DNA of 58,908 nt, the filler included, from Sphacelaria rigidula (Eukaryota): the NCBI GenBank assembly GCA_964200075.2. It is 6 parts of 6 records of this genome, joined end to end, with 100 filler letters (N's around TTAATTAATTAA, not from the genome) between each part and the next. Parts side by side here need not be neighbours in the genome. Positions count along the whole stretch, not along the records: positions 29,507 to 39,240 come from CAXNAA020007874.1; 5 more parts are not named here. One strand, 5' to 3'. The translations under genes were made by a program, and so were the position numbers. Below the pieces are notes generated by a model, which did no database searches, had not been told where the DNA came from, and saw only the letters and a program-made list of their open reading frames with translations. Positions 1-58,908 of this stretch are shown in pieces (within the stretch, counting starts at the first letter, position 1; each line of letters starts with the position of its first letter).

Positions 1-12
1 TTCTAAGGTGTC

Positions 13-78
13 AAACTCCGCCTAGCTCTCTTTAGGGGCGTAAAACGACGTAAAAGCTCCAAAAACACACTTTTCCAG
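13..78. repeat. Dispersed repeat fragment; inverted copy at ~19806-19876
   Basis: aaactccgcctagctctctttaggggcgtaaaacgacgtaaaagctccaaaaa matches the reverse complement of tttttggagcttcaacgttgtttgacgccccaaaagagagctaggcggagttt in contig 3. Confidence 0.8.
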
Positions 79-140
79 GTTTTTCTTTTTGTCTATTATA
101 AGAAGCGGCCTAACGGCGCAGCCGCGATTCAAAAAGCCCC

Positions 141-412
141 CCCCCCCCCGGCCCCCGGAGAGCCCCGCTGGAGGTGCCGTGCCGGAGGCACGTTTTTACA
201 CGACTTGGCTTCACGAGGGCTACAAGATACGTGAAAGTTGGACCAATTTTCAAGGACTGTATGTAGCATACGTAGCCGGTCACGGCTCGTGTAAAGCAGG
301 TAACGGTATATAATGGTTCGAAACCAATATCCAATTTTTTCATGTAACCATCACCATTATCACCATTATAATGATAATGGCCAGTTATAACTGGTACGAT
401 CTTCGAGCTCTA
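141..412. repeat. Dispersed repeat, probable end of a non-autonomous DNA transposon; copy at ~16645-16888
   Basis: The two copies align over ~250 bp (gccgtgccggagg...cttcacgag...ccaattttcaagg...ccagttataactggtac...gagctcta) and both stop at GAGCTCTA. Confidence 0.8.
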
Positions 413-1869
413 CTAAACATCCTTTGTCACCTGTAGGCCTCCAACCACAGACCGGAAGACCGTAGTCCGCGGCACACTCCCTCAGCACGGCAGCCACAAC
501 TATTCCAGTACAGCAAATACGGTGACCTTCTGTAAAATTAAGTCGGTCACATACAAAATAATCATAAACGCCGCCAGCAAGTGCGCCACCAAGTCCGCTC
601 AATATCAACATTTGAGTTCAAACTTACCCCTGAAGCTGGATGCTGGAAAGTGCAGGCGGCGTCGTCCTTGCAGAAACCGTTTTGCCAGAACCTGCAGATT
701 GTACCCGAAGCCTTCGCCGCTGGGCTATGCCGAAACTGGCAACTGATACCCTGTGATGGAAGGCATGAACAAGGAAGGGATATTTGGTGGCTGAATCAAT
801 ACGCTTACATCTTCGTCGGCATCTGGTCTACTAGATATGGCTGCAGTCAGCCCAGCCAGACAGCGCCTACTAGGTAGTTTACAGGACAGACATTGGAGGA
901 GTGTCATGGCCTCGGTAGGTACACCCTTGATTGAAGGTTCACACTCTCGTGTGAGTGTATCCAACATAAATAGCGTATACTGTAAGTCCGAGATCGGAGT
1001 CACGTGATGTCCTCATAGTAGCCACCCCTGCGTTTCGTACAGGCTACGAATTGCAACGCGTTGTCTTGCTGATAGCGGGTATAAGACACACATGACAGAA
1101 TACGGCGCCATAGGTTACACTGCTGTGCTACAGGGACCGACCACAGGAAGTGTACCTACCATACCATCGTGCACAAGAGTGGGGTAAACACCATGGCACA
1201 CCAACTGTACCACTTATACTGGAGTGGAGAAGCAACTAGAGCGACACCTACATACAGTACAATTCTGCACACTACCCTTCCTCTTGGTTTACCTTGGCAC
1301 AGCTACCATTCAGGTAGTAGAAACAATCTCCAGCGCTTGCTGGACCAGCGCTCGCGGTTGGGCCGGCGCTTGCAGTTGTCGGTGCTACATTGGGTGTCAG
1401 AGTGCCTCCTTGGTCGTTCGACAGGGCAGAACCCCCCCCAAACCCCCCACCGCGGCCGAAAACACCAGGCACTTCCATGACCCTGTTCACAGGCGCAACA
1501 AATAGTAAAATCTATAAAACGATACGAATACCCGTTGTTGAAGCTTCTCCCACACGGGCCCCGTACGATATCGCCCCTGCTGTATTGCCCGTAGTGCACG
1601 TTACGGTGCTGTCCTGTACTATCTGTGTGCTGAACCCGTCTTCGGTGAACCGAAACATGCCTTTTTATTTGGTCACTTCGAACCGACATCGATATTTCAG
1701 ACCCGCAATCAAAACGACCCGCTTTTCTCAAACGTCACTCGTACCGCTTTTTGTCATCGCGTGGCAACCGAACGCAACACATAGACCACCACCGCCACCT
1801 CCACCACTCAGTACAATTTGTGAGCGTGTGAGGACTCGGCTGCAGCTCATACCCTAGCGTAGAAATATC

Positions 1870-4800
1870 ATGAAGGCGACAGCTGTGATCACGCTCGCCA
1901 TGACCGGCGCCAATGGGGTGGCAGCTTTTCGAATCCCCGTCATGGCGCCTCGCCAGGTCGTGAGCACTCCCACCCGCACGTCATTGGCGATGTCGAGTAC
2001 CCCGGCTACGGGAGAGGGAAAGGGACTCCAATACAACCCGGACAAGTTTAAGGATGAGAAGAACGCAGGGAACTACCGGAAGCTGTCGGACGCTCTTGCG
2101 GTAAGTGAATTACATTCGCACTAAATCTGAACTGCCCTGCGAATTCCTGTTGAAGTGATCCCGCGAACGCCAATAATGTTACTCTGTACTGAGTTGGGGG
2201 CTGCATGCATGTATGTTCTTGGGAAGCTAATTGCCTCCTTCGTGAGCACGAAGCTACCCTCCCACGCTAGGCTCTGGGCGGGTGGTGGAGATGGAGTTTC
2301 GAGCTTGTCAACCTTCAGGAGTCTTCCCAGTGCCCCTTCCATGCATGAGCAGAGGGCCCCACCCAGCGCTCGCCTGCGTAATGAGTGCATGAACACATCT
2401 GCAATCTTGCGGTCGTTGTAGTCCGTGTATGTTCTCATGAACCTGCATACGACTGTTGTCTGTACGGTAGCTCATGTTGTGATGCGGACCGTTGCTGAAC
2501 ATTCATTCTTGTCTTGTGTGTGGCATGTCATTGGAACGCATGAAGGAGGCAAGAGGCAAGCTTTGTATATTTTGATACTAGCACATTTCACGCTGTGCTC
2601 TCCGTGTTGTACCCACGGGCCGAAAATGTGCGCTGAAGGATCGAAGAATGTCTCTGCACGTCATCATGCGAATGAGAATTCATCATTCGAGACGACGAGG
2701 GTTCGCACCCACGTTGTGAAAATTGAAGATTGCTCAAGTAGGAGTATCTCGTTTTAATCGCTACAGGCTGCTGACCTTGAAGCTCGCCTCATGCAAGAGG
2801 AGGCGGAGAAGAGAGAAAAGGCCGTGGAGATGGCACGCGCAGAAAGGATGAGGAAAATCAAGTACATGACGGACATGGACGACGCGAAGGAGGTGGGAGT
2901 CCGTACCATTGTGTTCGCCGTGATTGTTACCGCACGAAAATCTGGTACGTCTGCAACCGAGCACTCCTGTACTCTGCCAGTGAGTCTCTTGTCTGGCCCT
3001 CATGATACCGGAGCTTACTGTACTGTGCTGCCCCCCTGCATGTCCACTTGCTGTGACGTAACTCATGAGGATACGTTTGGCTTGCTCCCCCTAATGAATT
3101 ATGTTAGATAGCCGTACATGAAACGCTGTGACGATTTTTTTTTACAAAAGTACCCACCACTGTCGCAACAGGTTGGTACCGTCGAGGAGTTCATGTTCAA
3201 GGAGGGCGTTAGAGACATCCTCGATAAGTTGGACACCGACCTGGTCGGTTTGGTCCCTGTAAAGCGGAGAGTACGCGAGATCGCTGCACTCCTGGTCCTT
3301 GACAAGGTGAGTGCAGAACAAAATCGGGAGTGTCGTCCGAGTGCGAAATGATTGTACAACTGCTGTGAGGCGTGTGGGGCAGTCGTCTCGCTGCGGGATC
3401 GCGAATTGAAGCCGGAAAAAGCATCAACAATGGAGGGCGTGGTGAACGCAGGAAATGGTTGAGACGGTGCGACCTGTAACCGTACAGCGGTAAGGAGTTG
3501 AGGTGTCCGCGGGTCTACCAAGTGTACACTTGGTGAGCTGTGAAAAGCTAACGAAGCGAGTCGCCAACCGTCCGCGAGTTGGTCAAAATGCCCATAGCGA
3601 GTGAGTCTCCGTCTCGGACAAATGATGATCCGCGTCAGACCGAAGTGTACGGCGGCTGGAGAAGTGATTCTTCTTCCCGCTGCCGACCTTGGCGAGGATG
3701 ATAACTACTCTGGCATCTCCACATGTCATGTGATCTGAGCGTTGTCTCACGTTTGAGTCGTTTTCTAGAGTAGATGGAACAAGATGTCTGTTGTATTCGT
3801 GATGTCAACGAGCGACAAAAAGAACATTTCTCGTTCTGTGCGTTCATGTTGTGAAACGTTCAACCCTTGATCAGCGCCTGCTGCCATTCCGCTGACAAGT
3901 GGAACACTCTGGCGTAGCGGCGATTGCGTCACGTAGGACAGCAATGCATAGCAGAAGTGTTTTCAAACTGGGGTGATGGCGGGTCTATACGCTACCTTCG
4001 CATGTGTGCGACTTTATCCCCAAACAGATGCGTGGCAAGCTGGGCTTCGATACTGCCGTGCCGTCGCTACACATGTGCTTCACTGGTGCTCCCGGCACTG
4101 GTAAGACTACGGTTGCCCTGCGTATGGGGCAGATCCTCCAGCGCATGGGCTACTGCCGTCAGGGACACGTGGTGGTCGCCACCAGAGATGACTTGGTTGG
4201 CCAGTACGTTGGCCACACCGCTCCCAAGACCAAGGTGAGGCCATTTCATTTTTCAACAATTTTTCGATGTTGTCGTTCATTAGTCTGGATTAATGTTGAA
4301 CGTTCCCTGCGATTACTGTTCAACTTTTGAACGCAAGGCACTTCTACACCGCTAGACTGAGGTGACTGTATTTCTAGTTAACGAAGTGCCTGTTCCCCGA
4401 GGGCAACAAAGGCAAGCAGGGGCTTATGTTACTATACAAGGGACGAGGTGCCTCACAGTGCCTCCTCGCGGCCACTCCGTTCCTCACCATTTCCATCATG
4501 ACCAGTCGGCTGTTCAACTAGACGAGAAAAGGACCGAAGTTTCAGCGGTGTCACCGCTATCTGCCCTGCATTGTCGCGATCTTGGATCACGCACCGAACG
4601 CATTGACATTACACACATCACGTGACCCTGCCGTGGTGTCGATTGGAGAACACGACGCTCATCAACACAATGGGGTAATCTAAAGTATGCAAATCGAGAT
4701 TGAGCCTCGTGGTGTAACGTGAAACAGCGCCGGTATTTCAACGGTTCTCTATGGATGGGGAACAAAACATTCAGTCACCCTTTTCGCAGGTTATAACCCA

Positions 4801-7209
4801 TTTTCCCCTTGGGTGAATTGGAGATCGTGTCGTGACCAAGCTACATGACATTTCCTGCGTGGTTGATACCTTGCTCAGGGAAAAAGTTGTTGCTGATGAC
4901 ATGGATAATGTGAGGCGAGAAAAACCATGCCGGCATCATGATGATATGTATTGAACCAAAAGCAGTCGACATTAGAGGTCTGTGGAATTTGCAGTTGTTC
5001 CAATTTTCGAGCTCCTCTCGAGTGCTTTTCATTGGTACGAGCAAGCTGGCGTCGGGAGATTAAGGGGAAAGGTGTTGGCCGCGCTCGAACCACTGTTCCA
5101 AAGTTGGTGTTCGTGGGGCGATACCGACTAAGTGTCCCGTCCATCAGGAGGGTCTCATTGACCGTTTCTGGTCCAATAAAAACAGTTTTCTGGCCTTTTC
5201 CCAAGGAGACGGTAATCGTTGACATGAATGAATATTCATGCCATATTGAAATAACGATCGAGATCGTCTTCCCCCCCCCCCATACTGCACAGATGCCAGT
5301 CCAGCGTTTTTCGTGGATGGCTTCTCAGTGTTTTTCGTACACTCTTCTTCGTGGGCACTCAAGAGAAGTATCATCGATAGTTATGACAAAATAAGTACAT
5401 CGTGCTCTAATACGCCCGAGTTGGTGTCGTGGGGGCGATACGAAGTAAAAATGCCGCTCATCAGGAGGATGTTATTGACCGCGAGGGTTCCAAGAGCCGT
5501 GGTCTTTCGGCTCTAGCGCGGTGAATGAGTGGAATTTTGAAAGAATGACCATTCTCATGTATTTTCACGTATGATCGGGGTCAAGTCGGTCCACCGGAAA
5601 TACCGAAAAGCTGCAACCTGAAGTTGCACTTTCCCAGGACCCTCCAATATCGGTCAAGCCCGTCAGTCACTCACTATTGACCTCAGTTTTTTTCCTCTTC
5701 GATATTTCTCGAAGGGAATGTGATATCCTGATCCCCACTTTTTGGCATCCAACATCCACGGTGACGAGAGGTGATTAGCGAACAAGTTTTGGAGAATCTC
5801 CAAGTGACTGAGAAATGACGAATTCAGCAGACTTGTGATTGTGGCTACGGTAATGATTAACCTGCAGGAAATGATCAAAAAAGCATTCGGCGGTATTCTG
5901 CTGGTGGACGAGGCCTACTACCTCTACAACGCATCCAACGACAAGGACTACGGCCAGGAGTCTATCGAGATCCTGCTTAACGTGATGGAAGAGCAAAAAG
6001 ACGACCTCATCGTGACGCTTGCAGGGTACGCACCTCAAACTTTGCTGTTGGAAAACAGTTGATGTGTAATCCGTACAGTGATCTTGTCTCTGCATCAAAA
6101 ACCGTGTAGCGCGCAGTTGTCCTTTTAAACGCAGTGAGGTGTGTTCACCTGTAATTCGTCCAATTACTTTTTGAAAGGAGATGTACAGACCAATTTGATG
6201 TTGAAAATACATAACCTGCCTGCTGCGCGCTGCTGTTGATCATCGTGTTCGCTTTTCGTGGACTCTTCAGATACAAGGACCGCATGGACCGCTTCTTCTC
6301 CTACATCCCGGGTATGTCCAGCCGTGTTGGCAACCACATCGACTTCCCTAACTACAAGACGGATGAGCTCGTGGAAATCGCTGAGGTCATGGCTCGCGAT
6401 CTAATGTACTTCATGGACGAATCGTGAGTGTCGTGTTCATTCCAAGATTCTTGTAGTTGTAGTCGTTGTACTTTCCACAACGCGCGTATTTTTTCCAGCG
6501 TCATGGTGATGGGATGCGGGACCCGGACTCCGAAAGGGAGCATTTCACCGAGACCAGTCAGCACTAACTGTAATTTCTGTCGTCGCCTTTTCCCACACGC
6601 GTATGCAGTGCTCTCGGGACGTTCAAGGCCTACATCGCTCAGCGCCAGAAGTTCCCCTTCTTCTCCAACGCAAGAACGGTGAGGGAAATCATGATGTCAT
6701 CAGCGTTGTTTTGCAACTCGTTCGTACAGCGTCGAACCTATCGAAATTTGCCTCATCAATAAACGGTCCAATTTTGATGAACCCCGCATCGTGGTTCGTG
6801 CATCGTCTCGTCTTGGAATTGATCTCTCGTCCCACTCATTACGTACACCTCCCTGCTGCTCAGGTCCGTAACGCCATGGACCGTGCCCGCATGAACTCGG
6901 CCATTCGCGTTTTCAATGAAGCCGTGAACAAGAACGACTTCGACGGCATGGTTTCAGAAAAGGTGGGTTTGTAGCCTTGGTCCACGTAGACCAGAGAGTA
7001 AATCCAGTCGATTAGGAATCCCTGCAATGATGCGTTCAGCGTTTCCAACTTGAACTTAACTTAACGTGGGATTTGCCTCGTGCGTTCCGTAATTTGTTCT
7101 CGTCGTTCGTCAGGATCTCGCCGTCATCACGGACAAAGACTTCCAGGTCCTGCTGGATGAACTCCTGGAATACGAGGCTGCCGGCAAGATGGACGCCATT
7201 GTTGCCTAA
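1870..7209 (+). CDS. cbbX: Nuclear-encoded, plastid-targeted CbbX (red-type Rubisco activase, AAA+). Complete, 9 exons: 1870-2100, 2767-2892, 3172-3306, 4028-4234, 5868-6025, 6271-6423, 6609-6678, 6864-6962, 7114-7209 (1275 nt, 424 aa)
   Basis: All introns are GT-AG and phase-consistent. Motifs: [22 protein letters not shown]; Walker [15 protein letters not shown]; pore loop [19 protein letters not shown]; Walker [68 protein letters not shown]. The N-terminus is a signal peptide ([19 protein letters not shown]) with Phe at +1 and an S/T/R-rich transit peptide. Confidence 0.97.
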
Positions 7210-9736
7210 TTTTAATCGATTGTTTTAATGACTTGTGCTATGGGCGACGTGGCGCGGTCAGGATGTCGGGTTGGTAATCGCGCACTGTTAGTACTAGGCT
7301 CCGGCCAATCAAAAATGCGGGCGCCTTCCCGCGGCGTGTGTTTTCAAGTAGTCCGTTCGGTGTGGCCAGCCTTGATGATGTTATTGGGGCACGTGATAAT
7401 TTGATGTTGTTATCCTACTTGGCGTTCGATGGTGTATCAGACTCCTCCCATTTTTTTCATGGCCTTCCGAATAGAATCAGCATATGGTAGATAGACCTCT
7501 TGTCATGAACTGAGGAGAGAATCGAAGCGCAGGTGTACATGAACAACGTCACATTTTTCATGAAGGCATGTACAGCGGTCTTCCCACCCGAGTCATACTT
7601 GACAGCGAAAGTCATATTTGACAATCTCTCCTCCTTAACATTGCGGAAGAAGCACTCAACAAGCGACAACAACGAAGGCTACCTTTTGATCTTAACAGAG
7701 CGAACATCAATGGACAATCCACGGCGTTCTTTTGCTTCAGCATAACCGTACCGCGAATCGCATGTGCTGCGCCGTACTGTACCGTGCGAGAGACAGTTTG
7801 CACAGAGTCAACACCGTGAGTTTTATACCGACAAAATGATATATTCTGTTGGCGTGGAGATCTGGCAACATGGTGGAACTGCGCACGATTCATTGTCGAT
7901 CATGAAATTGTGAAAATATGGAGTGCCATCATCCGCGCGGTCTTCGCTGGATGCCGAGCAGACGGCTATTCGAAGATGATGAGATGAGGCGGAGGAACGG
8001 CAGAGTGCTGGTCATCAAGGCTCATACATTTGGTGTTTCATGTGCTGCGGGCGGTTTTTTGTACGCGTCATTTGCGGTGGTCCCAAGAACGACCTCGGAG
8101 TAGAAAACGTTGACGTCGATGTCCTTTCCCAAGGAGGTATCACGGTGGGTAAGATGAAATGAGGTTGAGAAAAAGCTTCCCAAACACCGTTAAGATCGTC
8201 CATTTCTCTTGGCTCATGAACAAAAAACAGTTTTTCATCCGTCTGTACCTCACATACAGTTGACATCACTTCTGACAATGTTCATTATTTTCGCCATTAC
8301 TGACCGAAGCATTTCAATTCCAAAATGTCAGTCCACGAGGCCTGACATGAGTCGCGTAGTTGGTTGTTGTGGGGACCCTCTTCATTCCTGATGAGGATAA
8401 TGACGTGTAGCCCTTGTGAAGATACTCCCGCGATGGAGGCTACGAAGAGCACACACGGGATGAAGAAACGACCATGTTGTAGCGAATGATTAAACCCACT
8501 CTCGATCTTGATCTTACGAAGACGTCGTTTACATGAAAAACTCTGATTGTAGCAAGGCTCCACACAGTTTCCGATTCCCGAGCGAAGCCTGAATTTTTGA
8601 AGTTAAATTCTTTCCGCACACACGCGGTGATGGATTGTTTGAGGACCAATACCGTGGACATTCCGGGCGTGTACACAATAATGTAATACTTGTAAGCACA
8701 TGTATACATATTCTCCAGTGTATTTTCGACAACAGTCCCACGAGCCGAGCATTACACAGCAAGAAAATGGATGAGCAGAATACCATCTTACGGAACCAAA
8801 TTGCTGCGCTAAAAATGGAAGTGGGTACACTATACTCGGAATTGAAGCGAATTGTTCGATGGCCGACCCGTCGACCAATCGCGATACTGTAGTTCGAGCA
8901 TTTCAACATGTCATCTCTGCCGGACACCTTCAACGGTGAGGAGTCACGCCAGGGCATTGTTGAGCAATGCTACGGTAGGGGTGCGCTTTTTTCGCGAAAT
9001 TTTGTCTGGTTCAGGGGCTCTCAACGATTCTAGACGCACAAGAATATGGGCCGGGGCATCCCCGTTTGCAGATCTATTCGGAATATCCACAGCACATCGG
9101 AATAGTAATTCTGACGTACTCTCGCATATTTTCATAAGTCGTGTTTTAGATGAGATGAGGGGCTCCTAACAATTCTAACCTCAGAAATTATTTCTGTACC
9201 CCTACCGCAACATCACTCTGTTGCACAAAATATTTCTTGGATATGTCGCGAGATCGGACCCATGTCCGGAAATAATACTACTGATAATAATTAAAGGCGA
9301 GAGTCCATAAAACAACAGAAGATTAGTGAATGACGCGAGAGCACGCCACGAGCGATTACGGTTTCGATTATGCACTCCCGCCCCCAACCCAGCTTGTGGG
9401 GGGTCGGTAGGGAAAACCTCATGAATCACCCGTTCAAAAACAGTGTGACTCCTCACGTATCCGACCGTTGGCTCCCATCTGGAGATTGCGCTGAGCGCAG
9501 TCGCACCAGCCTCATATCAACGCAAACCTCCCCACCAGCCTGCGTGTGCACCCATTTTGTGGTATACACACACCGCTAGCCAACGTCCTGCCGACAAGAA
9601 CCACCGACGTGTACCACACGAGGAAAAAATTACACGCATCCAACACTCTACCCCACTGGAACACCGGCGATAAAGTGTGCCGGCAATCGAAGGGGTACCA
9701 TGGTTCTGTCGACCCACGGCCTGCTCCGGTCTCGCT

Positions 9737-9836
9737 NNNNNNNNNNNNNNNNNNNNNNNNNNNNNNNNNNNNNNNNNNNNTTAATTAATTAANNNNNNNN
9801 NNNNNNNNNNNNNNNNNNNNNNNNNNNNNNNNNNNN
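9737..9836. other. Artificial contig linker (N44-TTAATTAATTAA-N44)
   Basis: Exactly 100 nt with a core giving stops in all six frames; the identical linker recurs every 9834-9835 nt. Confidence 0.98.
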
Positions 9837-11487
9837 GGGGTCGTGTGGTGGGGGGGGTGGGGGGTGGGGCTGCGGGTTTGGTCGTTGTTGGCCGGGGGGG
9901 GGGGGGGGGGGGGGGCATGTTTTTTGTCTCGGATGGATTGTTTGTTGCTGTCCGGGGCATATCCCCATCCCGCACGTTATACCCTTCCGATACGTGTTGT
10001 GACCTCCGTGAGAACTAAAGGAAACGGGTGCAGTATTATTGGGGGAAGTAGACCTGTGTGTAGACAGAAAGTAGCGTCGTTTCAAGTCACTGTGGGGTGT
10101 TGGTGCTCCTGGTGTGGTTCCAGTGTTGGGTGTTTCGTTCTGGCTTCCACTGTGTATGGGTGAAATTCCGCAAGCCTCGCGTGTCTCGTTTTGTGTGTTG
10201 TGTGTTTGGGGTGGTTACTTAGAGGCGCGCGCGTGCTTCCGCGCATACGGTGTTCAGTCGTTGGAGAAGAACCAACGAGCGTTTGCCGTTTGTTTCGCAT
10301 GAAGAAGTTCTGGTCGACCACCACCTCGGCACGATTGTAGCCTGGCGTCGTAAATACACCTATGGTTGAACACGGTGGCAAGCGCGTCATGTTTCAGGCG
10401 TTTATGCTCCGAACCCTCAAGTCGGGGCTCCAAGAGAGGGAGATAAACTGCCGCAAGGAAGTATGTTTGACGCTTGCCTATTACCCCTCCCCCCCTCCCC
10501 CGGCGCGCACGCGCGGTAAACGTAGCGGAAGCCGAGAAAAAGACGGCGACAGCAGATGAGGTGTTGCCACCTCAAACCGTGGACGCAAGCATGCCTCAGG
10601 TAGGGCTGGATGTTGGGAGGGAGGACTTCCGCACGTGTTGAACGCGTCCGTTTTAACGGTTTAATTACGGTGGTATATCGCTAATGGCTGCGGGAGTTGT
10701 GCTGCTGTGCTGTTATTTTCGTCGTGTCTTATCTTTACATTATCATTGTACCCTGCAGAGTTCAATTTTAGGTAAGTGGCTCTGTACAATGCTACATGTG
10801 CGATAGTTTGTAAGTAAATATAGAGACTGCATGGGGACTCTCTTTTCCGAAAGTATCTGCGTGTATGTCTCCGGAGGCAACGACTCGGATGACTGCGGCG
10901 ATAAGATGCATTTGGGCACGGCAACCCCATTACTCGAGGAGCGCTTTAATCCTGGCAAATTGGGTCATGATTTATTTCGAGGTGGATATCTGTTCCGTGC
11001 CGGATGGATACCCGATACGACGCATGTCCGGTGGACGTCTCTCAGGTGTATGAAGCATGTCTCCCAAGTAGTGGACAAACGGGTTCGTTGGCAGCACGAG
11101 CTCCCACTAAAGGAGGATCGGTTTGGGATCCGGAGGATTTCTTCAGCACGAAACCGGATATTTTTCGTGATCTGATCGTGTAGAAATCAAATAAACGAAT
11201 TTGGAAACTCTAAGAAACCGGATATTTTTTGTGATTTGATCGTCGGGAAAAGAAATAAACGAATTTCGAAAATCTAGGTAAGCCTCTCCCCCAGAAAAAG
11301 GCGGTCATAATGGGATCATAGGACTGAGCGGAAGAGTTTACCCCACTTCGGCTCCTCTCGTGCATGATTGAAGTATACTTGTTCTTAGTGCGAATATCGG
11401 GATTCGGATCTTCAGTGAGACTAATATAATATTCCCGAGTGCTCCTACAGGCTGGTTCAGGCTCATCACCCAAAAAACACTCATCGG

Positions 11488-11748
11488 CAAAACCTCACGC
11501 CGTTTCAAGGAGTTAGACCCTGAAATTTTGCACAGATGTTCTCTGGAGCATTGCGCAACTGTCGTAGGTCGTTTTTTTTTTTTTTTTTGTAATTTTTTTT
11601 TTTTTTTTCCCCCTTTTTTTTTTTTTGTTTTTCCCTCCCCCCCCCCCCCAACAAAACCTCGTTCATCCGAAGTCGCCTAACGGCCCATAGCACATTTGTG
11701 CAAAATTTCAGGGTCGATCCAACTCCCTAAAACAGCGTGAGATTTTTC
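11488..11748. repeat. Inverted-repeat (foldback-like) element with a T/C homopolymer spacer
   Basis: aaaacctcacgccgtttcaaggagttagaccctgaaattttgcacagatg is mirrored by catttgtgcaaaatttcagggtc...actccctaaaacagcgtgagatttt. A further related motif lies at ~12090-12135. Confidence 0.7.
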
Positions 11749-13337
11749 CCTTTTGTGCGATGAACTTCGACGTGCCGCGGTGAAACCGCAAACTACTTGA
11801 TTTTGGTACCAAAGCGGCATTTTTGGGCCTTGTTTGTGAACATGAAAATTCAAGCATCAGTTGATCGATTTTTGCGACGAAATTTTGTGGGGCCTTTCCT
11901 TGGGTTATGCGGCGACAGCTCGTTCACGAAGAAATGAAAAAAAAAAACGTAGTACCGGTTTTCCGGGGTTCCAGAATGGAGACTACTTCGAAAATCTACT
12001 TGGGTTCCGTCGGACCCCCAGAAAACGTTGAAAAAATCAAGAAGTAAAAAAACATCGCACATAGAAAGTTGCGTGATGATACACAGCATTTTTGTGCAAA
12101 GGTTTAGAATCTAACTTCTAATAACGGCGTGAAGGTTTGCGCGTTTGTTGAGGAGGTGGGCTTGGAACGTGGAACTCCTAACTACTTGGTTTTAGTATGG
12201 AAACGCCTTTTGGGGTGATTTCACGTCAAGGCAAGAAAAGCTGTATAAGGTTTTCGAGTTTCTCCACCAAACTTTGAATATTTGTTCCTATCCCGGGACG
12301 CATCATTTCATCATTTTTCTTTTGGGGCATGCTGTACCGCGTTTCGGGGGTCTTCGTGCTGGGACCCCCGGAAGCCGGTGGAGAACGAAGAAACCATGAA
12401 ATATTGTCAAGATTGCACTTTTTTCATTTGAAGTATCAATATCTACCGAACTGCCAAGTTTGAGGGCGATCAGAGCTTTTCTACAACAGACATAGGGGAC
12501 ACCGTCACGAGGCTCCCTGGGTCTTTCGTGCGTCTTATTGGTGGAAATTAGACGACGCCAACACCCGACATCACCGAAACAACACAGTTTCGGGGATAAT
12601 TCGACCCCGTAGTAACGGTTTTAAAATATGTTTTTTCCGTTAGATTCCCGAGCTGATGACACTTACAACGATTTGAAGCATGAAGAGTTTGGGTGAAAAT
12701 TGGGCTTGAAATTCGTAATTTCAATCTCGGAACAACTTGACGGGCGCTGATTGGTCAATGTATACATTTTCGTCCTTAGCGCTACCACTATGGCCTTACA
12801 CAAAAATGCGGCTATGTCACGCTCTTCAGCTGTCCATGGCGGTCAGTTTGATATCATGTATGCGGCTATTGGGTAGGTATTGCGAAATGTATGTGATGAT
12901 GAGACAATTTTGGGTGATAAGCGTGAACCAGCCTGTATCGTGCGCATAACGCGTTTTTTTCCGAATCGGCACCACAGGCGCTGACTGTAAGTCTACTAAC
13001 GCACACTTTGCCTTTACACCCGTGGCACCCCCCTTGCCCGACGGTTCTCGGTACGCCTTCGTCAGGTTTAGGATCAGATTTAGGGTGAACCCTCCTCGGA
13101 CGGACAACAGTGTTTTATACTACTTTCTCACGGCCACATCGAGGATTCAATCAACGAGAAAAAATTGGCTCAGCCTGTTGAGCACATGATGGTGAGCACC
13201 TTCCTTTTGATCAGACGGTTCATGCGATGATATGCGGATCACGGCCCACCTCGTCAGTATCGATGATGAAATGGTGTATTGCTTTGAGAGATTAAACCCG
13301 CGTCTAGGCCGGCCCGGCTCGTGGCGGTGTTCCGTTC

Positions 13338-13619
13338 GACACTTTTTACGATACCGCCCCCCCCTCCTGCCCCCTCCCCCGCAAACGTACCCCGTTTGGG
13401 GAGGCAAAATCTTCACGTGAATCGAAATGAATAAAGTCGAGAGCACAATGAGCAGATGGGAATTCCCACGCTTGGGTTATTCGTTCTCGCCAATCTTGTC
13501 CATATGAGGCGCTTCATTAGGCTGAACCCAAACATCCGGCGCTGTACAGTATGTCCACTTCCTTCGTGAATTTTTTGGGCTGTTTTTTTCGGGGGGGGGG
13601 GGGAATCCTAGAAAGTGTC
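13338..13619. mobile_element. MITE of the 'GACAC' family, 4-bp TSD (GTTC)
   Basis: TIRs gacactttttacgatacc / gggaatcctagaaagtgtc, with GTTC on both sides. The interior matches copies at 37245, 39560 and 51037. Confidence 0.85.
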
Positions 13620-14227
13620 GTTCGCCGGCTCGATTTGATTGCCGTTGATGATGATGGACCAGATGATTTCGTACGTAACCCAACTCATCACCTGAACAAC
13701 CGTCAACCCCTCGAAGCTTCGACCGACCCATGTGCGTACAGTATTATATTGATCGTGGAATGACAAAACCGAGGACGCACATTCCGCGTCAGAAACGCCT
13801 TACACATGTGCACTACGCACTCAAGTGGAATCGCAATCAACATTGGGTAAGTGAAGCTGGTGTACCATGCCGCACAGCTAATAAGCCGCCAAGGTTGCGC
13901 GGTACATTGGACCGTGGCACAGTACACTACAGTACTGCACAAGCGAGGATAATGGATTAAGACATGAGAGTAGAGCGGGGAATGGGATGAGATTATGACA
14001 TTTAACCGCGGTATCCCGGTGATGGATACTTCGAAGTACAGTTCATGACATTGTCTATACTTCACTCTACTGCATTGCTCTCAACGTCTGCTGTACCATC
14101 ACTTGTGGCAGGGTTTGCAGGTCGTGAGTGGTCCAAGTGATGAAAAGTGCGCATGAAAACTGGGAGTGAACTAGGGAATTAAGATCAGTCGTGAATTGTG
14201 ATCTTCTGCTGTGAGCGCCAAGGTATC

Positions 14228-14611
14228 ATGCCCCAGCATCACGGTCGAATGTTCTTGCTTGCAGTATTGGTGTTGGCGCTCCGCCAACACACCGCACTCG
14301 CTTTCGTGGCTGGATCTGGTGCAAGCACCCTCAAAACGATTCCGGCGCGATCTGTGTCGACAGTCAGCAAGAAGTGTTCTGGTGAAATTGGCGCTGTTGA
14401 GCGCCGCAGGACCGGCACTATGTTGTGCAGTATGTCGACCTCGACTTCGAAAGCAGACGATCTGAGGGTATTACTCGGCAAGGGCGAAATATTGGTGATG
14501 CCGTGCTGCTACGACGGGCTAACAGCGCGGCTTGTAGAGGATGCGGGGTTCCCCTTGACATTCATGACTGGATTTGGGGTATCAGGTGCCCATGGTCTGC
14601 CCGACACCCAG
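14228..14611 (+). CDS. First exon of a plastid-targeted isocitrate lyase/PEP mutase superfamily enzyme (methylisocitrate lyase/CPEP mutase-like); later exons not found in this contig
   Basis: Signal peptide ...LLAVLVLALRQHTALA|FV, a transit peptide, then the family N-terminal signature LRVLLGKGEILVMPCCYDGLTARLVEDAGFPLTFMTGFGVSGAHGLPD. Donor CAG|GTAAGG at 14612. Confidence 0.88.
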
Positions 14612-14689
14612 GTAAGGCTGCTTTCTTCGCCGGTAAATAATCTACCGATAGGGTCTAATGTGACTTCACACAGTGTCTTCGCTGTATAT

Positions 14690-15320
14690 TGAAATATGAA
14701 ATTGCCCGACGGGCCAGGTCTTCAAAGTCAAATTCTTCCTGGCTCGTTACATGCTGGGTGTATACAGCCTTGAACGATTGATAGTGCTTGTCCGGGAGAG
14801 AGCGGTACAGCCTGCGGGCAAGATGACTCGACGCCTGTGGCCGCCCAATTGCCGTGAAGTTGGTTTGGATACTTCTGATCTCTTGAATCAGTCGCGACGG
14901 ATCCAAGTTGTCTTCGTTTCGCATATTTGCTGCAGTCAGTCGTTATTAAAGGGCCCAACTGCGAAAACTCTCCGTAACGTCTTATTTCGATTTTAGGGCC
15001 TGAAAAGCCCTATAGCCATCCCCGTTTATCTCTTTGTGAGCGGGCCCATGAGCTATTACCGTAGCTACTGCAGGGCTAGCATATCATCAAAAGTCGACCG
15101 TACAGTATCCCATTCTTCTCGTGAAAGTTTCTACTGCTTGTGTCAGTGCAATCCTTGCTGCTTCGTTATCAGTTGCGGCTGGCGCCTTGGGCATCGTTAG
15201 CCTTCCCGTAAGAACAACTCCCACACCCAACTCTCGGATCGTGGCGAGGAACAGTGACTCGAAATCCTCCATTCTCCCGGTTGCTTTGAAGCTTCACCGG
15301 AGAAGGTAACCAAAGACTTA
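14690..15320 (-). mobile_element. Degenerate Ty1/Copia gag-like relic in intron 1 of the ICL-family gene
   Basis: Broken ORFs: DFESLFLATIRELGVGVVLTG...; LDPSRLIQEIRSIQTNFTAIG...LARRLYRSLPDKHYQSFKAVY...FEDL. These resemble the Copia gag (UBN2-type) LxSLPxxYxxF motif. Confidence 0.6.
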
Positions 15321-16130
15321 CCGAGTGAGCTCCCCTTCAGACTGCGTCGATCCTGTTGGGCAGCCATGGGTATGTTCGAGGGCTTGCTCCTACTACACGT
15401 GTAATTTTATTTTGCAACAATTTCAGAGGAGTTTTTTTTTTTTTTCTCATCATGGTGAACGGGCACAAAATACACAACCCCGGCAAAGAAAAAATGTCGT
15501 TTGGAATTATTGCAAAATAAAATTCTAAACGCTCCCATAAGAGTTGGCCATAGACCGCGAGGTTAGACTTCTGTTGAATCGGCACCACTTTCAAGTGATA
15601 GAAATATACATGACCCAGAAAGACTAAACTCGCGGTCTAAGGGTTAACTTGGGGTTTTTGAGCTTAAAAAGGCCTTTTCATCGCAAAGCTTATAATCAGC
15701 GTAATATGCTTGGAACGAACTTAACCTGCTTAAAACGCGCATACAGTATGCATAAAACGCGCATAAAGTTGCGATATATATTTTTTGCGCCTCCTGCAGC
15801 CAGCTGCCCGCAAGTGCTCCATGTGGCGTGACTCGTGACCAGACAGGCCGGCAGGCTTCAAGCTTCATTTCTTCAAACTTCCACGGTCGTGTCTCGTGTT
15901 CCTATTGTGTAGCGGGTCTGATCAGCAAAACGATCCGCCTTGTCATATTCTTTCATGGTACTATCCATGTTGTTGTCAAAAATGTGACTGAGACTAGTAC
16001 ACTTGTACAGCATACAACCGGTACCGTTAGTTCGACAAGATTTTCAATGCCAACTGACGGTAGATGATGGGGGGGAGAAGTGTTAGCTATTAGCTTGCCG
16101 GGCGAGAGGCCAACGGCTGCATTGCCCTCG

Positions 16131-16459
16131 CACGCGGCCATTTGGCTACACACCAAAATGCCTCCGGAGGGATGCGCGACCCTCCAGAGGCAAAACGAGC
16201 CTCCGGAGGCCTTCAATCCCTCTGGAGGAAACCAAACTCTACCGACCCGGAGGGCCGCGCACCCCTCCGGAGGAGTTTGGGGGTATGCGCGGCCCTCCAG
16301 AGGCAAAAATAAGCCTCCGGAGGCGTTCGATCCCCCTGAAGGAATCCAAAACATCTCCTCTGGAGGGCCACTCACCCCTCCGGAGGCGTTCAATTCCTCT
16401 GGAGGCTCGAAAACTTTACCCACCTGGAGGAATTTTGGAGGTAGCCAAGTGGCCGCGTG
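16131..16459. mobile_element. MITE-like element with ~38-bp imperfect TIRs and internal tandem repeats of the palindrome CCTCCGGAGG
   Basis: cacgcggccatttggctac (16131-16149) versus gtagccaagtggccgcgtg (16441-16459), one mismatch. About 12 cctcc(g/a)gagg-like motifs inside. No clear TSD. Confidence 0.82.
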
Positions 16460-16644
16460 TGCTGTGTACAGATACTACAATGCCCTTCTGCGAGAGCTGG
16501 GAAATGGTTTGTCTAACCACTAACCAGTTGAATGGTTCCGCGTAGCGTACTCATTAACCAGTTAAGTGGTACATAATGGTTTGGTCATCGCGCGGCGCAG
16601 CCGCGAGCCAAAAAGCTCCCCCCGGCAGAGGAAGCTCCGCCGGA

Positions 16645-16888
16645 GGTGCCCCCCGAGGGTCCCGCTGAAGGCGCCGTGCCGGAGGCCCGTTTTTACACGG
16701 TTTGGCTTCACGAGAGCTAAAAAAATACGTTAATTTTGAGCCAATTTTCAAGGGCTGCATGTAGCATTCATAGCCAGTAACGGTAAATAATGGTTGAAAC
16801 CATTATCCAAAATGTTCATACAACCATTGCCATTACTACCATTATAATGATATTGACCAGTTATAACTGGTACCATTTCCGAGCTCTA
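16645..16888. repeat. Second copy of the repeat at 141-412
   Basis: Direct alignment by eye; shared GAGCTCTA terminus. Confidence 0.8.
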
Positions 16889-17544
16889 CCTACTGCTGTA
16901 TCATGTATGATAAGTGCAGTGACATTTATTTCTTGTTTTCGTACGTGGGTTAGGGTGTAGGTGTTCAGGTTGTGGCCTTCAAACTCAATGACTAATGAAA
17001 AGCATCATTTTTTTATTAAAAATAAGTCGTCAAAATTTCGAATGCCCAACTCGTCGTCTTGTCCTCATGCCAGAAGGCGCGCCGCGTGAAGGGATACTGC
17101 CACAATGCCACAACGCCACAACAATGACGGGAAAAAGGCGCATAAAGCGCACCTAATTTGCGCTAACAAAGCTTGAAGTGGGCTTGAAAAATAATATAAA
17201 AGCTTATAAAAAAATAAGATGAGCTTATTTTCGTGAAAAACGTGCTTACGGAATTAAGGCGGTTTCTTCCGGTTCGTTTTTTCCCCTCGTTTTTTGCAGC
17301 AACATATCAGGAAAAAAGACCGCTAGGAAAATACTATGAGAGATTTTGACCCTAGCTTACGGTTGCAGATATATTTTTGAGGGGGGTGGGGTACCAACAG
17401 AGTCGAGAGATACCAAAAGTACGGTCAACGGAATTCAAAGGGATGTGCATGCCAAGACTCAAAGACTTCGCCATGCCAAGCTTCCTGTGTTTGTGTAAGA
17501 AAAAGTGAAACATAGACCTCTCACGATTGCTGCTGGCCCAGCTC

Positions 17545-18165
17545 GCACTGTATGCAAATTGACACCTTCAATCTATACTGCCATATCCCGTACGCACTGT
17601 ACTGTCTGGTGCTGTCTGTACTGCACTCTTCTGCATAATTTCTGGTGCAGCCGTTGTATATTACCGTCTCCAACCTGACATGTGCGCATGTTTACTGCCG
17701 TATGCGGGAGCCCAAACAGGCAGTATTGTATTGCTTAGTTATGTTTGTACCGCACGTTGCCCACATCATATTAAGTGCAGCCGCTGTACCACTGTACTCA
17801 AGCTGTACTGGCAAACTAACATTTCCATCCTACTGTACTGTTGAATGCGGCAGTGCAACCCATGTGCTGTCTGCACTGCACGTCGTCCGAATCATTTTCG
17901 GCAGCCGTTGGGTGCAGCATGCCTGGCATGTGGATCCGAGTGTTCAATGCGGCAGTGCAGACAGTACAGTACTGCCTGGTGTTGTCTGTATTGCACGTTG
18001 TCCACATATCTCACGTTGTACGCATCACTTTCACTACAGCCGTGAGTACTACTGTTGTGTGCAAACTGACACCTACAACTCACTGCATGAGACAGCACAG
18101 ACAGTGTCCTGTAATCTCTGCGCTGGGTACTGTCTGTGCTGCAGGTTTTCGAGAGCACAGTCAAT
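17545..18165. repeat. Degenerate tandem array built on (g)tactg / gctgtctgtactgcac motifs
   Basis: Recurrent ctgtctg(t/c)a(c/t)tgcac units at ~17615, ~17865 and ~17985, plus repeated aatgcggcagtgca. Confidence 0.55.
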
Positions 18166-19013
18166 GCTAATGGATCATCAACCCTTGACGACATCTCGCG
18201 TGCGCCGGGATGGCGAAGCAAAGTTTAATCTTGTGTGTAAACGGTGCTGGGGCCCATCTGCTCAAAAGTCTGGGGCAATATTTTCTCGTTGATTAAACCC
18301 CATGTCTAGTAATGCCTATACCTAACGGAGATAGTGTCTACACTAAAATCTGTATGAAACCCCCGATCGACACATTCAGCGGGTGACGACGATTTTTGGT
18401 GTGAACCTTCCCTGGAGCACGAGGAGACGATAGATACCCTCGCGTTCACCTAATTCGTGATCTATCTCGAGATATGGCCCACACAAGTTCCTGAACTAAA
18501 ATCAATATATTACGAGCAGAGGCACTAGATGGCCTAAATCTGGATATCGGGTCTCAGTTTTTGAGAGTTGTTCCATGAATTTTCGTATGGTGAACCGCTA
18601 GTGCATAATAAATAAAAAAACAGCTCGTCACCTTTACTTCGTTTTCCCCCCCCTTTTTTTCTTCGTTTTTTCTTGTTTTTAGTGGAGTTTCAAGGAGAAA
18701 TGAACATTGCTCGTAGGCCTCATCTAAATGTTTTAGCTCAATTTATAGAATTGTGATTTGAAACTTAGCATGGAGAGCCACGAAGGTGTGCCAAAAAAAA
18801 TATGGGCTTTCATTTTTTTTTCGTGGTATTTACCATACTAGAACGCCCTAAACAAGTGAAGAAGATAATTAAAAAAACTGGCCCACTGAGTTTTGTTAAC
18901 TAAGCCTTAGCGAGGGCCCACACAAATTTTCAATACACAAAAACCAAATGTGGGCCGGTGAGTGGCCTGCGAAATACTGTTCCGATTTTATACCGACTCG
19001 ATTTTCAAAAGGC

Positions 19014-19412
19014 GAATGCGCCGGCCAATATTTAGAGTTGGAGCGTAAAAATTGGTATGAACAATGCATAGGGCATGAAAAAAAATTACGTCGGTACCAT
19101 TTTTTTTCTTCATGAGTAACGTGCAATAATCAGTTTCCAGGTATCAGCAAAATACCCTCAACTCATGACAAAAAACAAAAAACCTCTCGGTACCGACGTA
19201 TATATATTTTTCATGCACTGTGCATATTCCATTATAATTTTTACGCTCCGACTCTAAAAAATATTGGCCGGCGCATTCATCAGTAAAATGCCCGTAACTC
19301 ACGGAAAACAAGAACAAAAAACCTTTTGGTACCGCCGTAATTTTTTTTATATGCACTATGCACTGTCCATACCAAATTTTACGCTCCAACTCTGAGTATT
19401 GACCGGCACATG
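19014..19412. repeat. Inverted plus direct repeat block of ~90-bp units (TE subterminal repeats)
   Basis: gaatgcgccggccaatatttagagttggagcgtaaaaatt...cgtcggtacc is mirrored at ~19185-19278 (ggtaccgacg...tttttacgctccgactctaaaaatattggccggcgcattc) and repeated again at ~19325-19410. Confidence 0.75.
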
Positions 19413-19571
19413 GGCCTGCAAAATTCAAATCTGCCTCTTGGCTTCCAGCTCGCGGTGGTGAGCCACGGCTGACGCACTTGGTAGCAGTGCCGCAAGTATC
19501 AAGCATCCCGCGGCCGGTCTGGGGAGTCATCCTACGATAGGGGGGGGGTATTTTGGGCCATTTGTTGCTCG

Positions 19572-19671
19572 NNNNNNNNNNNNNNNNNNNNNNNNNNNNN
19601 NNNNNNNNNNNNNNNTTAATTAATTAANNNNNNNNNNNNNNNNNNNNNNNNNNNNNNNNNNNNNNNNNNNN
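19572..19671. other. Artificial contig linker
   Basis: Same N44-TTAATTAATTAA-N44 structure. Confidence 0.98.
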
Positions 19672-20719
19672 CAACATTTATTTTTGAATGAAGAGTGGAG
19701 ACGTGATTGGCAATTCGAAGAGTTAGGCGCTGAAATTTTGACACATCTTCATCATAAATCCGTGAAACCCGATAAGACCGCTCCCTACAAGAGACAAAAA
19801 TAAAAGTCTGGAAAAATGCCTTTTTGGAGCTTCAACGTTGTTTGACGCCCCAAAAGAGAGCTAGGCGGAGTTTTCCGACGGCTGCAGTTTTCATTTTGGT
19901 CAAACAAGAACTTTTGTTCAAGAAGGGTAAAAAACAGGCAAATCCAGATAAAATTGCCACTCTTCTCTGGACACGTACAGCTGATTTGTCGCGGCAAATT
20001 AAAATTTCCCGCAAGAACATGACGTTGAAAAAACCGAAATACGCATAATACGGACAAGCTTACTCGATGATCGTGGTTTAGTTGACGGTACGTGTGTGTG
20101 AGAGTGCAACGTGTTGCTAAATACGCCCGGGTGATGATCCAGTCGTACAGTAATTCTCACAAAAACGACACACGAAGACAGTCGGCCGATTCGAGAGGTC
20201 AGGTATTCACACACGTCAAGAGAAACGTAATTGAATTATACACAACCATCGGAGATAAATCCGAGGCGGATCGCCCAACACGTTTCTGAAGCACGACAAA
20301 TACACGGAGAGAGAGGGCCAAAGCATTCCACTTCTCACGGTACTTGCCCGTTTGGACGAGGACGATCTGGTTCGCTGGCTCAAACTCGAGGAAAAACCCC
20401 AGCCGGGCTTACCGTCACGTCGTATCGTCACTCGACAGCCCTTGATAAAAACAAAACACCACCAACCAATTCCAGCGGCGGGTAACCGTACGCCAAAACT
20501 TGTGAATGCAGTGATGAGAAAAATAGCGAGTGGCGGACTCTGAGCCTGTAGGCTGTACCGATGGTCGGACATCGACATGGCGGAACGGCGGTTCCGGAAG
20601 AGCAATCGATCCTCGCATGATACGTAATGGTCCTATGTGAGGAGGCGTTTGTAATGGCGTATACCACGACTTCAATGACAGTTCCTTGACATGGTTACGT
20701 ACGACGCGGTCAGTGGTGA

Positions 20720-20870
20720 CCTCTTCATGGATGTCCCGTGTGGAGTGGACTTTCCCCAATGAGTATGCTAGTGGACATCCGGTAAATGTATAATGTGGAC
20801 GTGAACATCCCAGATGTATCAGATGCATATACCAGATAGTTATCTTCTTCCAGATGGATGTGGGACGATA
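20720..20870. repeat. Diverged fragment of the catcccagatg/ggatgtcc repeat family also at 56676-58247
   Basis: Shared motifs ggatgtcc, acatcccagatg and ccagatggatg. Confidence 0.5.
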
Positions 20871-21029
20871 ACAAAAGATCGCACAAAGCAAGAGCCCTGA
20901 AAAACCTTTCTAACTCGTCGTTCGCCAGCACAAACCTAAGCTTTCTGGTGAGCTTTCTGGTGGTGCTTCTGGTTTCTGCGATGCTATGCCTTTGCTCGCG
21001 ATTCCCCTCGCTTGACATTCGGTTATGTC

Positions 21030-21266
21030 ATTTTGTTGTTACTGCTGTTGTTGTTGTTGTTGTTGCTGTTGGTGGTGGTGGTGGTGGTGGTTTTTGTTGT
21101 TATCGCTGGCCCCTTTCTTTCCTTCTGAGGCCGTTGCTTCTGTCGTTTTTCTGTTCCTTTCTTCTTCTTTTTTATTTTTTTATTTTTCTGTTCTATTCTT
21201 ACTGCTCCTGACCACGGGCTGGATTGTTGCAATCAGCTAATGTGATACAATCAATCAATCAATCAA
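21030..21266 (+). repeat. (TGT)n/(TGG)n microsatellite and T-rich tract, followed by a retroposon-like 3' end with a (CAAT)n tail
   Basis: Visible triplet repeats; tgaccacgggctggattgttgcaatcagctaatgtgata followed by caatcaatcaatcaatcaa (21209-21266). Confidence 0.65.
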
Positions 21267-22190
21267 ATGAATGTTGATGATATGCGTCGGAGTGCACCAT
21301 CCACAGCTCACCGGTGGAGTGACGTAGTTCCCACCCGAAGAGTAGCATTCACATGCGTGGCTCCCCCGCGACTCGTGTGTTTCTTGACCTCCGGTCTGAA
21401 ATGAGTGCTCATACCCCAATGAAAAGTGCCACATGCCTTTTTTTTTCATTTCGGACCCTTCCGTTTCGCCGTTTCTCATGAGACCAGAATATATCCTGGA
21501 AATCCGCTTTGTTTGCTTCACTTATGCGTCATTTGACACCCTTAAAGAGGGCTAGGCGGCTATGGACACGTTGGAATGACTTGCTGTACTTTTGAGACGG
21601 CTCCAGGACACCTCTACGTTTTCTGGTGACCACAGTGTTGTTTTGGCCAAACTTACATTTCCCTGAATGAACCATCAAGTCCACAAAAAAAGCTGCCTGT
21701 GCAGCAAGTCCGTCCAGCGTGTCAACATCCACTCAGTAATATTTTGGGGCGTAAAGCGGTGCAGAAGGATCCGAGAGCTAATTTCCCAGGATATTTTTTG
21801 GTTGCCATAAGAAGCGAACCTCGGACGTGAAAAGCAGGGTGTGGCGAAACACTAAGAGAATTGAAAACCTGATACGCTGGATGGGCGCTGATTTGCCACG
21901 TGTGCCTCCATCTGTGCAGTACTTTCTGTACAGGCTTTGCTGACCTGCGTGATGCTCACTAGGGTAAACCTGCACTGTGTCATAGTGTAGTGAGAAAATG
22001 CTGTAGGTGCAGGCGACGTTCCCGCGGTAGTAGTGTCTAAAGGGTACTGTATCGAAAGGTTAGATAACGCGCTGTGAATTGTTCTGAAGGCCGTGTACGG
22101 TAAATCTCTATCGATTCGACTGTCGTCACTTACCGCACTGCATTCGGTGTATCCTGTATCGCCAGAAACACAAACGACGACGCAGTGAAC

Positions 22191-25100
22191 ATGAACCCAA
22201 GAAGCGCGGTCAACCGAAGAGACAGCCCAGGTCGCCGCGGTGTCCAGACACAGCTCAGACTTCTGCGTCACGTTATTGCGGCTCTCTATCTATCGGCTAC
22301 CGCGGTGGGCATTGCGCAAGGTATTTTGGCACCCGAGGTTCCAGAGCTAGCGGTGGTGGACGGAGAGGTGGTTGAGCCGCGAGAAGAGCAACTCCCTCGA
22401 ATTTTGACAGTGTTAACCACATACAGCGGGCGATCCGAGTTTGTTCGGGAGTACAGGAATGCTATCGGTGACCGCAACGAAATGGTACGCAAAGTCATGC
22501 TCCCGTGGTGTCGTCAACGATTTCGTTTGGTCTCTTTGAGAAATACCAGTGTATATCTGGGGATACACCACCGTTCATGAACCAGAATGAATGTTGAACC
22601 TTCGCACGAGATTGGTGAAGTTCACCGGTATCAGAACCCATCGGGCTGTTATGATCAAGGATTTGGAAATAGAGAAAAACACTACATAGTGTCAGCCATG
22701 AATCTTCGAAAATTGGTCGGGTTGAGGTGCGTGAAAAGCCGCCTTAGCGTGGCGATGCACAAGTGTTCACATGCAAGAAGAGGCTGGAAACCTACCGCTG
22801 GTAACTGATAGAGAAAAACGTACATATGCTTCAAATACTCGATATCTCGTTGGAAGTAGGGAATCAACAGATGAGGATGTGCCGATATTTTATCAAAATC
22901 CTCTTCGGCTGCCCTTTGAACAACAAAATAGAACAGGGCAGCGTGACCTATTGTACCTCTGTGATTCGTACCGGCAAAACGGGAAAGACAGATTCAGGTC
23001 GAGCTTAGTAATGCATGGCGGTTTAGTCAGGGAACCCCGTAACTCCAGTGTCTTCATCCTACATTTATACAATGAAGTGCGTTTATTATCCAACAAGGGC
23101 AGCCCATATTGTATCAAAGTTGATCACACCACACATTGTACCTGATTGATGAACTCGCCACTCGAGCTGGTGGCATTGCTGAGTACTGAAACCAGCATTC
23201 TCAAGTCACTAATTGACCCCTCTGAGTGTGGTTGAAGTTATCGGTTCCCCTGTGATTGACTGTATCGAGATATATATCATCCTCTTCAACACTGCACTGA
23301 AATCCAATGATTTCCGAACTTGAAGTGGGGTCAGGAGGTGGGTATTCGACAGGCCACGTAGATGAAGTAATATCACATACTCATCAAAGCATTTGTCCGG
23401 TGGTACTCTAGGAAAATGCGATAAGCTGATACGCTTTTCCCTGCTGAAAGCGATGAGTTGGCCACCACCACCATATCCCTCTCCGGCCCCAGTACAGGAC
23501 GATGGGTATGCACGACAGTACCCCCGCCCCTGCCCCCTGCGCCCTCCCGAGTCGAGATCAGACGCTTCGGAGGTCACATTTCGATATATGTTTGGTTGAT
23601 CATCCTTGGATGATCTCGAGATCCAATTGACTCCTACGTTCATTGATCGGTCCATATGCATCACATTTTTGCCCACGGATGGATGACGTATAAGCTACGC
23701 TACGGCTTCGGTGGGCACCGAATCACCCACGACGCCAACATGGGAAACCTGCTCCCCTGTGTGCGATATTTTGTCTATTTCATATCGCTTGTCAGATTTT
23801 CGTGGTGAGCGATGAAGATGACGAAGATCTAGACGGCAACATCGATTTCAAGACGGGAAGTCCAGAGCACCACCGGTCGTTGACAGCCCTCGCCGAGGTG
23901 AGGCACACGGCGGAACCGAGGCTTCAAAGCCGTCTGCTGCCAAGTAGTACAAATCTTTCTGAACGGTGAAATCAACTTGTGATACATATCGACATCATTA
24001 TGATCATCATGACCGTCCCTTTTTGTACGGTCAATACCGGAGCAAATACCTCTTTCGTCGGCATGCCCCCAGTCTAACGAATGTACACGATGCCATGCGC
24101 ACCTGTCTTCGTGCGGAGAGCCTTGATGATATAGTCGGCATCGGCAACATATCCCCTTCCCTAACATCCGCTTTTGAGCACAATGTGTTCTCGTTCCTCG
24201 GTATGGATGGCGCTGGGTTTGCCATTTATTTTTCGCACCTCGCAGGCCTGTACACGATTCGAGGGCCAGTTTGACTGGATTGCTCTGGGTGACGACGATA
24301 CGTTCTTCATGCTAAATCGAGCAGAGGCCTTCCTCAAGTACATCGACCACACGCAGGTGACAATCGGCCCACCTCCATTCCCCCTTAGGCCATTTGCGGG
24401 TAATGCTTTTGTTGTGTTTCCGTGCCTGCCCTCGCTGCTGCGGCACGACACAGTGCCAGCGTGCCACTCGCCCACTTGAGGCACGTATGGTTAGCCGGAG
24501 TAGGTCAAGCGCGAGCATAAATCGAGTGGTCAAACGGGGTGATATTTGATTTTGTGGTGGAGTTCAACTCACCTCGGCATCGGGCAATATCTTCCGGAGT
24601 TGTACTTCGCACACGATCGCCATTGTGCCGTATGGAATATCCAGGCCGAGATGACCACGAGTTTGATGGACCACGGTAGATTGTTACCCGTCGGTGTCTC
24701 CGTGTTCCATGTCCTGCGTGTTACGTGCAGTACAGTCGTCGACTGGTGTCGCTTACTGTCATCATCTGATCTCGACCTAATGGCGAAGTTCCTACGCAAT
24801 ACCCCTACGCACCTCTTGGCTTTCGTTGCTGTTGCACGCTGCTCGGGTTGTGAATCCTACATCTGCTTGTTCGGCCTCGTGCGCTCCGGGCCGCAGCCGC
24901 TGGCGATCAGTAAACCGAATGGTCTGGACGGAATAGGTCACGGGGGGGACGTCGATTGCTTCACCCGAGAGGCGAGTGGTTTGTGTCCCGGGGACGTCGA
25001 CGCATACATCCAACGTAGGAGTGAAAAGTTTCAGGCGGATGCCCCCCACGATTAGGTTAATCCACCTCACCGTTCAAGGACTATTGCGTCAGGCTCGGCC

Positions 25101-27011
25101 GTCCAAACTCAGAAGTAGACAATGGATGCACATAACTTGATCAAGTGCGACATGAAGGAACGAGGGTCACCAAGAGACACAGACCCGCGATCGTTGAGCA
25201 CATATTTCCGTCTTGAGCGTCATCGTGGGAGCTTTATCTGGGATCTATCTCCTAGGTATGTATTCGGGACCTCATGTTCACTGGTCTTTCCATCCGGTAC
25301 GTCCATGTCTCCGCAAACGTGACCTTCTACCCGTGTGCGCTTGGCGAGATGCATATCGCTGACAGCGGGAGCTGACCCACATGGTTCCGTAGCGCGCACT
25401 ACACCGCGCTTTCACTAGCGCTCACGCTGTACACGATATCGCGTGACAGAGTCAAGATTTCGTACTCTTTGGAGCTATCGCACTGTAGCGAGACTAATGA
25501 TTTTTTCCCGGAGATGTACAACGACACAATATTTTGCATACGGTATTTCCCTGCGGAACATTGAGCAACCGGAATGTATCCCGAAATCAATATCAAAAGT
25601 GTAGGAAATAGCTTGTACCACCTTGAGCAGCATCTTGACGTGGCTCGTTCGGGTAACAATTTGGTGGAAATGCTTCTCCCCTACTTGGCATGGGTACTTC
25701 CCACTAATGGACCGATTGGTCAAATTGAATCATGTTCGTACGTGGAGGGCTTCGTCCTGTGGAGTGAACGTGCCGTCACTGTTAACCAACTCAAGTTTGA
25801 ATATCTGAGTACATCACACTAGTTTACCTACTAGAAACGCGTTTTTGGCAAATTTGAAAGAAACCAAAGGCTATCGGTGATCTTTGCTTCCGCATTTAAT
25901 TGATTTAGCCGCTGCAGCGCCTAGCATGAATAACCCATTCGTACGAATTTTGGTAGCCATGCCGTAATCTCGTCCCTCTGTAGCTTTCGTTGAACAGGTA
26001 CCCCGCCCCGGCTCTGTCCCTTCCCAACCCTGCCTCCGTCCTTACCTTCAACGGTGTTAGCAAAAGAAAGAAGATGAATACAGTGCGAACGGTTGCTGCA
26101 AGGATTTCACGCAGCCCTGTCCTGTCTCGAAACGTTGGCCCGGCTCGCTGAGGGACGAACTTGGCCGGAACCGCCCAGACGACTACGGGCCGGGGGGGCT
26201 GTACTGGCCGTATGGCGGCTCCGGTGCCTTTCTCAGTGTCGGATTAATGAATGCTCTCGGGGGAGCTGAAGGGCTTATGGATTGCGCGGAACGGCTTAGC
26301 CAAAACACCGACGTTCTGGTGCGTGTTGAAGGCTGTGGGGACGCCGAGAGAGGGTGTGGGGGGCGCTGTGTTTGAGGGTATTTGTGACGGGTTGACTCAT
26401 AACAGACGAACGAAGTGATCTACCGAGGCAATACTTTGCTGTCAATGAAGGGACTAGTCTACCGGGGTTGTGCAGAAGGGGCTCGAACAAAATGGGTATG
26501 TGAACTTGGGATGTTGAAGCGATCCAACCATGACACCCTAGAGCAGCATGTGTGCGACTGTGCCCGTGAATTCAGTGGGATCTTCAGTGTTCGCGGCATA
26601 GCGACTATGCAAGCAATGGTAAGGAAAAAGCCCCAATATTCCTATGGTCGTCGTTTTTTAAACGATTTAATTCACGTTACAAAAAGCTAAACAGATAATC
26701 AAACGGACGTCGGCATGCTTCCGAATACAACACGCGTGAGCGTTTTGCAATTTTTCATGACCGAGTTTCACAAAGGGAGCCGCCCACATCGAACACTCGT
26801 TGGTTGCGTTCTCAATTTTTTCTGTCTCACGCACTGTACATACAAGGCGTCAGTCCTTTGCTCCCCCCTCCCTCTCCCCATGGTAAATCAGGTGGGTATG
26901 TGCATGAAGGGGTATGGATATGCTGTTGGCGATTATAGGCGCGGTTTTGTTAAGCACGCGAGAAGCCTGGAACCGGAGTCCATCGGGGGCATGGTGCTAT
27001 CGGATTGCCAG
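22191..27011 (+). CDS. Fringe-like / GT31 glycosyltransferase, partial multi-exon model. Exons seen: 22191-22484, 23796-23897, 24246-24356, 24897-25034?, 26061-26318, 26892-27011; 3' end unresolved
   Basis: N-terminal hydrophobic anchor; RILTVLTT; IFVVSDEDDEDL; DxD motif in FDWIALGDDDTFF; YWPYGGSGAFLSVGLM; NTDVL|VGMCM. The order of these motifs matches Fringe/GT31. Most exons have canonical AG/GT ends. Confidence 0.8.
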
Positions 27012-29233
27012 GTGAAAAACATTCCCGCTCGCTTGGGCGTACATCTTCCAGGGCTTCATTTTTGCGTCTACGCACGACCGCGGCGGACGATGCTGCGTGT
27101 CTATCCATTCAGATGTAGCAGTGGAGCCACACCAGTCGGCACTCCGCTCGTCTTTGTTTCTTGTATGGTACGGCACGGTACATGAGTTTTGCTGTTCCTC
27201 CGTCGGAGACCGAGCGCGGTCTCTACAAAGTACCGTACGGTACGGGTGGCATTTTTTACCTCGGGTTTCAGAGTACGTTAGGGCGCGGGATGGCTGCGGC
27301 AACTACATGGTGAAAGTGAATCATTGCGGTGACATGTCTCGAACAGCTCGGCATCCTACCGCGGGAAATCGTTGTTTTTCAGTGTTCCCGACGCGTGCCT
27401 TTACTTTCAGGGCTAGATCTATTCAATTTCGTGGTGTGATGTACTAAATGGGTTGCGAACTCGACATGTATTAGCGGTAGCTCATAAATTTCTGCTTCGT
27501 ATTTTTTATCTGATGAAGTGTACAAATACGCACGTACAATTTCATTCGAGACTAAACAAATTACAAGACCATTTTGGGAAACATCGAGGTTGCCCAACTC
27601 ACGACACCGGACCCGACAGTAGAGACTCTCCTTAATCAAGCAATCGCCGCTGTCTACAGTAGTGCAGTCTTCAGACTAAACCCAGTATCGTCAAAACATA
27701 CACTCGAGGTGGTCTCTCCAAAAGCGGGCACAGGCAACCGTGCTCAACCAGCTGAGTCCGACACCCCACCACCCCGCCAGCTCCTCCATTTTGCCGGTCG
27801 TCACTTACTTTGGGCGCTTGTCTTGCTCCTAGGGTTGATATAAATCGAACAACGAAAAAGGGTCAAGAGGGCAGACATATATATTTCGTTCATGGATCAT
27901 GTGTTTCTCGTATTTAGCTCCTTAGTAAACGTATAATCCCGATCCCCAATGTGCTGTTACAAACTAAGTGCTGGAAACGTATACTTCGTATATGGTTTGA
28001 AAAGAGTCGGATCTCGCTTTATACGAGTAGGGAGTTTACAAATGAACGTGTATCTTTACAACCGCTATACTGAAAACGAATGATACAAGATATTCCTGGG
28101 AGTTAAACCGCAGTCTGAGACGATGAGGTACCCAGTTCAGATTTGAGGCACACGCAGCCCGCTTGACATTTCCCATGGTGTTTATTCCTACGATACGGAT
28201 ACTTGACGGTATCCGCACGGCACGGTATACATGAGCTGTGCCAAATTACGTGGGACGCGGGATAAGTTGTAACGTATGACACCGTATGCCAAGGATGCGC
28301 GATACGGTTTTCAAGTTGTATAGAAGCTGTGATTTGCGATTTCGTGACACTGTACGGTACTGGATGTGGTCGGAACCACGGGAAGGTAACATATACCGCA
28401 CTACGTTGCGGGAAAAGTACCGCGAAAACGAAGTCGCGGAGAGGATGCTAACAATTTCCATCTAGATGTACTGCGTTGCCACGCATGTCTGTACGTAGAG
28501 TCTCTAAAGGTTTTACGTTCAGATACTAGACAAGGTTCCCTAGCTATATTATTAACTTGAAAAATTCCATTCTCCTCAATGAGCCACAACCGACGGTGTA
28601 CAAACCGATACCCCCTGCGGTACCAGTGTGATGGAAATAATGGTTTTGCCCTGAAATAAGGCTCAAATGTAATTCAAAATAAAGCCTCAGTCGATCACAC
28701 AGAAGCAGCGGCTTGGGTCGCGTTGTGCTTACTTCTCCCCTGGCCCCACAGTGGATGTATACATAGCCCAAGTCGATTTCAGGCAGTGGGAGAGAGCAAG
28801 CATGTTGTACAATACAAGCAAGCCTTCACCACATTCAAAGCGTACCAGTCGGCACTAGGCTAGGTCATACAACTAGTTCTACAACGGGTTCTACCGGGTT
28901 CTGGCTGATCGCTTGGCTAGGTATTAAGTTTAGTTGTCAGGGTGTGAAGCGTTTCGACAGAAGTAATCATGCGCATAGATCCCATCTGGAGAAGCGATGA
29001 TTTTTATCGTTTCCTTTCCACAAGATACATGAGCGGATTCTCTCGGAATCCTGCCTTCGAAAAAACATGAAAATGTCAGAAAGTTTGCGTTACGTGTAGT
29101 CGGGGCCGCCGCGGTCGATTTTGTGTATATTGTGCCGTATCATACGAGACTGAGGCCAACGGAGTGCTGCGCAATGGCTACAACAGCGATCGGTACTGAC
29201 ATTTCGACTACGTCCCACAATCGTGTTGTGATC

Positions 29234-29400
29234 AGTGTTGCATATCGGACCGAGAATAAAGTTCGATAGATATTTTTAGAATATCGAACCACAACCGCCG
29301 ATATCGATATTTTTGTCGATATTCCGAAAATGACACGATACGTATCGAATATCGATATTCGATACGATATGGCTGTTTTCGTATGGCCGCAGTGTACAAG
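29234..29400. mobile_element. End of a hAT-like non-autonomous element (CAGTGTTG terminus, TATCGA subterminal repeats), cut by the contig end
   Basis: Aligns to the reverse complement of 44640-44803 and begins cagtgttg, like 43109. Confidence 0.7.
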
Positions 29401-29406
29401 ACCGAG

Positions 29407-29506
29407 NNNNNNNNNNNNNNNNNNNNNNNNNNNNNNNNNNNNNNNNNNNNTTAATTAATTAANNNNNNNNNNNNNNNNNNNNNNNNNNNNNNNNNNNNNN
29501 NNNNNN
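29407..29506. other. Artificial contig linker
   Basis: Same structure. Confidence 0.98.
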
Positions 29507-29810
29507 CACCTTTGTTCACGTCTCGCATTTCCCCCTCCAGCACGTCCCATTCCTCCTTGTATAGTTGACATACTACCACTATATGACTTTTGCTCTCTAC
29601 TGCTTCGCCACAGAGGCAGTTCTGTTCATCTCCTTCCTCGCCCACACGACGACTGGTATATCTCCTTTTTCTTTCTGGCAGGTCCAGGTCCCCCACCCGG
29701 AATCGCAGTTTCATATTTTTTGCAGCGTCCATTGGGTCATGCAAATATGCTTTCATCCCTATACCCTCTCTCAACCACCCGTATATCTTGAGGTGATCTT
29801 CCTCGTCTAC
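29507..29810 (-). mobile_element. 5'-truncated LINE fragment (ORF2 C-terminus) abutting the Gypsy protease region
   Basis: EEDHLKIYGWLREGIGMKAYLHDPMDAAKNMKLRFRVGDLDLPERK...NCLCGEAVESKSHIVVVCQLY contains a CxC..H..C zinc knuckle. Homologous to ~40030-40320. Confidence 0.85.
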
Positions 29811-30771
29811 TTTCGTCTGATTCCGATCATATCTCTTACTTTTGAAGGGAGGGGAGTTATGCGTCGAAACAGCGATGGAGGTCGTTGGTTACATGGGGAA
29901 ACATAACAAACAAGTTTCAATGACAGGGAGCTGGATTCTTGAGGGCCGTGAACCCTAGTTACAGTGGATACCTCCGATGAAGATCCTAGGGTCAGCGGTG
30001 ATTCCGATTTATTTGTTTCCACCCGGAAGATAGAGTAAGGAAGGTATGGGTCAGGGTGGTCGATGGATTACCATACGGATTCATGTTGGAAGCAATTTCT
30101 CCAAGAGAAACAACAGCACGTTATTTTTTGAAGGGCAATCGGGATTTCGGCCTCCGCCGGAGGTACCGTGGGTAAGGTTCGTGTCTAACGGTTCACCAAA
30201 CTCGGAGCTGTTGACACCGACCACCTCACCAGCCAAGGAGATTCGGCAGGGTGGGAAATCTTCTGTGCTGTCAAGCCAAGCGCGCCCAGTGACGATCCGA
30301 TGGGGATGTTGTCCGATGAGAGCGATCTGGCAGCATAGGATGAGGTGTGGAAAAGTCTCGGAGTGGCGTGGGAGGACGATGCTATGCTTCAGTGGTTGCT
30401 ACATCTGACGGAGGACGTGAGGTTAGAAGGGATCGTTAGCGAGTTAGCCCCAGGCTACATACGAGGGTCTCAACCGCAGGAGCGACAACTCGTGTTGATC
30501 GAACCTCGGAAGGCGTTCGATTTAGATAAAGAGGCAGAAATAGGGGTAGCCAGAGGGGTGCAGTGGTGGGATCCACTTTTACCATTAGTACGTAAGGTGG
30601 TCAACACCGCCAAGAGTGCTCGCCTAGTAATATGGTAGTGGCAAAGGTCGTGGCCATGAATGTTCGAGATCGTGAACGGTTGCAGAGTCTGTTCTTTTCC
30701 GACTCGGGCACAACGCTTAAGCAGAAGCTGGAGGAGGGAGGGACTGCGTCGGCTCCTCCCCAACAGTTGTC

Positions 30772-30838
30772 CGTCTCGAAAGGGATGCGTGGTCAATGGT
30801 CAAATGACTAAGGCAAGCAACAAATGAGTACGCCCCCC
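30772..30838 (+). mobile_element. Extremely 5'-truncated LINE 3' end inserted in the Gypsy pol, with a 14-bp TSD
   Basis: ccccaacagttgtc at 30758-30771 and 30839-30852 flanks cgtctcgaaagggatgcgtggtcaatggtcaaatgactaaggcaagcaacaaatgagtacg plus a C-run. Confidence 0.92.
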
Positions 30839-32580
30839 CCCCAACAGTTGTCGGAGTCGTCGGAAGTGAGGGACACGGCTGAGCCCACAGGAGTGGATCT
30901 CACGGAGGCGAACATCGGTCAGTTGAGTCCAGCGCAGAAGGTCCAGCTGCTATCTTTGTTACGCAACTTCAACGAAGCACTTCTTTTTGCGGTGGATCCT
31001 GAGCGAGTGAAGGCCGCCCGTGGAGAACCGTTGTGTCTATAGCTTTAAGACCCCAGGTGTCGGCTATTTACTGCCAGCATTAGGCGGTACTCGCCAAAAA
31101 ACAAGACGGCTATTCAAGACGAGGTCTAGAAGCTCGTGGAGTCGGGGATCATCGAATCGCCGACGTCAGCATGGGCGGCTGCTTGCGTCATGGTGTGGGA
31201 GAAGGACGGTAGTTTTTGTTTGTGTCAGGATTGTCGTGGAGTGAACGAGCTTCTCGAGCCATACAGCGGCGGTTTGGGGGATATATAGACCATGTATAGT
31301 GGGATAGCAGGATCCAAGTACTTCAAGAGTGTTGATTTAGCGAGTGTTTTTTTTCAGTTGGAGGTGGCAAAAGAGGGTCGACACCTAGCAGCTTTTCGCG
31401 ATGCGAAGGGGCACTTATGGCAATATCAACATGGCGGATTCTGACTCAAGGCATTACCAGCAACGTACAACCAAACAGTATCCGAAGCGTTTTTACCGGC
31501 GAGGGGTGTCAAGAATTGGTTGGACGACATCTTGTGGCCTAGTGCGACATTCGCCAGTCACATGACGGGGTCGAGAGTCGTGCTGCATTGCTTGTTGATC
31601 GATTTCCAAAATCACAATGGTATACCAAACAACAAGACGTCGTGGAGATGACGATCGATGCTTCGGGGATACGACCTTCGCAGTCTAAGATCGAAGCCAT
31701 CGCTCAGTTGAGGGAACCACAGAGGGCGGAGGAGCTAAAATCGTTTCTGGGTATGACCGGATATCCTCGGCGATATATAAAGGGGTACAGTAATACAGCG
31801 GCGCCGCTCACGGATGCTTTGCGAGACAAGCGGTTCGCCACCAAGCGGGCGCGGAGGATGACCATTCCGTGGGGGATCCAGCAGCGACAAGCATTCGTTG
31901 GCTTGGAGGGTGCTGTGATGTCGTATCAATCTTGGTGATCCAGGTTAGACTGAGCGATTCGTGCCACACTCCGACGCCTTAGAGTACGGGGCAGGGGCTG
32001 CCCTGGCTCAGGAGGCGGACGAGAGGGAACTGATCATCGAGTACGCTAGTCATAGATAGTCTCGAGCAGACGAAGATAGGTCGGCAACAGAGAGAGAGGT
32101 AGTTGCTATTTTGTGGTCAGTAGATCGATGTAGATAGTATATATAGGGGCGAGGGTTTACGCTGTTGACGGATTATTGTGCGTTGACATGGCTGTTTCGC
32201 AGTCAAACCTTGTCGCCTAAGTTCCACCGGTGGGCGCTGAGGTTGATAGAGTATGACATGGCCCTCAAGTAGAGAGCTAGACACGGACACCAGCTGCGGA
32301 TGCCTTGTCCCGGCTGCAAGGAAGCCAAGACAGGGGAAGCGACATTGATGTGTCATTCCCTGACGATAACACGGAAATCGGACCAGTCGGAAAGGGAGGA
32401 CCGCAAGGACCTAAACTGGACGGAATGCTACTGAAGGAACTGGAGGCTGAGTATCCGGAAGAAACTGCGAACGTCACGGCATTGGCGTTGGCGGAGGTCA
32501 GCGCGTTGTACCCACCGGAACCGGGGGACGCGGTTACCCTTGACTCTGAGCATCCAATGCCAGGGCCGGTGAAGCAATGG

Positions 32581-33470
32581 CCCACAGCTCTGATTGTCCA
32601 TTGTGGGGGTGGAGGAAGTACTCTGACTGCCGAGGAGTCCTTGGAGGTGATAGCGGCCACTGATGCGAACGGGAAGGCGTTGGATTGTGTTAAAGTAAAC
32701 CAGATTGGGAAGGGAGTCAGGCTGGCACGTGCGAGTCCGAGGCGCCGTTCTTTCCACCATCTTGTGGAAAAAGTGTAACCAGAAGTGTTGATAGGGGATA
32801 CAAGTAGGGTTGCCTCCATTGAGCGGGGTGCGCAGGAGCCGGAAAAAGCCGGTGTTGTCAAAGAGTTGGTCGAGTCATTCCTCTCTTCAATCTCGGTGAT
32901 AACTCTGATCTTGAAGAGTACTGCTGTAATGGTGAGCTCTCCGGGTTGGAAGGAGCGTGTGCTCCGTTGTTGAGCGGAGCTGGTTGTTTCACCCAGCAGG
33001 CTTTAGTCTCCGCCGTATAGGTGGGCGCCCCATATCGGACGAGACTGGCCTATGTGGTCGATTCGAAAGCTGATTGTCAGAGGGAAGGGCAACTGCGAGC
33101 GTGGAAGCAGCGAGTGGAAGCGTACGCCGTTGCCTGCCCCACGTTAGGTCAGCTGTTGGGGCGGACCGGCACACATTTTCTGTAACCGACGGGATAAGGC
33201 AAGTCTATTCACATTTTTAAGGATCCGATACCCAGCTTATCTCGTTCCTGGCTGAAGAAAGGGGAACCAAGGCGCGACGAATTCAAATCCCGCAGGACAG
33301 ACGCAGGGAGGTGGGAGGAAGCAGTCGAGCTGGGAAGGGTTGATCTCGTCAGAGTTGCGATCACCCTCGACCGTTAGGAGACACCACCCACGGGGAATAA
33401 CGACGCTATGCCAGAGATTGTGGCTAGTTTCGTTCACCCGTGGATGACGAAGGCGATTGTATCAAGCTTG
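32581..33470 (+). pseudogene. C5 cytosine DNA methyltransferase-like domain within Gypsy pol (degenerate, catalytic residues absent)
   Basis: Motif-like segments in canonical order: I ALIVHCGGGGS; II VIAATD..KALDCVKVN; IV PEVLIGD; VI LILKST; VII-VIII LLSGAGCFTQQALVSAV*VGAPYRTRLAYVV; IX ELGRVDLVRVA; X IVASFVHPWMTKAIVSSL. One frameshift near 32965, then the same frame as the integrase ORF. Recognised by eye, not by HMM. Confidence 0.72.
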
Positions 33471-33521
33471 GAGGCGAGAGGTTTGTTGAGCATGACTTAG
33501 ATTCAGGGTGAGGATGAGGGT

Positions 33522-35090
33522 TTGAGGGCGCTCGCAGCGATATGGCCGTGTGATGGAGCAGAGTTACCAGAAGCTTGGGGAGCCGCCGTAATCCGATCGT
33601 CGGTGAAAGAGGTCAAACATAAGTTAGACCAGAACCCTGCTGGGGGGGAGGCTTCAACTGAGGAGCCACGGATGTCAGGTAAAGGTAACCCTCAGACCGT
33701 TCTCGCGCAGGCGCGAGCAATCTCGATGGATAAGCCGCGACTAGTCTTACTGCAAGAGTGGGACTCCCGGCTTGGGCTCATCAGGGATAAGTCAATGGAA
33801 GAGCAAAAGGATGAAGGAACTGATAAGGGGAAGAAGACGTACGTTCTAGATAAGGATGGTCTTTTATGGTATACCTCATCTAGGGCGCCAGCTAAGTTAG
33901 CTATTCCACGTAGTCTAGTGTCTGACTTGCTAGCGTTGGTGCACACTACGCAGGGGCACGCCGGAGTAATGAGAACGACTGAAGTGGTCAACGCACGTTA
34001 TGAGTGGTCCGGTCTTTTCGCCGATACTCGCAGAGACGTGCTGTCTTGTTGGTGTCACCGACGCAAGCGTACTAATTGTCACACCATAGCGATGCAATCC
34101 GCCCGATTCTTGCGGCCATGGGAGGTGACAGAGATGGACATATCGGACATGAAGCAAGTTTCTACCTCGGGTAATAGATACTTGTTGGTCGTTGTCGATC
34201 AAGCGACCAAATTTCTTTTTGCCTTCCCACTGGCCACCAAGGTCACTGAACCCGTAGCCAAGTGTCTGCTAAAGCTCTTCTTGACGTTCGAAATACTCTA
34301 TTTCCTTAGAAGTGACGCTGGGGGGAAGTTCACCTCGGACGTAGTAAACCATGTATGCCAGGGGATAAAGGTGAAACTGGATCATGGTGCAGCAGATCAC
34401 GCTCGCGGTCAGGGCGCGGTGGAAAGGTACGGAGGGTGGTTGCACGACGTTTTAGCCGAGTTATGTAAGGAGTGGCCGGAAACGCGGGATGAGTTTGTAG
34501 ATCCCGCTGTATGCATTCACCGTACTACTCACGATCCGTCACTGCCTAGCAACCCGACGCCGTTCAAGCTGCTTTTTGGGGTCGAGCCTCGCACCCAAAT
34601 CGACGCTGTGTCACCTGAAGCGGCATCCCTACCGTTGAATAACACGGTAGAACAACAACGACATAATCTGAAGGAGGCTCACGGGCTATTCACCCAACGT
34701 CATAGGCAAAGGGAAGAGGAGATATCAGCTAGAAATGCCGAGATGACTCGCCAGTCGGCAGGATCGCCAGCTCAGGTAGGAGATCTGATGCTAGTCAAAG
34801 AGTCCGACAGCTCCCTTCTGAACGAAGATGTACCGGCCAAACTAGTACACGATTTGTGGACTGGACCGTGGACGGTGCAGAAAGTGGTGATACCAGGTCT
34901 CAGCCTTAAGGTCAGAAGGCAAAGGCATGAAGCACGAAAACGAACGGTGTCTGCATCCAACGTGAAGAAATTTCATGTGCGTCCAGAACAGCTGCGGCAC
35001 TCACTCCCAGATGAGTACTCTCAGTTAGCTTGGGGGCTGATTTTGGGGTTGGCTGATGATATCACGCCCGCACCACTACTGTACACCTGA
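33522..35090 (+). CDS. Gypsy integrase region (522-codon open segment of the decayed pol)
   Basis: Zinc-binding LVHTTQGHAG...VLSCWCHRRK; DDE core EMDI / RSDAG / GAVER; GNRYLLVVVDQATKF; TPFKLLFG; GPY/F-like LWTGPWTV. Confidence 0.93.
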   Translation: MRALAAIWPCDGAELPEAWGAAVIRSSVKEVKHKLDQNPAGGEASTEEPRMSGKGNPQTVLAQARAISMDKPRLVLLQEWDSRLGLIRDKSMEEQKDEGTDKGKKTYVLDKDGLLWYTSSRAPAKLAIPRSLVSDLLALVHTTQGHAGVMRTTEVVNARYEWSGLFADTRRDVLSCWCHRRKRTNCHTIAMQSARFLRPWEVTEMDISDMKQVSTSGNRYLLVVVDQATKFLFAFPLATKVTEPVAKCLLKLFLTFEILYFLRSDAGGKFTSDVVNHVCQGIKVKLDHGAADHARGQGAVERYGGWLHDVLAELCKEWPETRDEFVDPAVCIHRTTHDPSLPSNPTPFKLLFGVEPRTQIDAVSPEAASLPLNNTVEQQRHNLKEAHGLFTQRHRQREEEISARNAEMTRQSAGSPAQVGDLMLVKESDSSLLNEDVPAKLVHDLWTGPWTVQKVVIPGLSLKVRRQRHEARKRTVSASNVKKFHVRPEQLRHSLPDEYSQLAWGLILGLADDITPAPLLYT

Positions 35091-35489
35091 ATGGATAGAA
35101 AAGTAGTGCTACGCTCAGGATCATCGTGGATGTGAGAATATCGGGGGTTATTTCACGACGGAGCCGAGTCACACTGGCTTTTAGAGGAGGAGGTTTTGAG
35201 CAGTTTCACTCGGTTGCAGTTGGACGGTTTTCATGCCTTGTGGCAATAATATCACCCGCAGACCAGGCCACGTCCATCTGTTACACCATCTCGAGCAGAA
35301 AGTGACTCGATTGCTCGGGATGAAGCGTTACGGCAGATTCCCAGAAGTACCAAGATCCGTAAACGGTATGCGGACTGCCAAGGTGAGCAACAGGAGTTCG
35401 ACGGGGTGGTTTTCGATTTCCGTCAACCGTATTACCGTATCAAGTATGAGGATGGGGACTGGGAGGAGATGACGCAGTTACAGGTATGA
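35073..35489 (+). pseudogene. Integrase C-terminal chromodomain-like plus Tudor-like modules (same frame, interrupted by stops)
   Basis: LYT*MDRKVV....WM*EYRGLFHDGAESHWLLEEEV is chromo-like. TKIRKRY......EFDGVVFDFRQPYYRIKYEDGDWEEM is Tudor-like (Y.I.YEDGD.EE). Terminal TGA at 35487-35489. Confidence 0.72.
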
Positions 35490-35550
35490 AAATGCACGGT
35501 GGATGCAAGAGGTGCCGGAACAGTTCCCGGGTCAAACTGAATGAAGAAAG

Positions 35551-35795
35551 GGGATCGTTCCTGTACGGTGTTTAGATTCCCTACGTGGTCTAACCCGGCA
35601 GAGTGATCAACAAGATCGAGAACTTCTTCGGACTGAATGGGATCGTTTTTGCACGGTTTTCATGTTCCCGACGTGGTCTAACCCGGCAGAGCGGTCAACA
35701 AGACCGAGAACTTCTCCGGGGTGGATGGGGTCGTTCCTGTACGGTGTTTGAATTCCCGACGTGGCCTAACCCGGCAGAACGCTTACCAAGATCGA
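35551..35795 (+). repeat. 88-bp tandem repeat (~2.8 copies) in the Gypsy 3' untranslated region
   Basis: Units start at 35551, 35639 and 35727 and share ggg(a/g)tcgtt..tg(t/c)acggt...acgtgg(t/c)ctaacccggcaga...caaga(t/c)cga. Confidence 0.88.
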
Positions 35796-35901
35796 TGGCT
35801 ACACAAAACAACGGCAATTACTCGGGAAAGAAAAACATGGTGACGCGGCGATCCATCGTCGAACCACGTTCAGTCCCAGCGTTTTTCAAGCCTGGGCCTG
35901 C

Positions 35902-36227
35902 GGGGGGGGGTATTGCGGATCGCGGCGTAGTGGTGGTAGCGCAGTACGATGATGGGCCCGTCGATCATGACGGCCAAGAGCCCGGAATGCTGACTGCGGG
36001 AACTGGCAAGTGCCGCAGTCAGGGGTGAGGATGTTTGGATCCGTTCGTGACGGTTACATAAACATTCCTCTTTACTTTCAGCTTGAATTTGATTTTGTGA
36101 ATCGATTCTCAGCCGGCACCCTTGTTTCCAGAGCTCTCAGGAGCCGAAGCGCCTGTGCACTGACTGAGTGATAAAAAACATCACTACAGAAGAGAAGTAT
36201 CATCGCCCTGAAGCTGTGATCAAGACA
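35902..36227 (+). repeat. Polypurine tract (G9) followed by a putative 3' LTR
   Basis: G9 at 35902-35910 directly precedes tattgcggatc. Tentative right end ...gatcaagaca at 36227. No second LTR in the contig to confirm it. Confidence 0.5.
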
Positions 36228-36629
36228 CGCTGACGTTCAGCGTGAACCGTTCTGCGCTGGACTTTTCCCTCATGCCGTGCGTCTGCTGGTTGGTTATCGA
36301 AATATAGGTGAGACAGCACGGATGCAAAATATAGATAGCACGTAGTAGATAAGGCAAAATACCGTCAACACAGTAGTAACAATGAATGGGTGCACAAAGA
36401 GTACGGTGTGGCTCAGGAGGGCACATTTCCCAGAATAGTAAGCATTGTAATATAGTATGCACGAGTTTGTATGCATATAGGCTAGCGAAACTTGGTTACT
36501 TGTAGGAATGAGGGGATGTGTTGTATCGCTAGTCGCGTGGTAAAGGCATACAGTGTTGAGAACAACCGTGGATAATCCATCTGTTTGCAACATGGTGCTT
36601 CAAACCGGGAATTACTGTGTCAAATCTTA

Positions 36630-39170
36630 GCACCCGTGTGGTACATAGATCACACCTTCATGCAATTTTGCCAAATACTCTGCCAAGGGATGCAGCAGCT
36701 GACGTGAGACTCCGATCTTCATATGTTTAACAAGATATATGAAGAAAAGGAAACGAAGCGTAATTTCGTTTTCATTCAAGGGGGCAGCATATGTCTTTGG
36801 GATACAATCTGATGAATCGTAACTAACCATTATTGCGCATGCTGGAAGCGACGCGCTCACTTTTTGCGCCCAAATAGTGGGGGTCAAATTGCGGAGATGG
36901 CTGCAGTGGTCACCCACATTTCAGATTGTTGTGGTGTGGGTCAACTCACCCATGTCTCCGGACCGCGTTTCAGAAGGGAACCTCGACAAAGTCACCATGC
37001 CGTGGAAGAATCCTCGATCGTTGCACTCGTTGTCGATCAAGCTGAACAAGTTTCCTAGCTGCAAGCTCATCAGCCTATCTCTCCTTGTCTTCGACTTCCC
37101 CTTGGACTGGAGCTGGTCGGGTTGCATGCAATATCCGAAAGGAATGCAGTGCTCGTCGTGGAGAGATTGCAATCCTTTTTCTCTTGGTGGTCACAGTCAC
37201 GACCGTAAGCGTGAATGAAACACCCCCCCGATAATCGTACAGCTGACACTTTCTACGATAGCCCCCCCCCCCAAACCAGCTAAAAGTGCCACGAAAAAAA
37301 TGGCCATAAAGCGCCTGATGTTCGGGTTCAGGCTGCATGAAGCGCCTTATATTGGCGACATCGGCTAGGACGAACCCAAGCGTGGGAATTCCCAGCTTCT
37401 CGTTGTGCTCGGCTTTTCCCATTTCGACTTACGTGAAGATTTTTCTTCCCAAAACCGTGCACTTTTTTGGGGGGGGCTATCATAGAAAGTATCAGCTACG
37501 TTACGCTCCCCTTGGAGTGCGTTCCGCGGGGGAATACAACCGGTTGACGGTGCGCCGCCCTGAGTATCAAACTTGACGCGCTTGGTCGGTTTAGGAAGTC
37601 CTTCCTGCGGACGCTTTTGCGTATCCCTGGCGGGGGGGGGGGGGGAACTCCGAACGGTGTGCCACTGCATGGCGTTGATACCCCCTGATTACTAAAGGCT
37701 GCGACGGCGCTAACCCCATCCTCGATGGCGTGCTCCTCCGCGTTTTCACGCAGGAGTCGCTCCTTAGTGGCCACCAACCCCGCGTATAGTGGTGCGCTGT
37801 GTGACCTACTGGAGTGCGTCAACGCGGCAGCTGAGTGGTTCATAACTTCGTCCGTAGTGTTGGCCTACTCGAAGTGGCGCTGAAAAGCCGACACGAAGTC
37901 GCTACAGATGCGATAAGTGATTTGCCCTCTCCTCTTCATCATGAAGCTGGCCAGATCGCCATGGTTTACCGGTAACATGCGGACGTCATCTTCCGAAGCT
38001 TTGTTGGGAATCTGGACCAGATTGTTCGTCACTAACCGTGCTGTCGTGCTGGGCATCACCAATCGGTGAAAGCTTCCGTACAAACGCAAGACTAGAGTCT
38101 CCGAGGCCCCCCTCCAGAAACATTCCTCTTCAGCAAGGTGCGGAAAGGATGGAGAAATCGTGGCTGCGATGGTCAACAGTACGAGGCGGTGAGTGGCTGC
38201 TACGTAGCTCTCATTCTTCAGTAGGTTTACGTTTTTAAGAGCGGTCCCGCATCACCTGTATCCATCCTGGCCTCCTCGGCTACCAACTTTCTGAGCCGTT
38301 CCAGGGCGGTGACGTCTCCAAATGGTACTTGCATTATGTTGCCCGATACGCCGGGCACCTCAAAAGCAGTTTCCCTCCAATTAGTCATTTCGGTATAGGT
38401 GGCGGAAGTGGGTAACACAACCCGCATGAGTATATCCCTACGTCTGTCGGTGTATTGGTCCGCCTGCGGTTTCAGCAGCTTGTCAGCCAAGGGAGCGTCT
38501 GTGGGTACCCGCCAACTTCCCCCTTCATACACCGCTAAAGTGGTACGAAATGATTTAAGAACAAGACCGCCGGATTCCGGTAAGTCAAATCTCCAATCCA
38601 GTCTACGAGCCGTCCCTTATACACTATAACATCCGCATCCTTAGCTCCCAAGAGCTTGGATAGGTTAGAAGCCTGGCGTGATACCGCTTCCTGGTGTTTC
38701 AGTATAACAGACCAATCACGGTCGAACGGCTGAGCAGAAGGTGCGGGAATGCTAGGGTATGTGGCTCCATACGGTGTCAACCCATCCAACCCGGATTGAG
38801 CAGCTGGAGTTGTACCGGACGGATTCAACGATCCATAGAATGAGCTAGAGTAGAGACTGACCGAGTCGGGTGAAACCATATACCTAGAGCGGCGGTGGGG
38901 GGGCAACGGCGGCGGAGGCGGAAGCTGGGAACTAACGAAATTCCTGGCAGCATGCGCCTGCGGGGCCCACGGAGACCCAGAGACTGGCATCACCTGCTGA
39001 GGAGGCGGAGGAACAGACGGCAGGACGTTTTGTTGTCCGGGGGCAAGGTGCCCCTGCTGCTGATGCTGATGAAGAGTAGAAACGATGCACAGCAGCTGTG
39101 GGTACACGCTAGAGTTTGGCACCACAGTAAGAGTAGCCACAGCTTACCAGTAGCGGTGTTACTGGACAAC
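36630..39170 (-). pseudogene. Long decayed intronless coding region of unknown family (P/Q-rich N-terminal part)
   Basis: Chain of near-abutting minus-strand ORFs (39140-38535, 38532-38227, 38176-37865, 37843-37496, 37172-36921, 36917-36627). It is interrupted by a MITE and bordered by a LINE tail. Confidence 0.5.
37245..37493. mobile_element. MITE of the 'GACAC' family, 4-bp TSD (AGCT)
   Basis: agct|gacactttctacgatagccccc ... gggggctatcatagaaagtatc|agct; the interior is inverted relative to the 13338 copy. Confidence 0.9.
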
Positions 39171-39179
39171 GGGGCAGGA

Positions 39180-39240
39180 GGGGGGGGTGTACTCATTCCT
39201 TGCTTGCCTTAGTCGTTTGACCATTGACCACGCATCCCTT
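39180..39240 (-). mobile_element. LINE 3' end with C-run tail; the contig breaks inside it
   Basis: Reverse complement reads aagggatgcgtggtcaatggtcaaacgactaaggcaagcaaggaatgagtaca plus C8. Confidence 0.88.
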
Positions 39241-39340
39241 NNNNNNNNNNNNNNNNNNNNNNNNNNNNNNNNNNNNNNNNNNNNTTAATTAATTAANNNN
39301 NNNNNNNNNNNNNNNNNNNNNNNNNNNNNNNNNNNNNNNN
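39241..39340. other. Artificial contig linker
   Basis: Same structure. Confidence 0.98.
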
Positions 39341-39344
39341 CGCC

Positions 39345-39427
39345 TTCCTCGGAGTGAAAGTGACGGGGATTGAACCCCCACGACTAACGTTTGTGACGGT
39401 TTAAGAGACTACCAACTAGACTACTGA
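39345..39427 (-). mobile_element. tRNA-derived SINE-like head
   Basis: Minus strand has A-box-like TAGTCTAGTTGG and B-box-like GGTTCAATCC about 35 nt apart; related to the 44230-44340 element. Confidence 0.6.
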
Positions 39428-39478
39428 CAAAGTCTGACTTTGTCAGTAGTCTAGTTGGTAGTCTCTTAAACCGTCACA
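39392..39478. repeat. Perfect 43-bp inverted repeat with a 1-nt spacer
   Basis: tgtgacggtttaagagactaccaactagactactgacaaagtc-T-gactttgtcagtagtctagttggtagtctcttaaaccgtcaca. Confidence 0.97.
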
Positions 39479-39559
39479 GGCTCCAAAAATGTCCAGGCTT
39501 CATACACCTCCACACCACTGACATACGGTGGGCTGACACCTCTATCCATAAGTGCTTGT

Positions 39560-39735
39560 GACACTTTCTGCGGTAGGCCCCCGAAAAAAACAAATGGCTG
39601 GTTTGGGAGGGAAAAATCTACACGTAAATTGAAATGAAAAAAGTCGAGCACAACGAGCAGCTGGGAATCCCCACGCTTGGGTTCGTTTTCGCCAATGTCG
39701 CCTGCATGGGGCGCTGAATGCAGCCTGGAACCAAC
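39560..39735. mobile_element. Left part of a 'GACAC' MITE, truncated by the adjacent LINE
   Basis: gacactttctgcggtaggcccc...gagcacaacgagcagctgggaatccccacgcttgggttcg matches the other copies; the right TIR is absent. Confidence 0.8.
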
Positions 39736-40581
39736 AGAGACATGGGACAGTGAGGAAATTGATATGGCAATAAAGCTCAAAGAACATGCAGAGAAAGAGA
39801 TCGCCAGCCATACTTGATAGGGCTATATGGCAGAAAATGACGACATGTCAAGCTAGAATAACGTGTGGTAGCGCAGCCGAAAAAATATGGAAGAATGTAG
39901 AGAAACCCAAGACGAGATACTGTTGGGAGTGCGAATCGGGGGAATGTCAGCCTCCGACAAATGTCCGGGTTGTTCGACGACATTTTTCTGACCATAGGCA
40001 ACTCATCTCAACGCCAAGACGGGAAGCACACGAGGAAGAGCACCTGAAGATATAAGGCTGGTTCAGAGAGGGGATAGGGACCGAAACGTAGCTGCATGGC
40101 TCAACGGACTCCGCGAAAATAATTGAAAGGGCAATTTCGGGGCGGGACCTGGATCTGCCAGGAAGAAGAGAAGATATATACCGGTCGCCAAGTGAAGGAA
40201 GTAGATAGACAGAACTGCCCCTGTGGCAAAGCAATAGAGAGTAGAACTTATATAGTGGCAGAATGTGAACTGTACAAGGAGGAACGAGACATGCTAGAGG
40301 GGGAAACATGGGAACTAAACAAAGGTGGCATGGAATCGCGTGACGCATTAGACAGTAACGAGAAAACGATGGCTGTACTAGGAGATAGATGGTGGCCACA
40401 GACGGCGAAACAGGACGAGGATAAGATGTGGAAAACGTTTCTGTGAAATGTATGGAAGACACGTAGTGAGCGCCGAAGTGTTGGGGGTGTCTCTATCAGG
40501 AGTAGACGGTACTCTACCCCGGAAGGGATGCGTGGTCAATGGTCAAACGACTAAGGCGAGCAACGAATGAGTACGCCCCCC
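39736..40581 (+). mobile_element. 5'-truncated, decayed LINE (ORF2 C-terminus, short 3' end, C-run tail)
   Basis: EEEHLKI..., NCPCGKAIESRTYIVAECELYKEER...LGDRWWPQ; ends gaagggatgcgtggtcaatggtcaaacgactaaggcgagcaacgaatgagtacgcccccc. Confidence 0.9.
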
Positions 40582-43108
40582 GCCGCGCCCCCCCGTCTTC
40601 TCCTTTTCGGGCTCCCTTTAGCGAGAAAATCCGTTCGTGCATTTACCCTCAGGGTAGGTGCATTCCCAGCTTGTCGTCACCACGGCTTGACGATTTCTGA
40701 GCCACTAGCAGATCCGTTCATGTGCGATAACTGACCAACAAATGAAAAAATAGTAACTCCAGTGAGACATACCACAGTTCAGGGGGTCGGCGTACTAAAG
40801 CGGGAAGATCCTTGTTTTATACGAGTAGTACCCGTATTGCTTCAAAGACAAACATAATAGCCTCTCCCCTCACTCCGGCGATTGTTCGCAAGACAGCACC
40901 AGCCCAATCTCAACAGAGAACCACACACACACGCGCGCACGCACACCTTCTAGAATAATCTGTGCTCCCGCCAATGCAATTCAGTCACCATTCTATCCAT
41001 TTGCTTAGTCGGCACGAGGAATGCTCTTTTGTTGCCTCCGCTTATTCCGTTTTCATTTTACAAATACTCGTCTCTTGATCTAACTACAGCAGCATTTCCC
41101 GCACAAACAACCTTCGCCACGGGATCAACACCTATGGTACGGTAACGTGCATGGTGATGATCTGCCATGACACCTACTGATCAATATCGTTTGTTTTTTG
41201 GAGTATCAGCGCATAGACGCCAGTGCAGTGCGGGGGCTGTGGCGACCACCGCGACCACGGCTCTAGACGCCATCATGGAACATGACTCCAAATTTGTACG
41301 ACGTATCTTCTGCGGTATCTTGAAGCACGTATCCCTGATCCACCACCTGTTCATGGGCCGTGGAGGTTAACTGAGCATTGCCGTAAAGAATGTTCAGAGC
41401 TCAGTACTAGGATCTCTATGATTATGTGCATAAGTAACTTACTTCAAAATTATGTCAACTCCACGATGCAACATGTTCTGCAGAGGGTGTTAAACAACAT
41501 GACGAGACAAGGGGAAACCGTGCTGCCCTCTCGCCAGCCTTTGGCGTGTTTATTTCGATCCTCCGCCCCCAAATGTGACAAGAACCCTGTGGATATTTAA
41601 CAAGTGTACGGGATTTCGTCAAAACACACAAAAGTTCTCCAATCTTTGACCGGCGCGTGAACCATAGTCGTCATCCGATGCCTGAAAAGATCACTTGTTC
41701 GCGTAGAATTTTAGTCATATTTCAGCCAAATCGAGCACCAACATATCGTGTGTTACGACAAGGTTGTAGCACCATCAGTTCTTCGTAGCCCATCCCTACA
41801 CAGAAATTGCTGAGAGCACAACACCCTACGGGACGCAAGGGCGACAAATATCACTCGGAGATATGGTAAGCCTCGCTATGACCACCCCCTGTGGGAATCG
41901 GCCAGATCCAGGGTTTTTCTACGGGCTTAGCTCTGTGCAGCGGATGCCTGTGCGGACAGAAGACCACGAGAAGGTCTGTTCAAGTTCATGAGCCGAAACG
42001 CGCGTACTGTACGCGCGACGTGGCATCATCCTTCGCCTTTGGCCACGACGTACAGTAGTCAATCCGAGTTCATTCTTCACCTAGTGAATGTGTGTGACCC
42101 TATTGTCATATGCGAGAGCTCCTTGTGAAAATATCTCGGGATCTCCGCTGTCAACGGGGCCAACCTGTTGATCGCCCGAAGGTGCCCATCTTTTGAATCG
42201 ACATCATTTTCATTCGAAAAATGCACCAGAATCAGGTGCCCGTTGGAGATGCCCGGATTCTCACTACTGACTGTACTGTGCTCAGGGCGTGTTTGCGCAG
42301 TAACCTGGCTTCGACCGCGGGGGTGGGCGATCTGGGTTTTACTCACTATTACTCAAGTGAGAGTGGTCCTGATTCAACAGATAATCCACCCTGGCCGTCA
42401 AATGGTTAAAATCAAGTCACGAGACATGAATGAGCTCGCGTGCACACAATGCTTTTGGTCAAAAGGTTGGTCAACGCAGATGATTTCTGTTTTTTTTGTA
42501 CGATTACAGTACTGTACTTATACTCGAGTGTCGTTCCGCGAATGTTGCCGTTTATACAAGATAACTTTTGCTGTATGTGTATCTCGCCACCGCGACAGGA
42601 TTCGCACGGGCGGGGCCAGTTGATATAATAATGTGTTCTGCTCGTACTCGTGCTAGATTTTTGGGGAGTTGGGCGCTGGAAATTTGACACGATATTCCAC
42701 CATGAACACGCGTAACATCTACTCGTACAGGATGCTAAGAAAAACGACAAAACGGGAAATTAGAGCGGTTTGAATTTCAGAAAAAGGTGGAAAATGTCAC
42801 ACCTCCGTGAAAAGAAAAGAAACGGCGGTGTCCCCCGTCGAGAACTCTGTGCTTGCGCGCATATGATCCTGGTAATCTTTCGGCTACAAACTCCTGAAAT
42901 TCGGCTCAGCGTGGAACTCTGATGTGACACCGCTCCGCCCCTGTATTCTTAGGGCCTGTCTTAGCACCTTTTTTTTTCGATCGAAATAGTGCGGTTGCTT
43001 TTTCTTTTGCCCATCTCATAGGTCCACCGTGTTTATGTTCCTTGAAGGCTTCAACTCAAAACTAAAATTAGCGGCGCGCGGAGAAGAATGCAACGAGGTA
43101 ATGTTTTC

Positions 43109-44803
43109 CAGTGTTGAAAATCGGATATCGATACTCGATACGATTTCGGTAATATCGGTCGATACGGCGTATCGGTATCGCCGCTTCCCAAGCCGATACT
43201 TGTCGATACGTATCAATATCAAAATCAATATCGGATATTGATATGGTCGATATATTTTATATATATATATTACCGGGGGGGTGGTGGACAGCACATTGTG
43301 CCACCGCCCATCACCCCACTGCCCATCACCCCACTGCCCACCACCCCGCCACCCACTACACTCCATACCCACCATACACCGCACATCCACTTGCTGCGAA
43401 CCACACCAGTCTGCAACATGAGCCGCCTTCAGACTTTCGGCTCTGTGAAAGGCGGTAGCGCAGAGTTTGCGGTCGACGTTTTTGCCGAACTGTTGTATAT
43501 GTTTCGGTTACGACGGCTGCTGCTGCACCAGTGGCCGCTCCATTACCACTCAACTAAGAGTGGAGAGAGCGGGCAAGCAGATTTACCCGCGAAGTCCGAC
43601 ATTTCTACAGTGTTTGCACGTTGTAGTTGATAGTTTAGCGGTATCTCGTGTGCAGACATCAGAAAGGGGGCGACAGAGTACCACGAATTCCTTGTGAATG
43701 TTTCAAGTCGGCGGGAGTGTTTCGCGTGTGACGGTAGAAGGTTATCTCTTCTCAGCATATCCAGTTTTCTCTACAAGCTTTGGAATTATATTGCTTCGGC
43801 GTTAAGGTGTCTGGAGAGGATACTACTTCGTTGTGTAGCCGACAATGAAAAAATTGGATCTGTGCTGCCGACTTGTCCCTTGTTTGGTATGGAGAACAGG
43901 AATAGCGAGCGCGCATTTGAATTCACCACTGTTCGCTCAGTTTCGACGTTTGGCGCGTTTGTTATTGAATAATGAGTGCTTTCGCAGTGCGCAGTGCGGA
44001 GAGCCGAGGTGTGTGTGTTGTCGTCCCATCTATTCTGGACGCCGGCCTACACCTTTCGGTATATGTGGGCGCACCAGCCGGGGTCACACAGGAGGAAGGG
44101 CAACACAGGACTTTTTTTTTTTTCAAGTACCCCAACTTTCCTCTGCAGTACTTGCCTTTATTTTTTATCGCGAGAGAGGTGTAGCAGTGCCTTTCCCTCG
44201 TCGACCGTCAGATCGATTTTTTTGGGCACCCACGACATAGTCACTCTCCACTGCTGGGCATGGCGTGAGAACAAATCCCAGATCGCTCCGAGATTTGAAC
44301 CCACGACCCAACCGTCAGAAGGTTTCGAGGTTACGGAATAGTGGCCGCGGAATATACTTTGGTGTATCACCGGCTTGAATAACACACTATCTTTCATGCA
44401 TCACACCTCGAGTTGTGATCAACTACCTCTTTTGCGACTTACCCCTTGCACGATGACCCATTTTGGTCAAACCGAAGCATCACGCCGCGTCTTGTGCCGC
44501 CACTTCTATGATGTCAGATAATCAATCACAGATCACACACTGGTGCTCCTGTACCTTCATACAATCAGGCGTGCACCCACTTCGGGTTAGGTCGCTAGTG
44601 TCAGTGTAGTACCGTGAGGTCTTCCAAGCTGTGTCCCCACCAAAACAGCCGTATCGTATTGCATCGAGTATCAGTATCAACTATCGATACGTATCGGGTC
44701 ATTTGCTGCGTATCGAAAAAAATGTCGGTATCGACGTCTTGAGGTCGATACGTTGAAAATATCGTATCGAACTTGTATTTTTTCCGTTCGATATTCAATA
44801 CTG
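43109..44803. mobile_element. hAT-like internally deleted element with TATCGA-rich subterminal repeats
   Basis: Left end cagtgttgaaaatcggat, right end ttcgatattcaatactg (inverted). Dense tatcga/cgata repeats at 43120-43255 and 44650-44795. No TSD visible. Confidence 0.65.
44230..44340 (-). mobile_element. tRNA-derived SINE-like fragment
   Basis: Minus strand gtaacctcgaaaccttctgacggttgggtcgtgGGTTCAAATCtcgg has a B-box; it does not form a full cloverleaf. Confidence 0.6.
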
Positions 44804-45479
44804 AAAAAACAATCGTTTCGATTAAAAACATGCGGTCGAAAGGCACGAGGCGACACTTGACTCCTCTCTTACACACCACCACACCAGATAACACCTGTTC
44901 CCCGGACCATGCAAACTTCATCCAACTCATTCTCAGCTACCACCGCAACCCTTCAGCATAGAGCACGAGTCGAGCACAGGGATAGATACACTACAGTAGT
45001 CGAGCGTGCCTTGTTAATCTTCCGTTGGCGAACACTTGCACATCTTCTCTCATGGTAGCGACCAGCGACGGAACTGCGTGGTACGGTGGGCAACCGAGTT
45101 GCGCGGACGCTCATGGACAGTGCAGGCATTACAAAGCTGCACGTTGCTGAAGTCCTTTCCACGTCGCATTGTAAGTAGAGAGAACTGATATTCTTGGGCT
45201 CTCTGTACTGCACGTTGGCCGCTTCTCCTTTATTTCCTCTTGCACGAAACGCGCACACACGCACTCAACACACCCTGCTTGCAAGCAGTCCAGATAGCCC
45301 AGACTGTCTGTACTGTACACGAATAACCATATGCCGTTTCACGAATTTCACTGTCCTTTTTCGATCGAAAGCTTGAAAATCCATCTGCACCCAACTGCAT
45401 CAAAACGAGAAAATTTCGCTCAGATCGATTTCACCGCCGCATTTTATCGATCGAAAAAAAAGTGCCAAGACAGACCCTT

Positions 45480-45741
45480 GGTGATGGAGGAGACTCCAGC
45501 TATTGAGTTCACGAGTTCGAATCCCGACATATCCTTTTTTTCGTCTCAGAATCTGGTTCCGTGGCTGAGGTCATACATGATTCAGTACATTTTTCCATTC
45601 TCCTTGCTTTTAGCGGCTGAGCGTGCATGACTAGGTTGCTCTGCATATTACAGCGATGTCCTTAAATCGGGCTGATTCGGGAAACTGAAGAAGTTCTTGT
45701 CCGCTACGGGGTTCTACGTTTTACGACTGGCCCAGCTTGTA
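45480..45741. repeat. Diverged partial copy of the TA-flanked MITE at 57624-58205
   Basis: gactccagctattgagttcacgagttcgaatcccgac versus gactccagttatggaggtcacgagttcaaatcccgac; ends ctggcccagcttg|ta, like the right TIR. Confidence 0.65.
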
Positions 45742-47621
45742 GCGAATCACATAATGCGCAAGTCAAGACAATATGTCGATGAAATCAATTAACGACATCA
45801 AGGCAGTGGATAGGAAAGTCGCTGTCTTCGCCGTGAGGTATACTCTGCTTCAATAAAACAATACAAATGGTTAGCACGATGTCAGGGCCGGCGAACTACA
45901 CAAGCAGACAACGGGCAAATGTAAAGTGGCCAGGAAGAGGGACACTGGGTGATTTTTAGTCCCTTGGGGCTACCGGTGGTCAGCGATATCGCGCACGTGA
46001 TAATGAACGCGAGGTATTTATCGTTTTCTTGTCCATAAAAGGGTGAATCATTGCCCCCCAAAGAGGTACAAGTGGCCAGAAGTCACAAATTGTAGCCAAC
46101 AGAAGGTAACGTCCATGGAAAGTACAGGCGAGCAAGTACATCTTGCCACTGTGGGCAAGTGTATCTGTAGAGCGTAAAACAGCTCTGGCGGGTTACCCGT
46201 AACCACGCAGCTGTCCTCAGTACCATCCTCTTGGCTTCTTCGTGTTCTCCTTGCAACGCTTTGGCACAGACGAAGCATCACTGTGTGTGTTGTCGGCATC
46301 AACCGACTACACTGACGGCGGCTACCCTCCCGACGCAGAGGAAGTTTGAAGTTTTGGCTTGCATCCTGTATACGTACCTCCGAATGCATAAACCACGCAC
46401 TCACAACACTGACTGCATGTACGCCTGAAACTCCGGTACACACCGAGCACGATAGTCTTTTGGGGGGTAGCGCACGGGACTGTACCGTGTTGTGTATGCC
46501 GCGCCGTGCGGTGCTGTCGGGTCCGCACGAAGAAAAGGACCCAAAATACGTAATCCCGTGTCTATCCGCTTCAACCACTTGGGCTGGAGAAGACACGTAT
46601 TGATCCTGAATCAGCAACTCTGCACTAGCCGTAGGGTTAGACAAAGGTACTGAAACCTTTGTGATTCAACATCGGTCGGTGACAAGTCCGTAGTGGGGAG
46701 TGGTGGGGCGACTCGCTCTCCCCAGCCGATCCTATGAATACAGCTGTACTCATTTTTGCGGCGGCCCTCGATTTTGCGGCGTTCATGCATATGAAGACCG
46801 CATCATCGAAAGTAGGGCCTCAAGCACGAGGTCTCGTTCCGGAAACAATGTCGCCCATTGACAATCAACGCCGGCAACCCCCACCGTTTAGCTGAGCAGC
46901 TTCTCTCTGCTCGCGCGAGGACCTTCCAATCCGGTTGGCGAAGTATCGCGTTATACTCGTTGGTTCCCATTCACTCTCTCATCTATCGCGTATTGCTCAG
47001 CTGGTAGCAGATACCTTTCACGTATTTCCATCGGCCGATCCATTGCAGTATGATAGTGTTCCACCTCTGGCACCTGGCGCTTAAAGGGTTGGAAATCCAA
47101 ACGATTGTCAAGCTGGTGAACATTTCTTTGTTTGACTACTCGACATCCTTAGCATAAGCACAGTAGTGGTACGTACACACATGAAAACGATGAAAAAGGG
47201 AGGATATTTTGGCGAGGCAATCGAGGGGAAAATGTCACCGCCTTCCCTCCTATCACCGAATGAGGGGTAGGGACGATTGTCGTGAGACGAACCAAGGTCT
47301 ACATCATAGTCAAATGCGGGGGGATATTTGATGGAGAGGGGCAAGAGGAGATTCGATGGGGGCACAATGCAGCTTGCGGTAGAGGCTCATGATCTTGGTT
47401 CACACATACACAAGTGTTGTATTGTTCAAGGTTTAGATCGAGACCAAATTGTGGACTGCAATCACTTGTGTTTATTCCCGTCGAAGCACTGCAGCGACAC
47501 GAGAGCAAGGCCACTACTTGTAGAGAAACTCGACAACTGTGAGCAGTTGCATCATACCATGCCCTTCCTTTGTCCCCTTCTCCCCTCCCGCCGTCCCCGC
47601 GTCGCGTTCCACATCATACAG

Positions 47622-47778
47622 GAGGCACTTGCGCGTCATCTCAACACGCATCTGGGAGAAGACGCGTTTGTTCAGCACTTGCTCCCGCTGGACCCTAAGG
47701 CGGTGAATTTTTTTGACAACTTTCGCGATGGGATACTGCTGTGCCGGCTCGTGAGTCTGGCGATGCCCGGCATAATAG
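47622..47778 (+). CDS. Internal exon encoding part of a fimbrin/plastin-type calponin-homology domain
   Basis: CAG|EALARHLNTHLGEDAFVQHLLPLDPKAVNFFDNFRDGILLCRLVSLAMPGII|GT matches the fimbrin CH1 pattern (HIN..L..D....LLP.DP....LF....DGILLCKLIN...PG.I). Other exons not resolved. Confidence 0.8.
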
Positions 47779-49001
47779 GTACTCGAAGTGCATACCGTAG
47801 GTTCTATTGCGCTGTCTCTGTTCCCGTCTCTGCCACTGTCTGTCATTAGCCCCCCTCTGCCGCTGTTTGTCTCGCCATTTGTAGACAGCCTACACTACTC
47901 CCCACCTCTGTCTTCAGTCTGATAAGTATTGTTCTGCCTCGGGTTTTGCTCGATTTATGGTGACAACGCCGCAGAGAGTTTGATTTATGTGGTAAAGAGG
48001 TCTGAGTGAGTATGTCGTCGATGTACATATTTGTATAGACACGATATGTTCTTGGTAGCACGGAGCTTGTTTTTATAGTGTAGAATCCAACCTACGAAAT
48101 GCTTTATACTAGTACTGGGTGATCTACGGTACTGTATACATGGCGCTCTGCACTTAAAGGCTTGATCGTCCACCGCGCCCTGGTGGGTGAGCCTTACGGG
48201 TAGGTACATAGCCAGCTTGCGCCAATGTCGTGCGTTCGAGTCCCCACACGTGCAGTCATTCAACTGTTTTCAGTTGTCCGATGCCGTGAGGACGTGAACG
48301 AGCAATCGACACAAGGCGATCGGAGGAAGTCGACGGGCTGCGGAGGGGCTGATCTCATGTTTGATAATAGAATTTACTGCCAGGAAAGCAAACTAATACT
48401 GTAGCCGAGGAGAGATGGATCAATCCCTCGAGAGTACAGCATGGAATTGTCCCTGGGCAGGGACGGGGGGGGGAGTGTACTCACGATCTTGCACGCCACA
48501 GTCATGAGACCATAAGCCCATAAGCCCGTATGACCATAAGACCGTTGACCTCGCATCCCTGCAAAGCCGGCACGGAGTACGCCGGGTTTCGCCGGACCAG
48601 GCTCGCGATCGATCACCAAGCGCCTAGCGCCGTGATGTGTTCGGCGAGTCGCGTGAGGGGTGACCGGCATCCTGCTGAGATTGTTCGGCTGGGAGCGTAC
48701 TTTGTTATTCATTGTCACCTCACACATGGATGCCAACCTCGAATGATTATTTTATGTTCTGGTATCGCCACGTCTAGACAGTCATGGGTTACACTGGCTC
48801 ATGGGTGTCTCACGGTGAAAACACTATCATACGTAGTACGATCATCCCTCTTGCGCGGAGTTGAGGATCTAACTCGACCGCCATCGTGATTACCACAACA
48901 AAATACAAACAAAAAAAATGGTAACCTGGTTGCCTAGCTAACGCAGTGAGTGGCGTGTTATACAGCGTAGGAGGCAATCGACGCCAACCCTCAGAGGGCG
49001 C

Positions 49002-49074
49002 GGGGGGGGGGCGTACTCATTTGTTGCTTGCCTTAGTCGTTCGACCATTGACCACGCATCCCTTTCGAGACGGA
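49002..49074 (-). mobile_element. LINE 3' end with C10 tail; the contig breaks inside it
   Basis: Reverse complement tccgtctcgaaagggatgcgtggtcaatggtcgaacgactaaggcaagcaacaaatgagtacg plus C10. Confidence 0.9.
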
Positions 49075-49174
49075 NNNNNNNNNNNNNNNNNNNNNNNNNN
49101 NNNNNNNNNNNNNNNNNNTTAATTAATTAANNNNNNNNNNNNNNNNNNNNNNNNNNNNNNNNNNNNNNNNNNNN
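49075..49174. other. Artificial contig linker
   Basis: Same structure. Confidence 0.98.
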
Positions 49175-49413
49175 CAAGATGACTGCGCTGCATATGTACT
49201 ATCCACCCTCAACTCAGCGGGACCAACGGTTTATACAGCATGACTGCTTGCGCGTCATAAGGAGTCGACTCGTATGAATTCTGATTTGTCCTAAGCGTGC
49301 AATGTTCAACTTTTGTATTCCGTGTTGCTCTTCTTCGATTCAACGTTTTTAGTCCTGTATATTTACCGCCTGCCTTTCCTCCCTTACCGCATCGCCTTCG
49401 GTAAAACGTTCAG

Positions 49414-52400
49414 CTCCAAGACAGGAGTCGCAAAGGTGTACAACATATCTCAAAACGACGTGATCGACACGGTTCTCTTGGGCGAGACATGTAGCGGCGT
49501 CCGAGACATGGCTTGGTTACCTTCACAGGTTAGGTAGACAGCAAATTTCGTGCTGTGAAATACTTTTGGCGTCATATGGTTAGGCATACGAAGTATGCAT
49601 GAGAAGGTACGACGAACGCTGGCGTTCACGATCGTGCTTCTGCAGGGTGTACCCGACAGCTCGAGAGAATGGACTGGCTTGTGATGAAGGCAACAGCCAT
49701 GTAGTGTGTACGGCATGTCTCCATGTTGCCACGCGTTATCGCTCTGTCCGATGTGAAGATCAGCTTGAAGCTCTGAAACCAAGCTAGGTTACGCTCGAGC
49801 ACGTGCACAACAACTTCCCGCGCGTTCACAATTGCAGATCTCCTCAGAGTTCAATATTCGATCGAGCAGTTTGTACGGAAGACCCGCCGCTCTTTCCCCT
49901 ACAGGCAGACGTGGTAATGGCTCACAACATTTCGTTACCACTGCCCAGTAGGTCACAGAGGATGGCACCGACAGCTCCGCGGCCGGCAGAGGACCGATGG
50001 CAATATGCGGATTTCGTGACGGCTCGCTGACAGTGGTCAACGCAGAATTCAGGGGCGGTAAAAACGGCGTCGATCGCCGCAGCAGCAGCCGAGGATCGAC
50101 CAGGGGCCCAGAGGGGTCGATACCGTGGGCTTCGAAAGCGGGGCATATCGAAACCGTGTTCTGCTGCGCGCATAAGCCTGGAGATGCGGATACGCTCGTG
50201 ACGGGAAGCTATGGAGCAAGCGCAAAAGTGTGGCATACACCCACGATGGACCTCAAGGTGCAGTAGGCCGATGTTACACCGAACGGTATCGCTATTGCGA
50301 ATGTGGCGCAAGGGGTACAGATGTCGTTCTACATTTACGAGTGCTTGATGTCTTTGACCGTCGAACGCGAACTCCACGGGGACGCCGTGTGGTGCATCAG
50401 ATTTGACAGGATGGTTACCCTCCACCGAAAATTGTAGATGCACTTTGAATATTCTGCATCGCTTCAGGTAGCTGGAAGTGTAAGTTCGTTGTACAGTAAC
50501 AAAACCGACCACTAACCTGCAATCTCAGCAGTCATCTCGATGACCTGTTATGAATGTTTGTACAAAGCCATCACTTGGATGCTTTCATTACTACCGGACC
50601 GCTCGGGGGAAATTCCCTGTACCCACGTCAACTGCCAGTGTTCGTTCCAGGCGCTTCAGGACCCATCCATACGCGAAGACTATTCCATGCAACTATCAAA
50701 CTCCGGTCTGAATCGTGTGACTAAGACCTGTTGAAGCCATCTGTAATCGTTTTTTCGGATGATTCGTCGGAAGCGCTTGGAGTCACTTGAGAAATCGATT
50801 ACTCGTAAGACGCAGCCCTGTGGTCTAATAAGAAAAGGTGATGGCTAGTCCTACTAGTCATGAACACGCGCGATAACTCGTGGGACTTGAGTCAGAGTCG
50901 TCCTCATTCAGCCGAATGATTCGTAATGCTTGAGCAAGGCCCGTCCTCATTTTTCAGAATGGTTCATTTGACTTGAGTTCTATACGTCCTCATCTCTCCT
51001 CGATGACTCGTGGCACGTGAGTCAGATTCGCCCTCAGACACTGTCTACGATACCCCCCCCCCGCCAAAAAAAAAGTGGCTGCTTTGGGGAAGCACAATCT
51101 ACACGTAAATCGAAATGAAAAGGCCGAGCACAACGAGCAGCTGAGGATTCCCGCGCTTGGGTTCTCGCCAATGTCGCCCATGTGAGGCGCTTCATGCAGC
51201 CTGAAACCAAACATCAGGCGTTTTATGACCATTTTCTTCGTGGCAGGTTTGGGCTGATTTCGGGGGCGGGGGCTATCGTAGAAAGACCCCCCATTCGTTC
51301 TGAATGATTTGCTAAACTCAAGTCACTCTTGTCTTTTCCTTCTCCGAATGACTCGTGAGACTCGAGTCAGACTCGTCCGCTTTTCCGAACGACTCGTGGG
51401 AATCAATTCCGACGAGTCGTTCAAAGAGTTGATGATTTGTACGACTTGAGTCCTTATTTGCCTGAATAACTCGTGAGCCGCGAGCCGCCACGAGCCATGG
51501 CCCTTTGATTCGTGAAAATTTTCTGTGACCCTCACCAGAGACATAGTCGCTTTTGCGAGCTTTTTCTCCGTGATTGGCGTAAATCTACGAGCACGCTTTT
51601 TTGTCATGTTTGATGTTGCGTAGGACTACAAATGGTCGGTGGCCTTCAGTCTTGAATTCGTAATCCCCTTAAATCGCATACAACCCCCCACCTGTTGCCC
51701 GCGCATCGTGACCTTTCGACACCAACGCCACAGGTGACCCTCACAGGTCAGACCGGTGCAATCTATAGCGTAGCATGGAGCTTAGGCGGCGATAGGATAG
51801 CCTCTTCTTCAGGAGAGGGTACTGTGTGGATCTGGGACGCAGAATCAGGAAAAGCAGAGCGGCGGCTCCCCCTTCACTCTCAGGCGTCGTACCGAGTACA
51901 ATGGGACCCCTTCCACCCTACACGCCTTGCGTCCGTGGGAGCGGACAGGAAGTCAGTATCGCACGGAACAATCCCGCATTTTTCTCACTAATCTTCTATA
52001 TTTTAGGCTACATTTAGTGCACAAACGCCAGCAGGTCGTCCCAGTTCGCCGCGAGCTATGTGTTCGTCTGAGGGTCGTGTCTTTGAGGTGCATAGTGTAC
52101 GTACGGAGTAAAAAGCTCACCGCCATCGCCGACTGCCTGATTTTCCGTGTGCACACACTACTCAAGTCATGCAGGTGGGTCTGTGTTTCTTGCTGCATTG
52201 TAGATTCGCGTAGAGGAGACAGCAGGCGAGGTTACGTCGCCGTCGGCAGCCAGGCCATTCTGCATCGGAAGTGCTTGAATATACCTATCACTGTCGCCAT
52301 CGTTGTCACCGATCGCGTCTATATCATGCCCCCCGGAAAATGCTCGTGAAAATGTCGAAAAAAATAGTTTGGTCATCTTCGCGGACAGTGGTGTTGTGGA

Positions 52401-55400
52401 GAGGACACTGGTGCACCCGGCAGCTCTGTTTGGATGTCACTGGTGCCCCAGCTGTACGGACGTGATTGCGACCGCCTGTCAAGACGGGAACGTTCGAGTG
52501 TTTGACGTCTCATACCACGCGAGGATGGAGCCGCAGTACATTTTATCAGGCCACAGTAAGCGAGTTTTCACCGTCTGCTGGTGAGCTGGCGAAAACGAAA
52601 CTCTAACGACTGCTAGAAATGAAGCCAGGTTTACTTTCGAATCGTCAGCTCTTGCTGCCGCTATCATTGTAGGTGAAGGAGACCGCCCACACTGATTGAG
52701 TGGTTTGCAGGAGTTCGTACATCGGTGCTTAGGTTGTACACGATTCCCTGAAACCTGGGGTACCGCGATAGCACACACTACAGAAGCTGTAGCGTGCGAG
52801 ACATTTCTTTGCCTGCACTCATTAGCGCCTCGTACGGCAAGAATTATCGCCTTTCATGGCCCATTTTTGAACCCGATGACTTGACCACGATGGCGTATCC
52901 TAACCCAGGATCGGAGAGTCATATCTACTATCGATCGTGGATGGCTGTATTTTCTAAGGACCGGTGCTCGGACACTGAGATTTGAACACAGTTTCGCGGA
53001 GACCTCTGCGTTGCACGGAACGTTAAACAACCTCCTCACGGTGCATGCGTATCTAGACCTAAAATTCGCAGCTGCTGAATGAAGATGACATCGCCATGAG
53101 CTCGAGCGTGAAAGTATCGAGATGCGGAAAAGAGTCGTTGCTCCAGGACAGCAATCGGTACACTGCGGTTGTCTCCAATGCGATCTAGCTGACCTGCCGT
53201 GTCAAAAATGGCCTTCTTCGATGTTATCGACTTCACCGATGAAGGCTCGTCTGATCCGCACCTGATCTTTATCTCCCCGACTGCCATCTACGTGTGCCGT
53301 TGTTGCCAGGTCTCCTCTTTTGCACGCTACGCTTGCGAGCGGATCAGACGACACCACCATTATGGTGTGGCGCATTGGGCCGGGATCTTTACCAAGATCA
53401 AGCCCACCTGGCCGAACTCAGGTCGTTTCCCCGTCAGCAGTACTGCGAGGTCACACCAGCAACGTTCGCCCCTTACATTGGAATACCGAGGTGTGATGCG
53501 TGTGCTTTTGGCAAGGAAAAAACGGAATGGTATTCGGCTTGTTAGATTGACCCCGATCTGCAAAGAATGCTGGTGATACGGTCATTGCTGTACTCTCCAA
53601 AGCATTGCATTAGCATTCCGCCCCTCGAGGCACCTTTGAGGATATCAGAACACATCCTTGCTCCTATCTTTTCCCCCTCGTGTCCCGCCCCCACGACTTG
53701 TCGTTGCATGGGCCCAGCTTCCCTGGCTGCTCTTATCGGGATCATGGGACGGAACAATCCGCGCGTGGGACATCCGTCGTGCTGGAGTGGATGAAGTGGA
53801 TCATCAACTGCCCAAAGGAAACAAAGACGACGGTGACAGTACCCCGCGTAAAGTTGTGGGTGAAGACGCGTGCATTGGTGTGATGAGAGACCATGTGGCA
53901 GATGTGTACGGCCTTTCGGCTCAAGAAAGTCGTCCTTTCCTCTACGTGTCCGCTTCGAGAGACACAACGCTGCGGCAATTTACGTTGGAGGGCGTGGTGT
54001 CAAGCCTAAGGACGCGATCAGTTATCTCCAACAGTTTGACCGGTTGCCTGGGGAAAATAAAGGAATCTATGCGCCCGGGTTGCTCGTCTTCCCTTTGCGG
54101 TCAGGCCTCAAAGGCGTTGCAGGCTAAGCTTCACGGTTTTCGCCGAGAAGGCCGGCCGCCGGCGGAAGCCTCTCGTAGACTCTTCGAGTTTTTCTGGGGC
54201 CCTGATGGGGTAGACGATTTGTGGGACGTCCTGCGGTGGGTTCTCGCGGCTACAGCGAACAATCCAGACAAGAACGCCATCGCTTGCGGCGGTATCACCA
54301 GCAGCGGAAGCGACAGCTTGTTTGAGGGAAAGCAAAATCGGCATGATCGACATCGTTCCTGTGACTACGAGGAAGTCGGCGCCGACCATCATGTCCGCAC
54401 CGAGCGCTGTCACGAAAAGGGAAGTGCGAACTCGAACAGCAGCATACCGGCAACGAAGACATTGTTGCGAGAGATTCCGAAAGGGCTCATGTGGGTAGAG
54501 GAACGAGTGCTTCATCGTCATGCAAGGCGGGCGTCGGCGCGGGCGTTGGGAAGCTTGTTGAGTCAGTGCTCAGCGTTCCTGTTCCAGGATAGAAGCTTAG
54601 GAAGGCTCGATCGTCTGGAGCGTGCTGCACGACAGTACGTGGCCGCAGGTTTGTGTAGTCGAAGTATGCTGGAGGAGACTCATGACTTTCATGAAACCGC
54701 TGTCGGTTTACACGTAGCCCAGAGTTTGACCGTTAGATTGCGGTGTTACTGTGAGTAAGTCGGGTGGTGAGAAGCGGTCGCTCTTTGGCGAAGCCTTGCT
54801 GAAGCTTTGTCTAAACGAACCTCCTGACCGGTTTTGGCCTCAGGTGATCTCCGCAGTTCGTGCGAAACACTGGTCAAGCTTGGTAGATGGGAGCAGGCAC
54901 TGGCTATCGCCCCCGGGGCCGGTTTTGAGTTCTGGAGAGGCCTTGCCGAGAGGTATGCCGAGTTCTTGATATCGGCGGGGAGCGGGTCCGTGGGGTACGG
55001 CCCTGACACCCGAGGTGGCGGTAGCAATATGACCTATGGTGCAATCGATTCGGGACCAACAGCTGTTTCGCTGCTGGTGGCAACCGGGAGGCCCTTGGAG
55101 GCTCTTGACGTCCTTTCAGGATCCGATGAAGCGTTTACCCTCGCTGTGTCCGTGGCAGAGGGCGCCTACCCCCCTTCCAATACTCCCGAGGGGTTAAATT
55201 CAACGCCAACGGGGGGAACGACCACCCCACGAATAACATCGCTCAGCGCACATACGTGTGCGGGGAGAAAAGGAATTGGGGGTAGCCAAGGAACAGGCCA
55301 GGATCCGGGGCGGTTGAGGGGAGAAGCGAAGCTGCTGGAGCTGCTGGACGAGCACGTTGCAGCTAAACCAGTACCAAATGCAGCGGAGTCCGGGGCACGG

Positions 55401-56420
55401 AGCAATGACTCGAGGCAAGGAAGTCACCGCGGTGAGAGTCATGAGGAAGAGAGTAAGGCCTCCTCAAAGCAAGAAGACGACCACAACTCGTCTAACTTTG
55501 CAACGAGTGGTCACTCAACAGGAAGATTCAACCAAGAGGCACACCGTACCCAGCGTGAGCTCGCCGACGGTGCCCTACGGAAGATGACCGAAGTTAGGGC
55601 AGGGGCATATTTTCACGCCTCGCAGTCTGCGCTAGCCGCAGCCACCCTCCTGTCCCTATGCGACGGTTCCCGTGCAGCGGCAGTACCTGCGTTGTCTCTC
55701 CTCGTCCGAGGTGAAGAGCCCGAGCTGGCGTACGCAGCAGCGAGAGCACTACGCTTTCCCACGAACGAACTCAAGTGCCTACTTCATGAGATGGCGCGGA
55801 GGGCCGAAGCCTGGGGAGATCCAGAGCTAGCAATGGAGCTACTACAAGATGCCGACGGAGAAGACATATCTGAAAACGAAGATTTGCACAGCGACGTCGC
55901 CGTAAATTCGCACCAATGTCAGAAGGATTTGGTCGACGGCAGCATCGAGTATGGATACTGGCATCCTAGACAATACGGGACGGCGGGAGCGGCGATGGGG
56001 TCTCTTGGTGTGGCGTTTGTGGCTTTGCGAGCGGGAGCGTTGACGGAACGATCGACCAATGTTTCTTCCTTCCGCTGTAGAAGTGGGCACCCGAGCAACC
56101 CTATCGTGGCGCTTCGAAGCGAAGCTTCGTACCTGGAGGATGCAGAGGGTGCCTTGCGCCGAGGGAAAGACGTAGAAGCGGTGCAATCGCTAGTGTTGGG
56201 CGGGAGACTGGATCGCGCGGCCAAGCACGCCGTTTCATTTTTAAGAGACACACTGACGATGAAGGCACCTACTCTCTCCTCGTCGTCGTCGCCAAAGTCG
56301 TCGTCTCCTTGGCACTGGCTATCGCGGCAATCGTTGAACGCGGCTCTGGCTGTGATACGTGCACTCGGTAGTGGTCCTTCATTGGCGAATGCTCGAATCC
56401 CACCGCGTCTCCGCAAAGAG
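49414..56420 (+). CDS. WDR17: WDR17-like WD40-repeat protein, internal portion. Exons: 49414-49528, 49952-50257, 51734-51951, 52368-52580, 53310-53490, 53718-54648, 54844-56420
   Basis: Phase-consistent GT-AG exons giving GHIETVFCCAHKP..., IYSVAWS, HPAALFGCHW, SGHSKRVFTVCWSPL..TLASGSDD, GHTSNVRPLHWNTELPWLLLSGSWDGTIRAWD, DHVADVYGL...RPF..SASRD and CETLVKLGRWEQALAIAPG. This is collinear with the WDR17 sequence as I recall it. Confidence 0.88.
51037..51289. mobile_element. 'GACAC' MITE with a degraded right end, nested in a GACTC/GAGTC-rich repeat (~50700-51540)
   Basis: ctca|gacactgtctacgataccccc ... gggggctatcgtagaaag(accc)|ccca. The host motif gagtcgtcctcattc (~50897) is split at CTCA. Confidence 0.8.
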
Positions 56421-56675
56421 GTGAGTAGTGTCGGTGATGGAAGAGAGAACGGGAGGAGGCTCTTGTTGCATTGCTGAGATGTCCACATATGAGGGAGAAG
56501 ATAGTTGTAACTCTCGCCGACCACGGCGAATGGCATTGCCAGTACTGTATGTACTAACCTGCATTTCATACAACCTACAGCGCCTATATAGAGAATCAGC
56601 TAAATTAATGTCTTGTCTGCAACGCCATGGGATAGGGGCATTGTCTTGCCACACGATTGCGGGAGTCTTGCGTTC

Positions 56676-58247
56676 TCGTACAACCTCCATCAGAGATATA
56701 GCCACCCCCCTGGGATATCCATCTGGGATATAAACATTCATCTGCGATATAGACGTCCACCTGGGATGTCCATGTGGGACATTCATCTGGGATGTCGATC
56801 TGGGATTTGGGATGCCTACGTGGGATGCCTACGTGGGATGCCGACGTGGGATGTCGGATCCGCCTGGGATATGAATATCCATCTGGGATGTCCACCTGGG
56901 TTATCTCTGTGGGCCACTCATCTTGGACATAGTTTCCCATCTGGGATGTCCACGTGGGTTATCTCTGTGAGCCACTCATCTTGGACATAGTTTCCCATCT
57001 GGGATACAGATATCCACTGGGATATCTGTCTGGGGTGTCTATTCGGGACGTCCATCTGGGATGTCGGATTCCATGTGGGACGCCCATGTGGAATGTTGGA
57101 TCCATCTGAGTTTTCGGTTCATCCAGGGAAGCTCATCTCCGTGCGGGCGATCCCAGATGGGTGTGTATCTCGAATCAATATGCGAGATGAATGACCCAAA
57201 CGGATGTCCCAGAAGGATTGTTCGAGGAGGATACCCCAGCTGGATGTCTCGGATGAAACTCCTCGATTGGTGCCCCAGATGGGGACCCCAGGTGGACATC
57301 CACGATGGACGTCCCAGATGGACGTCCCAGATGGATGTCCCCGCAGATGACTACCCCAGATGGATAACCTAGAGAAGAATCCCGGATGCATAACCCAAAT
57401 GGATGTTTCAGGTGAAAATCGCTCGTGGGTGTCCCGCGTCGGCGTGGATATCCCAGATACATATCCACATCCTAGATTGGTTTGATATTCCAGATGGATA
57501 TTCCGAATAAATTTTTCAGATGGATATTCCAGATGGATCCCACACTCCTGACAGATGGTATCCCAGATGGACATACGCATCCTACTTAGATAATCCGGAT
57601 AGACGTGATAACCTTGATGAGTACGAGCTGGGCCAGCTGACAGTGATTTGTGAATGTAACCGGACCGGGCGGTGGGTAATCCGGAGCGTTGGGCGCTAAG
57701 ATTTTGACACAACATTTTTATCATGACTACGCACAACCTTCCGGATGCCAAGGAAAAACAAACAGAAAGTTACTGGTAGGGCGATTTACAATTTCTGCCA
57801 AGAAAGAACTTGAAGAGTGCTATAACTCCGTGAAAATAAAGAAATACGGAGGCATCCCTAGTGTAGTTGTGCGTCCTTGTGTGGAGGAGATCCTGGTACA
57901 ATTTCGGCCAACAATTCCAGAAATTTGGCGCAGAATCCAACTTTTCGTGTGGCAGGGCTGCGCTCCTTTAATCCAAGCGATGCAGTTGACTCCAGTTATG
58001 GAGGTCACGAGTTCAAATCCCGACGTTTTTTTTTTCCGTCGGTTAGGTATTACATTAAACTTTTTTTTCATCCAGCGGCGGTCCCGTGCGTTACCACGTT
58101 GATCTGCAGGTCACACCGATACACTCAAGTCGGATTGATTTGGTAAACTTGATAAGTTATTATAGTGTGACATGCAAATGCGGGATTTATAGCTGGCCCA
58201 GCTCGTATCCATCTGGAATATCCACATCCCAGATGGAGGTTGCACGA
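56676..58247. mobile_element. Foldback-type element: CATCTGGGAT(G/A)TC arrays in opposite orientations bounded by 16-bp TIRs
   Basis: tcgtacaacctccatc (56676-56691) versus gatggaggttgcacga (58232-58247). The left half has catctgggat units; from ~57150 the units read atcccagatgg. Confidence 0.8.
57624..58205. mobile_element. Tc1/mariner-like MITE (perfect 15-bp TIRs, TA TSD) nested in the foldback element
   Basis: ta|cgagctgggccagct ... agctggcccagctcg|ta. A related terminus occurs at 17532-17545. Confidence 0.88.
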
Positions 58248-58829
58248 TCATGCGCGTTACAATGCTTGCTGGTCTCCGCGTCGTGCAAAGTGCATCAGAC
58301 ATGTTCCCAGCGAGAAACGGGCTTGGAGTACGAAAAATTCCGTCATGATCACTGAATGGTCTGGCGTTTACTAACTAGCCTCTGACCTGGAAGGTCAAAT
58401 ACTCACTGTCCGTAGAAGTCCAATTTTCTTTCAACGGACACGTGTGACCTTTTTGCTTCTCTTGTTTTGCCTCATTTCTAATCCCTCCCCTTCCTTGTAA
58501 CGAGTCTGTGGTGTCGAGGAACCAACCCACCTTTCCACCGGTACACGTACATGCCTTACATTTTGGTATCGCGGATTAGATCATGACTAATAGCACTCCC
58601 GCTCCGCATCGACTGTCGTCTAACAAACCCAGTCGAACAGACTCCTTCGCTGCTGTGCTCACGTATATCCTCACGTTCTCAACAATGGAAATTACATACT
58701 CCTGAGAAAAAACGAACGAGATACATCTAGCTAGAATCAAACCCGAGTTTCTCTCACCGAATGATGTCAGGTGTAGCATGAGACCACCGGGGTGTGGCAG
58801 CAAAATCTACTCCCCTTCATTTAGATACC

Positions 58830-58836
58830 TCCAACC

Positions 58837-58870
<34 letters not shown>

Positions 58871-58908
58871 ACCCTCCCCCCCCTCCCCCTCCACACCCAC
58901 CACCTCCC
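58830..58908. repeat. Poly(C)/C-rich low-complexity contig end
   Basis: Run of more than 30 C. Confidence 0.9.

Follow-up and report, generated by a model that had tools for sequence, protein, structure and literature searches.

Does a retrotransposon domain that is predicted to fold like a DNA cytosine-5 methyltransferase (DNMT), and that departs from the canonical residues at motifs IV, VI and VIII, represent one decayed copy of an active enzyme or a family that has stopped methylating and kept the fold? We asked this of a domain of ~940 bases (32560..33500) in a window of 58,908 nucleotides, by which we mean the whole stretch of DNA analysed, made up of six pieces. The domain lies between the RNase H and the integrase of a Ty3/gypsy-type element, and its limits were set by alignment to relatives, by stop positions and by the predicted fold of a relative, P0037. 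The original prediction was that the domain is a pseudo-enzyme whose catalytic losses are older than the decay of this copy, and that the family may have kept a dead methyltransferase fold, for example as a binding or targeting module, in a host with little 5-methylcytosine (5mC).

We delimited the element by tblastn with P0037, a polyprotein of 1978 residues. Seven segments with 34-62% identity covered P0037 residues 115-1974 and placed a decayed polyprotein region, from the protease to a C-terminal Tudor-like domain, at 29968..35516 (plus strand, as are all features below unless stated). The window polyprotein is spread over three frames and is broken by stops and frameshifts. The reverse transcriptase (RT) region (30893..31905) aligns with P0037 residues 398-740 at 47-50% identity, has a weak RVT_1 match and reads WLDD in translation. 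The end of the RNase H (31967..32310) aligns with residues 762-871 at 62% identity, its last residues being ADALSRL. Behind the domain, a stop-free integrase ORF of 529 residues (33501..35087) holds the zinc-binding domain and the core (Pfam Integrase_H2C2, 2.4e-7; rve, 2.1e-7). The xLDD residues and the integrase are thus intact, as originally stated. The Tudor-like domain follows at 35250..35486 (Pfam PTM_DIR17_Tudor, E 1.9e-6; score 28.0 bits, cut-off 27.2), and P0037 and P0069 end in the same C-terminal Tudor-like region.

A 73-base repeat unit (30770..30842, no strand assigned) lies within the element and outside the domain, in the tblastn gap between 30614 and 30893, and has copies elsewhere in the window (49002-49074, 40520-40584 and 39180-39240). 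This repeat is hyper-abundant, with a depth in the millions, joints at which the sequence goes back by 73 bases, and C-rich loose ends. In each DNA run, between 25,120 and 65,180 pieces of contigs lay on the element itself at a likeness of at least 80%; the Tudor-bearing Ty3/gypsy lineage is very abundant in an alga. In one further run, X8, which is RNA by an unverified guess, 2,491 pieces fell on the element at the same likeness of at least 80%.

To find relatives, we searched with the window translation, reading stops as X. phmmer returned 35 relatives at E ≤0.001, the best at 1.4e-37, and these hits together with the long P0037 alignment show that the resemblance of the domain is not due to chance. 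One relative, P0020, comes from the brown alga Cladosiphon okamuranus (EukProt). A protein search among long proteins with the P0037 domain region returned only P0037 itself. Five relatives (P0037, P0060, P0064, P0069 and P0077) are uninterrupted polyproteins of 1978-1992 residues, in which a single ORF runs from the protease through the domain and the integrase to the Tudor-like region.

What does the domain fold into? An AlphaFold2 model of the P0037 domain had a mean pLDDT of 69 and a pTM of 0.69, with core blocks above 90 and a TRD-like middle below 50 over most of residues 194-292. All matches listed by Foldseek belonged to the C5 methyltransferase family (E 1.2e-8 to 5e-6, best probability 1.00). 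A Foldseek-free comparison with 48,161 chains (VIA-align) gave the same answer: ranks 1-18 were all C5 family members (Z 18.1-11.1, with alignments of 206-251 residues that span model residues 4-319), whereas generic SAM methyltransferases reached Z 10.8 or less over 130-180 residues. In this comparison, DNMT3 chains scored Z 11-12, below DNMT1, DIM2, DNMT2, DNMT5 and bacterial enzymes (13.7-18.1), so a DNMT3 origin is not indicated. DNA_methylase clusters made up 29 of 30 feature matches in the ESM Atlas (scores 0.95-0.96). The predicted structure thus has the C5 DNA cytosine methyltransferase fold, a Rossmann core with a returning C-terminal helix of motifs IX-X.

Sequence profiles barely see this kinship. 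Pfam DNA_methylase matched 0 of 26 family members, and no Pfam family of any kind matched the domain; on the stop-free ORF pieces of the window there was no DNA_methylase at E up to 1, and a Methyltransf_15 hit at E 0.19 is noise. The best match of the family profile to PDB sequences was an adenosine kinase at E 1.3. A profile-profile comparison by hhalign with seven canonical C5 methyltransferases (Dcm and six phage enzymes) aligned 70 columns (E 1.1e-4, probability 56) and paired the family LEC with ENV and PSGKRK with PQHRER, while Dcm alone gave no match. When the alignment was forced end to end, the probability was 11 and motif IV was placed without confidence. Motifs VI and VIII are therefore equated below by profile-profile alignment, and motif IV by its position in the fold only, as the first loop residue after strand 4.

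We then read these motifs in the window. In the frame of 32281, a motif I-like glycine loop, HCGGGGS (32599..32619), follows strand 1 of the model; the persistence of the SAM-binding loop had been noted at the outset, and most relatives have a GGGG-type loop as well. The most conserved block of the family (32656..32688), which includes the acidic residue after strand 2, reads ATDANGKALDC in the window and ATDxDWRALEC in relatives. At the motif IV position (32791..32808), the same frame reads IGDTSR, with a Ser codon (AGT, 32803-32805) in place of the catalytic Cys, and at the motif VI position (32908..32922) it reads ILKST, with a Lys codon (AAG, 32914-32916) where relatives have Glu. Motif VIII (33024..33047), in the frame of 32823, reads GAPYRTRL, with Thr (ACG, 33039-33041) and Leu (CTG, 33045-33047) at the two Arg positions. 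Towards its end, the domain resembles motifs IX and X (33324..33449, located by alignment with relatives) and reads VELGRVDLVRV ... EIVASFVHPWMT; this part lacks Gly-Asn, and the P0037 model match reaches residues 309-319. Translation therefore bears out the residues first reported for motifs IV, VI and VIII.

Part of this picture belongs to the window copy alone. The domain contains six in-frame stops (32776 [TAA, 32776-32778], 33018, 33183, 33195, 33375 and 33498) and one frameshift at ~32950-32965, which we placed from a frame change between two P0037 tblastn segments at 32964 and from a one-base length difference in other copies. The motifs thus span two frames joined by the frameshift, IGDTSR and ILKST lying in one and GAPYRTRL in the other. 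The window copy is a dead member of its family, and alignment with the relatives identifies its Lys, Thr and Leu, the six stops and the frameshift as private decay.

The family tells a different part of the story. Motif IV Pro-Cys was found in 0 of 34 relatives; at the nucleophile position, 6 relatives have Cys, 18 have Ser and 10 have something else (ten different residues in all, including Ala in P0039), and the Cys always occurs as Ala-Cys. At motif VI, Glu is present in 21 of 25 relatives and the Asn of ENV in none, and the residue after the Glu is Cys in 19 and Ser in 4. The Gln of motif VIII is absent (0/18), yet its two Arg positions are mostly basic, the first being Lys or Arg in 15 and the second in 16 of the 18 relatives; P0008, P0030 and P0039 alone have two Arg. 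Asp or Glu follows strand 2 in 34 of 41 relatives. Gly-Asn of motif X is missing at the aligned place in the window, P0037, P0039, P0048, P0050 and P0056, and by eye in P0069. These tallies are dominated by short ORFs, probably of dead copies, and so mix live and decayed states. The family nonetheless keeps the motif order I-IV-VI-VIII-IX-X, the Rossmann core, the glycine loop, the acidic residue, the motif VI Glu and the basic pair, whereas, as aligned, four features are missing throughout: Pro-Cys at motif IV, Asn-Val in ENV, Gln in QxRxR and Gly-Asn in motif X. The proposed ancient loss at many positions is thus right for Pro-Cys and wrong for the Lys, Thr and Leu, at which the relatives mostly have Glu or a basic residue. 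Intact relatives with PC, ENV and RxR would have spoken for an active family; the relatives lack PC and the Asn and Val of ENV, and at the Glu and the basic pair they go halfway towards such a set.

The uninterrupted polyproteins are the most informative. All five have Ser at the Cys position. P0037, P0060 and P0064 read GDASRK at motif IV and LEC at motif VI; P0069 and P0077 (1992 residues), whose cluster has 126 members, read GNTSRR and IES and thus have no Cys in either motif. Long uninterrupted polyproteins with Ser indicate that the canonical covalent C5 mechanism is dispensable for the spread of the element. Together with the retained fold, this suggests that the family has lost C5-methyl transfer and that the domain is kept for a non-catalytic job, a reading to which we give a probability of about 0.6.

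The domain might instead still be an enzyme with unusual chemistry, an alternative that we consider unlikely but that takes the largest share of what remains. Methylation could be confined to the Ala-Cys subfamilies, could use the Cys after motif VI as nucleophile, as RNA m5C methyltransferases do, or could act on another atom or substrate without a covalent intermediate. Because 6 of 34 relatives have a motif IV Cys, the family is not uniformly without a possible nucleophile, and with 19 of 25 also placing a Cys immediately behind the motif VI Glu, some lineages could still be enzymes. The Cys-bearing relatives do not form one clade in a FastTree tree of 26 sequences but fall into at least two separate ones; by our own count on this tree, Cys or Ser in the ancestor of the clade that holds the Cys-bearing members costs an equal number of changes, 6 each. 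The hallmarks of the SAM pocket, the motif VI Glu and the two basic residues of motif VIII are all retained, as an enzyme would retain them. Against this stand the P0069/P0077 cluster, with Ser at both Cys positions, the ten residues (Ala in P0039 among them) that the motif IV position tolerates, and the absence of the Pro before the Cys and of the motif X Gly-Asn from every member aligned at these places. CpG is also not depleted in the window, with observed/expected ratios of 0.93-1.08 in all six pieces.

Is the domain under constraint at all? When P0037 is compared with P0060, the linker and spacer differ at 22 of 211 sites and the core at 3 of 162 (Fisher p = 7e-4), a rate in the core about five times below that of the linkers in the same ORF, and the core is not distinct from RT, RNase H and integrase (21 of 682; p = 0.6). 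Comparing seven copies from the P0038 cluster, we found 5 of 302 sites to vary in the domain, 7 of 254 in RT and 14 of 220 in the spacer. At the greater depth of three separate lineages, the domain can still be aligned with few gaps (34-59% identity), while the spacer behind it has 71-84 gap columns; identity is 34-40% in the core itself and 53-68% in RT and RNase H. At this depth no other folded part of the polyprotein is less conserved than the domain, and constraint on it is weaker than on the enzymes. These are amino-acid differences among a few predicted proteins, and on them the core looks constrained, changing as slowly as RT and integrase between close intact copies. Slow change of this kind suits an enzyme as well as a binding module.

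The same comparisons bear on a further possibility, that a formerly active DNMT was captured and now persists as a mere relic without function, carried along, drifting, in an ORF that must stay open. The low core identity in deep lineages and the freedom of the former nucleophile position to vary are what such a relic would show. A drifting relic does not readily account for a core that differs far less than the linkers around it and as little as RT and integrase do, for the scarcity of gaps in the domain next to a gap-rich spacer, for a nearly fixed ATDxDWRALEC block, or for a whole fold that is still predicted with a core pLDDT above 90. We thus regard drift as improbable, more so than unusual enzymology.

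Two other readings have next to nothing left. A canonical active family with PC, ENV and RxR, of which the window holds merely a decayed copy, fits the six stops, the frameshift and the private Lys, Thr and Leu, but it is refuted for the relatives found, which include the five uninterrupted polyproteins, by the absence of Pro-Cys (0/34), the ENV Asn (0/25), the motif VIII Gln (0/18) and any Pfam DNA_methylase match (0/26). A Dam-like adenine methyltransferase without kinship to cytosine methyltransferases, suggested by SPPY at 33007-33018, which resembles the (D/N/S)PPY of amino-methyltransferases, and by DAM domains that lie between RT and integrase in gypsy elements (bioRxiv 10.64898/2026.05.21.726589), is just as remote: the SPPY reading was rejected as out of the family frame (the frame aligned with P0037, P0007 and P0039 reads GAPYRTRL), no relative has an SPPY-type motif, and C5 methyltransferases lead the structure matches listed over the whole domain, with no Dam-type chain among those listed, which does not exclude one.

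Taken together, these results suggest that the domain is a conserved methyltransferase fold that is probably C5-inactive, as judged from the motif states and the predicted structure. The view that the family kept a dead methyltransferase fold is thereby upheld for the retained fold, the constrained core and the missing Pro-Cys, and is weakened by the Ala-Cys of 6 in 34 relatives. In the preferred non-catalytic reading, the family still has the loop of glycines and the acidic side chain with which such enzymes hold SAM. We infer that the job would be to bind SAM, nucleic acid (cDNA or target DNA) or both beside the integrase, and the domain may act with the Tudor reader in the choice of integration sites. 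DNMT3L offers a possible analogy: it is a host regulator that has lost its C-terminal motifs and partners active DNMT3. Like DNMT3L, the domain would combine a DNMT fold minus catalytic residues with a non-catalytic role; unlike DNMT3L, it keeps the full motif order, lies in a transposon polyprotein, and may occur in hosts that have no DNMT1, DNMT3 or DNMT5.

Other retrotransposons carry methyltransferases. KnitGypsy-Dnmt3 of Klebsormidium and SymbioDIRS-Dnmt3 and SymbioLINE-DNMT of Symbiodinium are described by de Mendoza et al. 2018 (PMC5890265). Like KnitGypsy-Dnmt3, the window element is a Gypsy element with a C5-fold domain within its Pol polyprotein; unlike these DNMTs, the window family has no Pro-Cys, ENV, Gly-Asn or Pfam DNA_methylase match. 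The domain is part of the element's own polyprotein, as in a retrotransposon DNMT, and the key catalytic residues are not conserved. EpiLTRs and DAM-LTRs, LTR retrotransposons of algae and protists, combine a methyltransferase with a chromatin reader, and some of them have the extra domain between RT and integrase (bioRxiv 10.64898/2026.05.21.726589), as here. Their methyltransferases are Dam-like adenine enzymes with a conserved Asn-Pro-Pro pocket, and EpiLTRs have in addition a DNMT4-related DNMT at the 3' end of pol. By comparison, the window family has a single C5-fold domain without a catalytic motif, upstream of the integrase, and a Tudor-like domain with no chromodomain.

Gypsy-10_Ec32 from the brown alga Ectocarpus is a Gypsy element with a C-terminal Tudor domain, 11,528 bases long and with homologues in a yellow-green alga (Genome Biol 2025, PMC12477816). 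It resembles the window element, by description only, in having a Tudor domain after the integrase, and its reported length leaves room for an extra domain. In the main text and four supplements of that paper, no methyltransferase or DNMT is mentioned for Gypsy-10_Ec32; neither word occurs in the four supplements, and 'methyltransferase' appears twice in the main text, one instance concerning a Sola-1 transposon. A literature search covering running text and text supplements, PMC9998398 and PMC12477816 among them, found no published description of the domain.

The host context is compatible with little 5mC. Brown algae are reported to lack DNMT1, DNMT3 and DNMT5 (PMC13076208), and the CpG ratios and the brown-alga relative both agree with such a host, as had been supposed. 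DNMT surveys, transposon-borne genes included, use profile searches, and these miss the domain entirely (Pfam 0/26). Should the host be a brown alga or related to one, very many copies of a DNMT fold would sit inside the retrotransposons of genomes said to have no DNMTs except DNMT2 (PMC13076208). A more far-reaching reading, which we put forward tentatively and think unlikely as a whole, is that a cysteine-less DNMT fold with its SAM pocket has long been kept beside the integrase, in tens of thousands of copies, either as a new kind of targeting or cDNA-handling module together with Tudor or as a cryptic nucleic-acid-modifying enzyme that profile searches overlook. If true, such a fold would have spread in brown algae and relatives that are reported to have lost DNMT1, DNMT3, DNMT5 and 5mC. 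A fold without its nucleophile between RNase H and integrase, accompanied by a histone-reader-like domain, is a candidate for an accessory function in retrotransposition, and the natural series of Cys, Ser and other residues across the family may show what is left for a DNMT fold to do after it loses catalysis.

Residues 115-1974 of P0037, a predicted relative protein of 1978 residues, matched the window across 29968-35516 (tblastn). The element is ordered protease, RT, RNase H, methyltransferase-like domain (32560-33500), spacer, integrase and C-terminal Tudor-like domain. Translation revealed WLDD in the RT (within 29968-35516), and the RNase H, upstream of the domain, ends in ADALSRL. The integrase ORF is stop-free over 529 residues and matched Pfam Integrase_H2C2 and rve. 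The element terminates in a Tudor-like domain, not a chromodomain (35250-35486; PTM_DIR17_Tudor, E 1.9e-6, barely above the cut-off). Directly behind the polyprotein end (35516), an 88-base unit is repeated in tandem three times (35548-35811, copies 74-83% alike).

The window consists of six ~9.73 kb pieces, joined at 9737-9836, 19572-19671, 29407-29506, 39241-39340 and 49075-49174 by TTAATTAATTAA with 44 N on either side; the domain copy lies within piece 29507-39240. At 39069-39185, a second copy of the same element family starts and is cut off by the piece end; this protease region is 49-61% identical to P0037 and to two further relatives, P0038 and P0039. A 73-base unit sits inside the element copy (30770-30842) and recurs at 39180-39240, 40520-40584 and 49002-49074. 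It is hyper-abundant in the sequencing runs (summed word depth in millions), its units join head to tail ("goes back 73"), and C-rich runs flank its other occurrences. It looks like a satellite or a very small mobile unit inserted into this element copy. Two different pieces share a 94-base direct repeat (320-413 and 16796-16889; 84% alike), and thus another dispersed repeat is present.

We asked which fold the domain adopts. No Pfam methyltransferase family matched the window's pieces, none of 26 family members matched Pfam DNA_methylase, and searching PDB sequences with the family profile brought up no methyltransferase. For the P0037 domain, AlphaFold2 with an alignment of 26 relatives gave a model with a mean pLDDT of 69 and a pTM of 0.69; its core blocks were above 90 and its middle was poor (pLDDT <50 for most of residues 194-292). 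Among the Foldseek matches listed, all belonged to the C5 methyltransferase family (E 1.2e-8 to 5e-6): M.HaeIII, a prophage enzyme, DNMT2, DNMT5, DNMT1, MET1, M.HhaI and DIM2. VIA-align, which is independent of Foldseek, placed C5 family members at ranks 1-18 of 48,161 representative chains (Z 18.1-11.1; 206-251 aligned residues), with alignments spanning model residues 4 to 319, whereas generic SAM methyltransferases scored Z 10.8 or less over the Rossmann core only. DNMT3 chains (Z 11-12) fell below DNMT1, DIM2, DNMT2, DNMT5 and the bacterial enzymes. In an ESM Atlas feature search, 29 of 30 hits were DNA_methylase clusters. Profile-profile comparison with E. coli Dcm and six phage C5 methyltransferases aligned 70 columns (E 1.1e-4, probability 56), pairing the family's LEC with ENV and its PSGKRK with PQHRER. 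The modelled structure thus shows the domain to have a C5-methyltransferase fold.

A phmmer search of 1.84 billion representatives returned 35 relatives, every one short. Word-indexed searches added P0037, P0038 (1241 residues; its cluster has 126 members), P0039 (1431 residues) and 24 fragments, and near-identical full-length cluster members were included: P0060 and P0064 (1982 residues), and P0069 and P0077 (1992 residues). A single profile served to align the rows of all 50 relatives; the motif counts refer to relatives covering each position, most of them short predicted ORFs that probably come from dead copies. Motif IV was placed by topology, as the loop directly after strand 4 of the model, a forced long alignment being untrustworthy there. 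None of 34 relatives had Pro-Cys at motif IV, nor the preceding Pro. The Cys position held Ser in 18, Cys in six (as Ala-Cys) and another residue in 10 (Thr, Arg twice, Tyr, Glu, Phe twice, Val twice, Ala); in all five uninterrupted polyproteins it was Ser. At motif VI, Glu was present in 21 of 25 relatives (Gln in three, His in one) and the Asn of ENV in none, the residue after the Glu position being Cys in 19 and Ser in four. The motif VIII Gln was absent from all 18, and its two Arg positions were Lys or Arg in 15 and 16 of them. An Asp or Glu followed strand 2 in 34 of 41. By this alignment, the family retains the hallmarks of a SAM pocket, the Glu of motif VI and basic residues at motif VIII, and it has no conserved nucleophile. 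An enzyme with unusual chemistry, using the Cys of the Cys-bearing subfamilies or the one after the motif VI Glu, is an unlikely reading that we nevertheless keep in mind; P0069 and P0077 have Ser also after the motif VI Glu, and so no Cys in either motif.

We used amino-acid differences within one ORF, which are not dN/dS, as a proxy for constraint. Between the uninterrupted P0037 and P0060, 3/162 sites differed in the domain core versus 22/211 in linker plus spacer (Fisher p = 7e-4); the core was indistinguishable from RT, RNase H and integrase core (21/682, p = 0.6). P0037 versus P0064 gave 4/162 and 21/211 (p = 0.006). Across seven P0038-cluster copies, variable sites numbered 5/302 in the domain, 14/220 in the spacer, 7/254 in RT and 7/229 in integrase. 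Among folded parts, the domain was the least conserved across three deep lineages: identities were 34-39% in its core, 42-44% in its middle and 39-59% at its end, against 53-62% for RT and 63-68% for RNase H. The deep-lineage alignment was nearly gap-free in the domain, while the spacer behind needed 71-84 gap columns. By this amino-acid proxy, the core changes slowly in lineages with uninterrupted polyproteins, which points to real constraint, weaker than on the enzymes. A drifting relic, to which the low deep identity would be congenial, is improbable.

In the window's copy, translation gave HCGGGGS (32599-32619), a TAA stop (32776-32778), IGDTSR (32791-32808), ILKST (32908-32922) and, in the next reading frame, GAPYRTRL (33024-33047), bearing out the letters of the original prediction (IGDTSR, KST, and T and L at motif VIII). 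The frame shifts at ~32950-32965, where other element copies show a one-base length difference; two tblastn segments meet at 32964. Six in-frame stops interrupt the domain (32776, 33018, 33183, 33195, 33375, 33498). The prediction had also suggested that these catalytic losses look older than this copy's own decay. From the counts among relatives, Pro-Cys, Asn-Val, Gln and Gly-Asn were indeed lost long ago and across the family; Lys, Thr and Leu are this copy's own, at positions where most relatives keep Glu and Lys or Arg. A canonical enzyme of which this copy is a decayed example would account for such private changes and, with Pro-Cys missing throughout, deserves hardly any credence; just as implausible is a Dam-like reading of SPPY, which is out of frame.

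The sequencing runs containing this stretch are labelled with a single organism and with "algae metagenome". Each DNA run had 25,120-65,180 contig pieces on the element at 80% likeness, so the family is very large. CpG was not depleted in any of the six pieces (observed/expected 0.93-1.08), and the decayed element stood at 0.95. Differences between element copies were mostly transitions. In the published passages covered, DNMT2 is reported to be all that brown algae retain, with DNMT1, DNMT3 and DNMT5 missing (PMC13076208), and ~1.4% of cytosines are methylated in Saccharina (PMC6916402). Together with P0020, a 32% identical relative named in EukProt for the brown alga Cladosiphon okamuranus, these observations make a host with little 5mC plausible.

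Closest among known systems are the DNMTs that transposons carry in Symbiodinium and Klebsormidium, described in the portions covered as keeping key residues, having Ka/Ks <0.2 and methylating CG (PMC5890265), followed by the DAM-LTR and EpiLTR elements, likewise from part of the source (bioRxiv 10.64898/2026.05.21.726589). In Ectocarpus, Gypsy-10_Ec32 was described as the first Tudor-bearing Gypsy (PMC12477816). Compared by description rather than sequence, it probably represents the same type of element; the paper's text passages and four supplements mention no methyltransferase in it. Nowhere in the text of the literature searched was a retrotransposon described as carrying a catalytically stripped DNMT fold.

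Taken together, these results suggest that lineages with Ser or Ala, at the least, could not carry out the canonical covalent attack on cytosine C6. Retention of the domain would probably reflect binding of a ligand or of nucleic acid next to the integrase, and this module may cooperate with the Tudor-like reader when targets are chosen.
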